Source: a virus (Duplodnaviria > Heunggongvirae > Uroviricota > Caudoviricetes). Taken from it: a stretch of DNA of 10,113 bases. The notes below the pieces were generated by a model. The model was given only the letters and a program-made list of their open reading frames with translations. It was not told the origin of the DNA and did not search any database. Positions within the stretch are counted from its first letter, which is position 1; each line of letters starts with the position of its first letter. Below are positions 1 to 10,113 of the stretch, piece after piece. Made by a program: the position numbers and the translations under genes. Location of the stretch: the IMG/VR virus record IMGVR_UViG_2574179916_000007; one strand, given 5' to 3'.

Positions 1-171
1 GCCCAGTTTCCGGTAAAAAGACCGACCAGAACTTGTGCGACAACAGCGCAAAGTGCGTGAAGAATTGGTGTTATATCAACATCTATATTCATCATAAATA
101 ACTCATTCCATTTTCACAAATAAGCCGCCAACAAGAAGACGGCATTAACATTAAAATAATTATATATGATG

Positions 172-2301
172 CTATTCCTCAATACCTAACCTGCTTGAAA
201 CCTCAGGCATAACAGTAACCTGAAGGGTTTTTGATGAATCTGTGTTTTTAATTGCTATGCTGATATTGTCAGAAGTGCTGTTATTGTTTGACACTGTTAT
301 AGAGTTTGCATCCACCCCGAGTTTCGAATAAGCATCAGCAAAACTAAGACCAACACTTCCACCAACAACTCTATATGAACCATCAATTCTGAATGACGAT
401 ATATTGTTATTGCTAACATCTCTAATTAGAACCCATATAGAAACACCCCTGAAAACAAGGCTTGCCCCTGATGGTATTTGAAGTGATACAATTCCTGTGG
501 AACCGGGGGGGATACTGCCAGTATATTTAGTTCCGTGCAGATATTTCCCCGGTAGGTCTAAATACGATGTGTCTGGATGTAATAAATTATGTATATGTCT
601 GCTATCTATGCTTCCAGACAGAACCATAGAATCATTGCCATATTCAATTATCCTTCCACCATCGTTACTTATTGTAAGTAATCCTTTGTTTCCTTTATTA
701 TTTCTAACAGTTATATCAGAAGAATCCAGGCGGACAATTGATATATTTTTTTCTGATCCATGACAATAATTTGATGAAATTTCACCTGTAACAAGTGACG
801 TACATAAAATGTCTGAACTTCCATCACTGTCGCCAGTAATAGTGTTGCAGGAAATTAATGCACCATATACCAGACCTGTTGGAGATTCTCCAAATTGCTC
901 TATAGTAATCCGTTTTGTGGTATTTGCTGATATGGTTATATTATGAACATCGTCAGTTTGCGATGTTACTTTGATCCTTGATGAAACTGTATTTCCAGAA
1001 ATAGTAACATTACTTGTATCATCCACCCATAAATATGACGAAAACGTATTACCTGATATGACTGAGTTACTCACCATTGAGTTCTCAAGCTCACATGAAC
1101 CATAGCTATTGTTATGGTCATAATTTCCTATAATCCTTACAAATCCATTCTGGTTAATGAAGTTGTATGATGTTGCATTTTGTCCGCCATAAGTTGAGTT
1201 ATGTGATGTTTCAGCATTTGTAACGCCTATATGTTGAAAATGACCGGCATTTACAGAATCAGGAGCAACTGATGTACACCCTATTACTTTTGTGTTTTTG
1301 ACAATTCTTGAATTAGGGTCATTCTCCAAATAATAGTTTTTTGCAACAAATGCCGTAGAGTAAAAGAAACCTTCAAATCTATTAAATAAAATCTGAATAT
1401 CGTCATAATCTCTTTGGTCTTCATTTGCATAGCAATAAAATGCTCTTGAAGACTCGGAGTAATCCTTGCATTTCTGAACGCCAGATAAAAGTGATCGGAT
1501 TCTGCTAGATTTTATTCTAAATCCGTTGTGAATTAACGTTGCATCACCAACTAATGTTATTGGCTTAAACAATTCAACCTTATCAAAAACAAATTCACCA
1601 CCATAAAATCCAAGTATAGCCCCTTCTGGTACTGCATTAATAGCATTTTGAATTGCTACAGTATCATCTGTTATGCCGTCTCCTTTTGCACCAAAATCAC
1701 GAACACTAATGGTGTCTCTCATCTTATCCTGGAACGTTCGGTACACAGCCCCAGAACCATACTGAATAAACCAACCAAAACCACCAACAACCCCGGCGAT
1801 TGCAGCATCGACATAATTACGCATTGAGCGATTATTTACAGCATCCTGCTCAAGTGATGGATCTGCAAGGTTAGAAATTCTGTTTTGCTTTGCATCGTAA
1901 TATTTTGCAAGCAGAGAGGGCTTCATCAATGCACGTCTGAACCACCCAAAACATTGCTGGATCAGCATCGTCAGGTAGTCAAAGGCATCTTCATGCACTT
2001 CGGGGAAAAATTTTCCCTGATTGCGAAGGTCTGTCTCCTGCACTACATCAAGCACACGATCTATCGTAATTCGCCATCCAGTAGCAAGCGGAGACGGAAG
2101 AACCACAGAACCGCCACTATAAGTGCCCGCCCCAGTTACCGTATAACCGGTATCCAGGACCAATTCTGTTACGTTTCCGTTCAGATCAGACACCTGAACA
2201 ACCAGGTCTGATTTTCTGAAAATTCGAAAAGTATACGGAAACGATGTCGTAACGCCGTTACCGGTGTATTCGTTGTGGTCAACTTCGGTTGAGACCGTCA
2301 T
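172..2301 (-). CDS. Phage tailspike / tail fibre protein with T7 gp17-like N-terminal adaptor and pectate-lyase-like beta-helix (putative polysaccharide depolymerase)
   Basis: 709-aa ORF with ATG at 2301 and GGAG about 8 nt upstream on the minus strand. The N-terminal ~150 aa (YTGNGVTTSFPYTF...VVQVSD...) resemble the T7-type tail-fibre N-terminal domain. The motif DFGAKGDGITDDTVAIQNAI is typical of pectate-lyase-3 / right-handed beta-helix proteins. The C-terminal part is Ser/Asn/Thr-rich and the gene is visibly AT-rich. Confidence 0.85.
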   Translation of the reverse strand: MTVSTEVDHNEYTGNGVTTSFPYTFRIFRKSDLVVQVSDLNGNVTELVLDTGYTVTGAGTYSGGSVVLPSPLATGWRITIDRVLDVVQETDLRNQGKFFPEVHEDAFDYLTMLIQQCFGWFRRALMKPSLLAKYYDAKQNRISNLADPSLEQDAVNNRSMRNYVDAAIAGVVGGFGWFIQYGSGAVYRTFQDKMRDTISVRDFGAKGDGITDDTVAIQNAINAVPEGAILGFYGGEFVFDKVELFKPITLVGDATLIHNGFRIKSSRIRSLLSGVQKCKDYSESSRAFYCYANEDQRDYDDIQILFNRFEGFFYSTAFVAKNYYLENDPNSRIVKNTKVIGCTSVAPDSVNAGHFQHIGVTNAETSHNSTYGGQNATSYNFINQNGFVRIIGNYDHNNSYGSCELENSMVSNSVISGNTFSSYLWVDDTSNVTISGNTVSSRIKVTSQTDDVHNITISANTTKRITIEQFGESPTGLVYGALISCNTITGDSDGSSDILCTSLVTGEISSNYCHGSEKNISIVRLDSSDITVRNNKGNKGLLTISNDGGRIIEYGNDSMVLSGSIDSRHIHNLLHPDTSYLDLPGKYLHGTKYTGSIPPGSTGIVSLQIPSGASLVFRGVSIWVLIRDVSNNNISSFRIDGSYRVVGGSVGLSFADAYSKLGVDANSITVSNNNSTSDNISIAIKNTDSSKTLQVTVMPEVSSRLGIEE

Positions 2302-2404
2302 GTTAAATCTCCAGATAGTCGCAGCACCCGTTGCGCCGCATATCTGGTTATTCTATTACCTGAAAAACCATATATGGATAAAAAGACTATAAATACCAAT
2401 AGAT

Positions 2405-2421
2405 ATTACCTTTCGGGTAAT
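2405..2421. promoter_or_regulatory. Operator-like inverted repeat ATTACC-TTTCG-GGTAAT (copy 1 of 3)
   Basis: Perfect 6-bp arms with a 5-nt spacer, 76 nt upstream of the ATG at 2497. The same TTACC-N5-GGTAA core recurs at 3854..3870 and 4914..4930. Confidence 0.5.
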
Positions 2422-2457
2422 TTGCAAAACGTGCTGGATAGCAAACAAATTATTTGT

Positions 2458-2477
2458 TACTGTATAAACATACAGTT
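2458..2477. promoter_or_regulatory. LexA (SOS) box
   Basis: TACTGTATAAACATACAGTT has perfect CTGT-N8-ACAG half-sites and 17 of 20 matches to the consensus TACTGTATATATATACAGTA. It lies 20 nt upstream of the ATG at 2497 in an AT-rich promoter-like stretch. Confidence 0.7.
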
Positions 2478-2496
2478 ATTGCATGGAGAAGATAAG

Positions 2497-2754
2497 ATGC
2501 AGCAGTATCACTATCCACTGGAAGACGGATTTACCGAAAGGATTCACACGCCGGGAGGCGTCAGGTCACTGGTGGAGGGATCGCACTTGATGAAATTACT
2601 CCGGGATCTCGATAAGGATGGATTTAATGTCGATGGCCCACTTGCCGAACTGACTGCACTGATTAACTACGTCACCAGCTCACAGATGTCTATGCAGGAT
2701 CTGCAAACACATCTCGACTATTGTGCCGAACAATTACGAAAACAAACCACATAA
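2497..2754 (+). CDS. Small (85 aa) antirepressor-like protein, a stand-alone homologue of the Ant C-terminal domain; probably SOS-inducible
   Basis: ATG at 2497 is preceded by GGAG 8 nt upstream. The product (LMKLLRDLDKDGFNVDGPLAELTALINYV...MQDLQTHLDY) aligns with the C-terminus of the 4138..4829 product (LMNLLNQLQEDGHDVSGAAAELTTMFCYI...LRDIQTHAEY). The longer ORF-track start at 2374 would place the LexA box and operator repeat inside coding sequence. Confidence 0.6.
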   Translation: MQQYHYPLEDGFTERIHTPGGVRSLVEGSHLMKLLRDLDKDGFNVDGPLAELTALINYVTSSQMSMQDLQTHLDYCAEQLRKQTT

Positions 2755-2776
2755 AGAAAAGGCCGCGAAAGCGGCC
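2753..2776 (-). terminator. Rho-independent terminator for the minus-strand two-gene operon
   Basis: Perfect hairpin GGCCGC-GAAA-GCGGCC at 2761..2776, followed on the minus strand by a U-rich run (complement of AAAGAAAA at 2753..2760). It sits directly after the stop of the 2778..3284 gene and also just after the stop of the plus-strand small gene. Confidence 0.6.
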
Positions 2777-2777
2777 A

Positions 2778-3284
2778 TTAACAGTCGTAAAATTCTGGGT
2801 CCCACAAACTAGCATCGCGCGGCATGGATTCTAACTTTTTCAGCCGCAAAATTCTGTCACACTCGACAACTAATTTTTGCTTCTGCTCGTCAATTTCTAC
2901 TGTCTTATGTGCTGGTTCATCCCAATAATCCAGAAGGAAGGCATGGCGTTCAGATGTGACCAGATAAATCACATACACGTCACTGGTTGGGATCTTTTTA
3001 TGCTTGTTAGTGGTCTTGTCTTTCTTCCCAGACGCCCAGTTTTTCCAGCATTGTTCCGTACCGCTCTCACCAAACTTGTCAGTATAGTTTCCGATGTTTA
3101 CGTGAACGTGGCGTATGTGATATTCCAGCATTTCTTTCGGTGGATCCCGAAACAGAGTGTCCTTTCCGAAATCCTTATGATGACCGTAGCGCCAGTGATC
3201 TATGAACGCGTTTTTGATAGGTATTAGCTCAGGGTCCTTCCCAAAAATTCCAGGGTGAACCAACCCCTGGAATTTATTCAGCAT
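2778..3284 (-). CDS. Putative toxin of a two-gene module (168 aa); tentatively YafO-like mRNA interferase
   Basis: Start taken at the internal ATG (3284..3282), which overlaps the stop of the upstream gene in the arrangement GATGCTGAATAA (translational coupling). The ORF-track N-terminal extension would overlap the upstream gene by about 100 nt. His-rich motifs DFGKDTLFRDPP...LEYHIRHVHVNIGN and VIYLVTSERHAFLLDYWDEPAH resemble, from memory only, the YafO family (FGRD...HIHL...PEPH). Confidence 0.65.
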   Translation of the reverse strand: MLNKFQGLVHPGIFGKDPELIPIKNAFIDHWRYGHHKDFGKDTLFRDPPKEMLEYHIRHVHVNIGNYTDKFGESGTEQCWKNWASGKKDKTTNKHKKIPTSDVYVIYLVTSERHAFLLDYWDEPAHKTVEIDEQKQKLVVECDRILRLKKLESMPRDASLWDPEFYDC

Positions 3285-3693
3285 CGTCGTAGAGCTCCTG
3301 AGCCATATCTTCGGCAGTGCGTGCAAACATCCTGCGCGAGATTGCATGAGATTTCTCGACGGACATCTTTGGGACCTCATGCATAACATTTTTGGGAGTT
3401 GTGTAATAGCCTATTACAATTTTCACACCTGACTTATGATTAATATCAGCATAATATACTTCTTGTTCAGACGTTTCACGACGAACATAATCTGCCAGTT
3501 TTCCACATTTAAATTCCCCTCCCTGATGTTTTAAAATCTCCTCAACTGCACTATTTTCAGTGAAATACCGAATAAGAAATTTCTGTCCAGACTCTTCAGC
3601 ATGAGGTATAACAGTATTATTGGAAGCCCGAACAATGGCCTTACTCAATATTTCATGGTCTTTATTTTTTTCTGATTTCCTCAAATGCTGCAT
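3274..3693 (-). CDS. Putative antitoxin / partner protein (139 aa from first ATG) of the two-gene module
   Basis: ORF ending 8 nt inside the start of the downstream gene. The first ATG (3693..3691) has AAGAGAG about 8 nt upstream; alternative GTG (3723) or TTG (3729) starts would give up to 151 aa. The C-terminus is acidic (EDMAQELYDDAE), as in many antitoxins. No recognisable DNA-binding motif and no family identified. Confidence 0.6.
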   Translation of the reverse strand: MQHLRKSEKNKDHEILSKAIVRASNNTVIPHAEESGQKFLIRYFTENSAVEEILKHQGGEFKCGKLADYVRRETSEQEVYYADINHKSGVKIVIGYYTTPKNVMHEVPKMSVEKSHAISRRMFARTAEDMAQELYDDAE

Positions 3694-3825
3694 TACTGTA
3701 GCTCTCTTCGTGTTCACGGGCACCCCCAACTACCTCTAGGGTAAACATTCTATCGAAAGTATACGCATACTGGCAAAAAAATAGGCAGGTATTTTCTGAA
3801 ATGGGATAAATCAAACCATATAGGG

Positions 3826-3855
3826 TTGAAATAACGTGAGTTATGCATTTATTAT
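3826..3855 (+). promoter_or_regulatory. Candidate sigma70 promoter reading toward ant
   Basis: TTGAAA (3826..3831), 18-nt spacer, TATTAT (3850..3855). The operator repeat copy 2 begins at the 3' edge of the -10 element. Confidence 0.35.
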
Positions 3856-3870
3856 TACCTTTTCGGTAAA
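3854..3870. promoter_or_regulatory. Operator-like inverted repeat ATTACC-TTTTC-GGTAAA (copy 2 of 3)
   Basis: TTACC-N5-GGTAA with perfect 5-bp arms, overlapping the predicted -10 and transcription start of the ant-proximal promoter. Confidence 0.5.
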
Positions 3871-3962
3871 TTTACATTGCACTCCTCTTGTGCCATAGTA
3901 ATCGGGCACTGGCAAAATCCAGTGCCGGGATTGGTCTCCCGGATTACTACAGAGGCACATAT

Positions 3963-3982
3963 GCCGCATAAGCGGTTTTTTT
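3963..3982 (+). terminator. Terminator-like short hairpin plus U7 within the ant upstream region (possible attenuator or sRNA 3' end)
   Basis: GCCGC-ATAA-GCGG(T) stem-loop followed by TTTTTTT on the plus strand. The stem is short (4-5 bp), so this is weak on its own. Upstream hairpins lie at 3905..3926 and 3925..3942. Confidence 0.35.
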
Positions 3983-4137
3983 ATGTGTAAAGCGCACCTA
4001 TTCTATGGTGGGCTGTGTGGGGGCACCGAAAGGTGCGCCGGGTTCCTTTGTAGCCGGTAAGACCAACTCTGCACAGTTCACCACCATCTGATTGGTCTCA
4101 GCGGTGGTGATTAACCTAACTACAAAGGTGATCGCTA

Positions 4138-4829
4138 TGAATACCAAACCTTCCATCTTTTCCTTTGAGTCATCCTGCCAGATCCGTATGTTCATGATTG
4201 ACGGAGAACCTTGGTTTGTCACCAAAGATGTGTGCAATGCTTTGAATATTGATGTTACACAAGCGAGAAAACTTGATAAAAAAGGCTGGAACAAAAAGGG
4301 GCTGTATTCAATACAGACCCCTGGTGGAATACAAGAACTATCCATCGTTTCAGAATCAGGTCTCTACATCCTTATTCTGCGTTGCAAAGAGGCAATGACT
4401 GAGGGAACGAGAGCATTCAGATTTCTTGAATGGGTTACAGGTGAGGTTCTTCCTCAGATCCGCCGCACCGGAAGTTACATTAAAAACTCGCTCCCGCAGG
4501 AAGAACGCATAAAGATGGTTGCCGACCAGGTAGCCAACGCCACAGCATCAGCAGTGATGCAGGCAATGAAGGTAGAGAACAAAACCTACAGCGCCCCACT
4601 GAAGCCCGGCTACCGCAGCCTGATTCATTCGCCGTCTGGTGTTCTCGGCCTGACGGAGAACTCACTGCTGATGAATCTGCTAAACCAGTTACAGGAAGAC
4701 GGGCACGACGTATCGGGCGCGGCGGCGGAGTTGACCACCATGTTCTGCTACATCGTCGGTGTGAGCAAATGCCTGCGTGATATCCAGACGCACGCGGAGT
4801 ACATCAACGACAAAGCAGGGTTCTTCTGA
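4138..4829 (+). CDS. ant: Phage antirepressor (Bro-N N-terminal domain plus Ant/KilA-C-type C-terminal domain)
   Basis: ATG at 4138 with AAAGGTG 7 nt upstream; the ORF-track start at 4092 is a non-ATG alternative. The N-terminus (FESSCQIRMFMIDGEPWFVTKDVCNALNI...SESGLYILILRCKEAMTEGTRAFRFLEWVTGEVLPQIRRTGSY) matches the Bro-N pattern. The C-terminus is homologous to the 2497..2754 product. Confidence 0.85.
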
Positions 4830-4871
4830 CGGGCGGCGGCACAGGGATGTGCCTACAATTATCAATAATTG

Positions 4872-4900
4872 TTTACACTCGTTGCAGTTAAAAGCATTAT
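4872..4900 (+). promoter_or_regulatory. Candidate sigma70 promoter for the 4951..5752 genes
   Basis: TTTACA (4872..4877), 17-nt spacer, CATTAT (4895..4900), in the AT-rich intergenic region after ant. Confidence 0.3.
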
Positions 4901-4913
4901 ACTCATGTTTAAA

Positions 4914-4930
4914 ATTACCCGATTGGTAAA
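4914..4930. promoter_or_regulatory. Operator-like inverted repeat ATTACC-CGATT-GGTAAA (copy 3 of 3)
   Basis: TTACC-N5-GGTAA with perfect arms, between the candidate promoter and the GAGG ribosome-binding site of the 4951 gene. Confidence 0.5.
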
Positions 4931-4950
4931 GTCGATTGGTTGAGGTTCAT

Positions 4951-5277
4951 ATGAGCAGAAGATATGTCAAGGAGCTGGCTATAGAGTCTGGCACCCCTTT
5001 GGGTATCGTTCCTGGCTCCAACTATGCCAAGGCTTTAAACCGAGACTCTGTCGTCAAAGTTATATCAAGAGACATGAATATGGTCGGAGACGATCTCAGA
5101 CGGTCAGAAAATCGTGTTTATGCTGAATATATAGTAAAGAACGGAAAAAAAATTGCAGCGCCTGCTGGCGGAAAATGGGCAATAGTGACAGGGAAAAACT
5201 CAAATGCAAGAGGAAAACCAGAAGCTAAAGGAATGTCCTTCGACAAATATGCAAAAATCTATTGGGCAACCAAGTGA
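4951..5277 (+). CDS. Hypothetical basic protein (108 aa); possible regulator
   Basis: ATG at 4951 with GAGG 5-6 nt upstream; the ORF-track start at 4936 is TTG. Lys/Arg-rich product with no recognised motif. Operator copy 3 sits in its leader. Confidence 0.55.
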   Translation: MSRRYVKELAIESGTPLGIVPGSNYAKALNRDSVVKVISRDMNMVGDDLRRSENRVYAEYIVKNGKKIAAPAGGKWAIVTGKNSNARGKPEAKGMSFDKYAKIYWATK

Positions 5278-5752
5278 TAACGAAGAAACTGAGTTCGAGG
5301 AAGTTGAGGAAGGGCTAAGTAACGAGATCATTCAACACCCAGATGCCTTCACAAGAGTTCTTGATCGCCCTGAAATTCAGGAGATAGTTGTCGCTCACCA
5401 TGCGTTTCAGGGTCCGCTTCCTCCCCCCTATCTGCTTCGCGGGTATCAGGATATTTTACCTGATGCCCCCGAACGCATCTTCCAGCTGACGGAGAAGGAG
5501 TTTGCTCACCGCCAGAAAATGGAGGAAAAGGCACTTGACGGGGCTATTAATAGAGATAAACGTGGGCAGTGGTTTGGCCTGAGTGCAACTATTTTTACAG
5601 TAGCTTGTGCAACATTATTAGGTTTAACAGGTCATGAAGTTCTAGCTGGCACAGTGATCGGTACAGTTGTTGCAGTGGCTGGTATTTTCGTTCTTAGACA
5701 AAAACCAAGCATCAAGAAGAAATCTGAAGACAACAAACCTGAAGAAAAGTAA
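5204..5752 (+). CDS. Hypothetical membrane protein (182 aa): acidic N-terminal region and two predicted C-terminal transmembrane helices
   Basis: ORF overlapping the upstream gene in another frame. Start is ambiguous: ATG 5204 (GGGA about 9 nt upstream) or ATG 5249. Hydrophobic stretches WFGLSATIFTVACATLLGL and LAGTVIGTVVAVAGIFVL are followed by a Lys-rich tail. A conserved-looking QGPLPPPYLLRGY motif is present. A strong terminator follows. Confidence 0.55.
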   Translation: MQEENQKLKECPSTNMQKSIGQPSDNEETEFEEVEEGLSNEIIQHPDAFTRVLDRPEIQEIVVAHHAFQGPLPPPYLLRGYQDILPDAPERIFQLTEKEFAHRQKMEEKALDGAINRDKRGQWFGLSATIFTVACATLLGLTGHEVLAGTVIGTVVAVAGIFVLRQKPSIKKKSEDNKPEEK

Positions 5753-5773
5753 GCCCGCGCTGCGGGCTTTTTT
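5753..5773 (+). terminator. Rho-independent terminator
   Basis: GCCCGC-GCT-GCGGGC hairpin followed by TTTTTT, immediately after the stop codon at 5750..5752. Confidence 0.75.
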
Positions 5774-5845
5774 GTGGACGAAACAAAAGTCAGTGCTACA
5801 CTCATTGACGCCACATTGAGGTGGCTTATAGATGGAAATTTCACA

Positions 5846-6007
5846 ATGAAAAAAGCATTTGCTGCACTGTTCGTTTTGTTGTCTCTGGTAGCTTCAACTC
5901 AGGCCTTTGCCGGTCGTTGTCAGCACGACAGCGATACTGCCGCTGACGGCTCCCGCTGCGGTGGGCGTTCTGCGGATTCCCGCCCTGGCGGCGGTGGCAT
6001 TCGTTAA
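5846..6007 (+). CDS. Small secreted peptide (53 aa precursor with Sec-type signal peptide)
   Basis: ATG at 5846 with GGAAA about 7 nt upstream. The N-terminus MKKAFAALFVLLSLVASTQAFA is a classic signal peptide with an AxA cleavage site. The mature part is Gly/Ser/Asp-rich with two Cys. A possible promoter is TTGACG (5805..5810) with TATAGA (5827..5832). The ORF-track GTG start at 5774 overlaps the upstream terminator. Confidence 0.45.
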   Translation: MKKAFAALFVLLSLVASTQAFAGRCQHDSDTAADGSRCGGRSADSRPGGGGIR

Positions 6008-6035
6008 AAACAAGGCCGCGAAAGCGGCCTGTTTG
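6006..6035. terminator. Bidirectional rho-independent terminator between convergent genes
   Basis: Hairpin GGCCGC-GAAA-GCGGCC at 6014..6029 is flanked by AAAAACAA on one side and TGTTTG on the other, so either strand reads hairpin plus U-rich tract. The hairpin is identical to the one at 2761..2776. Confidence 0.7.
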
Positions 6036-6036
6036 A

Positions 6037-6888
6037 TCACTGTGCAGTTTTCGCTGATCGATTTTCAGCTCTAAATTCAAGAACCGTTTCAATATTTCTT
6101 TCCTTCAGCATATCAATAACATTTTTATTCATTTGACTATCACTGGTTAATAACTGGTAAACGTTGCTTCTCTCTTTATCAGAGTTTTCTTTAACAGCTG
6201 CTTTGCATGCCAAATGCTTATTGAAATTTTCTACATCGCTAGTACAGGAATTTACGGCTGCTGATGAAATATCAGACGCTGAAGAAACACCGTCATCCAA
6301 ACGTTTTATAGCATTTTCTATACATGAGTTAAGGGAATAAACGACAACTGAGCGATACCCTTCAGACGCACACCATTCTAAATTTCTTGAAGGATCGAGT
6401 GGTTTTACTTCGCTGGATTGAATTAACTTGTCAAAAACTGACTTATATTCAATCTGTTTTTTATCTATAGCCCATACTTCAGTAGCTGATTTATAATTCC
6501 CCGTATGCCTATTAACATCAAATCCATGTTTTATAAGCAAATCTGCCCATGAAAGATTTATTGATTCATTGTTATGAGGCCATTTTCCTGTCAGAACCGC
6601 CCCCATAGACCCCATATATCCGCCATATGATGGTATAGCACCATGGCTCAGTAACTTCTCTGCAACCACAGGGCAATTAATTACATAAGAGGCGTAAAGC
6701 CCATTCCATAAAGCCCCTCTATAGTAATCGCCACGATTAGGTTCTTTTAAGTCGATAGCCTTTGATAATTGTTCGCACGTTTTGCATGCATCAAAGTTAT
6801 CCTTATTGCATTGCAATGAACTGGCAGCTGTAGGATTTACAGAGACTATTGAAAGCACTATGCCAAAAAACAAATTTATTTTTTTCAT
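6037..6888 (-). CDS. Secreted or periplasmic protein of unknown function (283 aa), AT-rich moron at the end of the structural operon
   Basis: ATG at 6888 lies 1 nt after the TAG stop of the upstream 1065-aa gene (TAGGATG), implying coupling. The N-terminus MKKINLFFGIVLSIVSVNPTAA is a signal peptide and is not a lipobox. The mature protein has multiple Cys. The gene is visibly lower in GC than the upstream gene. Segments VAEKLLSHGA and ADLLIKHGFDVN weakly resemble ankyrin-repeat helices. Confidence 0.75.
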   Translation of the reverse strand: MKKINLFFGIVLSIVSVNPTAASSLQCNKDNFDACKTCEQLSKAIDLKEPNRGDYYRGALWNGLYASYVINCPVVAEKLLSHGAIPSYGGYMGSMGAVLTGKWPHNNESINLSWADLLIKHGFDVNRHTGNYKSATEVWAIDKKQIEYKSVFDKLIQSSEVKPLDPSRNLEWCASEGYRSVVVYSLNSCIENAIKRLDDGVSSASDISSAAVNSCTSDVENFNKHLACKAAVKENSDKERSNVYQLLTSDSQMNKNVIDMLKERNIETVLEFRAENRSAKTAQ

Positions 6889-6889
6889 C

Positions 6890-9800
6890 CTATTTCATCT
6901 GCTCTTCAACTTTATTTAGTAATGGTGATATCGCCCACAGATTCTGAAAAGGTAGCATTTTACGGACAGCGTGGGTTTGCTGGCTGTCAAATTCTCCGTT
7001 AAGTACACCATTTGCAACCGTCGCGGCATCACCGCCAAGATCAAAGGTAGGACCAAGTAAAGCACCAATAGCATTACGACTCTGAAACCTTGATACCGGA
7101 GGCGCACCAAACATCGCGCCAAGACCAAACCTACCGCCGCTTATGTTCTCAACGGTATTCAGCGGCTCAGAGAGCCAGCCAAGCATTCCGCCCCGGTCGA
7201 TCCCCTCTTTCACAAGGTTATTCCAGCTGTAGTCGATATCGCGACCGCTTAACTTCTGTTTCATCATATAGACCATTGAGCCAAGCGCAATCGTGCCAAG
7301 CGCACCAAGATAGAATGCAGCATCGCCCTGCTGGATACCAGATACTAGCACCCTGTTATGCTGTGCGAAGATAAACGTTTTGAACTGCGTGATCATCTTC
7401 CAGCCTTCTTTACTAAAAAACAGCGGTGTATCACCTACGCCAGGCGTTACAATCACTGAGTCTACATCTTTCAGCACTGCAGACTGGAAAATCTCTCTAG
7501 CGAAACGGTCATCCCACAGATGACTATGCCCGGTTAACAGCCCGTCCATATCCTCTCCGTGCTTCCCGAATTGCTCCCCGATTCGGCGCAGAACATCTTC
7601 ATTGATGCCGACCTGTGCCATCTTCCGCATTTCACTTTTGGAGAGCGTGCCACCAGCAGAAACTTGGCGAGCCGCGTCAAGTATCCTCGACTGCACTATC
7701 ATCCCAGACCATGATTTAAGTGCGCTGTTCCACTGATTCATCAGCGTCCAGTTACCGAATTTCTGCGTCATCCAGTTCAGACCTCGCTCAGCGGCGCTTC
7801 TCCGGCTATAGGGGTCAGTAAGATCCGCTATAGCCTTTGTGCGCGTAGACAGGACATAATCAAGCCCAACTGCCATTTCTCGCAAATCCCTGGTTGCAAT
7901 TTTCACTGAGTCCATATTTTTAAGCATGCTTACCATTGGTCCGAGAGATTTTCTCAGGCCATGCTGCATCATCGGTCGCATCAGATCAGTTGCAGCGGAG
8001 ACGGTCATTCCACCAAGCAAACGGAGGAAGTTAATATTCCTAGCAACTCGCCCGGCACGAACAAAGAAACTGCGTGGATCTTGAGGTGCGCCGTAAGTAC
8101 CAAGCAGTCGGTCACGCATAGCCGTAATATCCCTAATATCAGCCTCCCGTTGCTTCTCAAGAGCTGCACGTCGTTTAGGTGTTTTAGCCTCTTTTATTAG
8201 CCGGGTATATTCCTCACTAACCTGACGGATTTGCTCCCCCATATCTTTACGGCCAAACTGCGCAGTCAGCTCAATTTCTGGTGCCACCTGCCGGAGATAA
8301 CTTTCCATGATGTAGTTAACATCTGATTCAAGAAAATCTTCTATACGCTCATCAGGAATAAGCAGCGTTCGGCTTTTAGTGAAACCAGCCCGACCAACGA
8401 GTCTCTCTGGGATAATATCGGCTGGTACAAGCCCGGAAGGTGCGCCTATTATTTTATTCACGATCTCGTCAGCAGCGTCCTCTGCTTCCTCTCGGGATAG
8501 AGGCTCCATCTGCTTCAGTGCTCGCTCGCGGCTTGCATTCAGCCTTGTGGTTGAATTTGCCCGTTTTTGCAGTCGGCGAAGCTCAGAACGATATTTCCGT
8601 GGATTATCCAGCAACTCCATATGGCGCTGATAGACAGGAAGCTCACTCTTTGCCTGCGCTATATCATCAAGGCGTGTTTTAAGGTCAGAGCTTTCTTTCA
8701 TCATTCTTGCCTGAAGTTTTTCTGATGAAGTCTCGGCCAACTCTTTTTCTATTCTTGTAAGACGCGCCTGTGTGTCAGTCTCCTGAGATATAAGCTTATT
8801 TCGTTTATCCAGTTCTTCCATGAGTAGAATTTTTTTACCAGACCATTTCTCCGCTTCAGCGATTTCACTAGCGAGAGCATCAGCGCGCGGTGCTGATTCC
8901 TCTGCAGTTTTTAGCAATGAATTTATCTTTTCAATTCGCTGACCTGCTTTGTCAGCACCTTTGGCACTAATCCCTTGTATCCAGTTGGCAATTCGCCCTC
9001 TGAATTCAGTGCGGTCGGAAAGTATCTTATCGAACTTATAAATGCGGGGAAGATAACTCTTCGCCGTCACGACATCGATATCCTCAGGAAGGATCCCCAA
9101 TTCCTGCATACGGGCTTTTGTGGTCTCAAAAATGGGGCGGATTCTGGCGGCTGCTTGTGAAACCTCAGGAATATCACTCTGATCACCACGGCGCATAGCC
9201 ATGCCAACAGCTTCATTGAAATCAATAAAGTTCATCCTCTTCACGCCGCGGGCGCTGACAGATTTGCTGTACTGCTGGTAAGCATCACGAGTAGCTTCCA
9301 TCTGCTTATAAAGCATGGCGTCGTATTGCTTAATCTTAGTCTCGACTGCCGTAAACGTAGCCAACCCCTCATCATTTTTGGCGAAGAAATAGTTATTTTC
9401 GGCAAGCTGCTGGTTAATCTGACGGGAAACAAGAGATGGTGATTGCGCCAAGCGGCCAGCAGGAGTGACACTCAACGTTTTGTTAGCAAGTCCAAGTCCA
9501 GCAAGCTGTTCCTGATCGAGTGTGGTATTGAAAACCTGAGCTGCACCAATGCTTTGAGGAGAATCCATACCTCGCAAATGATTACCTACTGAGTTAACCA
9601 CTGCCTCGCGCGCGCTAGGTCCAGCAAGTAGCTGTGCACCAGCACCAAGGATCCCACCAACGAGAGCATCAACAACAACGTTCGATACGCTCTCCATCGG
9701 TGAGCGAGCTTCCTGAGTGGCCTGCAATGCGGCCTCTGAAGCAACACTGCCAGCAGCATTGGCTAAAGCAAAACGTCCGGCTGTTTCTGCAATACGACCG

Positions 9801-10087
9801 CCACGAACGACAGCGCCGAACGGAATAAACATAGAAATCGCATTGAATGGATCTGCTAATCTCATTGCTACAGAAGAGACTGTACCAGCAAATCCCAAGC
9901 CTGAATTGTATTCCATGTCAGCTCTCTGCTGATCGATTCGATGTTTAATTGCCATTGTTTCTTCATGCGAACCGGAGTTGATAAACGAATCTGCAAAATC
10001 TTCATAGCCTTTAATATCTGCTGCATCGTTATCAAATGGGTTATATCCTTCAACCCTGTTAGACTGGCCCCCTGAATCTCCAGACAA
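6890..10087 (-). CDS. Large virion-associated protein (1065 aa); candidate internal/ejection protein or tape-measure-like protein
   Basis: Uninterrupted 3.2-kb ORF. It is predominantly alpha-helical with charged coiled-coil-like central segments (for example [34 protein letters not shown]) and Gly/Ala-rich hydrophobic segments near both ends. It occupies the last position of a structural operon before the immunity module and tailspike. The start is probably TTG at 10087, 6 nt after an in-frame TGA; the next ATG is at 9955. No catalytic motif was recognised. Confidence 0.8.
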
Positions 10088-10113
10088 CCAATATCACTTA
10101 AATAAGTGATAGT

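Follow-up and report, generated by a model that had tools for sequence, protein, structure and literature searches.

The gene at positions 172 to 2,301 of the window, as we refer to the whole 10,113-nucleotide stretch of DNA analyzed here, very probably encodes the virion tailspike of a temperate podovirus that belongs to the epsilon15/phiV10-like group (genus Uetakevirus) and resides as a prophage in E. coli, a reading in which we include the stepwise mechanism proposed below. DNA comparisons demonstrate that its receptor module, along with the beginning of a small membrane-protein gene downstream, makes up a mobile cassette that is swapped nearly unchanged among architecturally unrelated E. 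coli phages; the foreign part is the receptor module alone, the anchor being native to the genus. The features on which the discussion draws are as follows.

172..2301, minus strand: tailspike/receptor-binding protein gene, 709 aa plus stop codon (ORF list, phrog_13893, identical database proteins)
2309..2312, minus strand: GGAG ribosome-binding site, 8-11 nt 5' of the ATG, read from the sequence
2032..2301, minus strand: N-terminal beta-sandwich anchor domain, ~aa 1-90 (AlphaFold2, Foldseek, Dpo31 match, epsilon15 identity)
1711..2031, minus strand: predicted helical neck, ~aa 91-197, containing YYDAKQNRISNLADPSLEQDAV, common to T7 gp17 (AlphaFold2 helices)
607..1710, minus strand: right-handed parallel beta-helix, ~aa 198-565, opening with the cap motif ISVRDFGAKGDGITDDT (PF12708, AlphaFold2, Foldseek)
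1018..1119, minus strand: candidate active-site stretch, aa 395-428, with the family-conserved residues D395, E404, E406, W425, D427 and D428
187..564, minus strand: Ser-rich C-terminal beta-sandwich, ~aa 580-705 (DSSP strands, fragment residues 400-522, pLDDT >90)
1..1711, no strand assigned: AT-rich exchangeable cassette, comprising the receptor module, the intergenic region and the start of the small downstream membrane-protein gene

The reading frame opens with ATG and matches phrog_13893 ('tail protein') with E 3e-279, and annotated genes encoding proteins 99.4-100% identical to it occur in phage phiv142-3 (Orf6, 709 aa) and in 32 complete E. coli genomes, so that a chance ORF can be dismissed. 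WP_024946529.1 of E. coli prophages is identical to the 709-aa protein and phage EC.W1-9 likewise carries the tailspike at 99-100% identity, although its gene is split, perhaps through a sequencing error in the G-run at window 505-511. The gene is thus an ordinary and already catalogued one, the protein having been deposited and an E. coli tailspike survey (PMC10408124) mentioning it by name; modular tailspikes combining a genus-specific anchor with a horizontally exchanged beta-helix are well described, and we claim no novelty for it as a type of object.

The whole window is 99.97% identical to EC.W1-9, and phiv142-3, placed in Uetakevirus by its taxonomy line, aligns piecewise to window 1-6032 at 97.7%. 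Genes run in the order lysis cassette, small gene, tailspike, antirepressor and T7 gp16-like and gp14-like internal virion proteins, and in the annotated regions of EC.W1-9, phiv142-3 and the FDAARGOS_497 prophage the tailspike occupies a slot flanked by the lysis genes on one side and the antirepressor on the other, with the genes for the internal virion proteins upstream of it. A preliminary description had called the protein a tailspike, an identification upheld by phrog_13893, the Uetakevirus anchor, the gene position and tailspike matches in the PDB. It had also taken the adjoining antirepressor as a P22-like sign and seen a T7-type anchor in a P22-like setting; however, this neighbor is normal for the epsilon15/phiV10-like genus and the virion genes beside the tailspike are themselves T7 gp14-like and gp16-like, so that the mosaicism was misplaced, lying in the receptor module and not in the anchor.

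In the window's source an IS3-family element cuts off the internal virion protein gene, and therefore the window's own prophage may have lost particle production. Among complete E. coli genomes no record contains the point where the IS element joins the prophage.

Anchor and neck

Residues 1-197 correspond to the Uetakevirus tailspike anchor. The tblastn identity is 71.5% to epsilon15 over aa 1-165, 68.1% to O157 typing phage 10 and 67.1% to TL-2011b, all the epsilon15-like phages of Salmonella, E. coli and Enterobacter listed besides epsilon15 lying at 63.7-68.5%, and PHROG tail-spike and tail-fibre families cover stretches from aa 1-166 to 1-236 with E 1e-98 to 1e-117. In the AlphaFold2 model the strands of the anchor span aa 9-82 at a pLDDT of ~90, and the first Foldseek match is the tail-fibre N-terminus of phage Carin-1 (8ck1_B, E 1.8e-13, TM 0.89), a structure solved on the virion, followed by the fibre anchors of T7, PhiM1, LME-1, P-SCSP1u, Kp7 and Kp9. 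The sequence match to Dpo31 of Carin-1 in the PDB has E 3e-32. By homology residues 1-90 belong to the T7 gp17 anchor superfamily, and their beta-sandwich would dock the spike on the tail, to judge from these solved relatives.

Residues 91-197 are predicted to continue as a helical neck, with helices at aa 100-125, 151-173 and 184-198 in a monomer model that is of low confidence here. Domain D2 of Dpo31 is a three-helix coiled coil (PMC13317679), and the neck is probably a trimeric coiled coil as well.

The T7-type N-terminus noted in the preliminary description is borne out by an indirect route. The Pfam model of the phage T7 tail fibre N-terminal domain, PF03906, scores 18.9 bits (E 0.0012) against the tailspike, below its gathering cut-off of 25.2, with the best-scoring stretch at aa 135-161 (model positions 123-149). 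BLASTP of the anchor against T7 gp17 finds a 22-aa motif only, YYDAKQNRISNLADPSLEQDAV in the neck (~aa 134-155) matching T7 gp17 aa 128-149, and an HMM built from 32 anchor sequences (the query and 31 homologues) gives no significant score for T7 gp17. Anchor homologues that are 49-65% identical to the query do pass PF03906: P0280 (51% identical, E 1e-52) reaches 43.8 bits over model positions 6-149, P0285 36.6 bits and P0187 31.0 bits, and a scan of 35 proteins, including 31 anchor homologues, gave 14 matches at E <= 0.01. P0280 in turn aligns with T7 gp17 at 26% identity over 149 aa (E 9e-6), and Foldseek pairs the anchor model with the T7 gp17 N-terminus in 7ey9_a (E 3.8e-6) and 7boz_a (E 1e-5). 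Judged from these intermediates and from the predicted fold, the anchor and the N-terminal domain of T7 gp17 are distantly related.

The AT-rich cassette and the receptor module

A change in composition accompanies the passage from neck to receptor module: the GC content is 46.7% in window 1711-2301 and 35.9% in window 1-1711, against 45.7% in the remaining window, and GC3 falls from 0.40-0.50 to 0.12-0.34 near aa 200. Window 1-1711 is 98.9% identical to a P22-like prophage of E. coli SFAD3 over 1711 ungapped bases, whereas to the right of position 1711 identity drops to 24-52%. The cassette runs ~159 bp past the window's left edge, and the block common to the O1 lysogen and SFAD3 measures 1871 bp. 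Across P22-like prophages its DNA is 98.7-98.9% identical without gaps, which directly bears out the horizontal exchange of the receptor-binding module put forward in the preliminary description. The AT-rich composition noted there holds as well (~46% GC elsewhere).

The same module is found on other N-termini. In E. coli prophages, over 110 clusters of 663-aa tailspike proteins join it, at 96-98% identity, to the P22 head-binding domain PF09008, and in one 675-aa protein it is attached to PF18668, which makes a third type of N-terminus. It is present in 37 of 5426 complete genomes, twice in 5 of them, and also in tailspikes of lytic phages (St11Ph5, fBC-Eco01 and Aeromonas phages). Earlier work (Pas et al. 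2023, PMC10408124; PMC11522302) already covers the phiv142-3 protein and sets out both the conserved anchor of Uetakevirus and the receptor domain as an exchangeable part. The cassette boundary is exact and nearly unmutated: the block starts at codon 198, where the DFGAKGDG cap motif lies, and ends around codon 84 in the small downstream gene, and it offers a ready-made junction for host-range engineering.

The pectate-lyase-like beta-helix proposed earlier emerges from profile, model and comparison with known tailspikes alike. PF12708 matches aa 198-255 (E 1.3e-11, 45.1 bits, cut-off 27), and AlphaFold2 predicts an all-beta receptor module with pLDDT 92.7 and pTM 0.85. The best Foldseek matches in the PDB are phage tailspikes (6e1r, 2vbm of Sf6, HK620, CBA120 TSP2; probability 1.0); there are 106 matches at E <= 0.001, the best 50 of which are all beta-helix proteins, mostly phage tailspikes and depolymerases, with sequence identities of 9-15% and TM values of at most 0.45. 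The minor tail protein of Arthrobacter phage Sergei superimposes more closely (TM 0.85, rmsd 2.6). A Ser/Asn-rich C-terminus, also claimed earlier, stands in part: aa 561-709 contain 17.4% Ser and 6.7% Asn, but aa 351-450 are equally rich in the two residues (28-34%), so that the C-terminal richness is only partly distinctive.

When the sequence profile of the receptor-module family is compared with the PDB the cap motif is matched and nothing beyond it, and therefore catalytic residues cannot be transferred from solved structures. Candidates come instead from an alignment of 40 sequences, with homologues 22-97% identical to the query, in which E406 never varies and conservation reaches 95-97% at D395, D427 and D428; we infer from this pattern that the conserved carboxylates are catalytic. 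Membership in GH28, suggested by the PGAP name 'glycosyl hydrolase family 28-related', was rejected: PF00295 gives no match at E <= 0.01, the sole NCBIfam match is a rhamnogalacturonidase model that reaches 20.9 bits against a cut-off of 500 through the cap motif alone, and the RIK at aa 442-444 is not kept across the family. Among Pfam endosialidase domains the only match is a weak one to the End_N_terminal cap (18.8 bits, cut-off 26.3), and a search of Pfam and NCBIfam for an esterase (SGNH) domain found none.

In the mechanism that we propose, residues 198-565 would bind a surface polysaccharide through the right-handed beta-helix predicted by the model and would most likely hydrolyze it by means of D395, E404, E406, D427 and D428, while the beta-sandwich of residues 580-705 may cap the presumed trimer, the model itself being a monomer.

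Receptor and activity of the spike

The wzx and wzy names in the lysogens identify O1, O2/O50, O7 and O83 clusters (FDAARGOS_497 being the O1 and LD67-1 the O83 lysogen), and the module is therefore not tied to one O serogroup. This is at odds with the usual rule of one spike for one O-antigen. Since O groups O1, O2, O7 and O83 are classically associated with K1, the K1 capsule was considered as a common receptor; it is ruled out by FDAARGOS_497, where region 2 of the kps locus holds wecB, wecC and glycosyltransferases and no neu genes, as in a non-K1 capsule locus. An O1/O2-type rhamnan backbone likewise does not cover all lysogens, since the O83 cluster of LD67-1 is without rml genes. The literature gives the phiv142-3 host, DE142, as O2 with K1 capsule genes (PMC7724020) and adds O5, O1, O102 and O51 for hosts or lysogens of the spike. 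With the capsule types differing between the two lysogens compared, and with four O clusters, no O or K type is singled out for the putative O-antigen or capsule depolymerase of the preliminary description.

The P22-type prophages of VTB96816v and UID2309220041 lie at other integration sites and gave no O cluster reading ~60 kb away.

One tentative proposal, on balance unlikely, is that the receptor module recognizes a glycan independent of O and K serotype, such as the enterobacterial common antigen, a core structure or another common exopolysaccharide. Such a glycan would explain a near-identical module in epsilon15-like, P22-like and a third type of phage, the O1, O2/O50, O7 and O83 (and reportedly O5, O51 and O102) lysogens, and the spot lysis by EC.W1-9 of isolates of many sequence types that has been reported. 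A second role in the lysogen might exist in addition, in view of the serum and iron phenotype reported for orf6. Should the uncoupling from O serogroup stem from a common receptor, typing or therapy could make use of the spike as a broad binder of E. coli.

It is less probable again that the beta-helix works as a polysaccharide lyase ('eliminase') on a capsule or exopolysaccharide that contains uronic acid, and not as an O-antigen hydrolase. The independence of the module from a single O type would fit, as would the K-antigen receptor suggested for this spike subtype by Pas et al. (PMC10408124), but capsule type varies, FDAARGOS_497 being without neu genes and DE142 having K1 capsule genes. 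While the gene is labeled 'eliminase' in the EC.W1-9 record, Salmonella virus PAT1, which has only the anchor in common, bears the same label, so that it probably derives from the anchor. Pectate/pectin lyase-fold proteins, alginate epimerases and the RbmB lyase are among the Pfam and PDB matches; the conserved positions, however, are chiefly carboxylates along with Tyr, His and Trp, a pattern seen in tailspike glycosidases, and include only one Arg (R524).

The strict retention of D395, E404, E406, D427 and D428 in E. coli, Aeromonas and Arthrobacter phage homologues points to catalysis and makes it slightly more doubtful still that the module binds without cutting, either as an adhesin-only spike or as a glycan-modifying enzyme such as a deacetylase. 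Non-enzymatic beta-helix adhesins such as PfbA (4mr0) do occur among the structural matches, and mutants resistant to St11Ph5, whose module is 47% identical, retain an unchanged LPS ladder (PMC6393563); a modifying enzyme is disfavored by the lack of an SGNH match in Pfam and NCBIfam.

That the gene serves chiefly as a fitness factor of the lysogen, aiding iron acquisition and growth in serum, and not as a virion protein, is highly improbable, although deletion of orf6 in APEC DE142 lowered growth in chicken serum and iron-poor medium, iutA transcription (down to 43%) and bacterial load in blood and heart, plasmid-borne orf6 restored the phenotype and orf6 is upregulated in serum (PMC7724020): sequence, structure and gene order all indicate a structural tailspike, that study gives no mechanism, the lysogen phenotype is compatible with a virion role, and lytic phages, as noted, use the same module in their tailspikes.

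Comparison with known tailspikes

The Uetakevirus tailspikes (epsilon15 gp20, phiV10, TL-2011b, PAS61 and phiv142-3 Orf6) share with the tailspike studied here the N-terminal anchor, the slot flanked by lysis cassette and antirepressor and the layout of anchor, neck and beta-helix. Orf6 of phiv142-3 is the same protein, with a 99.4% identical receptor module, whereas the receptor modules of epsilon15, phiV10 (O157) and TL-2011b (O103) differ, BLAST identity stopping at window ~1690-2180. The 663-aa tailspikes of P22-like phages (Lederbergvirus), for example WP_411330242.1 of SFAD3, show the converse. They have the same module from ISV(R/S)DFGAKGDG to the C-terminus, at 96-98% protein and 98.6-99.3% DNA identity, and the start of the downstream small gene in common, but carry the P22 head-binding N-terminus (PF09008, E 1e-65) in place of the epsilon15/T7-type anchor, and the integration sites of these prophages are different.

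Among solved structures the closest relative of anchor and neck is Dpo31 of Cobetia phage Carin-1 (28lx, 28mg, 8ck1), a podovirus depolymerase-type spike placed on the virion by cryo-EM; its enzymatic domain bears no sequence relation to ours beyond the cap motif. The Sf6 and HK620 tailspikes, solved O-antigen endoglycosidases, also have a right-handed beta-helix receptor domain and give the best TM values among solved tailspikes (0.40-0.45), with a cap-motif match to Sf6 of E 1e-5; at 9-15% identity their active-site positions are not transferable, and their specificity is bound to one O-antigen type. The N-terminal domain of T7 gp17 (PF03906; 7boz, 7ey9) has the same fold as the anchor and presumably an equal role, anchoring a trimeric fibre on the podovirus tail. 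The two align colinearly through P0280 and have the motif near aa 134-155 in common, at a Foldseek sequence identity of 14-21%, and they part in the distal region, which is a beta-helix spike in the tailspike and a T7-type fibre in gp17.

Tailspike gene and its surroundings

Gene order was taken from the identical FDAARGOS_497 prophage and from the EC.W1-9 and phiv142-3 records. A lysis cassette is followed by a 98-aa membrane protein, the tailspike, a short ORF and a YafO-family toxin pair, after which come a Bro-N antirepressor, small genes and large internal virion proteins.

Features of the window
1-92, continuing past the left edge (11796-12092 in prophage locus L003), - strand: 98-aa predicted membrane protein, phrog_1443
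172..2301, - strand: tailspike, 709 aa, ATG start
8-11 nt 5' of the tailspike ATG: GGAG
2374-2754, + strand: short ORF beside the tailspike; phrog_450, phrog_15539, antirepressor phrog_1760
2778-3284, - strand: YafO-family toxin (PGAP name in the identical prophage)
3274-3729, - strand: 151-aa ORF, phrog_9503, upstream of the YafO-family toxin and overlapping it
4092-4829, + strand: Bro-N antirepressor, C-terminal third in phrog_450, phrog_15539 and phrog_1760
6037-6888, - strand: 283-aa protein, phrog_6118, signal-peptide-like N-terminus, 37% GC
6890..10087: 1065-aa ORF, phrog_342 'internal virion protein with endolysin domain', T7 gp16 type

A gene farther upstream carries the PGAP label 'virion core protein, T7 gp14 family', and an antirepressor adjoining the tailspike is also annotated in phiV10, Enterobacter phage Tyrion and Salmonella epsilon15-like phages. 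The antirepressor neighbour and the T7-like virion genes thus identify the surroundings as those of an ordinary epsilon15/phiV10-like phage with T7-like tail and ejection genes. The preliminary description had seen a T7-type adaptor held in P22-like surroundings, which is incorrect since an antirepressor neighbour is usual in this setting; the same gene order rules out a P22-like frame with an inserted T7-type anchor.

Judged by its family matches, the short ORF at 2374-2754 looks like a separate copy of the antirepressor C-terminal domain. The overlap of the YafO-family toxin and 151-aa ORFs suggests that a toxin-antitoxin-like pair separates the tailspike from the antirepressor; in the P22-like prophage of SFAD3 the tailspike likewise has a YafO-family toxin gene nearby, its DNA similarity to that of the window being undetectable. 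A second AT-rich island, 6037-6888, follows closely on the 3' side of the internal virion protein gene, and its 283-aa product may be a moron; the phiv142-3 match stops at 6032, with a different, shorter gene (Orf12) in this position. Bases 10067-10113 (47 in all, junction 10066/10067) form one terminus of an IS3-family insertion sequence, whose transposase with programmed frameshift begins ∼40 bp into such copies. The 50-base stretch 10064-10113 has 13,910 occurrences across 3,742 complete E. coli genomes, and the IS/prophage junction was absent from all complete E. coli genomes searched. Intact copies of the T7 gp16-like gene, as in EC.W1-9 and FDAARGOS_497, measure 3390 nt; here the element has removed the gene's 5' end, so this copy of the prophage is probably defective.

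The ORF at 172-2301 is, as claimed, a real gene, given its match to PHROG family 13893 ('tail protein', E 3e-279), its annotated relatives and the GGAG preceding the ATG. Escherichia phage EC.W1-9 matches window 1-10066 at 99.97% identity, phiv142-3 (genus Uetakevirus per its record) carries the gene as Orf6 (709 aa, 'putative tail fiber protein') and window 1-2400, the gene with its flanks, is present at an identity of at least 99% in 32 complete E. coli genomes, where the label is 'glycosyl hydrolase family 28-related protein'. Seven G are found at 505-511 and six in the EC.W1-9 GenBank record, so that the tailspike of that record is broken into an 'eliminase' of 625 aa and an ORF of 47 aa; the missing G probably reflects a sequencing error in the homopolymer, and the frame is intact at the run in the window, phiv142-3 and chromosomal copies. 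Deletion of phiv142-3 orf6 led to poorer growth in serum and iron-poor medium and to less iutA transcription, and was complemented (PMC7724020). That orf6 works mainly as a fitness factor in the lysogen rather than as a virion protein is improbable; the phenotype is compatible with a structural role, and the study offers no mechanism.

Anchor and receptor module

The anchor (aa 1-197) was detected by tblastn in 133 phage records, with identities of 71.5% for epsilon15, 63.7-68.5% for the other listed Salmonella, E. coli and Enterobacter epsilon15-like phages, 55% for a Klebsiella phage, 46-49% for Pseudomonas podoviruses and 28-40% for Pelagibacter, Xanthomonas, Bordetella BPP-1 and other phages. 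It is therefore epsilon15-like, not the foreign element of a mosaic for which it had been taken. The nearest solved relative is the Dpo31 tailspike of marine phage Carin-1 (E 3e-32, aa 1-180), set at the virion base by cryo-EM, whose domain D1 is a β-sandwich (residues 8-87) followed by three-helix coiled coils (PMC13317679). AlphaFold2 places strands at aa 9-82 of residues 1-200 (pLDDT ∼90), the subsequent helices being ill-defined in the monomer, and the predicted anchor resembles Dpo31 in its β-sandwich followed by helices.

As regards T7, direct sequence tests were weak and tests through intermediates and fold were clear. The anchor scores 18.9 bits against Pfam PF03906 (cut-off 25.2), BLASTP against T7 gp17 aligns a motif alone (YYDAKQNRISNLADPSLEQDAV versus HLDARGRRIVNLANAVDDRDAV) and an HMM of the anchor family left T7 gp17 unscored. 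PF03906 was found at E <= 0.01 in 14 of 35 scanned proteins, 31 of them anchor homologues. One homologue, P0280, shares 51% identity with the anchor of the window (E 1e-52), reaches 43.8 bits over nearly the entire PF03906 model and shows 26% identity to T7 gp17 across residues 7-148 of the latter (E 9e-6); two others, P0285 and P0187, likewise exceed the cut-off. Foldseek with the anchor model returned the Carin-1 fibre on top (E 1.8e-13, TM 0.89), then fibre anchors of LME-1, PhiM1, T7, P-SCSP1u, Kp7 and Kp9, the T7 matches being 7ey9_a (E 3.8e-6), 7boz_a (E 1e-5) and 7boz_c (TM 0.72). These intermediates and structural matches make 'T7-type adaptor' correct at the superfamily and fold level, although the anchor's own sequence falls below the PF03906 threshold.

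PF12708 matches aa 198-255 (E 1.3e-11). AlphaFold2 of aa 181-709, fed with our own 40-sequence alignment (22-97% identity to the query), gave an all-beta model (pLDDT 92.7, pTM 0.85) in which a long series of short strands (∼aa 198-565) precedes a distinct β-sandwich (∼aa 580-705). Foldseek found 106 PDB matches at E <= 0.001, led by tailspikes (Acinetobacter P1 and AM24, Sf6, Kp9 gp42, CBA120 TSP2, Fri1, Det7, HK620) with β-helix glycosidases, lyases and epimerases ranking below; among the matches listed sequence identity was 9-15% and TM at most 0.45, and the module family profile matched solved structures in the cap motif region alone. The pectate-lyase-like β-helix proposed earlier is thus confirmed as a fold, its solved homologues all being distant. 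The Ser/Asn-rich C-terminus was described in part correctly: Ser amounts to 17.4% of aa 561-709, but the Ser/Asn content of aa 351-450 is as high, making this a property of the entire β-helix region.

The module has relatives in E. coli phages fBC-Eco01 (52%) and St11Ph5 (47%), in Vectrevirus T205P4 and T205P5 (46%; the records give no host) and in Aeromonas phages (∼50%). The helix core (window 607-1380) is 36-48% identical to minor tail proteins of Arthrobacter phages, with a structural TM of 0.85 to that of Sergei, so that the putative enzyme core is common to phages of very distant hosts, including Gram-positive Arthrobacter. Over the 40 sequences Y314, H354, Y371, Y379, D395, E404, E406 (invariant), W425, D427, D428 and R524 are conserved. 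The P22, Sf6 and HK620 tailspike glycosidases act through a carboxylate cluster on neighbouring rungs, and from the conserved carboxylates we favor hydrolysis of the polysaccharide by the module. Membership in GH28 is unsupported, PF00295 being unmatched in the Pfam scan of the tailspike and the NCBIfam rhamnogalacturonidase model scoring 20.9 bits against a cut-off of 500.

Receptor and host serotypes

Lysogen O types were read from PGAP wzx/wzy names (O-antigen loci L012, L007, L008, L013). Epsilon15-type copies of the module are carried by FDAARGOS_497 (100% identical; O1 family) and turkey isolate 3908 (99.2%; O7 family), and P22-type copies by SFAD3 (O2/O50 family) and LD67-1 (O83 family, rml genes being absent from its cluster). 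O1, O2, O7 and O83 are classic K1-associated O groups. DE142, the phiv142-3 host, is described as O2 with K1 capsule genes, (PMC7724020), and a common receptor such as a K antigen was proposed for the phiv142-3 spike subtype, found at an identity of at least 95% in prophages of O5, O1, O102 and O51 strains (PMC10408124). The kps locus of FDAARGOS_497 (L016) is group-2, with wecB, wecC and glycosyltransferases in its serotype-specific region; neu genes are absent from it, so the capsule is not K1, and this non-K1 locus in an O1 lysogen rules out K1 as the common receptor.

The module is tied to neither a single O type nor a single K type. Its receptor may be independent of serotype, and a non-O-antigen receptor fits, without being proved by, both the reported spot lysis of isolates of many sequence types by EC.W1-9 grown on ATCC 25922 (bioRxiv 10.1101/2024.06.28.601134) and the LPS ladder retained by St11Ph5-resistant mutants (PMC6393563). 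The specificity of the module may instead be broad or drifting. Carriage may also no longer mirror the type infected, for example where a lineage, such as the ST648 group that predominates among the genome matches, has switched its O antigen, but such carriage is insufficient to explain everything because the module is present in two phage backbones and at several integration sites.

Exchange of the receptor module

Horizontal exchange, also put forward in the preliminary description, has the strongest support of any part of the finding. Searching with aa 181-709 yielded over 110 clusters of E. coli proteins, 663 aa in length, that share the module at 96-98% identity and have the P22 head-binding domain PF09008 as their N-terminus; their identity to the tailspike starts at I198 (ISV[R/S]DFGAKGDG...); in one 675-aa protein PF18668 takes the place of PF09008. 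At the DNA level the P22-like prophage of SFAD3 matches window 1-1711 at 98.9% identity, ungapped, with a drop to 24-52% right of 1711; its tailspike has PF09008 (E 1e-65) and, like that of P22, is neighboured by an antirepressor and two Arc-family genes. The AT-rich composition noted earlier is upheld, with a GC content of 35.9% in 1-1711, 46.7% in 1711-2301, where the 5' portion of the gene lies, and 45.7% in the remaining window; near residue 200, third-position GC falls from 0.40-0.50 to 0.12-0.34.

The block common to epsilon15-type and P22-type copies is 1871 bp, running through the intergenic region and ending ∼84 codons into the downstream 98-aa membrane protein gene. This gene lies directly 3' of the tailspike and its first ∼84 codons move with the receptor module; its product, without a match in Pfam and NCBIfam, may, speculatively, be a receptor-linked partner, e.g. 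in exclusion or receptor modification. Uetakeviruses ZX5, the Phi05 phages and HEMP4 have the anchor in common with the window as far as 1692-1766 and diverge beyond, so the same junction serves other receptor modules. The module is present in 37 of 5426 complete E. coli genomes, 5 of which have two copies, and we infer that CUVET19-970, IR53017 and ECJXMCRH7 carry an epsilon15-type copy together with a P22-type one (tailspike proteins P0053, P0043 and P0120). Window 1632-1695, the DNA of cap motif DFGAKGDGITDDT, resembles Streptococcus thermophilus phage antireceptor genes (81-84% identity over 64 nt) and is matched to the same extent by an Aeribacillus phage; at the cassette boundary, it could be a recombination point.

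The same pattern of exchange has been described for E. coli tailspikes generally (Pas et al. 2023, PMC10408124) and in Uetakeviruses (PMC11522302), and the protein is an ordinary Uetakevirus tailspike, already deposited and discussed in the literature.

Follow-up and report, generated by a model that had tools for sequence, protein, structure and literature searches.

A cassette-built antirepressor and cargo region between the tailspike and structural genes of an epsilon15-like prophage of Escherichia coli

What separates the tailspike gene from the last virion genes in an epsilon15-like (Uetakevirus) prophage of E. coli, and how would the intervening genes be controlled? We examined positions 2302–6036 of a 10,113-nucleotide stretch of viral DNA (IMG/VR record IMGVR_UViG_2574179916_000007; hereafter the window), an island that starts 1 base past the tailspike start codon and ends 1 base short of a 283-aa gene. 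An earlier note had read it as an immI-like antirepressor and cargo island in a P22-like gene order. Both flanks are indeed virion genes, and positions 1–10066 are 100% identical to the plaque-forming phage EC.W1-9, so the island is bona fide phage DNA; it also matches 29 complete E. coli genomes at 100% identity. From the computed homologies, motifs, RNA folds, covariation, and cassette exchange, we consider it quite likely that this is a cassette-built anti-immunity and cargo hot spot with a Rep operator heading each plus-strand unit (Table 1); binding, timing, and cargo function are what we infer from them.

Table 1. Features of the island and its flanks, with positions in the window.
Feature	Position	Strand	Basis or remark
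Tailspike (flank)	172–2301	-	Many PHROG tail families; Pfam Pect-lyase_RHGA_epim (pectate-lyase-like domain)
Rep operator O1, TTACCTTTCGGGTAA	2406–2420		Tailspike/small ant spacer; exact palindrome, enriched vs shuffles
LexA box, core CTGTATAAACATACAG (2460–2475)	2458–2477		Motif; comparison with relatives
Small antirepressor Ant, 85 aa, SPC32H type	2497–2754	+	PDB 5D50_E, phrog_450
Bidirectional terminator hairpin after small ant	2757–2776		Left copy of 25-nt repeat (2752–2776), family D4
RelE/HigB-fold toxin-like protein, 168 aa	2778–3284	-	PGAP name: YafO family
Upstream partner, 147 aa, putative antitoxin	3274–3717	-	11-nt overlap with toxin gene
Operator-like site, one mismatch, CTACCTCTAGGGTAA	3730–3744		Toxin operon start; motif search; role uncertain
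Rep operator O2	3855–3869		Abuts -35 of isrK promoter; exact motif, kept in five relatives (alignment A1)
Promoter-like site TTTACA-17-CATAGT	3871–3899	+	Predicted transcription start near 3906
IsrK RNA (a1 3931–3937, b1 3947–3955, intrinsic terminator 3963–3982)	3906–3982	+	Rfam RF01394
C4 antisense RNA (b′ 4045–4053, a′ 4060–4066)	4001–4088	+	Rfam RF01695
C4 target sites a2 (4092–4098) and b2 (4120–4128)	4092–4128	+	Duplex energies, covariation
Large antirepressor, 230 aa	4137–4829	+	Bro-N head aa 16–106; SPC32H-Ant-like C-domain aa about 147–228
Rep operator O3	4915–4929		Exact motif; 22 nt 5′ of orf108, just 3′ of promoter-like sites
orf108	4951–5277	+	phrog_10654
DUF2335 membrane protein	5204–5752	+	Start ambiguous, 5204 or 5248; Pfam DUF2335 E 1.6e-15, phrog_3996
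Bidirectional terminator and module boundary	5751–5769		Terminator prediction; comparison with relatives
53-aa protein, putative secreted peptide	5846–6007	+	phrog_14503; signal-peptide-like N-terminus by eye
Terminator hairpin	6013–6030		Right copy of 25-nt repeat (6005–6029); terminator prediction, repeat search
283-aa low-GC variable gene	6037–6888	-	Structural operon end, next to DUF919 gene; phrog_6118 only
DUF919 "internal virion protein" (flank)	6890–10087	-	phrog_342, E 9e-222

The motif ATTACC-N5-GGTAAT occurs in the island in three exact copies, each heading a plus-strand unit. Its shorter form TTACC-N5-GGTAA, at 2406, 3855, and 4915, gives three exact sites in the window against 0.03 expected, and 0 of 200 shuffles gave three. 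Across the 40.6-kb phage there are 11 operator copies, all between annotated genes according to the gene table, the rep-cro spacer included. The same motif is the annotated repressor-binding site of epsilon15, where the counterpart of O1 carries the label "protein_bind repressor" (19895–19911); O1 is kept in alignment A5 and may serve the tailspike promoter instead of ant. Rep itself is encoded outside the window, and the Rep of the identical phage EC.W1-9 matches PDB 5D50_A, a moderate similarity to the SPC32H Rep (E 4e-42). The operator repeat set described earlier is thus real and enriched, but it is probably part of a genome-wide scatter of sites for the main phage repressor rather than a local Mnt-like set. 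A promoter-like site on the minus strand (3776–3747) lies near the one-mismatch operator-like site at 3730.

Cassette 1 would consist of O1, a LexA box, and the 85-aa Ant, an orthologue of the SPC32H Ant. As proposed earlier for a LexA-controlled mini-antirepressor, the LexA box TACTGTATAAACATACAGT (2458–2476; 0 expected from shuffles) lies 21 nt 5′ of the reading frame, whose product matches PDB 5D50 chain E across residues 2–85 (E 1.3e-47), is about 87% identical (84 aa) to the crystallised SPC32H Ant, and has epsilon15 gp19 and phiV10 gp24 as homologues. The 16-mer of the LexA box is identical and equally spaced from ant in SPC32H (a Salmonella Uetakevirus; PDB 5D50, 5D4Z) and epsilon15, with variants in phiV10, TL-2011b, and phiv142-3. 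SPC32H also has ant in the same position, divergent from the tailspike, together with a Rep homologue and the same operator motif. By homology with the published Rep/Ant mechanism (PMC9638917, PMC9986798), LexA cleavage in the SOS response would allow the small Ant to be made, and its binding to the C-terminal domain of Rep would cause Rep tetramers to leave their operators. Seven complete phage loci of the Uetakevirus type were compared, and nothing but the small ant with its control sites is shared by all of them. In SPC32H and epsilon15, this gene alone separates the structural operon from the tailspike, with a single equivalent hairpin, whereas in the island the shared terminator is duplicated and an additional 3.2 kb of cassettes lies between its two copies.

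Cassette 3 would run from O2 and a promoter through IsrK (a1, b1, and terminator), C4, and the a2/b2 sites to the Bro-N antirepressor. The Rfam isrK model starts at 3906, close to the predicted transcription start, and scores 74.7 bits (gathering threshold, 50); the c4-a1b1 model overlaps IsrK below threshold (39.9 bits). C4 scores 78.6 bits (gathering threshold, 45), and its consensus fold has compensatory changes in 8 of 27 pairs. The calculated C4 duplexes with target sites a2 and b2 have energies of -9.5 and -12.6 kcal/mol, and b2 overlies the ant Shine-Dalgarno sequence. Across five phages, a/a′ and b/b′ covary, a1/a′/a2 and b1/b′/b2 being linked by compensatory changes, which yields three b specificities and two a specificities. 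IsrK and C4 also lie 5′ of a Bro-N ant in phiV10, TL-2011b, phiv142-3, ZX5, and a Klebsiella phage. This RNA layer was not among the elements of the earlier note.

Since IsrK and C4 precede ant, the C4 loops pair at the target sites, and the pairings covary in relatives, the control of the large ant would be of the P1 immI or Gifsy-1 isrK type and not of the P22 type. In P1 immI, a′/b′ of C4 pair with a1/b1 upstream and with a2/b2 at the ribosome-binding site (PMC12197685, PMC7313666). P1/P7 immI (c4-icd-ant) shares with the island this pairing scheme, covarying sequence-specific "immunity" variants, and an operon promoter that carries an operator of the main repressor. In contrast, the island has no icd, its antirepressor is a Bro-N fusion, and a terminator between b1 and C4 creates a separate IsrK RNA. 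The isrK-orf45-anrP unit of Gifsy-1 likewise comprises, in this order, a separately terminated IsrK, a C4-type RNA, and the antirepressor gene; Rfam places the IsrK/C4 pair 5′ of anrP, in the same order as in the island (isrK, c4-a1b1, C4). However, Gifsy-1 is lambdoid and holds this unit in its Q region, whereas the island lies in the tail region of a podophage, has b2 on ant's own Shine-Dalgarno sequence, and has a Rep operator at the isrK promoter, a feature shown for the island only. In Gifsy-1, translation of anrP is coupled to that of orf45, whose end lies on the anrP start codon (AUGA; PMC4825925), whereas here a 28-aa ORF within C4 stops 45 nt short of ant. Because a coupling ORF of the icd or orf45 type is absent from the large ant unit, transfer of the P1 and Gifsy-1 mechanisms to the island may be inexact. 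On the P1 immI model, ant would stay untranslated while the C4 loops are paired with a2/b2, and the terminated IsrK with its a1 and b1 would lift this block as published for Gifsy-1 (Hershko-Shalev et al. 2016, PMC4825925), presumably by competing for C4. Because its promoter appears to be Rep-controlled, the unit would fire only once Rep is weakened, or on cell entry.

The antirepressor module of the earlier note thus contains two real homologues of known antirepressors. The head of the large Ant matches Pfam Bro-N (E 1.9e-13), and residues 147–228 match phrog_450 and PDB 5D50_E (E 9e-14). This C-domain is, judging by its sequence, a paralogue of the small Ant (42% identity) that has been shuffled onto other heads; the identical domain is found on Bro-N, ORF6N, and P22_AR_N heads. 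Overall, the large Ant is 80% identical to ORF4 of vB_EcoP_ZX5, and essentially identical from residue 104 on. Like the island, ZX5 has a small Ant, IsrK, C4, orf108, and DUF2335 next to ORF4, but it has no toxin pair; the ZX5 paper (PMC9782041) does not report the RNAs, the small Ant, or the LexA box. According to that study, ORF4 overexpression lowered lysogeny and pushed ZX5 itself toward lysis, ZX5 repressor transcription fell, and the ZX5 repressor is identical in sequence to the phiV10 and phiv142-3 repressors. On firing, the large ant unit would act as an amplifier or in anti-immunity. A target other than the phage's own Rep could also be envisaged: (i) the repressors of other prophages, through trans-acting crosstalk of the kind described for Gifsy and Fels prophages in PMC3121763, or (ii) DNA, with the large Ant as a DNA-binding regulator unrelated to Rep. 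The identity to the small Ant is just 42% and another repressor may be the target, the C-domain travels between heads, and a second Ant against the same Rep has no obvious need beside a LexA-controlled one. Nevertheless, we regard this as rather unlikely, given that ORF4 acted on ZX5 itself and that the large ant unit bears the phage's own Rep operator.

The toxin-like operon and the membrane protein noted earlier were both recovered, the latter as a DUF2335 protein. On the opposite strand, cassette 2 would be a type II toxin-antitoxin pair for addiction or abortive defence, and its two genes are kept together in Klebsiella relatives. The 168-aa protein is only weakly YafO-like (hhalign probability 7%, no HMM match). 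Its partner has an invariant C-terminal 38 aa and a variable N-terminus; its AF2 model is mostly disordered, and it gave no confident fold. Cassette 4 would comprise O3, orf108, the DUF2335 membrane protein, and the 53-aa secreted peptide. In relatives, orf108 is always accompanied by DUF2335, and the 53-aa protein is kept in TL-2011b, phiv142-3, and the Klebsiella phage. PHROGs call the DUF2335 and 53-aa proteins moron-type, but the genes of cassette 4 would be Rep-repressed early genes, not lysogen-expressed morons.

Such cargo could also mark a defence or exclusion island, in which the toxin pair acts in abortive infection, the DUF2335, 53-aa, and 283-aa proteins in superinfection exclusion, and the antirepressors are incidental. 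This slot repeatedly holds modules of the toxin-antitoxin type (a YafO-like pair in the island, HicA with DUF1902 in Klebsiella relatives), the cargo is membrane or secreted and sits where P22 has sieA, and the moron-type labels fit as well. However, PADLOC matched none of the island's cargo genes, the Rep operator before orf108-DUF2335 argues against expression in lysogens, and only the small ant with its control sites is common to all the complete loci compared, which makes this reading distinctly unlikely.

A P22-type immI, with ant under Mnt/Arc ribbon-helix-helix repressors and sar RNA from diverged or unannotated genes, is highly improbable. P22 immI (mnt-arc-ant, sar) lies between gene 16/sieA and gene 9, the same slot between ejection-protein genes and tailspike, with cargo likewise beside the antirepressor. 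In TL-2011b the slot is filled by an authentic arc-sar-ant module of P22 type, comprising an Arc-like protein, sar, and an Ant of the P22_AR_N kind, and the window's Ant scores 17.7 bits against P22_AR_N, under the cut-off of 30.7. In the window, however, none of 51 six-frame ORFs of 25–120 aa matched ribbon-helix-helix families at E ≤ 0.1, in agreement with the earlier statement that recognisable Mnt and Arc ORFs are absent, and the Rfam search gave no sar match at E ≤ 1. Together with an ant leader that holds IsrK and C4 with covarying targets, this largely refutes P22-type control. The P22-like gene order is therefore correct for the slot, but not for orientation, since both ant genes and the tailspike gene are transcribed in divergent directions, nor for control, which would be by Rep, LexA, and C4.

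Adjacent units had further been described as differing in base composition, consistent with independently acquired modules. Relatives do differ by whole cassettes, with boundaries at terminators and operators. Inside the interval, GC per unit ranges from 0.39 to 0.57, and three outliers are clear. The Ant C-domain has a GC of 0.563 and a GC3 of 0.76, which puts it at the 97th percentile among phage windows of equal size; the 53-aa gene reaches 0.574; and the gene of the 147-aa partner, at 0.394, falls at the 7th percentile. The sharpest contrasts lie just outside, in the C-terminal receptor-binding part of the tailspike (0.357 versus 0.459) and the 283-aa gene (0.370); by blastn module boundaries, the head-binding N-terminal part (about 1955–2301) is kept across the genus. 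The compositional contrast within the interval is thus modest, and the argument for mosaicism is carried by the sequence comparisons, not by GC. The 283-aa gene, missing from six relatives and with its slot variably filled, belongs to the variable region although it lies outside the interval first drawn. An IS end at about 10067 cuts the DUF919 gene in the window's source, and this prophage copy may be defective through interruption of a virion gene; a non-phage element or decayed remnant with an accidental arrangement is nonetheless scarcely credible, and refuted for the island itself by the EC.W1-9 identity, an arrangement kept in many prophages, and control sites kept across genera.

The region is a variable hot spot in an epsilon15-like temperate podophage of E. 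coli, occupied by "anti-immunity" genes and cargo. Its parts, two antirepressor genes, a toxin-antitoxin-like pair, and membrane cargo, are all of known kinds, and the island is a tidy example of them rather than a surprise.

Over positions 1-10066, the window matches Escherichia phage EC.W1-9 at 100% identity, which shows it to be phage DNA, and the relatives in its genus, Uetakevirus, include phiV10, TL-2011b, phiv142-3, ZX5, epsilon15, and SPC32H. The accessory island proposed in the earlier note (2302-6036) occupies precisely the stretch from the tailspike start codon to the 283-aa gene, both of its flanks being minus-strand virion genes, and it has the location of P22 immI between the ejection-protein genes and the tailspike. 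An identical copy (100%) is present in 29 complete E. coli genomes, and segments of the island were found in 569 of 5426 genomes. In RefSeq, the prophage is adjoined by yfgI; the integration site of ZX5 is reportedly the 3' end of guaA (PMC9782041). The last ~47 bases of the window are the end of a multicopy, IS2-like insertion sequence that matches thousands of places in E. coli, and no complete genome in the collection has the junction at ~10067. Because this IS end lies inside the gene for the DUF919 internal virion protein, which has 1129 aa when complete, the gene is interrupted in the source of the window, and the prophage copy there may be defective.

Features and exchange modules of the window (module boundaries from blastn against six relatives)
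Feature	Coordinates	Strand	Remark
Tailspike gene	172-2301	-	virion gene
Receptor-binding part of tailspike	172-1650	-	
Module: tailspike head-binding domain, control region, small ant, terminator	1955-2776		common to all six relatives
Predicted Rep operators	2406; 3855-3869; 4915		TTACC-N5-GGTAA
AAACCAnATA(K)GG boxes	2365-2383; 2744-2753; 3813-3831		beside operators
LexA box core	2460-2475		
Small ant	2497-2754	+	85 aa
25-nt terminator repeat	2752-2776; 6005-6029		92% identical
Module: toxin pair	2777-3848		missing from all six relatives; occurs in other E. coli prophages and, at ~45% identity, in Klebsiella relatives
Putative toxin gene	2778-3284	-	168 aa
Partner gene	3274-3717	-	147 aa
Module: isrK-C4-ant	3849-4877		
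IsrK	3906-3982		intrinsic terminator 3963-3982
C4 antisense RNA	4001-4088		
28-aa ORF	4005-4091		inside C4
Large ant (ant2)	4137-4829	+	230 aa, Bro-N
Module: orf108-DUF2335	4878-5750		
orf108	4951-5277	+	
DUF2335 gene	5204-5752	+	membrane protein
Module: 53-aa gene	5752-6032		
53-aa gene	5846-6007	+	
Module: variable gene	6037-6888		
283-aa gene	6037-6888	-	listed with the minus-strand virion genes
DUF919/"internal virion protein" gene	6890-10087	-	virion gene
End of IS2-like element	10067-10113		

The small antirepressor (small Ant) is homologous to the crystallized SPC32H antirepressor (5D50 chain E; E = 1.3e-47, residues 2-85). The LexA box core ahead of it, CTGTATAAACATACAG, is the same 16-mer that SPC32H and epsilon15 carry before ant; variants of the box occupy the equivalent place in phiV10, TL-2011b, and phiv142-3. 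The longer motif, TACTGTATAAACATACAGT, lies 21 nt before the small-ant ORF, and shuffled sequences give 0 expected occurrences of this 19-mer. With the SPC32H Ant homolog and the predicted LexA box both present, the earlier proposal of a LexA-controlled mini-antirepressor is borne out. The main repressor of EC.W1-9 (Rep), encoded outside the window, matches 5D50_A (E = 4e-42, residues 1-190), and by this match it has the HTH N-terminal domain and the Ant-binding C-terminal domain of a cognate SPC32H-type Rep. In the SPC32H type of system, Rep tetramers are physically disassembled by Ant, and RecA does not cleave Rep. Kim and Ryu are said to have described this LexA control in 2013: LexA is cleaved, Ant is made, and Rep comes off its operators. 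By analogy with SPC32H, LexA cleavage would release the small Ant here and Rep would be removed from its operators. For annotators, the "hypothetical" 85-aa genes of these common E. coli prophages would be their real SOS switch.

The motif TTACC-N5-GGTAA occurs without mismatch at three sites in the window, where 0.03 would be expected, and at 11 sites in the whole phage, all of them intergenic when their coordinates are set against the gene table and among them sites in the repressor-cro spacer and before the small terminase gene. It is the repressor binding site of the curated epsilon15 record, where one annotated site lies between gp19 (the Ant homolog) and the tail fiber gene. Because of this annotation, and because the EC.W1-9 repressor is homologous to SPC32H Rep, we read the copies as predicted operators of the main repressor, which are likewise dispersed in P1. 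The operator repeats of the earlier note are therefore real, although they are dispersed main-repressor sites and not a local Mnt-type set. A text search of the literature gave no match to the operator consensus. A second box, AAACCAnATA(K)GG, is repeated next to the operators and, when the window is compared with phiv142-3, at each end of the inserted toxin pair, and it is invariant across six phages in the tailspike-ant spacer; in epsilon15, an IHF site is annotated beside the homologous operator.

The large antirepressor carries a second copy of the same domain. Its residues ~147-228 belong to the small-Ant family (phrog_450, E = 3e-37; 5D50_E, E = 9e-14), this C-domain is 42% identical to the small Ant, and GC3 changes from 0.47 to 0.76 at the junction with the Bro-N head. 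Copies of the C-domain under other heads, ORF6N in another E. coli prophage and P22_AR_N in TL-2011b, are 84-86% identical over ~100 residues, the last ~80 being identical. A word-indexed homolog search with the C-domain returned short proteins only and no fusions, whereas an exhaustive search through 1.84 billion representatives gave just 44 clusters; in most of these the domain forms a protein by itself, and in a few it is the C-terminal part of a fusion with a Rha, AntA, or Bro-N head. ORF4 of ZX5 shares 80% identity with the large Ant over the whole protein, the two being essentially the same from residue 104 on, and its overexpression lowered the lysogen titer about a thousand-fold (PMC9782041). 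The sequences suggest that one Rep-binding antirepressor domain may be used in two ways, alone under LexA or fused under antisense-RNA control, with Bro-N, ORF6N, P22_AR_N, Rha, and AntA as interchangeable heads.

The control of the large ant is where the locus departs from the P22 arrangement, through an RNA layer that the earlier note had missed. Upstream of the Bro-N antirepressor gene, Rfam places IsrK (RF01394; 74.7 bits against a gathering threshold of 50), overlapped by a sub-threshold c4-a1b1 match, and the C4 antisense RNA (RF01695; 78.6 bits against 45). The hairpin loop of C4 (b', CCUUUGUAG) is complementary to CUACAAAGG at 4120-4128, which holds the ant Shine-Dalgarno sequence, and to CUACAGAGG at 3947-3955, while its bulge (a', AGACCAA) is complementary to UUGGUCU at 4092-4098 and 3931-3937; duplex energies at the four sites (3931, 3947, 4092, and 4120) range from -9.5 to -15.7 kcal/mol. 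Across five phages, the partners covary at both the a sites (TTGGTCT/AGACCAA vs TTGGCGT/ACGCCAA) and the b sites (CTACAAAGG/CCTTTGTAG, CTAAAAGG/CCTTTTAG, and CTAAGTGG/CCACTTAG), and within the C4 stems 8 of 27 pairs are compensatory. The predicted Rep operator at 3855 lies directly against the -35 of a promoter-like site, from which transcription would begin at base 1 of the IsrK model. The same isrK-C4-ant order occurs in phiV10, TL-2011b, phiv142-3, ZX5, and a Klebsiella phage, as well as at the type locus in Gifsy-1, in which C4 underlies the described "orf45." The pairing follows, at the level of sequence, the logic of P1/P7 immI. An RT-7 match from Rfam in the window (18.5 bits vs 116.8) was discarded as chance.

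A P22-type control of the large ant by Arc, Mnt, and sar was rejected. No ribbon-helix-helix (Arc/Mnt) family matched any of the 51 six-frame ORFs of 25-120 aa searched against Pfam (E <= 0.1), in keeping with the earlier statement that Mnt and Arc ORFs are lacking, and no Rfam match to sar was obtained in the window at E <= 1 by a method that can detect this RNA, since it found sar in TL-2011b; the ant leader of the window is occupied by IsrK and C4 instead. The earlier likeness to P22 consequently holds for position, between ejection-protein genes and tailspike, but not for large-ant control, which is RNA-based and resembles that of P1 and Gifsy-1. With this correction, the observation as a whole is confirmed and its interpretation supported. 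In TL-2011b (locus L004, 7109-8293), the same slot is occupied by an Arc-like repressor, a sar RNA (44.8 bits), and a P22_AR_N antirepressor, the last resembling the C-domain of the large Ant over its C-terminal ~100 aa; with this genuine P22-type module, TL-2011b has three antirepressor modules side by side.

The likeness to Gifsy-1 extends to an IsrK with an intrinsic terminator ahead of the antirepressor gene. However, P1 has icd and Gifsy-1 has orf45, whereas the window has no coupling ORF: neither an icd-type ORF nor an orf45-type stop/start overlap was found, the only ORF before ant being the 28-aa one, which stops 45 nt before the ant ATG. At the Gifsy-1 locus (L022, 34131-34329, minus strand), isrK coincides with c4-a1b1, there above threshold (48.1 bits; Rfam), and Rfam places C4 exactly where "orf45" is described, upstream of anrP. 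From these placements at the IsrK type locus, IsrK appears to be the a1b1 leader, terminator included, of a P1-type c4-ant operon. In the literature searched, IsrK and c4 are still handled as unrelated, and a 2025 review lists them as separate systems. Coding sequences annotated as "Ash family protein" coincide with the C4 RNA gene in ZX5 (L023, 4232-4345) and in a Klebsiella prophage (L012, 3203-3373), and the 28-aa ORF of the window gives a sub-threshold Pfam Phage_ASH match. Such calls are probably translations of the C4 RNA gene and not real proteins; as a counterpoint, Gifsy-1 orf45 has been reported as translated (PMC4825925).

The mosaicism of the island is argued from its relatives and not from composition, since most units inside the interval lie within the normal GC range of the phage. 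The earlier claim of compositional mosaicism thus stands for modules independently exchanged among relatives, while the GC differences within the interval are modest and the sharpest lie just outside it. Module boundaries coincide with terminators and operators, and the comparison with six relatives and other prophages shows cassette exchange: the same slots in other E. coli prophages have the toxin pair or lack it, carry a Bro-N or an ORF6N head, and hold other tailspikes and terminal genes. The 3.2-kb expanded part is flanked by the two copies of the 25-nt repeat, each made up of a stop codon and the GGCCGCGAAAGCGGCC hairpin; only one such hairpin exists in epsilon15 and SPC32H, where it serves both ant and the structural operon, whereas the window has two, and this suggests expansion by terminator insertion or duplication.

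Outside the interval, the receptor-binding part of the tailspike has a GC of 0.357 (1st percentile) and a GC3 of 0.25, while its N-terminal head-binding part is conserved (GC 0.459), and the same N-terminus bears endosialidase, GDSL-lipase, and other heads in relatives. The 283-aa gene, which follows the DUF919 gene after a one-base gap, has a GC of 0.37 (3rd percentile for the phage) and, by eye, a signal-peptide-like N-terminus, and its product had no match in Pfam, NCBIfam, PADLOC, or PDB. Because unrelated genes of 98-204 aa fill its slot in relatives, it is likely a moron just beyond the interval of the earlier note.

The cargo described earlier as a toxin-like operon and a membrane protein was recovered as such, the latter being assigned to DUF2335. 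The predicted 168-aa toxin has a RelE-like fold (RelE/HigB superfamily), and the 147-aa gene upstream overlaps it by 11 nt, the pair being conserved in Klebsiella prophages at ~45% identity. The partner has an invariant C-terminal stretch of 38 residues and a variable N-terminus, and its AF2 model is largely disordered (pLDDT 50). The fold and the overlapping, co-traveling partner point to a putative RelE/HigB-fold type II toxin-antitoxin-like pair. Membership in YafO was rejected because its links are weak at best: YafO models gave no Pfam match at E <= 5 and no NCBIfam match at E <= 0.01, BLASTP searches against K-12 YafO and YafN gave for YafO an E of 0.002 over 54 aa, and hhalign gave a probability of 7%; one homolog (66% identity) has a precomputed PF13957 match. 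In the putative antitoxin family (alignment A4), the nearly invariant tail, …MREVPKMSVEKSxAISRRMFARTAEDMAQELYDDAE, is joined to two or more unrelated N-terminal halves and stays nearly unchanged while the toxins diverge to ~43% identity; usually it is the reverse, the toxin-binding tail diverging together with its toxin. In Klebsiella Uetakevirus-like prophages (L010-L013), the toxin pair has the opposite arrangement relative to the Bro-N ant, and some of these prophages also carry genes for a HicA toxin and DUF1902, so toxin-antitoxin-type cargo recurs at this hot spot. PADLOC defense-system models gave 0 matches for eight proteins, and PDB sequence searches with the 283-aa protein, orf108, and the toxin profile gave none.

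How these parts might work together can be outlined as follows: (i) by analogy with P1 and Gifsy-1, C4 would block translation of ant2 at b2 and IsrK would relieve the block (PMC4825925, PMC12197685, PMC7313666), and we infer that it does so by competing with a2/b2 for C4; (ii) since predicted Rep operators head both the isrK-C4-ant2 and the orf108-DUF2335 units, these may fire once Rep is weakened, or on infection; and (iii) the second antirepressor could be an amplifier or an anti-immunity factor. A speculative extension, which we consider rather unlikely, is a two-stage induction latch. LexA would release the small Ant, which would loosen Rep, and the Rep-controlled isrK-C4-ant2 unit would then open, with terminated IsrK (a1 and b1) as a decoy titrating C4, so that translation of the second, paralogous Rep-binding antirepressor would be unlocked.

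Each component belongs to a kind already known, and public phage and genome records contain the DNA; the locus does not overturn current understanding, and the composite circuit and the unification of IsrK with C4 are modestly interesting leads. If the latch is true, the IsrK "activator" of Gifsy-1 and the c4 "repressor" of P1 would each be half of a single conserved RNA switch. The locus lends itself in practice to asking why one prophage has two antirepressors and whether IsrK sequesters C4, and it shows, in one place, induction circuitry of a temperate podophage assembled from exchangeable cassettes of operator, gene, and terminator.

Follow-up and report, generated by a model that had tools for sequence, protein, structure and literature searches.

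A genome-wide palindrome as the putative Rep operator at antirepressor and accessory operons of an epsilon15/phiV10-type Escherichia coli prophage

A master lysogeny repressor (Rep) with dispersed operators, inactivated by a LexA-controlled antirepressor (Ant), is already established for phages epsilon15 and SPC32H, and the addition made here is incremental. Phages P1 and P7 reportedly carry an immI operon of c4 antisense RNA, icd, and ant, with Op51, an operator of the C1 repressor, at its promoter; C1 operators are asymmetric, and many are scattered over the P1 genome. The "stoperators" of mycobacteriophage L5 gp71 are asymmetric 13-mers that act in one orientation within transcribed regions, and in lambdoid phages, operators are common to Cro and CI. 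Rep is described as binding palindromic sites as a tetramer, which an Ant tetramer splits into dimers (PMC9638917). In phage ZX5, overexpression of a Rep identical to the one considered here abolishes lytic transcription (PMC9782041). Here, we describe a set of palindromes that are very probably operators of an SPC32H-type Rep, a judgment based on the frequency of the sites and their placement across the genome, their conservation and overlap with consensus promoters, the homologies of the proteins, and the occurrence of the half-site alongside the Rep N-terminal domain family.

The window (the whole stretch of DNA analyzed, 10,113 nucleotides) is an epsilon15/phiV10-type (Uetakevirus) prophage; its positions 1001 to 10000 are identical to phage EC.W1-9, and the region is matched, at least in part, in 556 of 5426 complete E. 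coli genomes. Exact copies of TTACC-N5-GGTAA start at positions 2406, 3855, and 4915 (n = 3; 0.03 expected in the window; 0 of 200 dinucleotide-preserving shuffles had three), which confirms an earlier note on this DNA in its description of three palindromes with identical arms and differing spacers. That note was incomplete, having overlooked a fourth copy with one mismatch (CTACCTCTAGGGTAA), a LexA box at the small ant gene, and a C4 antisense RNA leader before the large ant gene (Table 1). The distance to the downstream start codon is 76 nt for site 1 (small ant), 267 nt for site 2 (Bro-N ant), where the RNA leader occupies the interval, and 21 nt for site 3 (108-aa gene).

Table 1. Features around the palindromes, in window coordinates; promoter-like sites are consensus matches, not mapped transcription starts
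Feature	Coordinates	Strand	Sequence or basis
Tail-fibre/tailspike gene, divergent from small ant	172..2301	-	ORF list, pectate-lyase-like Pfam domain, annotation
Site 1, putative Rep operator	2405..2421		ATTACC-TTTCG-GGTAAT; exact match; between divergent small-ant and tail-fibre genes
LexA (SOS) box, upstream of small antirepressor gene	2459..2478	+	TACTGTATAAACATACAGTT; CTGT-N8-ACAG at 2460-2475
Small antirepressor Ant, 85 aa, SPC32H Ant orthologue	2497..2754	+	PDB 5D50 chain E, E = 1.3e-47
YafO-family toxin gene	2778..3284	-	RefSeq product name; operon 2778..3693, downstream of one-mismatch site
139-aa partner gene, upstream of YafO-family gene	3274..3693	-	RefSeq product name
One-mismatch site, probable Rep operator	3730..3744		CTACC-TCTAG-GGTAA; starts 3 nt downstream of minus-strand promoter -10
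Promoter-like site, 139-aa/YafO-family pair	3747..3776	-	TTGCCA-18-TAGAAT, 10/12
Promoter-like site, isrK/C4/ant operon	3826..3855	+	TTGAAA-18-TATTAT, 10/12 consensus positions
Site 2, putative Rep operator	3854..3870		ATTACC-TTTTC-GGTAAA; exact match; fused to -10 of C4/ant operon promoter
isrK-like RNA with a1/b1 target element and terminator	3893..3982	+	Rfam isrK, 74.7 bits (gathering score 50)
C4 antisense RNA, P1/P7 immI type	4001..4088	+	Rfam C4, 78.6 bits (gathering score 45)
Large antirepressor, Bro-N domain and C-terminal small-Ant module	4137..4829	+	Pfam Bro-N, E = 1.9e-13
Alternative promoter-like site, 108-aa operon	4872..4900	+	TTTACA-17-CATTAT, 9/12
Promoter-like site, 108-aa operon	4888..4915	+	TTAAAA-16-TAAAAT, 9/12
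Site 3, putative Rep operator	4914..4930		ATTACC-CGATT-GGTAAA; exact match; fused to -10 of 108-aa/DUF2335 operon promoter
108-aa gene	4951..5277	+	PHROG 10654 (function unknown)
DUF2335 membrane-protein gene, overlaps 108-aa gene	5249..5752	+	PHROG 3996/Pfam DUF2335; operon 4951..5752

A full-genome search of EC.W1-9 found 11 exact and 6 one-mismatch copies (17 sites; 0.78 expected with at most one mismatch), 16 of them intergenic, with coding sequence making up 92% of the genome. The sites cluster to either side of rep and stand at the start of most transcription units. Four of them (39326, 39388, 40100, and 40148) flank rep (39460-40044) in OR/OL-like positions: one pair lies between rep and the cro-like gene, and the other follows rep, at a TTGACA-17-AATTAT promoter facing the leftward early genes. 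What had been taken for a dedicated three-gene circuit is instead part of a series of about 15 to 17 sites phage-wide, with copies flanking the primary repressor gene; the proposal of one repressor common to the sites is upheld. The motif is rare in the host, with 1 exact site, within a coding sequence, in ~165 kb of E. coli chromosome. When all 5-N(0-9)-5 palindromes were scanned in five Uetakevirus genomes, with no preset motif, TTACC-N5-GGTAA ranked first in all five (8 to 11 exact copies each). In the epsilon15 RefSeq record (NC_004775.2), seven such sites are annotated as protein_bind "repressor," an annotation that may itself be prediction only, and their consensus (ATTACC-N5-GGTAAT) is identical to that of the window sites.

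The rep gene lies ~7.7 kb outside the window, in keeping with the earlier view that the binding protein is not encoded in it. The Rep of EC.W1-9 (194 aa, helix-turn-helix domain at the N terminus and tetramerization domain at the C terminus) matches SPC32H Rep (PDB 5D50_A; E = 4e-42), and the identical protein is encoded in a prophage of E. coli FDAARGOS_497. Heteroimmune Uetakeviruses, whose Reps are 42 to 78% identical, all share TTACC-N5-GGTAA, and the segment NLVNRW, invariant among Reps with an overall identity of only 43 to 78%, is taken to be the recognition helix. Because the palindromes within the genus are all the same, the survey was widened to the Rep N-terminal domain family, using variants recovered from viral contigs and a relatives search with the Pseudomonas sequence placed first. 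TTACC-Nk-GGTAA was found directly upstream of the gene in 24 of 24 distinct N-terminal domain variants and also downstream in 22 of them, with N4 spacing throughout the Pseudomonas type (16 of 16 variants) and N5 throughout the enterobacterial type (8 of 8). The Rep-type N-terminal domain appears to read the TTACC half-site from Pseudomonas to enterobacterial phages, and the spacing appears to follow a loop insertion in this domain. Taken with the motif distribution and the epsilon15 annotation, the TTACC palindromes adjoining all 24 Rep-domain relatives make Rep the most likely binder.

It is improbable that the main binder is instead the 76-aa Cro-like protein encoded divergently from rep, or some other phage regulator. 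Operator sharing of the lambdoid CI/Cro kind is a precedent for it, the 76-aa protein matches PHROG 35 ("transcriptional repressor"), and sites are present in the rep/cro-like intergenic region; however, the half-site tracks the Rep N-terminal domain into Pseudomonas phages, where the Cro-like protein is unrelated to the EC.W1-9 type while the Rep N-terminal domains are homologous, and spacer length changes in step with the subfamily of that domain. Cro could bind these sites in addition, which is compatible with Rep as the main binder.

Conservation follows the arms of the palindromes. Site 1 keeps its arms in a six-phage alignment (one mismatch in phiV10) with a variable spacer; site 2, compared with phiV10 and Tyrion, has invariant arms, a retained -10-like hexamer, and variation at 5 of 5 spacer positions; and 42 distinct spacers occur among 55 sites. 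Conserved arms with a free spacer at orthologous sites uphold the signature of a dimeric DNA-binding protein that had been proposed. Site 1 is the positional orthologue of the annotated epsilon15 site at 19895-19911, and orthologues of sites 2 and 3 are found only in phiV10, Tyrion, and Klebsiella phages, without annotation there. Klebsiella phage BUCT711 has the site 3 orthologue (spacer GTATT) ahead of a 50%-identical homologue of the 108-aa gene, and the promoter-plus-site arrangement recurs in a fragment of ST512-KPC3phi13.3 (KpST512 phage); in both, the -10/operator fusion reads TTGACG-16-TAAGAT. The placement proposed for every site, immediately after a -10 element, stands for sites 2 and 3, whose left arms the -10 overlaps (promoter matches of 10/12 and 9/12), and is weak for site 1, with no promoter match of at least 8/12 overlapping it on either strand. 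At site 2, the -10 extends two bases into ATTACC.

The same geometry bears on a reading of the palindromes as RNA hairpins at transcript 5' ends (an mRNA stability, translation, or protein-binding stem), which is very unlikely, as the earlier note had held. Each palindrome can form a 5- to 7-bp stem, and some EC.W1-9 copies stand just before start codons (e.g., 1877 and 6387), but the folds are weak (-2.8 to -5.0 kcal/mol), and the copies are concentrated near rep and within promoter spacers. At sites 2 and 3, with the -10 reaching into the left arm, transcripts from these promoters would start inside the palindrome and lack that arm. As intrinsic terminators, the sites have no U tract, and 0 of 4 were among the terminator-like matches in the window. 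The hairpin reading was rejected on fold energy and promoter geometry.

Hardly credible at all is a dedicated Mnt/Arc-like secondary-immunity repressor, possibly the 108-aa protein, with targets limited to the two antirepressor genes and the operon that follows: the three sites do precede those three transcription units, but the motif recurs at ~17 places phage-wide, around the primary repressor gene as well, no Arc/Mnt-type domain was found in the proteins of the window (Pfam scan), and the 108-aa gene is present in only three phage records (ZX5, EC.W1-9, and BUCT711), so that the 108-aa protein, the candidate of the earlier note, cannot be the binder, the motif being equally abundant (8 to 11 exact sites) in epsilon15, SPC32H, phiV10, and Tyrion, which are without the gene. 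The analogy to P22 immI that accompanied this candidate extends to an ant gene silenced in the lysogen by a DNA-binding repressor at its promoter. It fails in that no ribbon-helix-helix genes (mnt, arc) adjoin ant here (Pfam scans, ORF list), the operator is that of the primary repressor, with copies genome-wide rather than confined to immI, and the antisense RNA is of the P1 C4 type, not P22 sar. By comparison of the systems, the Rep operators of epsilon15/SPC32H and the C1 operator Op51 before P1 immI would be the better analogues.

With Rep as the probable binder, the locus resembles the epsilon15/SPC32H Rep/Ant switch (PDB 5D50, 5D4Z) in the 17-bp palindrome ATTACC-N5-GGTAAT, in its scattered genome-wide placement, in a homologous Rep, and in a homologous small Ant (~88% identical to that of SPC32H in alignment) with the same LexA box. 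It differs in that the Reps of those phages are only 43% identical overall to the Rep here and in that they have no counterpart of sites 2 and 3 or of the one-mismatch site and are without the C4/Bro-N ant operon, the 108-aa/DUF2335 operon, and the YafO-family pair.

The operon behind site 2 is P1-like in layout. As in P1/P7 immI, the putative primary repressor operator overlaps the promoter of a C4 antisense RNA and antirepressor operon, the repressor has many dispersed operators, and the C4 loop pairs with the downstream ribosome-binding site (4045-4053 is perfectly complementary to 4120-4128, overlapping the ant Shine-Dalgarno sequence). The preceding isrK-like RNA scores 39.9 bits against Rfam c4-a1b1, below the gathering score of 46.7. 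Unlike P1/P7, Rep is an SPC32H-Rep homologue and not a C1 homologue, the operator is symmetric, no ORF (hence no icd-like gene) lies between C4 and ant (4088 to 4137; ORF list), and the antirepressor is a Bro-N domain fused to an SPC32H-Ant-like module, its residues 149 to 222 being 42% identical to the small Ant (E = 8e-20). The large antirepressor is 80% identical to ZX5 ORF4, the Bro-N Ant that promotes the lytic cycle of ZX5 (PMC9782041).

The LexA box, the single occurrence of CTGT-N8-ACAG in the window, has a core invariant in six phages; SPC32H and SPC32N have two differences, one of which (19960, G to T) falls in the CTG of the aligned box. The box would overlap the small ant promoter. 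Site 1 lies outside this LexA-controlled promoter, without overlap (54.5 bp from site center to LexA box center in the window), and its position is conserved in all six phages compared. The tail-fibre gene is a possible target of site 1. On the other side of the small ant gene, the 139-aa/YafO-family pair belongs to PHROGs 1651 and 9503, neither of known function, and PADLOC detected no defense system among the accessory genes.

In the circuit that we infer, with physical binding by Rep, repression at each promoter, and feedback, each pair of Rep N-terminal domains would read one ATTACC-N5-GGTAAT palindrome in the prophage state, contacting the arms, with an A/T-rich center that is not sequence-specific. 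Given the fusion of left arm and -10 hexamer at sites 2 and 3, bound Rep would keep RNA polymerase off the promoters of the isrK/C4/Bro-N-antirepressor and 108-aa/DUF2335 operons, and Rep on the one-mismatch site would act likewise where the divergent YafO-family operon begins. Rep would thereby repress the gene of the Bro-N Ant, which carries a Rep-inactivating module, and this would set up a mutual-inhibition loop, which DNA damage would enter via the LexA-controlled small Ant. The Bro-N/Ant-C fusion would thus be repressed through site 2 atop a P1-type C4 antisense control, and the small Ant may also be controlled by Rep through site 1. Tetrameric Rep may bridge paired operators, looping DNA over divergent promoters, including that of the YafO-family toxin operon; the one-mismatch site and site 2 are 125 bp apart center to center (11.9 helical turns), and paired operators elsewhere are spaced at 62 bp. 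Taken jointly, a two-antirepressor toggle around Rep with operator bridging and half-site reading across phages is a tentative and rather doubtful proposal.

Operators of Rep at these places would account for the silencing, in the lysogen, of two antirepressor genes and two accessory operons in a widespread E. coli prophage type and would correct the assumed involvement of a P22-like secondary immunity repressor. They also make a ready list of candidate Rep operators for the engineering of phiV10-type phages, which are in use as reporter phages for E. coli O157.

A second motif (AACCATAT/CCATATATGG) near several EC.W1-9 sites looked like the site of a second regulator and was dropped as a genome-wide element, having no consistent enrichment or positioning in the other genomes. 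As in L5, one immunity repressor would have many dispersed sites, including some before late genes; the sites here differ from those of gp71 in being symmetric and, where assignable, in overlapping promoters. The late-gene sites of EC.W1-9 are at terS and in the portal region, a placement that is unusual for lambdoid repressors.

Three exact copies of TTACC-N5-GGTAA lie where the earlier note had placed them, as ATTACC-TTTCG-GGTAAT (site 1, 2405-2421), ATTACC-TTTTC-GGTAAA (site 2, 3854-3870), and ATTACC-CGATT-GGTAAA (site 3, 4914-4930). One further copy, CTACC-TCTAG-GGTAA (3730-3744; the 3730 site), carries a single mismatch and had been overlooked. The chance mean is 0.03 copies per window, and three copies were reached in 0 of 200 dinucleotide-preserving shuffles. 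Escherichia phage EC.W1-9 (PP445227.1) is an exact reverse complement of window positions 1001-10000 (EC.W1-9 position = 31760 minus window position), with slight differences at the ends (1-1000 and 10001-10113 not identical); the window probably comes from a close relative among the E. coli prophages, and the phage is a Uetakevirus of the epsilon15/phiV10 group. More than 20 complete E. coli genomes match the central 3 kb at 100% identity, 29 cover at least 80% of it, and 556 of 5,426 match it at least partly.

Genes in window order, TTACC-N5-GGTAA copies in EC.W1-9, and promoters whose -10 hexamer is fused to a palindrome
Feature	Position	Strand	Detail
Tail-fibre gene	First in window	Minus	
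Small Ant gene	2497-2754	Plus	
YafO-family toxin gene and 139-aa partner	2778-3776, including promoter	Minus	
Long RNA leader, then Bro-N antirepressor (Bro-N Ant) gene	Leader 3893-4140; gene 4137-4829	Plus	
108-aa gene overlapping DUF2335 membrane-protein gene	Downstream of Bro-N Ant gene	Plus	
Two small accessory genes	5846-6888, after DUF2335 gene		
Large virion protein gene	Last in window	Minus	
EC.W1-9 copies (n = 2)	Between repressor gene (39460-40044, minus strand) and divergent cro-like gene		
EC.W1-9 copies (n = 2)	Directly downstream of repressor gene		Toward leftward early genes
EC.W1-9 copy (n = 1)	After cro-like gene		
EC.W1-9 copies (n = 2)	After replication genes		
EC.W1-9 copies (n = 2)	Before small terminase gene		
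EC.W1-9 copies (n = 2)	Region upstream of portal gene		
EC.W1-9 copy (n = 1)	Before integrase gene		
EC.W1-9 copies (n = 4)	Window sites 1, 2, and 3 and 3730 site		
Leftward early promoter			TTGACA-17-AATTAT (EC.W1-9, phiV10); TTGACA-17-GATTAT (epsilon15, SPC32H, BUCT711); all 10/12
Site 2 promoter			TTGAAA-18-TATTAT, 10/12; TTGCAA-17-TATATT (phiV10); TTGTAA-17-TATTAT (Tyrion)
Site 3 promoter			TTAAAA-16-TAAAAT, 9/12; TTGACG-16-TAAGAT (BUCT711 and a second Klebsiella phage)

A search of the full phage genome, as the earlier note had suggested, found 17 copies in EC.W1-9 (40.6 kb; 11 exact and 6 with one mismatch, against 0.78 expected), 16 of them intergenic in a genome that is ~92% coding. 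When every palindrome with 5-bp arms and a 0- to 9-bp spacer was counted in five genomes, TTACC-N5-GGTAA ranked first in EC.W1-9, phiV10, epsilon15, Enterobacter phage Tyrion, and Klebsiella phage BUCT711 (8 to 11 exact copies each); SPC32H has many copies too. Beyond the prophage, some 165 kb of E. coli chromosome contained one exact copy, within the yddB coding sequence (chance alone would give about 4 to 5 copies per complete genome, prophages excluded), so the frequent, random host occurrence that the earlier note had named as counting against a phage operator was not seen.

The RefSeq record of epsilon15 annotates seven protein_bind features as "repressor / lysogeny," all seven being ATTACC-N5-GGTAAT; one (19895-19911), flanked by the tail-fibre gene and by gp19, which is orthologous to the small Ant gene, occupies the position of site 1. 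In a six-phage alignment of the site 1 intergenic region, the arms are kept (one mismatch, in phiV10) around the spacers TTTCG, TTTCA, TTACA, TTACA, GATAA, and ATTAA. In the alignment of site 2, all 10 arm positions are invariant, a -10-like hexamer is kept, and all 5 spacer positions vary. The 55 distinct exact sites have 42 different spacers, which are A/T rich with a central A or T in 52/55, and the flanking positions favor A (39/55) and T (33/55), extending the arms to 6 bp. Judged by sequence, the sites are members of the epsilon15/SPC32H Rep-operator family, with every defining feature tested present. They are not an Mnt/Arc system of the P22 immI type that the earlier note had invoked. 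Functionally, the arrangement resembles P1 immI and its C1 operator Op51 without belonging to that system; its repressor is of another family, and icd is absent. Operators of Rep are already of a known kind and would be unlikely to surprise a specialist; sites 2 and 3, the 3730 site, and the operons behind them are missing from both epsilon15 and SPC32H, carry no annotation in the records examined, and are therefore new here as an addition to that family.

The EC.W1-9 repressor (Rep, WP_000836290.1), encoded outside the window, matches SPC32H Rep (PDB 5D50 chain A; E = 4e-42). According to two papers that cite the primary work (PMC9638917; PMC9986798), Rep is tetrameric, its N-terminal domains bind palindromic DNA sites in pairs, and tetrameric Ant splits it into dimers. 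Reps of four immunity groups are 43 to 78% identical overall, with much of the N-terminal domain invariant, including NLVNRW, here taken to be the recognition helix; this invariance fits a common half-site. Because domain and half-site are shared across immunity groups, covariation within the genus is uninformative, and the survey was widened beyond it. The cI repressor of a Pseudomonas phage (record L012) has an N-terminal domain 39% identical to that of Rep (E = 1e-12) and a different C-terminal domain, read as S24-peptidase type, and its gene is flanked by three TTACC-N4-GGTAA palindromes (2421-2475 and 3322-3337). The half-site is that of the enterobacterial Uetakevirus sites, whereas the spacer is one base shorter, alongside a loop insertion in the domain. 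Comparison of the Cro-like proteins of this phage and EC.W1-9 found no similarity. In records L093 to L112, Pseudomonas cI repressors that combine a Rep-like N-terminal domain with a C-terminal domain also read as S24-peptidase type are likewise flanked by TTACC-N4-GGTAA.

Viral contigs were scanned for relatives of the Rep N-terminal domain, and the best 80 of 346 to 380 loci gave 24 distinct variants. Among these, TTACC-Nk-GGTAA occurs within ~100 bp upstream of the gene in 24/24 and also downstream in 22/24, against our estimate of ~0.006 sites per 3.2-kb locus by chance; the spacer is N4 in all 16 "ANYISRC"-type variants, which carry the loop insertion, and N5 in all 8 of "ANLV(N/S)RW" type. 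Across these loci, the TTACC half-site travels with the Rep N-terminal domain family through changes of host, C-terminal domain, and Cro type, which is the main evidence that Rep, rather than Cro or a protein encoded in the window, reads the sites. The 108-aa protein, proposed earlier as a candidate binder, is ruled out by its distribution, because its gene was found only in ZX5, EC.W1-9, and BUCT711 and phages without it carry the full site set.

Promoter calls throughout are consensus matches (x/12) and not mapped transcription starts. In the recurrent layout, the -10 hexamer ends on the first T of TTACC; the rightward cro-like promoter has its operator in the -35/-10 spacer instead, and the 3730 site begins 3 nt after the -10 of TTGCCA-18-TAGAAT (10/12), the minus-strand promoter of the YafO-family pair. 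Placement of the palindromes just downstream of a -10 element, previously suggested for all three, thus holds for sites 2 and 3, where the two are fused, and is weak for site 1, which no promoter match of at least 8/12 overlaps on either strand. At sites 2 and 3, transcripts from the fused promoters would begin within the palindrome and leave out its left arm, and the stems are weak (-2.8 to -5.0 kcal/mol), so that action as RNA hairpins seems very improbable; for site 3, the geometric argument is less strong, because an alternative promoter upstream (TTTACA-17-CATTAT) would transcribe the whole palindrome.

As we read the alignment, the LexA-overlapped ant promoter has its likely start ~50 to 65 bp downstream of site 1, and a conserved TAGAAT on the tail-fibre strand is about equally far downstream of the site in that direction. 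Site 1 could serve in ant co-repression, in control of a tail-fibre-directed promoter, or as an anchor for tetramer-mediated looping. A block at 2351-2382 (ATTCTATTACC...AACC.TATATG.AT) is invariant across six phages. Within it are a single ATTACC half-site, a TAGAAT on the tail-fibre strand that lacks a recognizable -35, and, in the window, a perfect CCATATATGG palindrome with no consistent repetition elsewhere in the other genomes; the block may serve the tail fibre as a late promoter that depends on an activator.

The small Ant gene product matches SPC32H Ant (PDB 5D50 chain E; E = 1.3e-47, ~88% identity in the printed alignment). A LexA/SOS box, TACTGTATAAACATACAGTT (2459-2478), lies 19 nt upstream of its start codon; its CTGT-N8-ACAG (2460-2475) is the sole such box in the window, with a core invariant in six phages. 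SPC32H and SPC32N differ by exactly two nucleotides, one of which destroys the CTG of the aligned LexA box, in agreement with the LexA-box mutation that Kim and Ryu reportedly found in 2013 to make Ant constitutive. A review (PMC7380047) confirms the production of SPC32H-type Ant following LexA self-cleavage.

In the Bro-N Ant leader, an isrK-like element (74.7 bits), which includes a1/b1 targets and a terminator, precedes a C4 antisense RNA (78.6 bits) whose loop (4045-4053) is perfectly complementary to 4120-4128, overlapping the ant Shine-Dalgarno sequence; this layout is the P1/P7 immI design. GATTGGTCTC occurs twice in the leader (~3929-3938 and 4090-4099). At its C terminus, Bro-N Ant carries a paralogue of small Ant (42% identical across 74 residues; E = 8e-20), because of which the phage would have two proteins with a putative Rep-binding module, one controlled by LexA and the other by both Rep and C4 RNA. 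Bro-N Ant is 80% identical to ZX5 ORF4, whose overexpression drives phage ZX5 toward lysis, and overexpressed ZX5 Rep, identical to Rep here, abolishes lytic transcription (PMC9782041).

In a lysogen, Rep on the palindromes would block RNA polymerase at the fused promoters and so silence both the C4/Bro-N-ant and the 108-aa/DUF2335 operons, probably along with the YafO-family pair; small ant would be silenced separately by LexA. Upon DNA damage, LexA would be removed and small Ant would disassemble Rep; loss of Rep would then derepress the second antirepressor, under C4 control, and other Rep-controlled genes, giving positive feedback. The YafO-family module, if Rep controlled, would be expressed only when the prophage is induced or during infection. 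It is inserted relative to phiV10 and has its own 10/12 promoter; the 139-aa partner had no Pfam match, and neither protein had a PADLOC match.

The 108-aa and DUF2335 genes overlap in different frames by 29 to 74 nt (window 5204-5277), depending on a DUF2335 start at 5249 (GenBank) or 5204 (RefSeq), which suggests translational coupling. The accessory genes encode a 53-aa protein with a signal-peptide-like hydrophobic N terminus and a secreted-looking 283-aa protein (PHROG 6118), both of unassigned function and without a PADLOC match, and are flanked by two bidirectional terminator-like hairpins.

The integrase-side copy (EC.W1-9 34244-34258), a one-mismatch TTACC-N5-GGTAT, sits in the conserved context GTGACGGTATTACC...AAAGGTATA of the attP region, 43 nt upstream of the integrase gene, with counterparts in related records (L002, 26870; L003, 26882; L004, 28568; L006, 26960). 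The mismatch is identical in five phages, and BUCT711 has a diverged one-mismatch copy, ATACC...GGTAA, at 12620. Through this copy, Rep could weakly control int, or the copy could be related to recombination. Sites upstream of the portal region occur at 9730 in EC.W1-9 and in L002 (3252), L003 (2932), L004 (3969), L006 (3175), and L005 (34570). In five of the six phages (the exception being EC.W1-9), the site is enclosed by a leftward promoter match, TTGACA/TTGACC-17-TACC(T/C)T, that is directed away from the structural genes; it faces a small gene, joined in SPC32H and the E. coli prophage by a tRNA-Arg gene.

Follow-up and report, generated by a model that had tools for sequence, protein, structure and literature searches.

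This locus raises the question of what the short gene facing the tailspike gene of this phage does, what controls it, and how it relates to the full-length antirepressor gene close by. The window, meaning the whole stretch of 10,113 nucleotides that was analysed (IMG/VR record IMGVR_UViG_2574179916_000007, Caudoviricetes), holds at 2458-2754 a match to the LexA consensus followed by an 85-codon open reading frame, which a preliminary description of the sequence had read as an SOS-controlled small antirepressor gene. That observation is confirmed, and the interpretation placed on it is partly supported. ORF 2497-2754 is very probably the ant gene of an epsilon15/phiV10-like (Uetakevirus-type) coliphage or prophage, an orthologue of SPC32H Ant that would be silenced by LexA, released in the SOS response and active in dismantling the repressor Rep. 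The gene lies among the following features:

172..2301, minus strand: tailspike gene, with a pectate-lyase-like domain, divergent from ant
2485..2491, plus strand: Shine-Dalgarno sequence GGAGAAG, 5 nt before ATG 2497, conserved in E. coli, Salmonella and Enterobacter phages
2497..2754, plus strand: ant, encoding an 85-aa antirepressor, orthologue of SPC32H Ant by its homology matches
2761..2776, no strand assigned: GC-rich hairpin GGCCGCGAAAGCGGCC from the terminator scan, between ant and the convergent leftward genes

Homology places the encoded protein clearly. By tblastn it is 88% identical to the product of a gene in KC911856 annotated 'ant: anti-repressor protein', and this annotation and degree of identity hold for both SPC32H and SPC32N Ant. 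A phmmer search matches it over its full length to chain E of PDB 5D50 ('Anti-repressor protein', 86 aa; E=1.3e-47), with residues 2-85 aligned to residues 3-86 of the crystallised chain. PHROG 450, a family labelled "unknown function", is matched at E=1.4e-47. When phage genomes were searched with the protein by tblastn, 35 records were retrieved, and every classified record among those inspected belongs to the genus Uetakevirus (epsilon15-like). The profile search against the KilA-C/Ant families, suggested in the preliminary description, was negative: in Pfam and NCBIfam no family, the Pfam ANT, KilAC and P22_AR domains included, exceeded its cut-off for the small ORF, and the lone match, DUF724, stayed below it.

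The mechanical ORF reaches back to ATG 2374, which gives 126 aa and runs through the LexA box. ATG 2497 is preferred as the start (85 aa) because the crystallised homologue has 86 aa and because the Shine-Dalgarno sequence and this ATG are conserved in ten related phages. Gene callers often over-extend ant to 126-127 aa, across its own LexA box. At the other end of the gene, the terminator scan found the T-run of the hairpin on the minus strand only, and the epsilon15 record has an annotated terminator at the equivalent position.

The near-consensus LexA box noted earlier just upstream of the gene is borne out, and the elements of a putative ant promoter can be placed around it:

2435..2440, plus strand: putative -35 hexamer for ant, TGGATA, separated by 17 bp from the downstream TACTGT, assigned from sequence
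2458..2463, plus strand: putative -10 hexamer for ant, TACTGT, coinciding with the left arm of the LexA box, assigned by analogy with the 186 p95 layout
2458..2477, no strand assigned: LexA box TACTGTATAAACATACAGTT, with 17 of 20 positions shared with the consensus TACTGTATATATATACAGTA

Between the end of the box and ATG 2497 lie 19 nt. A match of 17/20 was reached in none of 200 shuffles, and the CTGT-N8-ACAG pattern occurs a single time in the window, at 2460-2475. In the complete EC.W1-9, SPC32H and epsilon15 genomes, no site other than the one preceding ant agrees with the consensus at 15 or more of 20 positions. An alignment of the intergenic region between tailspike and ant, made from ten phages of Escherichia, Salmonella, Enterobacter and Klebsiella, shows the box to be conserved and its distance to the ATG to be fixed across these four host genera. 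The CTGGA.A block 17 bp upstream of TACTGT is likewise invariant in the 10 phages. For phage 186, the annotation of the p95/tum promoter places the -10 on the first six bases of the LexA site; with this layout as a guide, the hexamers assigned here would make the LexA box overlap the -10 of the ant promoter. Between SPC32N and SPC32H, the tailspike-ant region differs only by a C to A change in the right ACAG half of the LexA box. In SPC32N, Kim and Ryu reportedly found in 2013, Ant is made constitutively as the result of one base change in the LexA site. The 88%-identical orthologue and the conserved LexA box together point to the SOS-controlled small antirepressor that had been proposed.

The genomic context is conserved as well. 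The tailspike-ant intergenic region spans 195 bp, and the two genes are divergent in 10 phages of Escherichia, Salmonella, Enterobacter and Klebsiella; SPC32H, epsilon15, phiV10, Tyrion, BUCT554 and the Klebsiella and Enterobacter phages have this arrangement in common. As in the SPC32H type, ant is a stand-alone gene of ~85-86 aa at the end of the virion gene block. A second small ORF that follows ant in a Klebsiella prophage was compared and is not a tandem Ant paralogue. At a DNA identity of at least 90%, ant was found in 529 of 5426 complete E. coli genomes (about 10%), the LexA box being present with it, and the E. coli matches inspected are labelled "hypothetical protein". Correct naming of the gene would show how these prophages, O157-converting phiV10-type phages included, sense DNA damage.

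Conservation of this kind bears on a different origin that could be imagined for the ORF, namely a decaying partial duplicate of the C-terminus of the large antirepressor, preceded by a LexA box that matches by chance. The resemblance to the neighbouring antirepressor, pointed out earlier, is real (BLASTP, 42% identity over 74 aa, against residues 149-222 of the large protein; E=7e-16), it is confined to the C-terminal third of the large gene, and CTGT-N8-ACAG alone arose in 21 of 200 shuffles. The full 20-mer box, by comparison, is absent from all 200 shuffles and is conserved across phages. Moreover, ant is intact, with ~85-86 aa, in SPC32H, epsilon15 and BUCT554, all of which are without the large antirepressor gene; its frequency among E. 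coli genomes speaks against decay; and a homologue has been crystallised (5D50) and is functional according to a secondary source (PMC9638917). The conservation pattern rules the duplicate out, and hardly any credence can be left to it. The ORF is best read as an intact ant gene with a LexA site of its own.

The examples named in the preliminary description, 186 Tum and the Gifsy antirepressors, hold as functional analogues, and it might be supposed that the small gene belongs to the Tum or the Gifsy GfoA/GftA families. The principle agrees, in that a small protein made from behind a LexA box puts a non-cleavable repressor out of action (PMC3121763), and the layout of promoter and LexA box agrees with that of 186 p95. 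The sequences are nevertheless unrelated: BLASTP against Tum gave E=0.07 and no meaningful alignment, and the small Ant does not align with the Gifsy-1 ORF that immediately follows the dinI homologue, an ORF chosen by its position downstream of dinI only, following Lemire et al. (PMC3121763). Gifsy-1 STM2616/AnrP was also compared with the small ORF, and no similarity was seen. No DinI domain was matched by Pfam in the small ORF, the window has no dinI gene, and the full-length match is to another solved protein, 5D50_E. Membership in either family is ruled out at the sequence level and deserves almost no weight beside orthology to SPC32H Ant.

If the small gene encodes an SPC32H-type Ant, its target would be Rep. 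The rep gene lies outside the window, and the type of the cognate Rep was taken from the epsilon15-like coliphage EC.W1-9 (PP445227), to which the window is 99.97% identical over 10,066 nt. The EC.W1-9 repressor has 194 aa, matches 5D50_A (E=4e-42) and is 42% identical to SPC32H Rep. The domain search found HTH domains only; the S24 peptidase domain, responsible for self-cleavage, was not found. A repressor of the EC.W1-9 type, being without self-cleavage, therefore needs an antirepressor if it is to respond to SOS. Kim and Ryu are said to have reported in 2013 that SPC32H Rep escapes cleavage in the SOS response, and the Ant/Rep mechanism of SPC32H was reportedly established from 2013 to 2016, by that study and one of Kim et al. 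from 2016. SPC32H Rep is described as a tetramer on DNA that contacts two sites (PMC9638917). The SPC32H Ant tetramer is described as binding two Rep dimers and so disrupting the Rep tetramer (PMC9638917, PMC9986798), and the C-terminal domain of Rep as serving both tetramerisation and Ant binding (PMC9986798). A review counts the 2013 work of Kim and Ryu among the systems in which an antirepressor is freed by LexA self-cleavage (PMC7380047).

The following course of induction may be proposed. In the lysogen, a LexA dimer would occupy 2458-2477 and, since the box lies over the putative -10 (TACTGT), ant would be silent. On DNA damage, RecA would become active, LexA would cleave itself, and the ant promoter would fire, so that the 85-aa Ant would be made. 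By homology with the SPC32H Rep-Ant complex, an Ant tetramer would then hold the C-terminal domains of two Rep dimers, and the DNA-bound Rep tetramer would be broken up. With Rep gone from its TTACC-N5-GGTAA operators at the early promoters, the phage would enter lytic growth. For this particular phage, LexA binding, the promoter hexamers and Ant-Rep binding are predicted from sequence. Since the two Reps share 42% identity as against 88% for the two Ants, the Ant-Rep interaction surface might differ from that of SPC32H. As a separate observation, an IS element seems to interrupt the source prophage, and its induction may therefore not yield phage.

The operators invoked here were recognised as a repeat. 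The sequence TATTACCTTTCGGGTAATTT at 2404-2423 occurs again at 3853-3872, and its core is a perfect TTACC-N5-GGTAA palindrome:

2350..2377, minus strand: tailspike-facing promoter-like module, CCATATATGG (2377-2368) followed by GGTAATAGAAT (2360-2350)
2406..2420, no strand assigned: TTACC-N5-GGTAA palindrome, predicted Rep operator, in the tailspike-ant intergenic region
3855..3869, no strand assigned: second palindrome copy, flanked by the leftward 139-aa gene and isrK

The shared operator repeat of the preliminary description is thus real. The window has 3 perfect copies of the palindrome, EC.W1-9 has 11 and SPC32H has 10, where about 0.03 would be expected, and every perfect copy in the latter two genomes is intergenic. 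Three palindrome sites, some of them imperfect, lie between rep and the cro-like gene, and others stand before the early-left operon, the terminase gene and the head operon. The copy at 3855-3869 abuts the -10 of a predicted promoter, TTGAAA-18-TATTAT, and the -35 of another, TTTACA-17-CATAGT. In the epsilon15 record, the equivalent sites, including the one between tailspike and gp19 (the Ant orthologue), are annotated as protein_bind "repressor; lysogeny". The excess of copies, their intergenic positions, the sites between rep and the cro-like gene and the epsilon15 annotation are the grounds for reading the repeat as, very probably, the Rep operator. A TTACC half-site-like sequence also occurs inside the ant coding region, as an inverted repeat, and looks like chance.

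Dual control of ant by LexA and by the operator, also put forward in the preliminary description, is another matter. Rep at 2406-2420 would in that case repress or modulate the ant promoter as well, and output would require both loss of LexA and release of Rep. The palindrome is almost certainly a protein-binding site by its sequence pattern: its arms are invariant in ten phages save for one phiV10 base, its spacer varies, and the 10-11 copies per genome far exceed chance. The label of the equivalent palindrome in the epsilon15 record and the three sites between rep and the cro-like gene are in keeping with Rep binding, the distance from palindrome to LexA box is near-constant in the 10-phage alignment, and a Rep tetramer that contacts two sites (PMC9638917) could act from afar. 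The geometry at ant is nonetheless unfavourable, in that the palindrome ends 15 bp upstream of the putative -35 and is centred near -57, whereas in the clear early promoters palindrome and -10 are immediate neighbours. Sigma-70 candidates with the palindrome lying on the core promoter of ant, TTGCAA-17/18-ACAAAT/CAAATT, were considered and set aside as weak; the promoter scan did not report them.

The palindrome at ant moreover forms part of the tailspike-facing module. EC.W1-9 and SPC32H have the order palindrome, CATATnTGGTT and GGTAATA(G/A)(A/T)T again ahead of the head operon, a place without an ant gene, and the ten aligned phages have the blocks of the module conserved. Were Rep to repress ant, SOS induction would also be opposed or blocked, Rep being the target of Ant. 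In SPC32N, finally, the palindrome is intact and the point change in the LexA box is the only one; it is here that Ant is said, from the 2013 work of Kim and Ryu, to be constitutive. The -35 geometry, the tailspike-facing module, the SPC32N sequence and the opposition to induction all make dual control doubtful, and it is considered unlikely. Control of ant by LexA, with the palindrome as a very probable Rep operator, is the preferred reading.

The large antirepressor gene further along the window is preceded by RNA elements of a different kind:

3906..3982, plus strand: isrK-family small RNA, Rfam RF01394, 74.7 bits against a gathering score of 50
4001..4088, plus strand: C4 antisense RNA, Rfam RF01695, 78.6 bits against a gathering score of 45
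4120..4128, plus strand: CTACAAAGG, predicted target of C4, covering the ribosome-binding site of the large antirepressor gene
4137..4829, plus strand: large antirepressor, 230 aa, with Bro-N (Pfam, E=1.9e-13) and an Ant-like C-terminal domain
4581..4811, plus strand: Ant-like C-terminal domain of the large antirepressor (residues 149-225), matched by 5D50_E (E=9e-14)

The large protein matches PHROG 130 'anti-repressor Ant' (E=4e-51), and PHROG 450 matches the small and the large protein alike; for P22_AR_N, the Pfam search of the large protein gave only a match below the cut-off. A C4 loop, CCTTTGTAG (4045-4053), is a perfect 9-nt complement of CTACAAAGG (4120-4128), and a second complementarity, of 7 nt, joins 4060-4066 with 4092-4098. 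The order isrK, C4 and antirepressor is also found in phiV10, ZX5 and Tyrion. Since the isrK and C4 RNAs precede the large gene and a LexA box the small one, the sequence supports two antirepressor-type genes with different inputs at this locus, as had been suggested: LexA for the small gene, and isrK/C4 antisense RNA for the large one.

Beside ant, the large gene is part of an accessory module of ~4 kb, which consists of two leftward genes, isrK, the C4 RNA, the Bro-N/Ant-domain protein and membrane and secreted proteins. PADLOC found nothing among the neighbouring uncharacterised genes. The large protein is 81% identical to ORF4 of vB_EcoP_ZX5, with a near-identical C-terminal half and a different Bro-N half, and is on that account a mosaic; a large protein search returned close stand-alone homologues only. 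Judged from the genomes compared, the small ant is a conserved core gene of the genus and the Bro-N protein is accessory. It is likely that the accessory Bro-N protein gained an Ant-type domain, and not the reverse. Of the earlier statement that the small gene is a paralogue of the Ant C-terminal domain, the homology stands, and the direction it implied is probably to be turned around.

The domain common to both antirepressors makes a two-input antirepression circuit testable. A joint reading would have the shared Rep-binding domain form a two-input switch on one Rep, together with mixed tetramers, Rep feedback and induction in trans; it is offered tentatively, as something of a long shot. In such a switch, the small Ant would report DNA damage via LexA, and the Bro-N/Ant protein would report lost C4/isrK immunity, for example on superinfection or through crosstalk with a P1-like immI system. 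Since SPC32H Ant is tetrameric, the paralogous domains might assemble into mixed tetramers, and feedback of Rep on ant might come in through the Rep palindrome lying between ant and tailspike. Because Ant is conserved at 88% and Rep at 42%, Ant made from this probably IS-disrupted prophage could induce related heteroimmune prophages in trans. What is modestly new here is that the neighbouring antirepressor, under C4/isrK control, carries a domain homologous to the SOS Ant; in the accessible literature, no statement was found of a domain common to an SOS Ant and a C4/isrK-controlled Bro-N antirepressor.

Among known systems, the large antirepressor resembles the immI locus of P1 and P7 (c4 - icd - ant), where C4 also lies upstream and its loops are complementary to the ribosome-binding region; an icd-like leader ORF did not come to notice here. 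It further resembles isrK-orf45-anrP of Gifsy-1, with isrK directly upstream; there, IsrK exerts translational control of the antirepressor operon according to a review (PMC7380047). Unlike the Gifsy-1 protein, it combines Bro-N with a domain like SPC32H Ant and is unrelated to AnrP, and the genome is that of an epsilon15-like podovirus. A further counterpart is the locus of vB_EcoP_ZX5, in which the 81%-identical ORF4 adjoins an identical small ant gene, although the Bro-N half of the large antirepressor in the window differs from that of ORF4. Overexpression of ORF4 lowered lysogens about 1000-fold (PMC9782041). The ZX5 study analysed the Bro-N antirepressor and leaves the small LexA-controlled ant unmentioned (PMC9782041), and in the ZX5 record the small gene is annotated as hypothetical.

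The small gene is comparable to tum of phage 186 in having a LexA box over its putative promoter, with the -10 formed by the left arm of the box, and in its product being, by prediction, an antirepressor made in the SOS response against a non-cleaved repressor. It differs in that sequence similarity to Tum is lacking and that Tum comes from a P2-like myovirus; Tum has 146 aa, and its C-terminal half is DinI-like (PMC3121763). GfoA, GftA and GfhA of Gifsy-1, -2 and -3 and AntC of N15 are likewise small LexA-controlled antirepressors. According to the same study, these are encoded outside the immunity region, bind the repressor and are able to affect other prophages in trans, and the Gifsy genes lie in a dinI-led operon and yield A2B2 complexes (PMC3121763). 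SPC32H, in contrast to this A2B2 stoichiometry, combines an Ant tetramer with two Rep dimers.

The nearest counterpart is the Ant/Rep pair of SPC32H (PDB 5D50, 5D4Z). The two Ant proteins, of 85 and 86 aa, are 88% identical, and both genes are divergent from tailspike; the two phages also have the LexA box and the palindromic operators in common, and the homologous Rep is without a cleavage domain. The differences lie in the host, E. coli as against Salmonella, in Rep, which is only 42% identical, and in the roughly 4-kb accessory module beside ant, which is absent from SPC32H. Because its nearest relative is an 88%-identical orthologue with a crystal structure, the small gene is an already known system, SPC32H-type Ant, met in an E. 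coli relative.

The small antirepressor gene ant is often annotated from an upstream ATG. In many database entries (protein clusters P0004 and P0026-P0032, one of these over-extended clusters holding 833 member sequences), the call corresponds to window 2374-2754 and gives 126-127 aa, so that the predicted protein crosses its own LexA box. The gene was found in 529 complete E. coli genomes, and the matches inspected were labeled 'hypothetical protein'. In three Klebsiella phages (L006, L010, and L011), the LexA box has ATGT, not CTGT, as its left half (columns ~170-190 of A3, the tailspike-ant intergenic alignment), giving the site ATGT-N8-ACAG. The change may weaken the site or set another threshold for induction.

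The window runs past the phage sequence at 10067-10113, into the terminal part of a multicopy IS3-family element, which we take to be IS2. Among 5426 E. coli genomes, 4699 contain this element, and the median copy number is 3. Because the insertion interrupts the gene for a large virion protein (1129 aa in coliphage EC.W1-9), the source prophage is probably defective, yet its SOS-controlled ant gene is intact. The first difference between the window and EC.W1-9 lies in the tailspike gene at ~504-510, a run of seven G residues against six. The tailspike ORF is an intact 709 aa in the window and is split into CDSs of 624 aa and 47 aa in the EC.W1-9 record; the G-run difference is due to a sequencing error in the homopolymer or else reflects a phase-variable tract.

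Beyond ant lie two overlapping leftward genes, preceded by a predicted promoter (TTGCCA-18-TAGAAT) and by a palindrome with one mismatch (3730-3744):

2778-3293, minus strand, 171-aa protein, PHROG 1651, unknown function
3274-3693, minus strand, 139-aa protein, PHROG 9503, unknown function

Neither had a match in Pfam, NCBIfam, or PADLOC, and the pair is absent from Salmonella phage SPC32H and from L015, the stretch of phage vB_EcoP_ZX5 that was compared. A moron, or a pair serving defence or exclusion, is a possible identity for these genes.

Directly upstream of the Bro-N antirepressor gene are two RNA genes:

3906-3982, plus strand, isrK-family RNA
4001-4088, plus strand, C4 antisense RNA

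The ribosome-binding region of the antirepressor gene is complementary to the C4 loop sequences, with targets at 4092-4098 and 4120-4128 (plus strand). Together, isrK, C4, and the Bro-N antirepressor form a predicted P1 immI-like control module harbored by an epsilon15-like phage. The same gene order is present in phiV10, vB_EcoP_ZX5, and Tyrion. In vB_EcoP_ZX5, a CDS annotated as 'ash family protein' (L015 5455-5568) overlaps the C4 RNA (5441-5526); this CDS is probably an annotation error, an ORF called across the gene of a non-coding RNA.

Further downstream are a third perfect palindrome and two genes that are candidates for lysogenic conversion or exclusion:

4915-4929, palindrome, 18 nt before a 109-aa ORF starting at 4948
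5204-5752, plus strand, DUF2335 membrane protein
6037-6888, minus strand, 283-aa protein whose N-terminus resembles a signal peptide, PHROG 6118, unknown function

The tailspike gene and the head operon are both preceded by one composite promoter-like module, in which the TTACC-N5-GGTAA palindrome is followed after 25-37 nt by CATATnTGGTT and, 5 nt later, by GGTAATA(G/A)(A/T)T:

Window 2350-2420, minus orientation
EC.W1-9 (L003), 9730-9835
SPC32H (L004), 3175-3280 and 20013-20137

In front of the head operon, the module is longer by an insert of 12 nt, roughly one turn of the helix. At the CATATnTGGTT position, an IHF site is annotated in the epsilon15 record.

Across the whole genomes of EC.W1-9 and SPC32H, perfect TTACC-N5-GGTAA palindromes number 10-11 per genome, against ~0.03 expected, and nearly every operon head bears one, late genes included. 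Their position at operon heads suggests a dispersed repressor regulon resembling that of P1 C1. Both phages use the identical palindrome, despite repressors (Rep; rep gene at L002 573-1157) that are only 42% identical, while the E. coli and Salmonella phages have Ant proteins (ant, window 2497-2754) that share 88% identity. This pairing of a conserved antirepressor with divergent repressors hints at possible cross-induction between heteroimmune prophages, as has been shown for the Gifsy phages.

Follow-up and report, generated by a model that had tools for sequence, protein, structure and literature searches.

Two overlapping genes on the minus strand of the window, the whole 10,113-nucleotide stretch of viral DNA analysed here (IMG/VR record IMGVR_UViG_2574179916_000007), very probably form a type II toxin-antitoxin cassette, an autonomous accessory unit (moron) of a Uetakevirus-like temperate E. 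coli phage. Gene 2 appears to encode a divergent toxin of the YafO superfamily, and the best reading of its partner, the putative antitoxin encoded by gene 1, is a new modular antitoxin family. PGAP already names gene 2 'type II toxin-antitoxin system YafO family toxin', and the assignment of the toxin is therefore not novel in itself. The novel part is the definition of the partner family, which combines a toxin-matched tail, an exchangeable N-terminal module (N-module) and a shared palindromic box. The features of the cassette, with coordinates given as window positions, are as follows.

2751-2776, minus strand: terminator, a T-run preceded by an all-GC stem of 6 bp (2776-2761), 1 nt past the toxin stop
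2778-3284, minus strand: gene 2, putative toxin of 168 aa, divergent YafO superfamily, predicted RelE/ParE (BECR) fold
3274-3284, minus strand: 11-nt overlap ATGCTGAATAA, with the toxin start codon within the last codons of the antitoxin
3274-3717, minus strand: gene 1, putative antitoxin of 147 aa, GTG start, phrog_9503
3277-3384, minus strand: conserved tail codons, C-terminal 36 residues MHEVPKMSVEKSHAISRRMFARTAEDMAQELYDDAE, proposed toxin-binding helix
3385-3717, minus strand: codons of the fast-evolving, exchangeable N-terminal part, 34-38% GC
3730-3744, no strand assigned: palindromic box CTACC-N5-GGTAA, operator-like, between the -10 element and the ribosome-binding site
3747-3776, minus strand: sigma-70-like promoter TTGCCA-18-TAGAAT, the sequence-predicted operon promoter
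3855-3869, no strand assigned: another copy of the box, located at the plus-strand promoter of the divergent isrK/C4/ant unit

Organization of the operon

The first-pass annotation described two overlapping minus-strand genes of 139-151 and 168 aa, and both open reading frames are present with the overlap listed above. Gene 2 starts with an ATG at 3284 and ends with a TAA at 2780-2778, and gene 1 stops at a TAA at 3276-3274. The candidate starts of gene 1 are TTG 3729 (151 aa), GTG 3723, GTG 3717 (147 aa) and ATG 3693 (139 aa). GTG 3717 is the most likely of these, because homologues carry an ATG exactly at this position (MNTKR...), a GGGGG is found 5 nt upstream, and PGAP also picks 3717 as the start. 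Cassettes of group A have an overlap of 11 nt and those of groups B and C one of 14 nt. In the window, the overlap probably couples the translation of the antitoxin to that of the toxin.

The strong hairpin terminator and the separate AT-rich upstream region that were proposed along with the two genes were both confirmed. Right after the toxin stop, the hairpin GGCCGC-UUUC-GCGGCC is followed by UUUUCUUUAU, with a fold energy of -13.7 kcal/mol (z = -2.4). Upstream of the operon, the GC content is 33-34% (positions 3750-3899), and the -35 and -10 elements of the sigma-70-like site are kept in relatives.

Phage context and distribution

Positions 2600-3900 of the window share 100% identity with Escherichia phage EC.W1-9 (PP445227) and are also 100% identical in prophages of 39 complete E. 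coli genomes. The genes of the window include those for a tailspike, a gp19-like ORF, a Bro-N antirepressor, a DUF2335 protein and a DUF919 injection-type protein, and there are partial matches to the phages phiV10, TL-2011b and PAS61. This gene content, together with the partial matches, places the window phage by sequence among the Uetakevirus-like (epsilon15/phiV10) temperate podophages. In phiV10 and PAS61 the flanking genes are present and the two-gene cassette is absent. The pair is therefore read as an insertion in a variable accessory region of the phage, in agreement with its earlier description as an insert.

The cassette always adjoins an immI-like region. Its distribution was estimated from viral contigs and E. 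coli genomes: the toxin gene was found in 58 of 5426 complete E. coli genomes, where it is chromosomal only and located within prophages, and an exact-pattern scan of genome contigs revealed one locus, in Serratia aquatilis. Some prophages (those of loci L007, L016 and L010) carry two different paralogous cassettes within 2 kb. In the data examined, the family appears to be confined to Uetakevirus-like accessory regions of Enterobacterales.

Gene 2 and the YafO superfamily

To our knowledge, no other RelE-type toxin has been studied as little as YafO. It cleaves only translated mRNA (PMC2814082) and represents one of 13 BECR-fold toxin families with an antitoxin-then-toxin gene order (PMC11980606). 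A YafO-like nature of gene 2 had been suggested from the motifs FGKD, YHIRHVHVNIGN and DYWDEPAH, all of which are present in its translation. In direct searches, gene 2 was below the gathering threshold of the Pfam family PF13957, with no match even at E <= 10, and it had no match in NCBIfam; it matched phrog_1651, which belongs to the PHROGs families of unknown function. BLASTP against K-12 YafO gave a weak alignment (E = 0.002, 54 residues), and hhalign against the single K-12 YafO sequence produced a collinear alignment of ~110 columns with a probability of 7%.

Ten of the 11 close homologues of gene 2 match PF13957, weakly (best E 1.6e-5), and the profile of the close toxin homologues (A1) retrieved only 71 proteins among 1.84 billion representatives. 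The distant members, which were retrieved by the same profile at a library-wide E <= 5e-4, have the canonical YafO size (131-152 aa) and score 40-87 bits on PF13957 against a cut-off of 25 bits. When the family members were aligned, 32 of the 53 matched PF13957 at E <= 0.01. Within this set of 53 sequences, which includes K-12 YafO, the residues F27, G40 (FGKD), H61 (HVH), Y107 and H126 (PAH) are invariant, and conservation is at least 90% at D42 and P48; the whole family, K-12 YafO included, shows no variation at the FG[KR]D, HxH, Y and AH positions. Large RCC1-repeat and GCP6 proteins among the profile matches were rejected as repeat-driven false positives.

The predicted structure of gene 2 has a RelE/HigB-type α/β fold with an insertion of ~35 residues rich in Trp, Cys and Lys (about residues 63-100), which was modelled with lower confidence. 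A sequence search of solved structures gave chance-level matches only, and when the toxin model was compared with viral structures (BFVD) by Foldseek, nothing was returned at E <= 0.001. The toxin is under strong purifying selection (ω 0.02-0.04 at dS about 1); for toxins that are 77-79% identical, dN is 0.13 from a gapped codon alignment, the ungapped value of 0.89 being spurious. The proposed YafO identity thus holds by way of the PF13957 matches of the homologues, the profile, the invariant residues and the predicted fold, and it is not recovered by the direct searches of PF13957, NCBIfam and PADLOC. We regard gene 2 as a divergent member of the YafO superfamily, linked to it transitively but solidly, and as a sub-threshold new branch of a known family.

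The partner encoded by gene 1

The upstream product had been called atypical, and it indeed has neither an annotated family nor a recognisable DNA-binding domain. Searches of Pfam, NCBIfam, PADLOC and PDB sequences gave no match for gene 1, which belongs to phrog_9503 (function not annotated). A profile search of 5.8 billion protein clusters identified only 48 relatives, from Escherichia, Klebsiella, Citrobacter, Enterobacter, Serratia and Atlantibacter; these relatives have no precomputed Pfam domain, and every source name is 'hypothetical protein'.

A protein sequence alignment of gene 1 with its relatives shows two parts, the last ~36 residues (VPKMSVEKSHAISRRMFARTAEDMAQELYDDAE), which are almost invariant, and the remainder, which is very variable. 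The AF2 model of gene 1 has a pLDDT of 44, with the N-terminal part below 50, and was too poor for a fold search; it contains only a C-terminal helix (residues 124-147 of the 151-aa form). No HTH, RHH, AbrB or Phd domain was detected in nine N-domain variants. One HicA-like N-domain type (MSKIVALIA...LGYQIVRGTHVVFRY) reached a Pfam E of 0.12 with 12.9 bits against a cut-off of 27 bits, and was retained as a weak lead only. A by-eye resemblance of the tail to the C-terminus of YafN (ISRR...DM...YDD versus ITRR...DM...FND) was rejected, having found no support from BLASTP, hhalign or a tail HMM; with the tail HMM (2000 shuffles), YafN ranked 1592nd of 1603 scored sequences.

Conserved pairing and co-variation of tail and toxin

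For the analysis of pairing, about 50 cassettes were examined and 47 were scored, comprising 30 distinct protein pairs. Their sources were 38 viral contigs, six metagenomic or assembly contigs, one Serratia genome and the window itself. In all 47, the toxin gene begins inside an upstream ORF, with an overlap of 11 or 14 nt, and an overlapping upstream partner is likewise present in TL-2011b. The first-pass annotation had named a lack of conserved neighbourhood in other genomes as evidence that would speak against the pair, and the partner ORF was found beside the toxin in every cassette examined.

The identity of the tail follows that of the toxin. Tails are 89-100% identical where toxins share at least 95% identity, 81-89% identical at a toxin identity of 77-79%, and 19-28% identical at a toxin identity of 40-45%. 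By comparison, even in cassettes with toxin identities of at least 95%, the N-terminal parts are only 12-32% identical to each other. The tails of all groups, including those of the 59-aa partner of TL-2011b and the short L042 partner, align with a single gapped column and have a common motif, [VI]-x-[KR]-[ML]-[ST]-x-x-E-[SA]-x-x-[IL]-S-[RF], followed by an acidic end.

The two parts of the partner also differ in selection. The tail has ω values of 0.00-0.08 at dS from about 0.3 to saturation, and the N-terminal part has ω values of 0.3-0.55 and evolves about 10 times faster than the tail. These values match the regime of the toxin and show that selection, and not a recent origin, accounts for the conservation of the tail. 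In L006, the tail has a dS of 1.06 versus 0.04 for the toxin, and between L006 and L007 the toxin dS is 0, whereas the dS of the tail is 0.64 and that of the N-part codons 0.99. Therefore, whole antitoxin alleles have been exchanged beside a fixed toxin, with the protein sequence of the tail preserved.

The MHRTKRAGPN N-type and its promoter are found with group A tails in L017, L043, L046 and L048 and with group B tails in L018 and L019, and the minimal 59-aa partners have no N-module. From this distribution, N-module types are shuffled across tail classes and toxin groups. Module mixing among antitoxins is already familiar from type II systems (PMC3141249).

The palindromic box

Four copies of the box TTACC-N5-GGTAA, with the extended consensus ATTACC-N5-GGTAAT, are present in the window, compared with 0.23 expected, and each copy is located just 5' of a transcription unit. 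The operon copy (CTACC-N5-GGTAA) has one mismatch to TTACC-N5-GGTAA. Besides the copies at the operon and at the isrK/C4/ant unit, the box is found at 2406-2420 ahead of the gp19-like ORF and at 4915-4929 ahead of orf113/DUF2335. Related loci totalling 399 kb contain 127 occurrences, which represent 70 distinct sequence contexts. The box is present upstream of all four N-domain cassette types, and phiV10 and PAS61, which are without the cassette, carry it too.

Because the box is found at other units and in phages without the cassette, the cassette promoter appears to be wired into a phage-level regulon. Such a phage-level candidate operator could account for an antitoxin without its own DNA-binding domain. 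If a repressor acts at the box, lysogens might hold the operon in a repressed state, which would fit a defence role less well.

Proposed mechanism and alternative explanations

By analogy with K-12 YafO, gene 2 is expected to be a RelE-fold endoribonuclease, which would cut mRNA under translation on ribosomes and stop protein synthesis. The gene 1 tail (~36 residues) may form a helix that binds and blocks the cognate toxin, and would be the specificity determinant of the pair, co-evolving with the toxin. Neutralisation by the tail has indirect support from its co-variation with the toxin and from the strong purifying selection on it. The N-terminal ~110 residues would represent an exchangeable module that is probably dispensable for neutralisation, because the minimal partners of 59 aa have no N-module. 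We propose that this module sets the stability of the antitoxin or senses a trigger, and that it is not a classical DNA-binding autorepressor. Transcription would start from the promoter that is overlapped by the phage-wide box, and the operon is probably part of the phage's own regulatory circuit.

As the biological role of the cassette, we place first an abortive infection that would protect the lysogen from a superinfecting phage when the supply of antitoxin fails, and second a stabilisation of the prophage. The defence role is plausible from the context. It is favoured by the autonomous nature of the cassette in a variable hotspot, by its presence or absence among close relatives, by the paired paralogous cassettes of some prophages and by the rapid turnover of the N-module; it is made less certain by the shared box, with a possible co-regulation of the operon with the antirepressor. 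A search of defence databases had been suggested, and neither protein matches the PADLOC-DB v2 defence models at E <= 1. A search for experimental literature on toxicity, neutralisation or defence in this family found none. A more specific version of the defence role, which we consider rather doubtful, is that the N-module is a sensor or specificity domain that recognises, or is targeted by, a component of the invading phage, upon which the tail would be released and abortive infection would follow. N-alleles would then set the spectra, the toxin-tail core would stay fixed, and the phage-wide operator, not autoregulation, would set transcription.

Two other roles would leave the toxin-antitoxin nature of the cassette intact. 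It may be a prophage-addiction or maintenance module, causing post-segregational killing or arrest on prophage loss and having no defence role, and we rate this as possible but somewhat unlikely. Addiction is the classical role of type II pairs on mobile elements, and it would suit both a toxin gene that is chromosomal only and restricted to prophages (58 of 5426 complete E. coli genomes) and a cassette that is transcribed as an autonomous unit between its predicted promoter and terminator. However, two paralogous cassettes within 2 kb, as in L007, L016 and L010, would be redundant for this purpose, the rapid turnover of the antitoxin N-part would be left unexplained, and integrated prophages are rarely lost anyway. 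The cassette could also serve the phage's own infection cycle through host translation shut-off or the timing of lysogeny, being expressed together with the antirepressor operon under a shared phage repressor and not in the lysogen. Although the operon promoter carries the same box as the isrK/C4/ant unit and two other units of the window (4 versus 0.23 expected), related phages commonly carry the box even when they lack the cassette, and the cassette always lies beside the immI-like region, this role seems quite unlikely: a toxin cleaving translated mRNA would hit phage mRNAs too, and the cassette is dispensable, as seen from its absence in phiV10 and PAS61.

It is highly improbable that the RelE-fold protein of gene 2 has lost its activity or been repurposed and that the pair is not a toxin-antitoxin system. 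The residues conserved across the YafO superfamily are retained in gene 2, its ω of 0.02-0.04 at dS about 1 is that of a constrained protein, and the tail of the partner co-varies tightly with it. What speaks for an inactive protein is the missing direct family match, together with the ~35-residue insertion relative to K-12 YafO with its lower model confidence. The reading that we prefer remains that of an active type II pair with a YafO-like toxin and a modular antitoxin.

Comparison with known systems

The closest characterized system is YafN-YafO of E. coli K-12 (dinB operon; PF13957). Both cassettes have the antitoxin-then-toxin order and overlapping genes, and their toxins belong to the same superfamily, with the FG[KR]D, HxH, Y and AH positions collinear over ~110 columns. 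Cleavage of translated mRNA, an activity known in this family for K-12 YafO only (PMC2814082), is what we would expect for the window toxin. The latter has 168 aa compared to 132 aa in K-12 YafO, with the ~35-residue insertion and an extended C-terminus, and does not reach the Pfam cut-off. In addition, the window partner is not a Phd/YefM-type YafN, to which it shows no similarity by BLASTP, hhalign or tail HMM, and the window cassette is phage-borne, whereas YafNO resides in the SOS-regulated dinB operon.

Within related phages, the TL-2011b proteins gp45 and gp44 (a 59-aa partner and a 181-aa 'YafO family toxin') represent the same type of cassette in the same accessory region. The TL-2011b toxin shares 32% identity with the window toxin, and its partner has the tail motif of the window, M-[ST]-x-[DE]-x-[SA]-x-x-[IV]-S-R-x-[FM]-F. 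This partner consists of a basic N-terminus and the tail, without the ~100-residue N-module of the window partner.

HigB2 (PDB 5mje), HigB1 (7nbu), RelE, YoeB and YafQ are ribosome-dependent mRNA interferases of the RelE/ParE superfamily, which share 7-16% identity with the window toxin. They are smaller (~85-120 aa) and have neither the insertion nor the C-terminal helix extension. Their antitoxins are of the HigA, RelB, YefM or DinJ types with defined DNA-binding domains, in contrast to the window partner.

In the SLING survey of E. coli, YafO-family toxins were found with 13 partner clusters, of which about 8% were known antitoxins (PMC10790755). The window cassette gives a concrete form to this partner gap, as a small Enterobacterales family with a toxin-matched tail of ~36 residues that should suffice for neutralisation. 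If it is true that the N-module sets which phages trigger the system, the family would provide a simple natural model for how toxin-antitoxin defence gains specificity; if the N-module is not trigger-setting, the cassette would simply add to the mobile toxin-antitoxin variants found in phage accessory hotspots.

A variable sensing domain is known from some defence toxin-antitoxin systems, for example the fused CapRel. The window cassette resembles CapRel by analogy only and with no homology, in the combination of a conserved neutralising element with a hypervariable module and in its prophage setting. Unlike in the fused CapRel, the two functions of the window system would reside on separate proteins.

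A palindromic operator candidate and neighbouring ORFs

The window has four copies of a palindromic box, TTACC-N5-GGTAA, whose extended consensus is ATTACC-N5-GGTAAT; by chance, 0.23 copies would be expected. All four lie directly 5' of a transcription unit:

2406-2420, palindromic box
3730-3744, palindromic box
3855-3869, palindromic box
4915-4929, palindromic box

Across 399 kb of related loci 127 exact copies were found, with the related phages phiV10 and PAS61, which have no toxin-antitoxin cassette, among the carriers. The box is probably the operator for a putative phage regulator governing the entire accessory/immI-like region.

The box copy at 2406-2420 is located 5' of position 2497, the start that PGAP assigns to a small ORF that converges on the toxin gene; PGAP annotates this ORF only in an 85-aa form:

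2374-2754, plus strand, homologue of epsilon15 gp19 and phiV10 gp24

This ORF and the Bro-N antirepressor (4092-4829, plus strand) have about 85 residues in common at their C-termini, and phrog_450 and phrog_15539 each match both proteins. Two other accessory ORFs, both labelled hypothetical in RefSeq, have signal peptide-like N-termini and may encode envelope or secreted proteins:

6037-6888, minus strand, 283 aa, N-terminus MKKINLFFGIVLSIVSVNPTAASS...
5774-6007, plus strand, N-terminus ...MKKAFAALFVLLSLVASTQAFA...

Antitoxin modules and paralogous cassettes

The stretch of gene 1, the putative antitoxin gene, that encodes the exchangeable N-module (3350-3700) has a GC content of 34-38%, whereas the codons of its conserved C-terminal tail and the toxin gene have 43-53%, a contrast consistent with a separate origin of the N-module. 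One N-module type (MSKIVALIA...LAKKLGYQIVRGTHVVFRY), encoded by the upstream ORFs of the related loci L021-L026 (for example 3655-4011 in L021), produced a weak, sub-threshold match to HicA_toxin (E = 0.12, 12.9 bits versus the 27-bit cut-off). With this match as a lead, some antitoxin N-modules may be dsRBD-like RNA binders.

Some related prophages carry two paralogous YafO-like cassettes, about 2 kb or less apart. The second cassettes are:

L007, 1418-1930, group C cassette class, toxin 47% identical
L016, 1584-2009, group C, toxin 47% identical
L010, 1662-2105, resembling the cassette of phage TL-2011b, toxin 32% identical

Because the antitoxin tails of co-resident cassettes share only about 28% identity, the comparison suggests that these toxin-antitoxin pairs are insulated from one another.

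An immI-like antisense RNA unit

Several Rfam matches lie 5' of the Bro-N antirepressor gene, in a unit whose transcription runs away from the toxin-antitoxin operon. The matches and the gene are:

3893-3945, plus strand, a1/b1 C4 targets (sub-threshold)
3906-3982, plus strand, isrK Hfq-binding sRNA (74.7 bits)
4001-4088, plus strand, C4 antisense RNA (78.6 bits)
4092-4829, plus strand, Bro-N antirepressor gene

Judged by these matches, the plus-strand region 3893-4088 together with the antirepressor gene is an antisense control unit of the P1/P7 immI type.

Follow-up and report, generated by a model that had tools for sequence, protein, structure and literature searches.

The leader upstream of the prophage gene ant, within the 10,113-nt stretch of DNA analysed here (the window), consists of two known small RNA genes in tandem, IsrK and then the c4 antisense RNA, and is completed by c4 target sites on the ant ribosome-binding site. 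The region is an unannotated and ordinary example of a known RNA immunity switch, and the type of mechanism is not new. The module is carried by a temperate epsilon15/phiV10-like (Uetakevirus) E. coli prophage, a podovirus, from a family that matches 484 of 5426 complete E. coli genomes (about 9%), and an RNA-based, type-specific antirepressor lock is now placed in this family. Across these RNAs, public records of identical and related phages are either empty, limited to a 'terminator' feature, or wrongly annotated with protein-coding genes; annotation as two ncRNA genes with c4 target sites would be appropriate.

An earlier note on this DNA had read the leader as an attenuator or a small RNA with mutually exclusive helices. 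Its hairpins and U7 terminator are genuine, but they do not constitute an anonymous attenuator. The note overlooked the c4 gene at 4001-4088, and the a1/b1, a'/b' and a2/b2 complementarities, absent from it, are the functional core of the region.

Small RNA genes in the ant leader

Both RNAs were recognized by Rfam covariance models over the full model length. The isrK model (RF01394) matches 3906-3982 with 74.7 bits (cut-off 50; model positions 1-77 of 77), and the C4 antisense RNA model (RF01695) matches 4001-4088 with 78.6 bits (cut-off 45; model positions 1-87 of 87). The features of the region are as follows.

3826-3855, + strand: upstream promoter-like site TTGAAA-18-TATTAT (10/12 matches)
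3855-3869, no strand assigned: palindrome TTACC-N5-GGTAA, candidate operator, adjoining the -35 of the IsrK promoter
3871-3899, + strand: predicted IsrK/c4/ant promoter (-35 TTTACA, 17-nt spacer, TG, -10 CATAGT)
3906-3982, + strand: IsrK small RNA (a1/b1 element; Rfam RF01394, terminator scan, covariation)
3906-3925, + strand: IsrK hairpin 1
3926-3941, + strand: IsrK hairpin 2
3931-3937, + strand: a1 site UUGGUCU, in the loop of IsrK hairpin 2, complementary to c4 a'
3947-3955, + strand: b1 site CUACAGAGG, single-stranded, between hairpin 2 and the terminator
3963-3982, + strand: IsrK intrinsic terminator, stem 3963-3976 plus U7 to 3982 (terminator scan)
4001-4088, + strand: c4 antisense RNA gene (Rfam RF01695, covariation)
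4006-4022 with 4067-4083, + strand: c4 closing stem, 17 bp
4023-4036, + strand: c4 hairpin 1
4037-4058, + strand: c4 hairpin 2, with a 12-nt loop
4045-4053, + strand: b' recognition segment CCUUUGUAG, in the loop of c4 hairpin 2
4060-4066, + strand: a' recognition segment AGACCAA, in the single-stranded c4 junction
4088-4101, + strand: small hairpin presenting a2 (stem 4088-4091 with 4098-4101, covarying)
4092-4098, + strand: a2 site UUGGUCU, 3 nt after the c4 match, identical to a1 in sequence and loop presentation
4103-4110, + strand: conserved GGUGGUGA element with two alternative helices and a putative role
4120-4128, + strand: b2 target CUACAAAGG, overlapping the ant Shine-Dalgarno sequence AAGGUGA (4125-4131)
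4137-4829, + strand: ant, Bro-N antirepressor, 230 aa (Pfam Bro-N, E = 1.9e-13)

The c4-a1b1 motif (RF03163) scores below its curated cut-off at 3893-3945 (39.9 vs 46.7 bits), a cut-off that P1 and VT2-Sakai pass. This motif overlaps the 5' two-thirds of isrK, so that one element is described by two Rfam families. No tRNA or tmRNA was found. Matches to FtrA, RT-7 and L20 leader in the window, and to mir-1231 in the P1 locus, were weak, far under the respective cut-offs, and were ignored. The 305-nt leader (3856-4160) has a folding energy of -119.4 kcal/mol against a shuffle mean of -87.9 (z = -6.6), and none of 100 shuffles folds as well.

Folded alone, IsrK gives exactly its three hairpins. 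The first, previously described as an 8-bp hairpin at 3905-3926, consists of 7 bp (3906-3912 with 3919-3925) and the additional pair G3905-C3926; the overlapping hairpin at 3925/3926-3941/3942 and the terminator-like hairpin, with its stem at 3963-3976 and T7 to 3982, were found as proposed. An extended A/U stem surrounds the terminator (3956-3987). The fold of c4, recovered de novo by RNAalifold, has an acceptor-like stem followed by ACCA, and P1 c4 (18344-18420) aligns to 4007-4085, the predicted extent of the mature RNA in this prophage. The segments offered for pairing have opening costs of 0.0 kcal/mol for a', 1.5 for b' and 0.25 for b1.

A promoter-like site ending 6-7 nt before hairpin 1 is present in P1 (annotated P1c4), Gifsy-1, VT2-Sakai, APSE and others. 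The position-conserved promoter in every homologue corresponds to 3871-3899, its counterparts being P1c4 (former P51b) and the hexamers upstream of Gifsy-1 isrK. Transcription from it is predicted to start at about 3906, and therefore the predicted IsrK is 77 nt long and not 120 nt. The small RNA ending at the U-tract that had been suggested earlier is thus expected, as IsrK, at a length other than the roughly 120 nt given; similarly, the proposed promoter/operator at 3826-3870 does contain a promoter-like site and a palindrome, but the position-conserved promoter lies beyond it. The site at 3826-3855 may be equivalent to the upstream member of the P1 tandem pair (annotated P2c4, former P51a). 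In relatives, a -10-like hexamer adjoins the palindrome at the equivalent place, and the -35 of this site is outside the conserved block. A promoter there would parallel the tandem arrangement annotated in P1, and it would yield the species of about 120 nt given in the earlier note. Among epsilon15-like relatives the arms of the palindrome are invariant and its spacer is variable. Four copies of TTACC-N5-GGTAA occur in the window, compared with 0.23 expected, and 0 of 200 shuffles reach four.

The ant product also matches the PHROG anti-repressor Ant (E = 4e-51), and the gene sits between the injection-protein genes and the tailspike gene. Its ATG is at 4137; translation from 4138, the start assigned before, gives 17 stop codons. 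The only sense-strand ORF of the leader runs from ATG 4005 to TGA 4089-4091 (28 codons) inside c4 and stops 45 nt before the ant ATG. Neither its length nor its frame is conserved: a 1-nt indel shortens it to 15 codons between relatives of ~99% identity, and across the family lengths between 8 and more than 48 codons occur. For the minus-strand ORFs at 3841-3969 and 3998-4345, Pfam gave no match. On these grounds we rejected the idea that the leader is coding, in agreement with the earlier statement that it holds no convincing ORF.

Covariation of the recognition segments

Within the window, the b1 site is complementary to b' over 9 bp, including one G-U, and the downstream contacts of c4 comprise 7 bp (a'-a2) and 9 bp (b'-b2). 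On the + strand of the whole window, b-type sites occur only at b1 and b2, and b2 ends 8 nt before the ATG, overlapping the Shine-Dalgarno sequence, here and in most relatives. Among 5000 shuffles, 3 have both sites downstream and 1 has both upstream. Since this chance test on a single sequence is only moderately strong, the argument rests on covariation.

We compared 47 distinct leaders from epsilon15-like, Stx, APSE, Klebsiella, Hafnia, Yersinia and Moraxella phages and from P1. The covariance check on homologous leaders that the earlier note had called for did find structural covariation. Across the three hairpins of IsrK and the three helices of c4, base pairing is preserved in 97.5% of cells; 24 pairs are doubly changed, a number reached by 0 of 500 shuffles, and slid controls pair in 35-44% of cells. 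Within c4, the paired fractions are 94.9-99.9% for the closing stem and hairpins 1 and 2, in which 9, 5 and 2 pairs, respectively, are doubly changed.

The four complementarities between c4 and its partners covary as well. Downstream, a'-a2 is paired in 97.3% of cells (4 doubly changed pairs) and b'-b2 in 85-88% despite alignment noise (6 doubly changed pairs); jointly, 91.1% of cells are paired versus 25-47% for slid controls, with 10 doubly changed pairs and 0 of 500 shuffles. Upstream, a1-a' is paired in 97.9% of cells (4 doubly changed pairs) and b1-b' in 91.9%, with 8 of its 9 pairs doubly changed; the joint values are 94.6% and 12 doubly changed pairs (0/500 shuffles). The per-sequence table shows at least five a-types (GGUCU, GGCGU, GAGAC, GACCU, GACAG) and at least ten b-types, and each a- or b-type shifts in step at all three copies of the site. 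In one natural relative (L019), a1 is mismatched to its own a', so that pairing of a1 is not indispensable, a point against the decoy model proposed below.

The GGUGGUGA element may pair either with the 3' strand of c4 (4078-4085) or with 4131-4136, immediately 5' of the ant AUG. In the covariation test it is 95% paired with 6 doubly changed pairs (0/500 shuffles), and RNAalifold places a helix for it between alignment columns 227-232 and 265-270.

Finally, the tandem isrK-C4 precedes an antirepressor-type gene (Bro-N, ORF6N, P22_AR_C, Rha, or icd-ant of P1) in every locus examined.

A proposed immunity switch and competing explanations

The leader most probably functions as an RNA immunity module like immI of P1, in which c4 blocks translation of ant and IsrK acts as a decoy for c4. 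The earlier view that ant is under RNA control, with P1 c4 as the right analogue, agrees with the c4 match at 4001-4088 and the P1 layout. Transcription would start near 3906 from the promoter at 3871-3899, possibly also from a second promoter at 3826-3855, next to the operator-like palindrome (3855-3869). Most transcripts would end at the intrinsic terminator (3963-3982) and yield the 77-nt IsrK, presenting a1 in a hairpin loop and b1 as a single strand, and read-through transcripts would include c4 (4001-4088) and ant. The c4 RNA, predicted to form a tRNA-like three-way junction with a 3' ACCA, is presumably, as in P1, excised by RNase P together with a 3' nuclease. For P1, RNase P processing of c4 and Rho-dependent polarity were reportedly described by Citron and Schuster in 1990 and 1992, Biere and colleagues in 1992, and Hartmann and colleagues in 1995. 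The exposed a' and b' segments would then pair with a2 (4092-4098) and b2 (4120-4128). As b2 covers the Shine-Dalgarno sequence of ant, the antirepressor would remain untranslated, which would keep the prophage repressed and provide type-specific immunity against superinfecting relatives. The a1 and b1 sites of IsrK could pair with a' and b' either in cis, inside a read-through transcript, or in trans, when IsrK is the short RNA. Because IsrK holds copies of both sites, we propose that it is a decoy lifting the c4 block, like IsrK for AnrP in Gifsy-1.

Energy estimates are consistent with this proposal. The duplex energies for decoy and target are equal, about -8 and -10.8/-10.9 kcal/mol, and opening of the sites costs 1.6 kcal/mol in IsrK vs 9.7 in the ant mRNA, so that c4 should prefer IsrK on the basis of segment duplex and opening energies. 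Cofolding of c4 with the ant leader or IsrK by RNAcofold gave ddG values of 0.0 and -0.5 kcal/mol, no better than shuffled partners; neither RNAcofold nor RNAduplex can model loop-loop contacts, and RNAduplex gave unrealistic full unfolding. The energetic argument therefore relies on duplex and opening energies taken separately. Two mutually exclusive folds are available to the read-through RNA (3906-4165). In the minimum-energy fold (-100.5 kcal/mol) a1b1 pairs with a'b' in cis, and the other (-94.9 kcal/mol) combines the IsrK hairpins with the c4 cloverleaf.

An added layer of control resembling that of phage P4 would be compatible with the decoy model. Free c4 would bind nascent a1/b1, alter IsrK termination, and thereby feed back on c4 and ant. 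The b1 site (3947-3955) adjoins the extended terminator stem (3956-3987), the covariation of a1/b1 with a'/b' is consistent with such a layer, and the possibility was raised for Gifsy-1 by Hershko-Shalev et al. (PMC4825925) by analogy with P4 CI, seqA and seqC. We nevertheless regard it as rather unlikely, given that co-expressing the c4-containing RNA in Gifsy-1 left the effect of IsrK undiminished and its toxicity unrelieved (PMC4825925), a result that also counts against the decoy model.

The Gifsy-1 model taken strictly seems quite unlikely here. It holds that IsrK opens a locked read-through RNA, the 4005 ORF is translated and ant is translationally coupled to it, with c4 not acting as a free antisense RNA. 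Its basis in Gifsy-1 is experimental (PMC4825925), AUG 4005 is conserved as the counterpart of AUG107 of Gifsy-1 orf45, and both alternative read-through folds are present in the window too. However, the 4005 ORF, of unstable length, ends upstream of ant without the ATGA start/stop overlap of Gifsy-1, and coupling leaves the covariation of a2/b2 with a'/b' unexplained. Moreover, the Gifsy-1 double mutants G28A/C162U and G31A/C159U remain derepressed (224 and 327 units vs 4 for the wild type), as we would expect if a' must also pair with a2.

A main role of IsrK as an Hfq-dependent small RNA acting in trans on host mRNAs, with only incidental adjacency to c4, is very improbable. The Rfam family (RF01394) is described as Hfq-binding, and the hairpin-1 loop of IsrK, GCAAAAUC, hardly varies and lacks a partner in the window; on the other hand, isrK lies ~20-25 nt upstream of C4 in all 18 Rfam-scanned loci (in P1 the c4-a1b1 motif is ~67 nt upstream), and the a1/b1 segments of IsrK track the c4 type of their own phage.

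A cis-acting transcription attenuator, with alternative helices gating the terminator at 3963-3982 to set ant expression and no RNA acting in trans, was the main idea of the earlier note and is scarcely credible: a conserved intrinsic terminator does lie between promoter and ant, whose transcription needs read-through, but no conserved anti-terminator partner was found for the terminator stem, all partners of b1 lie downstream of the terminator and are thus untranscribed when termination is decided, the structured part downstream is a separate, well-defined RNA gene, and the GCACC/GGTGC switch put forward in the earlier note does not covary. The first GCACC segment, placed then at 3993-3997 and actually at 3994-3998, is paired with GGTGC 4032-4036 in 72% of cells vs 69% of shuffled ones, and its doubly changed pairs are matched in 337 of 500 shuffles. 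The helix of GCACC 4023-4027 with the same GGTGC is real, with 5/5 compensatory pairs, as c4 hairpin 1 and not as an attenuator switch. Mutually exclusive helices other than the proposed GCACC/GGTGC pair are conserved in the leader.

Comparison with known immunity systems

As in immI of P22 (sar, arc, mnt, ant), the antirepressor gene of this podovirus is found between injection-protein and tailspike genes. The ant gene of P22 is silenced partly by a small RNA, sar, made from the opposite strand across the ant ribosome-binding site. The regulator proposed here is encoded upstream on the same strand and would act via two short loop contacts. Control of the sar type was rejected, as both the terminator and the conserved structure belong to the sense strand and Rfam finds no sar match on either strand of the window.

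In the APSE phages of Hamiltonella, isrK and c4 are directly upstream of a Bro-N gene with no small gene between, as in the window. Rouil et al. 2020 (PMC7313666) reported isrK and c4 together in every APSE phage and matched a'/b' to the sequence upstream of the Bro gene; the APSE-7 record annotates both ncRNAs and the a'/b' regions. The APSE leaders share only ~70% nucleotide identity with ours and have other a- and b-types.

The layout is the one annotated in P1. In order and spacing, a1, b1, c4, a2, b2 and the start codon each coincide with an annotated immI feature: both systems have a promoter, a1, b1, c4, a2 at 3 nt after c4, b2 on a Shine-Dalgarno sequence, and an antirepressor operon, and both c4 RNAs fold into a three-way junction that holds a', b' being placed in the hairpin-2 loop. 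The P1/P7 immI operon, with c4 antisense RNA, icd and ant, was reportedly described by Citron and Schuster in 1990 and 1992. According to a review, type-specific recognition segments are the basis of P1/P7 heteroimmunity. Three differences were observed. The b2 site is on the ribosome-binding site of ant itself here and on that of icd in P1, a 73-codon gene whose translation is required for ant expression. A strong intrinsic terminator separates b1 and c4 in the window, whereas the P1 version is weak: its isrK score of 35.1 bits is below the cut-off, and a terminator scan of the P1 b1-c4 segment was negative. Finally, the carrier is an epsilon15-like podovirus and not a P1-like plasmid prophage.

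In Gifsy-1, as in the window, IsrK has these three hairpins and its terminator, and downstream of it come a c4-like RNA, there reported as STnc1160/orf45, and then an antirepressor gene. In both, the long-range a1b1:a'b' pairing gives the most stable read-through fold, and the two folds match Gifsy-1 structures A/B. The recognition types are different (a = GGCGU and b = AUCACCG in Gifsy-1; a = GGUCU and b = CUACAAAGG here). A 45-codon ORF through c4 overlaps the anrP start (ATGA) in Gifsy-1 and is reported as translated, whereas the window has only the non-conserved 28-codon ORF and no orf45-like small ORF coupled to the antirepressor gene; orf45 is a trait of the Gifsy-1 mechanism and not of the isrK RNA family. 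In Gifsy-1, IsrK supplied in trans raises anrP translation 139-fold, and its pairing with the downstream region (G28-C162 and G31-C159) was likewise shown by experiment, compensatory mutations being among the tests (PMC4825925). By our mapping, G28A/G31A fall in a1, of which the window site is the counterpart, and C162U/C159U in a'; the equivalent a1-a' pairing is present in the window, covaries, and belongs to the minimum-energy fold. Mutations of a1 in cis raised basal antirepressor translation (PMC4825925), the opposite of what a pure decoy predicts. The authors account for their data by a translated orf45 and refolding in cis, and not by c4 acting on a2/b2 (PMC4825925).

A broader reading, to us nearly but not quite an even call, is that IsrK might be a general anti-c4 decoy of all c4-type immunity modules and not specific to Salmonella, the a1/b1 leader of P1 being a weak IsrK homologue in a three-RNA switch of decoy, antisense and target. 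If so, two short recognition segments would recombine independently to give many heteroimmunity classes across unrelated temperate phages, common to epsilon15-like, Stx lambdoid, APSE, P1-like and Moraxella phages, and the orf45 explanation for Gifsy-1 would be partly a by-product of c4 action on a2/b2. The comparative table supplies natural compensatory variants usable for testing the decoy model, and it joins two literatures that have been treated separately, those of P1 c4 and of Gifsy-1 IsrK.

Two small RNA genes upstream of ant

Rfam covariance models identified two full-length RNA genes on the plus strand: isrK (RF01394) at 3906-3982 (74.7 bits, cut-off 50; model positions 1-77 of 77) and C4 antisense RNA (RF01695) at 4001-4088 (78.6 bits, cut-off 45; 1-87 of 87). 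Each folded alone, IsrK and c4 reproduce the Rfam structures exactly. All the hairpins that the earlier note read as a possible attenuator or small RNA are present, and together they make up the hairpin set of IsrK: hairpin 1 is the 8-bp hairpin 3905-3926, hairpin 2 the overlapping one reaching 3941/3942, and the terminator the hairpin with U7 at 3963-3982. Likewise, the proposed pairing of GCACC 4023-4027 with GGTGC 4032-4036 is c4 hairpin 1. Every feature of the C4 and isrK families that can be tested in sequence was found, except the Gifsy-1-specific orf45 coupling and a c4-a1b1 motif (RF03163) above its cut-off (39.9 bits against 46.7 at 3893-3945).

The window derives from a temperate E. 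coli podovirus of the epsilon15/phiV10-like type (Uetakevirus). Over 1.2 kb surrounding the leader it shows 100% identity with phage EC.W1-9 and with prophages of many E. coli chromosomes, and related DNA occurs in 484 of 5426 complete E. coli genomes. The setting is as follows.

172-2301, minus strand: tailspike gene, on one side of the leader
2497-2754, plus strand: 85-aa ORF, epsilon15 gp19-like
2778-3284 and 3274-3717, minus strand: YafO-family type II toxin gene and overlapping 147-aa ORF
3871-3899, plus strand: IsrK promoter-like site (TTTACA, 17 nt, TG, CATAGT)
4137, plus strand: ATG of ant (230-aa Bro-N antirepressor), directly downstream of IsrK/c4
6037-10087, minus strand: large virion and injection-type genes, on the other side of the leader

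The ant start had been placed one nucleotide off, at 4138, in a frame that meets 17 stop codons. The 147-aa ORF preceding the toxin gene is presumably the antitoxin, as in the RefSeq annotation of an identical prophage. This pair is inserted between the gp19-like gene and the IsrK promoter, and phiV10 lacks it there; the conserved block, and with it homology to other relatives on the toxin-pair side, begins only near 3845. The 85-aa product shows 42% identity over 74 aa to Ant C-terminal residues 149-222 and is, by this similarity, a free-standing copy of that domain, with an operator-like palindrome upstream.

The promoter-like site ends 6-7 nt before hairpin 1, as in P1 (annotated P1c4), VT2-Sakai, APSE and Gifsy-1 (hexamers upstream of isrK), so the predicted start is near 3906, giving a 77-nt IsrK. 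The promoter proposed earlier at 3826-3855 is a good consensus match, but the position conserved across relatives is 3871-3899; the former could act as an additional promoter further upstream, like that of P1, from which a species of about 120 nt would start. Between the two sites lies the palindrome TTACC-N5-GGTAA (3855-3869), with arms invariant and spacer variable in relatives. It occurs at 2406-2420 (ahead of ORF 2497-2754), 3730-3744 (ahead of the minus-strand toxin operon), 3855-3869 (abutting the IsrK promoter -35) and 4915-4929 (ahead of ORF 4936-5277), always in intergenic regulatory regions; three copies are perfect and one has one mismatch. Four copies, against 0.23 expected and reached in 0/200 shuffles, suggest that one repressor governs the whole accessory segment.

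Recognition segments and their covariation

Two exposed c4 segments, a' and b', are each complementary to two sites, all on the plus strand.

3931-3937: a1, UUGGUCU, inside IsrK, hairpin 2 loop
3947-3955: b1, CUACAGAGG, inside IsrK, single-stranded
4045-4053: b', CCUUUGUAG, loop of c4 hairpin 2
4060-4066: a', AGACCAA, c4 junction
4092-4098: a2, UUGGUCU, 3 nt past the end of the c4 match
4120-4128: b2, CUACAAAGG, overlapping the ant Shine-Dalgarno AAGGUGA (4125-4131)

These four complementarities are the functional core of the locus; b1 and b2 are the only b-type sites on the plus strand of the whole window.

We compared 47 distinct homologous leaders, including 33 IMG/VR contigs with Ant relatives, the rest being phiV10, Tyrion, three Klebsiella phages, Hafnia phage yong2, Yersinia vB_YpM_41, Moraxella Mcat4, IdasGreatGrand, VT2-Sakai, APSE-2, APSE-7 and P1. 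In 18 loci scanned with Rfam, isrK sits about 20-25 nt upstream of C4, and in P1 c4-a1b1 sits about 67 nt upstream; the downstream gene was always antirepressor-type among the homologous loci examined. The Rfam-like secondary structure retains pairing in 97.5% of cells with 24 doubly changed pairs (0/500 shuffles as good; slid controls 35-44%). Similarly, a'-a2 with b'-b2 are paired in 91.1% of cells (10 doubly changed pairs; 0/500 shuffles; slid controls 25-47%), and a1-a' with b1-b' in 94.6% (12 doubly changed pairs; 0/500 shuffles). The per-sequence table contains at least five a-types (GGUCU, GGCGU, GAGAC, GACCU, GACAG) and at least ten b-types, and the three copies of each site switch type together. 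This covariation is strong evidence that the contacts of a' and b' with their sites are under selection; the types fit the known basis of P1/P7 heteroimmunity, as stated in a review.

Two leaders (IMG/VR contigs L010 and L040) join a GGCGU a-type to the b-type of the window and are natural recombinants, thus the two recognition segments recombine independently. In another IMG/VR contig (L019), a1 is of the GGCGU type and its own a' and a2 of the GGUCU type, so that its IsrK is unable to make an a contact.

The IsrK hairpin 1 loop (3912-3919), GCAAAAUC, is almost invariant from Moraxella phage Mcat4 to E. coli phages, with GCAAAUUC in P1, while its stem co-varies. The complement of the loop is absent from the window; either a protein or a host RNA may be its partner. 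One leader (L027; columns 13-20 of alignment A1) has this loop inverted, GGATTTTGCC in place of GGCAAAATCC, either by hairpin-mediated inversion or as an assembly artefact.

Alternative folds and a proposed mechanism

The computed read-through RNA (3906-4165) has two exclusive folds, which match structures A and B described for Gifsy-1. In the minimum-energy fold (-100.5 kcal/mol), an interrupted helix of 24 bp links a1/b1 and flanks with a'/b', and the c4 3' strand 4078-4085 pairs with a conserved GGUGGUGA (4103-4110); in the alternative, at -94.9 kcal/mol, the hairpins of IsrK form together with the c4 cloverleaf. The mutually exclusive helices of the earlier note therefore hold in kind but not in detail, since its helix of GCACC 3994-3998 with GGTGC 4032-4036 is unconserved (pairing in 72% of cells, compared with 69% for shuffles, covariation not in excess). 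GGUGGUGA duplicates the 5' side of the closing stem of c4 and has two alternative partners, 4078-4085 or 4131-4136; the latter, immediately 5' of the ant AUG, pairs with GGUGGU as proposed by RNAalifold. Taken together, the GGUGGUGA helix and the small a2-presenting hairpin are 95% paired (6 doubly changed pairs), and GGUGGUGA may link c4 excision to ant start-site accessibility.

The P1 model of c4 processing and repression reportedly goes back to Citron & Schuster (1990, 1992), Biere et al. (1992) and Hartmann et al. (1995). Given the RNA identities, folds, complementarities and covariation established here, c4 would, by analogy with P1, be excised from the read-through transcript and block the ant ribosome-binding site via a'-a2 and b'-b2; an acceptor-like stem with ACCA after it forms the end of c4 here. 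IsrK in trans would activate antirepressor translation by pairing with the a'/b' region, as in Gifsy-1, where such translation rises 139-fold (Hershko-Shalev et al. 2016, PMC4825925). Decoy and target give equal computed duplex energies, and sites cost 1.6 kcal/mol to open in IsrK against 9.7 in ant mRNA, consistent with IsrK as a decoy. However, a pure decoy leaves the Gifsy-1 data partly unexplained, because a1 mutations in cis derepress (PMC4825925). The 'compensatory' Gifsy-1 double mutants are still derepressed (224 and 327 units vs 4; PMC4825925), which would be expected if a' must pair with a2 too. A P4-like layer, in which c4 affects termination at the IsrK terminator, is possible.

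Comparison with known systems

Promoters, a1, b1, c4, a2, b2 and the icd-ant start codon are annotated in this same order in P1; from a1 onward, they align to window positions 3931-3937 (a1), 3945-3952 (b1), 4007-4085 (c4), 4089-4095 (a2), 4119-4126 (b2) and 4137 (start). The P1 leader from the annotated P1c4 promoter to c4 (18231-18312 of locus L094) matches the full isrK model below cut-off (35.1 bits, E = 3.7e-6; cut-off 50) and has a hairpin and U-run where IsrK has its terminator; a simple terminator scan leaves it uncalled, and no terminator is annotated in the P1 record. Counting Gifsy-1 positions from the first nucleotide of IsrK places G28 and G31 within a1 and C159 and C162 within a'; AUG107 is then the AUG conserved at the c4 5' end.

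Unlike both models, the window has no small gene coupled to ant, and b2 lies on the Shine-Dalgarno of ant itself. The ORF from the conserved AUG 4005 has 28 codons, stops 45 nt short of ant, and shifts frame through 1-nt indels among near-identical relatives. In the Hafnia (L089, 1438-1671) and Yersinia (L091, 1435-1626) phages, a 63-77-aa ORF after c4 overlaps the antirepressor-type gene start, as icd does in P1, whereas in epsilon15-like, Klebsiella and APSE loci c4 runs straight into ant; thus the family has two architectures.

Public records annotate protein-coding genes over isrK/c4 (L089 988-1671; L004 1563-1736; L086 1323-1520; PP445227 26860-28060): an 'Ash family protein' (Hafnia phage yong2), orf34 (VT2-Sakai), a hypothetical gene on the minus strand (Klebsiella phage) and, in EC.W1-9, a hypothetical protein. 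Such annotations are likely to be spurious or to have starts set too far upstream.

Two comparative points are mildly new: IsrK appears to be the same element as the P1 a1/b1 leader, and the module bears a specificity code of two segments, which is shared widely and has been recombined. Since the arrangement of isrK, c4 and Bro-N is already published for APSE phages (Rouil et al. 2020, PMC7313666) and annotated in the APSE-7 record, and the family features are present here, the window locus is an unannotated example of a known module.

Follow-up and report, generated by a model that had tools for sequence, protein, structure and literature searches.

In the loci sampled here, genes encoding DUF2335 proteins are nearly always paired with a small partner gene that lies directly upstream and overlaps them, and this pairing, the main new result of our analysis, is a conserved module. 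The two genes considered here, ORF1 and ORF2, lie in a viral DNA sequence of 10,113 nucleotides (IMGVR_UViG_2574179916_000007, hereafter the window) and are one instance of this two-gene unit, which is widespread among the phages and prophages of many bacterial phyla. In the window, the pair constitutes an autonomous, horizontally mobile cargo operon spanning 4888-5776, the elements of which are collected in Table 1. A sequence-only reading of the same DNA had described an overlapping two-gene unit downstream of ant, with an operator-bearing promoter region and a strong terminator. The unit has proved genuine and co-transcribed, and both control elements are present (4888-4929 and 5751-5776).

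Table 1. Features of the ORF1/ORF2 operon and of the RNAs upstream of ant, with positions counted from the first nucleotide of the window
Feature	Coordinates	Strand	Description
isrK RNA	3906-3982		upstream of ant; Rfam 74.7 bits
C4 antisense RNA	4001-4088		upstream of ant; Rfam 78.6 bits
Second promoter candidate	4872-4900	+	TTTACA-17-CATTAT
Sigma-70-like promoter	4888-4915	+	TTAAAA, 16 nt, TAAAAT
Operator palindrome TTACCCGATTGGTAA	4915-4929	+	putative Uetakevirus repressor site; fused to last -10 base
Shine-Dalgarno GAGG	4942-4945	+	5 nt before ORF1 ATG; conserved in homologous cassettes
ORF1	4951-5277	+	108 aa, basic (pI 10.0), soluble; WP_001609225.1; phrog_10654
Partner signature	4951-5130	+	ORF1 residues 1-60: G-x-x-L-G/D-I...Y...D-M/W-x-x-V-G-x-D-x-R
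ORF1/ORF2 overlap	5204-5277	+	74 nt, out of frame
ORF2	5204-5752	+	182 aa, DUF2335 membrane protein; WP_001154803.1; phrog_3996
ORF1 C-terminal motif FDKYAKIYWATK	5239-5274	+	inside overlap; specific to enterobacterial long form
DUF2335 core	5420-5569	+	ORF2 residues 73-122
Transmembrane hairpin	5570-5695	+	TM1 ~123-142, loop GHE (3 residues), TM2 ~146-164
Intrinsic terminator	5751-5776	+	8-bp GC-rich stem 5751-5769, then TTTTTTG

Phage context and products of the gene pair

Between positions 4600 and 6100, the window matches Escherichia phage EC.W1-9 (PP445227) at 100% identity and vB_EcoP_ZX5 at 99.4%, and the flanks of this segment match phiV10, TL-2011b, and phiv142-3. By these resemblances the window is an E. 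coli prophage of the epsilon15-like podovirus type, genus Uetakevirus. Of 5426 complete E. coli genomes, 56 carry the DNA of the segment as a prophage, and about 450 others match its flanks only. The PGAP annotation, which calls both ORF1 and ORF2, gives the gene order as tailspike (-), an 85-aa protein (+), a YafO-family toxin with its upstream partner (-), the BRO-N antirepressor ant (+), ORF1 (+), ORF2 (+), a 53-aa protein (+), and then the ejection-type genes for a 283-aa protein and a DUF919 protein (-). Because the isrK and C4 RNAs lie upstream of ant, the immI region is of the P1/Gifsy type and not of the mnt-arc-sar type of P22. The P22-like setting that had been assumed for the pair thus gives way to a Uetakevirus with a P1-type immI. 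In the paper describing phage ZX5, the neighboring antirepressor was verified by overexpression, and the genes corresponding to ORF1 and ORF2 are given as hypothetical only.

ORF2 is read in the +1 frame relative to ORF1 and is open from either of two ATG codons, at 5204 (182 aa) or at 5249 (167 aa), ending at 5752 in either case. The previously proposed out-of-frame overlap of 29-74 nt is reproduced at both of its limits, the shorter value applying if translation starts at ATG 5249. The comparison of homologues favors ATG 5204, because most proteins of about 180 aa keep an M-Q/L-x-E-N/H N-terminus and lack a methionine where the second ATG lies; this extension is retained in homologues from Salmonella, Klebsiella, Enterobacter, and Cronobacter. 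Most of the homologues in the alignment also have a purine-rich, Shine-Dalgarno-like stretch 5' of this start codon. Outside of the overlap, comparison with a homologue of 88% identity yielded dN/dS values of 0.23 for ORF1 and 0.07 for ORF2, indicating that both frames are constrained by purifying selection. The corresponding dN values are 0.22 and 0.044, so that ORF1 changes about five times faster than ORF2. The overlap is expected to couple the translation of the two genes. A programmed frameshift that would fuse ORF1 to ORF2 was rejected, as the ORF2 frame is open for only five codons 5' of its ATG; the variants in which the genes are fused or frameshifted (P0004-P0006) come from short assemblies of low coverage, with the change located at A homopolymers.

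The ORF2 product matches the Pfam family DUF2335 (PF10097) with 57.2 bits (1.6e-15, cut-off 25), the full model (positions 1-50) aligning to residues 73-122, which answers the earlier proposal to search the membrane protein against DUF families. It also matches phrog_3996 ("membrane protein") at 8e-60, in a profile that aligns only from residue 37. From these alignments, ORF2 is clearly a full-length member of the DUF2335 family. It shares with DUF2335 and PHROG 3996 proteins the core of about 50 residues containing GPLPPP...HR, followed by two transmembrane helices, but adds an acidic N-terminal extension of about 35 residues that marks an enterobacterial subgroup. The near-invariant core reads GPLPPP...Y...HR...RGQ and is succeeded by the C-terminal membrane hairpin; the invariant residues in ORF2 are G70, P71, L72, P73, P75, Y81, H102, R120, Q122, and G125. 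The sequence-only reading had attributed to this protein an acidic N-terminal region, a motif, and two transmembrane helices, and all of these were seen: residues 1-69 hold 16 D/E against 5 K/R, the motif QGPLPPPYLLRGY occupies residues 69-81, and Kyte-Doolittle hydrophobicity peaks at residues 132 and 155. The AF2 model, which is weak (pLDDT 62.5), has helices at 88-141 and 145-165. Basic residues flank the hairpin on both sides (RDKRGQ before TM1, RQKPSIKKK after TM2), and by the positive-inside rule both termini are therefore predicted to be cytoplasmic, in an N-in/C-in topology. The strong conservation of a 50-residue core on the cytoplasmic side points to a defined biochemical activity more than to a mere pore.

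A Foldseek search of the ORF2 model against the PDB gave no match (best E=4.4), and PDB profile searches with the families of ORF1 and ORF2 matched no solved structure. The DUF2335 family has no function assigned, and a literature search on DUF2335, PF10097, and COG5346 found no functional study. Two T6SS papers name a "DUF2335 phospholipase", which we take to be a slip for DUF2235 (Tle1-type lipases).

The ORF1 product has no hydrophobic segment and matches phrog_10654 at 9.5e-66 (function label: unknown). Nothing significant was found for it in Pfam, NCBIfam, or PADLOC, nor did eight diverse partner proteins give a significant match in Pfam. The protein had been put forward as a candidate regulator, with a profile search for DNA-binding folds as the means of checking. 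That search found nothing: the Pfam search revealed no HTH, RHH, or other DNA-binding domain, and the AF2 model is poor (pLDDT 50.8), too low for a structure search; the proposal derives from the basic charge of the protein. Residues 12-52 (ESGTPLGIVPGSNY ... ISRDMNMVGDDLRRSE) align instead to the signature of the partners encoded upstream of DUF2335 genes. As what is conserved in ORF1 is thus this signature, common to the small partners of DUF2335 genes everywhere, a role as a protein partner of ORF2 seems likelier than one as a regulator. Among the small proteins of PHROG 10654, 26284, and 27385, ORF1 carries the phrog_26284-type signature in its first 60 residues but differs from phrog_26284-type partners by an extra, basic C-terminal part of about 48 residues that ends in FDKYAKLYWATK. 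One partner (locus L048) bridges the two groups, matching phrog_26284 at 5e-21 and phrog_10654 at 2.4e-5. A word-indexed search recovered ORF1 relatives in only a few enterobacterial clusters, and an exhaustive profile search restricted the long form to Enterobacterales, in only 11 clusters at 50% identity, and gave no link to a known family.

The partner-DUF2335 module and its mobility

The pairing was assessed with a partner HMM that was iterated on the small ORFs upstream of DUF2335 genes and scored over 106 DUF2335 loci on viral and bacterial contigs. A partner-like ORF lies immediately upstream and on the same strand at 87 of the 106, and only one hit of the iterated HMM fell elsewhere in about 0.8 Mb of six-frame ORFs. 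Six of the 19 loci that lack a partner match are at contig edges, and at one an IS element has inserted between the two genes; the majority of the others have look-alikes that score below the threshold. The recurrent signature of the partners is F-x-x-G-x-G-S-x-L-D ... D-x-E-A-L-x-x-D-W-x-x-V-G-x-D-x-R-x-A. A DUF2335 profile scan of IMG/VR and GTDB species genomes added 94 loci, down to 27% identity, and in nearly all of them an ORF of 60-110 aa ends about 10-140 nt (typically 20-60 nt) within the DUF2335 gene.

Among the enterobacterial homologues (E. coli, Salmonella, Klebsiella, Enterobacter, Leclercia, and Rahnella), the overlap always measures 32-77 nt, and most of the distant partner/DUF2335 pairs overlap as well. 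In contigs that carry ORF2 homologues at 70-81% identity, an ORF1-like gene invariably extends over the DUF2335 start, although annotators had missed several of these genes. The loci belong to Proteobacteria, Prevotellaceae, Desulfobacterales, Planctomycetota, Latescibacterota, Actinomycetes, and one candidate-phylum bacterium, and the pair is also found in cultured phages of Streptococcus, Arthrobacter, Leptospira, Ralstonia, and Klebsiella. No third conserved gene accompanies the pair within three genes to each side at 42 non-redundant loci. The commonest neighbors at these loci are HTH_3, S24 peptidase, integrase, and small terminase genes, with Abi_2, SocA_Panacea, and YdaS as occasional ones; the neighboring families are heterogeneous, and enrichment near defense genes is modest.

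In related E. coli prophages, the position that ORF1 and ORF2 occupy is bounded by conserved flanks, the 3' end of ant on one side and the 53-aa gene on the other, and its contents vary. A survey of about 500 E. coli genomes found other cargo there in about 90% of the related prophages: a 59-aa gene with a YafO-family toxin gene (the arrangement of phage TL-2011b), a DUF4760 protein, a pair of 55 and 147 aa, or a 210-aa protein. The slot is almost empty in phiV10, and the ORF1/ORF2 pair is absent from both phiV10 and epsilon15. The alternative cargos gave no match in PADLOC. Judged by this turnover, the slot after ant is a cargo hotspot.

Elsewhere, the enterobacterial cassette is found in Klebsiella in a Uetakevirus-like prophage, in Enterobacter on an island where its neighbors are Abi_2, a 1283-aa protein, and an IS3 element, and in Rahnella in a lambdoid prophage, where it directly follows the Q antiterminator. 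More distant pairs lie between two integrase genes and adjoining the immunity genes in Arthrobacter phage Gusanita, behind lytA at the end of Streptococcus prophage Javan433, and behind an antirepressor that is inserted between tail genes of Klebsiella phage RAH1. These are classic moron or accessory positions. The earlier comparison with the position of sieA in P22 is borne out in a positional sense only, the slot being an accessory one of the moron type.

Control of the operon

In Enterobacter and Leclercia, the region before the cassette retains both pairs of promoter hexamers. The operator sequence TTACC-N5-GGTAA is found at four sites in the window, where 0.23 are expected, and the complete genome of EC.W1-9 has 17 of them, where 0.8 are expected. 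Nearly all of these 17 sites are intergenic and just upstream of genes or operons, including two copies between the putative repressor and cro-like genes and two upstream of the leftward early operon. Epsilon15 contains 15 copies, of which seven are annotated "protein_bind: repressor; lysogeny" in RefSeq NC_004775. Before ORF1, the operator (ATTACC-N5-GGTAAT in its longer form) covers the -10/+1 region, and it is fused to the -10 hexamer, TAAAAT running directly into TACC, and a similar fusion (TATTAT running into TACC, 3850-3869) precedes isrK, C4, and ant. The arrangement also precedes the cassette in Klebsiella, Enterobacter, and Leclercia, as well as most of the alternative cargos of the slot. 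The Rahnella cassette keeps the fusion though its ORF1 is only 36% identical; the cI/cro intergenic region of that lambdoid prophage lacks the motif, and the copy at the cassette is the sole one in 13.8 kb.

The operator is identical in motif to the annotated repressor sites of epsilon15, and the operon therefore probably belongs to the prophage-repressor regulon, repressed in lysogens and expressed after infection or induction. Such repression argues against a constitutive exclusion gene in the style of SieA. At the downstream end of the operon, the terminator stem can serve the opposite strand as well. No canonical terminator was found between ant and ORF1, so that transcription of the ant operon may also continue into the pair.

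Possible roles of the pair

Taken as a whole, the explanation that fits best is that of a cargo operon carrying an old module whose products form a partner-membrane protein complex with a role in conflict, and it is put forward tentatively, as an account that falls short of probable. The basic ORF1 would bind the acidic cytoplasmic domain of ORF2, a proposal consistent with the complementarity of their charges (ORF1 has a pI of 10.0, and the N-domain of ORF2 has 16 acidic and 5 basic residues), and the two would work together as a complex on the cytoplasmic side of the membrane. Like ant, the operon would be expressed after infection or induction and not constitutively in the lysogen. The pair would constitute a membrane-acting conflict module that excludes or aborts competing phages, or else a pair of toxin-antidote character, with the fast-evolving partner in control of the conserved membrane effector. 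An exclusion or defense role, the toxin-antitoxin (TA)-like variants included, is accordingly a reasonable conjecture, though less likely than not. A more specific proposal, in which the genes define a new phage two-component membrane family, spread over the bacterial phyla, with a fast-evolving small soluble sensor or antidote controlling a conserved TM-hairpin effector that blocks or aborts competing phages, or kills the host once control fails, and which is wired to the repressor in Uetakeviruses so as to fire upon infection or induction, is rather doubtful. Repressor control argues against a defense that is expressed in the lysogen; in Gram-positive prophages, the pair is located where lysogen-expressed genes usually lie, and the timing of expression may thus differ between hosts. 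Other points against the conflict account are the lack of matches to PADLOC models, NCBIfam TA families, and solved structures, the weak AF2 models, the conserved core that speaks against a mere pore, and the mixed neighborhoods with their modest enrichment near defense genes.

In phage lambda, RexA and RexB are encoded in one prophage operon, with the soluble component upstream of the membrane effector; RexB has four transmembrane helices, and rexAB is expressed in lysogens together with cI. The likeness to ORF1 and ORF2 is one of architecture alone, as there is no homology between the proteins, and a PADLOC search (PADLOC-DB v2) with ORF1, ORF2, and 30 partner homologues gave no significant match. 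Closer at hand, the 59-aa and YafO-family pair of TL-2011b resembles ORF1/ORF2 in slot, in orientation, in the overlap of a small upstream gene with a larger one, and in the fusion of the -10 hexamer to the operator, but is unrelated in sequence, and ORF2 is a membrane protein, not a toxin of the ribosome-dependent RNase type. The resemblance to RexAB-type abortive systems and to TA modules is accordingly a likeness, not membership.

These likenesses bear on the reading in which the pair is an addiction module of the TA type, with ORF2 as a membrane-damaging toxin and ORF1 as a labile, translationally coupled antidote that together stabilize the carrier element. The gene arrangement, a small upstream gene overlapping a larger one under its own promoter, is as this reading would have it, as are the bona fide TA-family pair in the identical slot of TL-2011b and many E. 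coli prophages, the faster evolution of the partner than of the effector, and the mobility of the cassette across unrelated elements. At three loci (L088, L065, and L041), the DUF2335 gene is truncated or frameshifted next to an intact partner, though these truncations may be assembly errors. Neither protein matches a TA or DNA-binding family in Pfam or NCBIfam, and ORF1 has no recognizable DNA-binding domain for autoregulation. An addiction module is decidedly unlikely. A lytic-cycle accessory function, in which the pair tunes lysis as an antiholin or holin modulator, serves a membrane site of replication or assembly, or acts in genome ejection or uptake, is unlikely, if somewhat less so. The operator places the operon in one repressor regulon with ant and the early operons, and the Rahnella cassette lies directly downstream of the Q antiterminator. 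Class II holins are small proteins (about 65-95 aa) with two transmembrane helices in an N-in/C-in topology and are encoded next to the endolysin. ORF2 would share the topology of the hairpin, but it has 182 aa and a conserved cytoplasmic domain of 120 residues, which is atypical for holins, and its gene does not adjoin those for holin and endolysin, which are located elsewhere, beyond the tailspike. Further points against a lytic-cycle function are that the pair is dispensable and swappable, as its replacement in most related prophages and its absence from phiV10 and epsilon15 indicate, and that it has its own promoter and terminator and runs antisense to the flanking late genes.

The sequence-only reading combined ORF1 as a DNA-binding regulator with an exclusion function like that of SieA for ORF2; in the form considered here, ORF1 possibly binds TTACC-N5-GGTAA and ORF2 is made by the prophage. 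The P22 sieA gene is similar to ORF2 in encoding a small inner-membrane protein, in its accessory region between the ejection genes and ant, and in its antisense orientation to the late operon. SieA is, however, a single gene with its own constitutive promoter, in a different type of phage, whereas ORF2 belongs to a two-gene operon with a repressor operator over its promoter, the opposite of sieA-like expression. The proteins themselves are not similar: BLASTP returned no alignment, and hhalign a probability of 2.2%. As for regulation, the basic charge of ORF1 is as this reading would predict, and the operator travels with the long-form cassette into the Rahnella lambdoid prophage and the Enterobacter island. 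Epsilon15 and TL-2011b (at least three copies) nevertheless carry the motif without ORF1, leaving ORF1 unsupported as the reader of the operator. The conserved half of ORF1 is moreover the DUF2335 partner signature, which is found in phyla where the operator does not occur, and the protein has neither a DNA-binding match nor a confident fold. The combination of a regulator with a SieA-like protein is thus quite improbable.

What was a DUF2335 "hypothetical protein" is now a defined two-gene unit that is open to cloning and testing, and in the Uetakeviruses of E. coli the pair shares a repressor-controlled slot with toxin-antitoxin cassettes. The module is old, nearly invariant in its organization, and easy to test, with nothing surprising in kind. 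If it has no phenotype, it would be an ordinary accessory gene pair; if it is a true conflict system, it would represent a new and very widespread family.

Antisense RNA, the dispersed operator and the genes upstream of ant

The region upstream of ant contains two immunity RNAs of the type found in P1 and Gifsy phages. Because these RNAs lie 5' of the antirepressor gene, ant is probably controlled by antisense RNA, resembling the immI region of P1, rather than by the Mnt/Arc/sar arrangement of P22. The palindrome TTACC-N5-GGTAA is found at four sites in the window and at 17 sites across the genome of the parent phage (L003), dispersed 5' of nearly all operons, an arrangement reminiscent of the P1 C1 operators. 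Epsilon15 has 15 copies, and in that phage the motif is annotated as the repressor site. The last base of the -10 hexamer is often fused to this palindrome.

Features around ant and the downstream slot (window coordinates)
Feature	Position	Strand	Assignment or remark
TTACC-N5-GGTAA palindrome	2406-2420, 3730-3744, 3855-3869, 4915-4929		four sites
85-aa gene	2497-2754	+	epsilon15 gp19 homologue; phrog_450 at 1.7e-47
YafO-family toxin gene	2778-3284	-	
147-aa gene	3274-3717	-	phrog_9503; upstream of the YafO-family gene, overlapping
Near-palindrome AGTATACGCATACT	3758-3771		promoter of the 147-aa/YafO-family pair
c4-a1b1 target match	3893-3945		sub-threshold
isrK	3906-3982		74.7 bits; P1/Gifsy-type immunity RNA upstream of ant
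C4 antisense RNA	4001-4088		78.6 bits; P1/Gifsy-type immunity RNA upstream of ant
A8 run	5145-5152		within ORF1
53-aa protein gene	5846-6007	+	phrog_14503, 'membrane associated'
Bidirectional terminator	6013-6030		after the 53-aa gene
283-aa protein gene	6037-6888	-	phrog_6118; distal end of the ejection-protein operon

The 85-aa gene encodes a second copy of Ant's C-terminal domain, standing alone; residues 163-243 of Ant also match phrog_450. This small protein, whose gene has an operator of its own (2406-2420), might act as a modulator of Ant. The 147-aa and YafO-family genes (2778-3717, minus strand), which are divergent from the ant promoter, are likely a toxin-antitoxin pair with an unclassified antitoxin.

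A variable slot beside an invariant gene

Across about 500 E. coli prophages, the interval between ant and the 53-aa gene (window 4830-5845) serves as a hotspot for cargo, as seen in comparison with loci L012 and L116-L119. A 59-aa protein paired with a YafO toxin, a DUF4760 protein, a 55-aa plus 147-aa pair or a 210-aa protein can take the place of the cassette, and PADLOC gave no match to a defence-system model for any of these inserts. The 53-aa gene adjoining this slot is invariant in Uetakevirus-like prophages, and the protein it encodes carries a signal peptide and is rich in Gly and Arg in its tail. The 283-aa protein likewise has an N-terminal signal peptide and no match in Pfam.

Reading the ORF1-DUF2335 cassette

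In several short-read assemblies, ORF1, the basic 108-aa protein gene, is frameshifted or fused to ORF2 at its A8 run and a neighbouring A5 run. These variants (P0004-P0006) are probably sequencing errors, with slippage a less likely source.

DUF2235 comprises Tle1-type lipases. A 'DUF2335 phospholipase' is named as a toxin domain in papers on T6SS effectors (10.1101/2023.07.16.549128 and PMC6267618). Both papers most likely meant DUF2235 by this name, and the label should not guide ideas on the function of PF10097, the family of the ORF2 membrane protein.

The -10/operator fusion also accompanies the cassette outside Uetakevirus, in an Enterobacter locus (L007, 5707-5721) and in a Rahnella lambdoid prophage (L109, 9632-9651). 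In the latter, ORF1 is just 36% identical, and TTACC-N5-GGTAA is absent from the cI/cro region. Possible reasons why the fusion stays with the cassette in Rahnella and Enterobacter are that the transfer was recent, that a host factor is involved, or that the cassette encodes its own reader.

Follow-up and report, generated by a model that had tools for sequence, protein, structure and literature searches.

What is an AT-rich gene doing at the end of the ejection-protein block of a temperate phage, and where would its product act? We addressed this question in a stretch of 10,113 nucleotides from the IMG/VR virus record IMGVR_UViG_2574179916_000007 (hereafter the window), which is a phiV10/epsilon15-like (Uetakevirus) temperate podophage. 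Across positions 5700-7300 the window is 100% identical to the Escherichia phage EC.W1-9 (PP445227), which was assigned to Uetakevirus by its authors, beside phiV10 and TL-2011b. The gene that concerns us, an ORF at positions 6037-6888, is the last cistron, on the same strand, of a T7 gp14/gp15/gp16-like ejection-protein block. It is preceded, in order, by head genes, a gene for a T7 gp14-family core protein and genes for proteins of 915 and 1129 aa. The last of these had been given a length of 1065 aa in an earlier reading of the window made from its letters (hereafter the sequence-only reading), which is the length of the ORF within the window, but the gene runs off the window end and its product measures 1129 aa in phage EC.W1-9 and in RefSeq. 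Two PHROG families match this protein, 342 ('internal virion protein') and 16310; it has a T7 gp16-like position and carries the PGAP label 'DUF919 family'. On the 3′ side of the ORF we found a convergent gene for a small secreted peptide, followed by genes for a DUF2335 membrane protein, a Bro-N antirepressor and a YafO-family toxin-like protein, the tailspike and the lysis cassette. The features discussed below are as follows.

6005-6030, minus strand: intrinsic terminator, stem AGGCCGC-TTTC-GCGGCCT followed by TGTTTTT, between convergent genes (terminator scan)
6037-6888, minus strand: CDS with an ATG start, stop included, for a 283-aa two-domain protein with predicted export (WP_000723561.1, PHROG 6118)
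6040-6408, minus strand: C-domain, residues 161-283, predicted to be all-helical, with four invariant cysteines and the motif W-x2-C...LDDG-x-S-x-ASDI...C...VLE-x-R
6409-6819, minus strand: N-domain, residues 24-160 approximately, with a Cys-rich cap and about two putative degenerate ankyrin-like repeats (family profile, Foldseek)
6820-6888, minus strand: predicted Sec-type signal peptide, residues 1-23, with its n-h-c organisation kept in 17 of 17 orthologues
6886-6892, minus strand: stop-start junction TAG-G-ATG, where the ejection-protein gene gives way to the 283-aa gene (sequence reading)
6890-10113, minus strand: 3′ part of the gene for the 1129-aa internal-virion (ejection) protein, cut at the window end (PHROG 342/16310)

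The protein is named 'hypothetical protein' in RefSeq, and we found no mention of WP_000723561 in the literature. It matches PHROG 6118, a family with no assigned function, along its full length (283 of 283 positions, E 1e-200). The 852-bp gene was present, at an identity of at least 95%, in 106 of 5426 complete E. coli genomes, always on the chromosome, and the plasmid collection contained no homologue of it. Thirty IMG/VR contigs carry the gene, and a search of 5.8 billion proteins returned 22 proteins, with orthologue identities of 84-89% in Klebsiella, 61% in Serratia rubidaea, 54-59% in metagenomic sequences and 39-42% in Morganella and Providencia. The known carriers are all animal-associated Enterobacterales, many of them clinical isolates. 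A few of the E. coli copies are truncated or lie beside an IS1 fragment, as expected of prophage decay. Pairwise dN/dS values, where dS was unsaturated, ranged from 0.09 to 0.16; together with the end-to-end match to PHROG 6118 and the existence of orthologues down to about 40% identity, they led us to reject a chance ORF. The gene is genuine and is under purifying selection.

Its position is fixed as well. In all the E. coli, Klebsiella, Serratia and Morganella genomes and IMG/VR contigs that we examined, it lies on the same strand directly behind the gene of about 1130 aa. When we compared the E. coli proteins with those of Klebsiella, Serratia and Morganella, the 283-aa protein showed 85.5, 57.4 and 42.7% identity, respectively, the gp15-like protein 82.0, 57.4 and 43.8%, and the gp16-like protein 89.7, 78.7 and 55.4%. 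The 283-aa gene has thus diverged together with the ejection module in four genera, which points to a long-term resident rather than a recent insertion. The gene has nevertheless kept a composition of its own, as had been noticed in the sequence-only reading: its GC content is 37.0% (GC3 28.9%) against 48.3% (GC3 44.4%) in the upstream gene (z = -6.6), and it is low in every lineage, with 35-40% for the 283-aa gene and 48-54% for its neighbour.

The start codon had been placed 1 nt past the upstream stop, and the letters agree: the upstream gene ends in ATG AAA TAG (stop at 6890-6892), a single G follows at 6889, and the ATG of the 283-aa gene (6886-6888) continues with AAA AAA. We saw no usable Shine-Dalgarno sequence at a normal spacing before this ATG in the E. 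coli phage, which suggests coupled translation. However, the proposed coupling holds for only part of the family. A single nucleotide separates the two genes in E. coli and Klebsiella, but the gap widens to 11 nt in Serratia and one metagenomic form and to 31 nt in Morganella, whose copy has a GAGG at good spacing within the gap. Since the gap varies by genus, co-transcription appears to be the conserved property and tight coupling does not. The terminator begins 7 nt past the TGA stop (6037-6039), with a scan call spanning 6030-6013, and the phiV10 record annotates an identical 46 bp as a terminator; none was found between the upstream ejection gene and the 283-aa gene. The shared orientation, the 1-nt gap, the lack of an intervening terminator and the strong terminator that follows imply co-transcription with the late genes, so that the co-expression proposed earlier would be borne out. 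A consensus scan for sigma-70 promoters, with weak or non-sigma-70 promoters outside its reach, gave no sigma-70-like promoter in 5600-7400 (shuffled sequences, 3.0 ± 1.9), and no RNA family of Rfam was found in 5600-7200.

Although the gene is old in this place, it does not hold the place alone. In E. coli, the 3′ end of the gp16-like gene occurs in 120 genomes and the 283-aa gene in 106. In E. coli UID2309220026 and CS5L, the end of the gp16-like gene is 99.7% identical and is followed by a different cassette, in which a gene on the opposite strand specifies a secreted protein of 147 aa that contains cysteine and another gene a 149-aa protein. The Klebsiella phage ST512-KPC3phi13.3 has a gp16-like protein with 91.8% identity and, behind it, an unrelated protein of 204 aa that has no leader, while in phiV10 a 46-aa protein with two TM segments is encoded ahead of the same terminator. 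In P22, sieA occupies the analogous slot, which lies past gene 16 and ahead of mnt/arc/ant and the tailspike; this gene is read from the opposite strand and has its own promoter. Because near-identical phages hold other cassettes in the slot, the 283-aa gene must be regarded as dispensable, exchangeable cargo, and these other occupants bear out the suggestion that the position is a cargo site.

Where would the cargo go? The N-terminus, assigned by inspection and hydropathy, has the organisation of a Sec-type signal peptide, MKKINLFFGIVLSIVSVNPTAAS, with two lysines, a 10-residue hydrophobic core (mean Kyte-Doolittle 2.9) and a c-region of small residues. All 17 full-length orthologues have one to three Lys or Arg at the N-terminus and a 10-residue core with a mean Kyte-Doolittle of 2.1-3.0, and their c-regions consist of small residues (TAAS/S, AIA/G, ALA/K). 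The n-h-c organisation is thus retained in leaders that fall to 13-25% sequence identity among orthologues. Cleavage by signal peptidase I would probably occur after A22, S23 or S24. The protein has exactly eight cysteines, invariant in 17 of 17 full-length orthologues, the first lying two to five residues from the leader c-region; four are retained in the stand-alone relatives of the N-domain type described below and two in those of the C-domain type. Such an even count of conserved cysteines is compatible with disulfides made by DsbA. The mature part contains no TM-like segment (maximum KD19 of 0.99), and we rejected a membrane protein since there is no hydrophobic segment beyond the leader. 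A lipoprotein was rejected as well: there is no lipobox, and SLQ, AGQ or AK precede the first cysteine in various orthologues. From these features we infer export by Sec, cleavage by signal peptidase I and four periplasmic disulfides. The signal peptide and the several cysteines named in the sequence-only reading are therefore recognisable throughout the family, in predicted form.

When 1.84 billion representatives were searched exhaustively with a profile, 68 relatives came to light, and they divided the protein into two domains. One set of stand-alone proteins, about 160-200 aa long and with signal peptides, matches positions 1-155, and a different set, of 110-160 aa and also with signal peptides, matches positions 157-272; among the 68 relatives, both domains occur together only in the prophage family itself. 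The N-domain opens with a cap containing C27, C35-x2-C38 and C72, after which VAEKLLSHGAIPSYGG and WADLLIKHGFDVN can be recognised by eye as the helix-2/loop parts of two ankyrin-like repeats. Its family profile matches Ankyrin-1/2 and designed ankyrin proteins (DARPins) in the PDB with E-values of 2.6e-5 to 4e-4, while a single-sequence PDB search returned just DARPins, with an E-value of about 1. The AF2 model of the 283-aa protein has a pLDDT of 81.8, lower in the N-domain, and all of its top Foldseek matches are ankyrin proteins, though weak ones (best E 0.047 in the PDB and 0.007 in BFVD), with a TM of about 0.5 on the target for the PDB matches. The Pfam Ank and Ank_2-5 models gave no match, nor did the protein match any other Pfam entry at E ≤ 0.01, and ten stand-alone relatives of the N-domain yielded nothing in Pfam apart from unrelated regions of two large proteins. 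The degenerate ankyrin-like helices that had been suspected thus found support, and 'degenerate ankyrin-like' would seem a fair description of the N-domain at the profile and fold level only.

Of the two halves of the protein, the N-domain is the conserved one, with 52-56% identity at the farthest orthologues and 37 of 134 columns invariant. Its stand-alone homologues in the Burkholderiaceae sit in a conserved chromosomal setting with genes for a Lon-like protease, a Usp protein, an esterase, a PLP decarboxylase and an ABC transporter, and the remaining contexts are equally unremarkable. A toxin-immunity context for these homologues was rejected, their neighbourhoods being ordinary chromosomal ones devoid of toxins and phage genes.

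The C-domain, by comparison, is the fast-evolving half, with 25-28% identity at the farthest orthologues and 15 of 123 columns invariant. It can be recognised by the signature W-x2-C...LDDG-x-S-[PST]-ASDI-A...C...VL-x-x-R, and the AF2 model is confident and all-helical (pLDDT 90.4). It has no match in Pfam, nor in the PDB by profile, and 20 stand-alone relatives, of one domain or the other, yielded nothing useful in Pfam. A periplasmic inhibitor beside a gp16-like gene would have been a sensible arrangement, but an identity as a lysozyme inhibitor of the LprI/DUF1311 type was rejected: Pfam gave no match, no lytic transglycosylase domain was seen in the upstream protein, and the match of that protein to PHROG 342 begins at profile position 251. 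The stand-alone homologue of Thauera sinica adjoins an integrase, ahead of a P4-type primase; a metagenomic prophage carries a homologue that neighbours a GH108 endolysin and a protein of 699 aa; and at a Methylotenera chromosomal locus the domain forms the C-terminus of a longer secreted protein. The C-domain family is undescribed and recurs alone as secreted cargo of other integrative elements.

How might these pieces fit together? We hypothesize, along the lines of the sequence-only reading, a function in lysogenic conversion or exclusion. The gene would be transcribed with the late genes and translated, in E. coli and Klebsiella, by termination-reinitiation; the product would leave the cytoplasm through Sec, lose its leader by a cut near residues 22-24 and form four disulfides by oxidation in the periplasm. 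Of this anatomy and localisation we are quite confident. There, it would act as a soluble protein that binds or neutralises a partner, binding being, to our knowledge, the only known job of ankyrin-type modules. That the gene encodes, overall, a conserved exported cargo protein acting as a soluble periplasmic binder or neutraliser is our best explanation, to which we give about an even chance. The preferred target would be a foreign protein that crosses or acts in the periplasm, with the ejection apparatus of a superinfecting phage as the leading candidate (exclusion) and an injected bacterial toxin as the alternative (orphan immunity). We ranked the neutralisation of a foreign protein first on account of the periplasmic ankyrin precedents and of the exclusion gene that P22 carries in its slot, but we put forward such a specific mechanism of exclusion or neutralisation only tentatively. 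Classical exclusion or immunity needs expression in the lysogen, for which we found no promoter, and the conservation of the N-domain appears to fit a conserved host target better than a phage arms race. For the 283-aa protein, PADLOC gave no match at E ≤ 0.1 and NCBIfam none. In its most detailed form, in which a soluble periplasmic exclusion factor would oppose the podophage ejectosome, the N-domain docking on a conserved element and the C-domain recognising the incoming gp15/gp16-like tube, the idea is something of a long shot, even though recognition of the tube by the C-domain would explain why the gene travels and diverges with the ejection module.

The gene might instead serve the lytic cycle of its own phage, its product being made late and exported in order to condition the envelope of the producing cell, for example by binding one of the host's periplasmic proteases, nucleases or cell-wall enzymes, by tuning lysis or by sparing progeny genomes from dying cells. 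Expression apparently confined to the late operon, with no promoter of its own found, would suit such a role, as would the long co-divergence with the ejection module, and both the conserved N-domain and the chromosomal, housekeeping-like setting of the stand-alone relatives point to a conserved host target. Nonetheless, phages with 92-99.7% identical ejection genes manage without the 283-aa gene, which argues that the cycle needs none; the lysis cassette is located elsewhere, and we found no similarity to known lysis regulators. We consider this role rather unlikely. The sequence-only reading had also allowed for a virion-associated protein, active in the periplasm of the next host, and the gene does adjoin, and is probably co-expressed with, those of the ejection proteins. 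However, the cleavable Sec leader and the eight conserved cysteines would put its folding outside the cytoplasm, where heads assemble, so that periplasmic export would preclude packaging into them. Structure prediction and the Foldseek search, which the same reading had suggested, gave no fold match to a phage structural protein (PDB, BFVD), none was found by sequence in PHROG, and unrelated genes replace the 283-aa gene in the slot. For a Sec-exported, disulfide-rich protein we regard a place in the virion as highly improbable.

A target in the animal host has also to be weighed. Shiga toxin is expressed from a late operon and released at prophage-induced lysis, and the 283-aa protein, encoded in a late operon and predicted to be disulfide-rich, could likewise be folded in the periplasm, freed by lysis and dampen phagocytosis or inflammation. 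A phage-encoded ankyrin-like protein with a signal peptide has the architecture of ANKp (10.1101/608950), and the restriction of the known carriers to animal-associated Enterobacterales, many of them clinical, points the same way. Against this stand the mere two or so degenerate repeats, which fail the Pfam Ank models, the mostly environmental origin of the relatives of both domains (Burkholderiaceae, Methylotenera, Thauera) and the fact that we found no similarity to known eukaryote-directed effectors; an effector of this kind therefore strikes us as quite doubtful. Our preference stays with the soluble periplasmic binder or neutraliser.

The choice among these readings has consequences, since the gene is carried by about 2% of the complete E. 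coli genomes, which include many clinical strains, by prophages of Klebsiella, Serratia, Morganella and Providencia, and by EC.W1-9, a phage proposed for therapy. A protein that blocks other phages or neutralises injected toxins would bear on how therapy phages are chosen and on how strains compete; one that, once freed by lysis, acts on animal cells would represent a new prophage-borne host-interaction factor. Should the reading as an exclusion factor against the ejectosome be true, the stand-alone C-domain family would constitute a widespread, unrecognised class of periplasmic anti-phage cargo. The analysis also defines two uncharacterised secreted domain families, one Cys-capped and ankyrin-like, the other helical with the 'LDDGxSPASDIA' motif, neither of which has a Pfam model or a solved structure.

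The closest parallels lie in several known systems. Morons are pieces of temperate-phage cargo of deviant composition that have their own promoter and terminator. The 283-aa gene resembles them in its deviant composition, in the terminator that follows it and in its presence or absence among close relatives, but it has no promoter of its own that we could find, and it is an old, co-diverged resident rather than a recent insertion. With P22 SieA it shares a slot between the last ejection gene and the Ant-type region and tailspike, filled in both cases with non-structural cargo. However, SieA resides in the inner membrane, and its gene is read from the other strand by a promoter of its own, while the 283-aa protein is predicted to be soluble and is encoded on the late-gene strand with no promoter detected, and the two are not homologous.

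Other parallels concern the protein itself. Bd3460 is a periplasmic ankyrin protein that blocks the DD-endopeptidases of Bdellovibrio (PMC4686830), and Tli is a periplasmic ankyrin T6SS immunity protein that controls a phospholipase in Enterobacter cloacae (10.1101/2023.03.28.534661). By description, the likeness lies in an ankyrin-type module in the Gram-negative periplasm, where Bd3460 and Tli bind and control enzymes that act on the envelope. Both are encoded beside their cognate enzyme or effector, though, whereas no gene for a toxin or hydrolase adjoins the 283-aa gene. The 283-aa protein, encoded in a phage late operon, also lacks the lipobox of a lipoprotein such as Tli. ANKp of the sponge-symbiont 'Ankyphages' has a signal peptide, and the study that described it argued for secretion by the infected cell and against a place in the virion (10.1101/608950). 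It resembles our protein, again by description, in being phage-encoded, with an N-terminal signal peptide, no TM domain and an ankyrin-type module. It differs in having canonical Pfam ankyrin repeats, for which the 283-aa protein fails the Pfam Ank models, and in belonging to another phage lineage with other hosts; the Cys-rich cap and the second, undescribed helical domain are features of the 283-aa protein. The latter is best placed, then, as conserved hypothetical cargo, with a good prediction of its localisation, within the known class of phage-encoded exported accessory proteins.

The low GC content of the 283-aa gene is a maintained property rather than the trace of a recent transfer. 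When we compared its orthologues from phages of Escherichia, Klebsiella, Serratia and Morganella (loci L003, L006, L008 and L037-L044), we found 35-40% GC, against 52-54% in the neighbouring ejection-protein gene, and this low value is kept across the genera even though protein identity among these orthologues drops to about 40%. In some lysogens, the gene is decaying, given that some E. coli copies were called only as C-terminal fragments of 189-192 aa (L060 2721-3570; L061 1-734), that in one fragmentary copy the upstream gene is followed by 280 nt without any call and that another adjoins an IS1 transposase fragment.

The slot directly after the ejection-protein gene is occupied by a different cassette in E. 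coli UID2309220026 and CS5L (L013 2012-2914; L014 2012-2914). This cassette encodes, on the opposite strand, a leader-bearing protein of 147 aa that contains several cysteines; it also encodes a 149-aa protein, and the ejection-protein gene preceding it is 99.7% identical. On the other side of the 283-aa gene lies a small convergent gene, with a terminator common to both:

5774-6007, + strand, small gene encoding a Gly/Arg-rich peptide with a leader (PHROG 3117/14503, 'membrane associated protein')

The form called by PGAP has 53 aa. Our 1701-bp query found matches in 499 E. coli genomes, compared with 106 that carry the 283-aa gene, and most of these matches were due to the stretch 5700-6032 (query positions 1369-1701), within which the small gene is located.

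The antirepressor region includes the following features:

2374-2754, + strand, 126-aa ORF (PHROG 450 and 15539)
2778-3389, - strand, 203-aa ORF, whose counterpart is named a YafO-family type II toxin by PGAP
3274-3729, - strand, 151-aa ORF (PHROG 9503), upstream of the 203-aa ORF and overlapping it
4092-4829, + strand, Bro-N antirepressor (PHROG 450 and 15539)

The 126-aa ORF repeats the antirepressor's C-terminal module, the same two PHROGs matching both. This suggests that the ORF is a partial duplication, or else that the Ant C-domain exists here as a second, separate copy. The 203-aa and 151-aa ORFs may form a toxin-antitoxin-like pair; Pfam and PADLOC scans gave no match.

The window also carries a mosaic tailspike gene:

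172-2301, - strand, tailspike gene in two parts differing in GC

Its 5′ end encodes a conserved epsilon15-type head-binding part (46% GC), and the receptor part is pectate-lyase-like (36% GC). Since this tailspike is the 709-aa form found in prophages such as FDAARGOS_497, and not the 625-aa 'eliminase' of Escherichia phage EC.W1-9, the source of the window is probably a prophage and not that phage isolate. EC.W1-9 was described in its preprint as a phage without integrase, safe for therapy. An integrase is annotated in its GenBank record (PP445227.1 34301-35551; L001 1-760), and over 100 E. coli genomes carry the same late-gene module as a chromosomal prophage.
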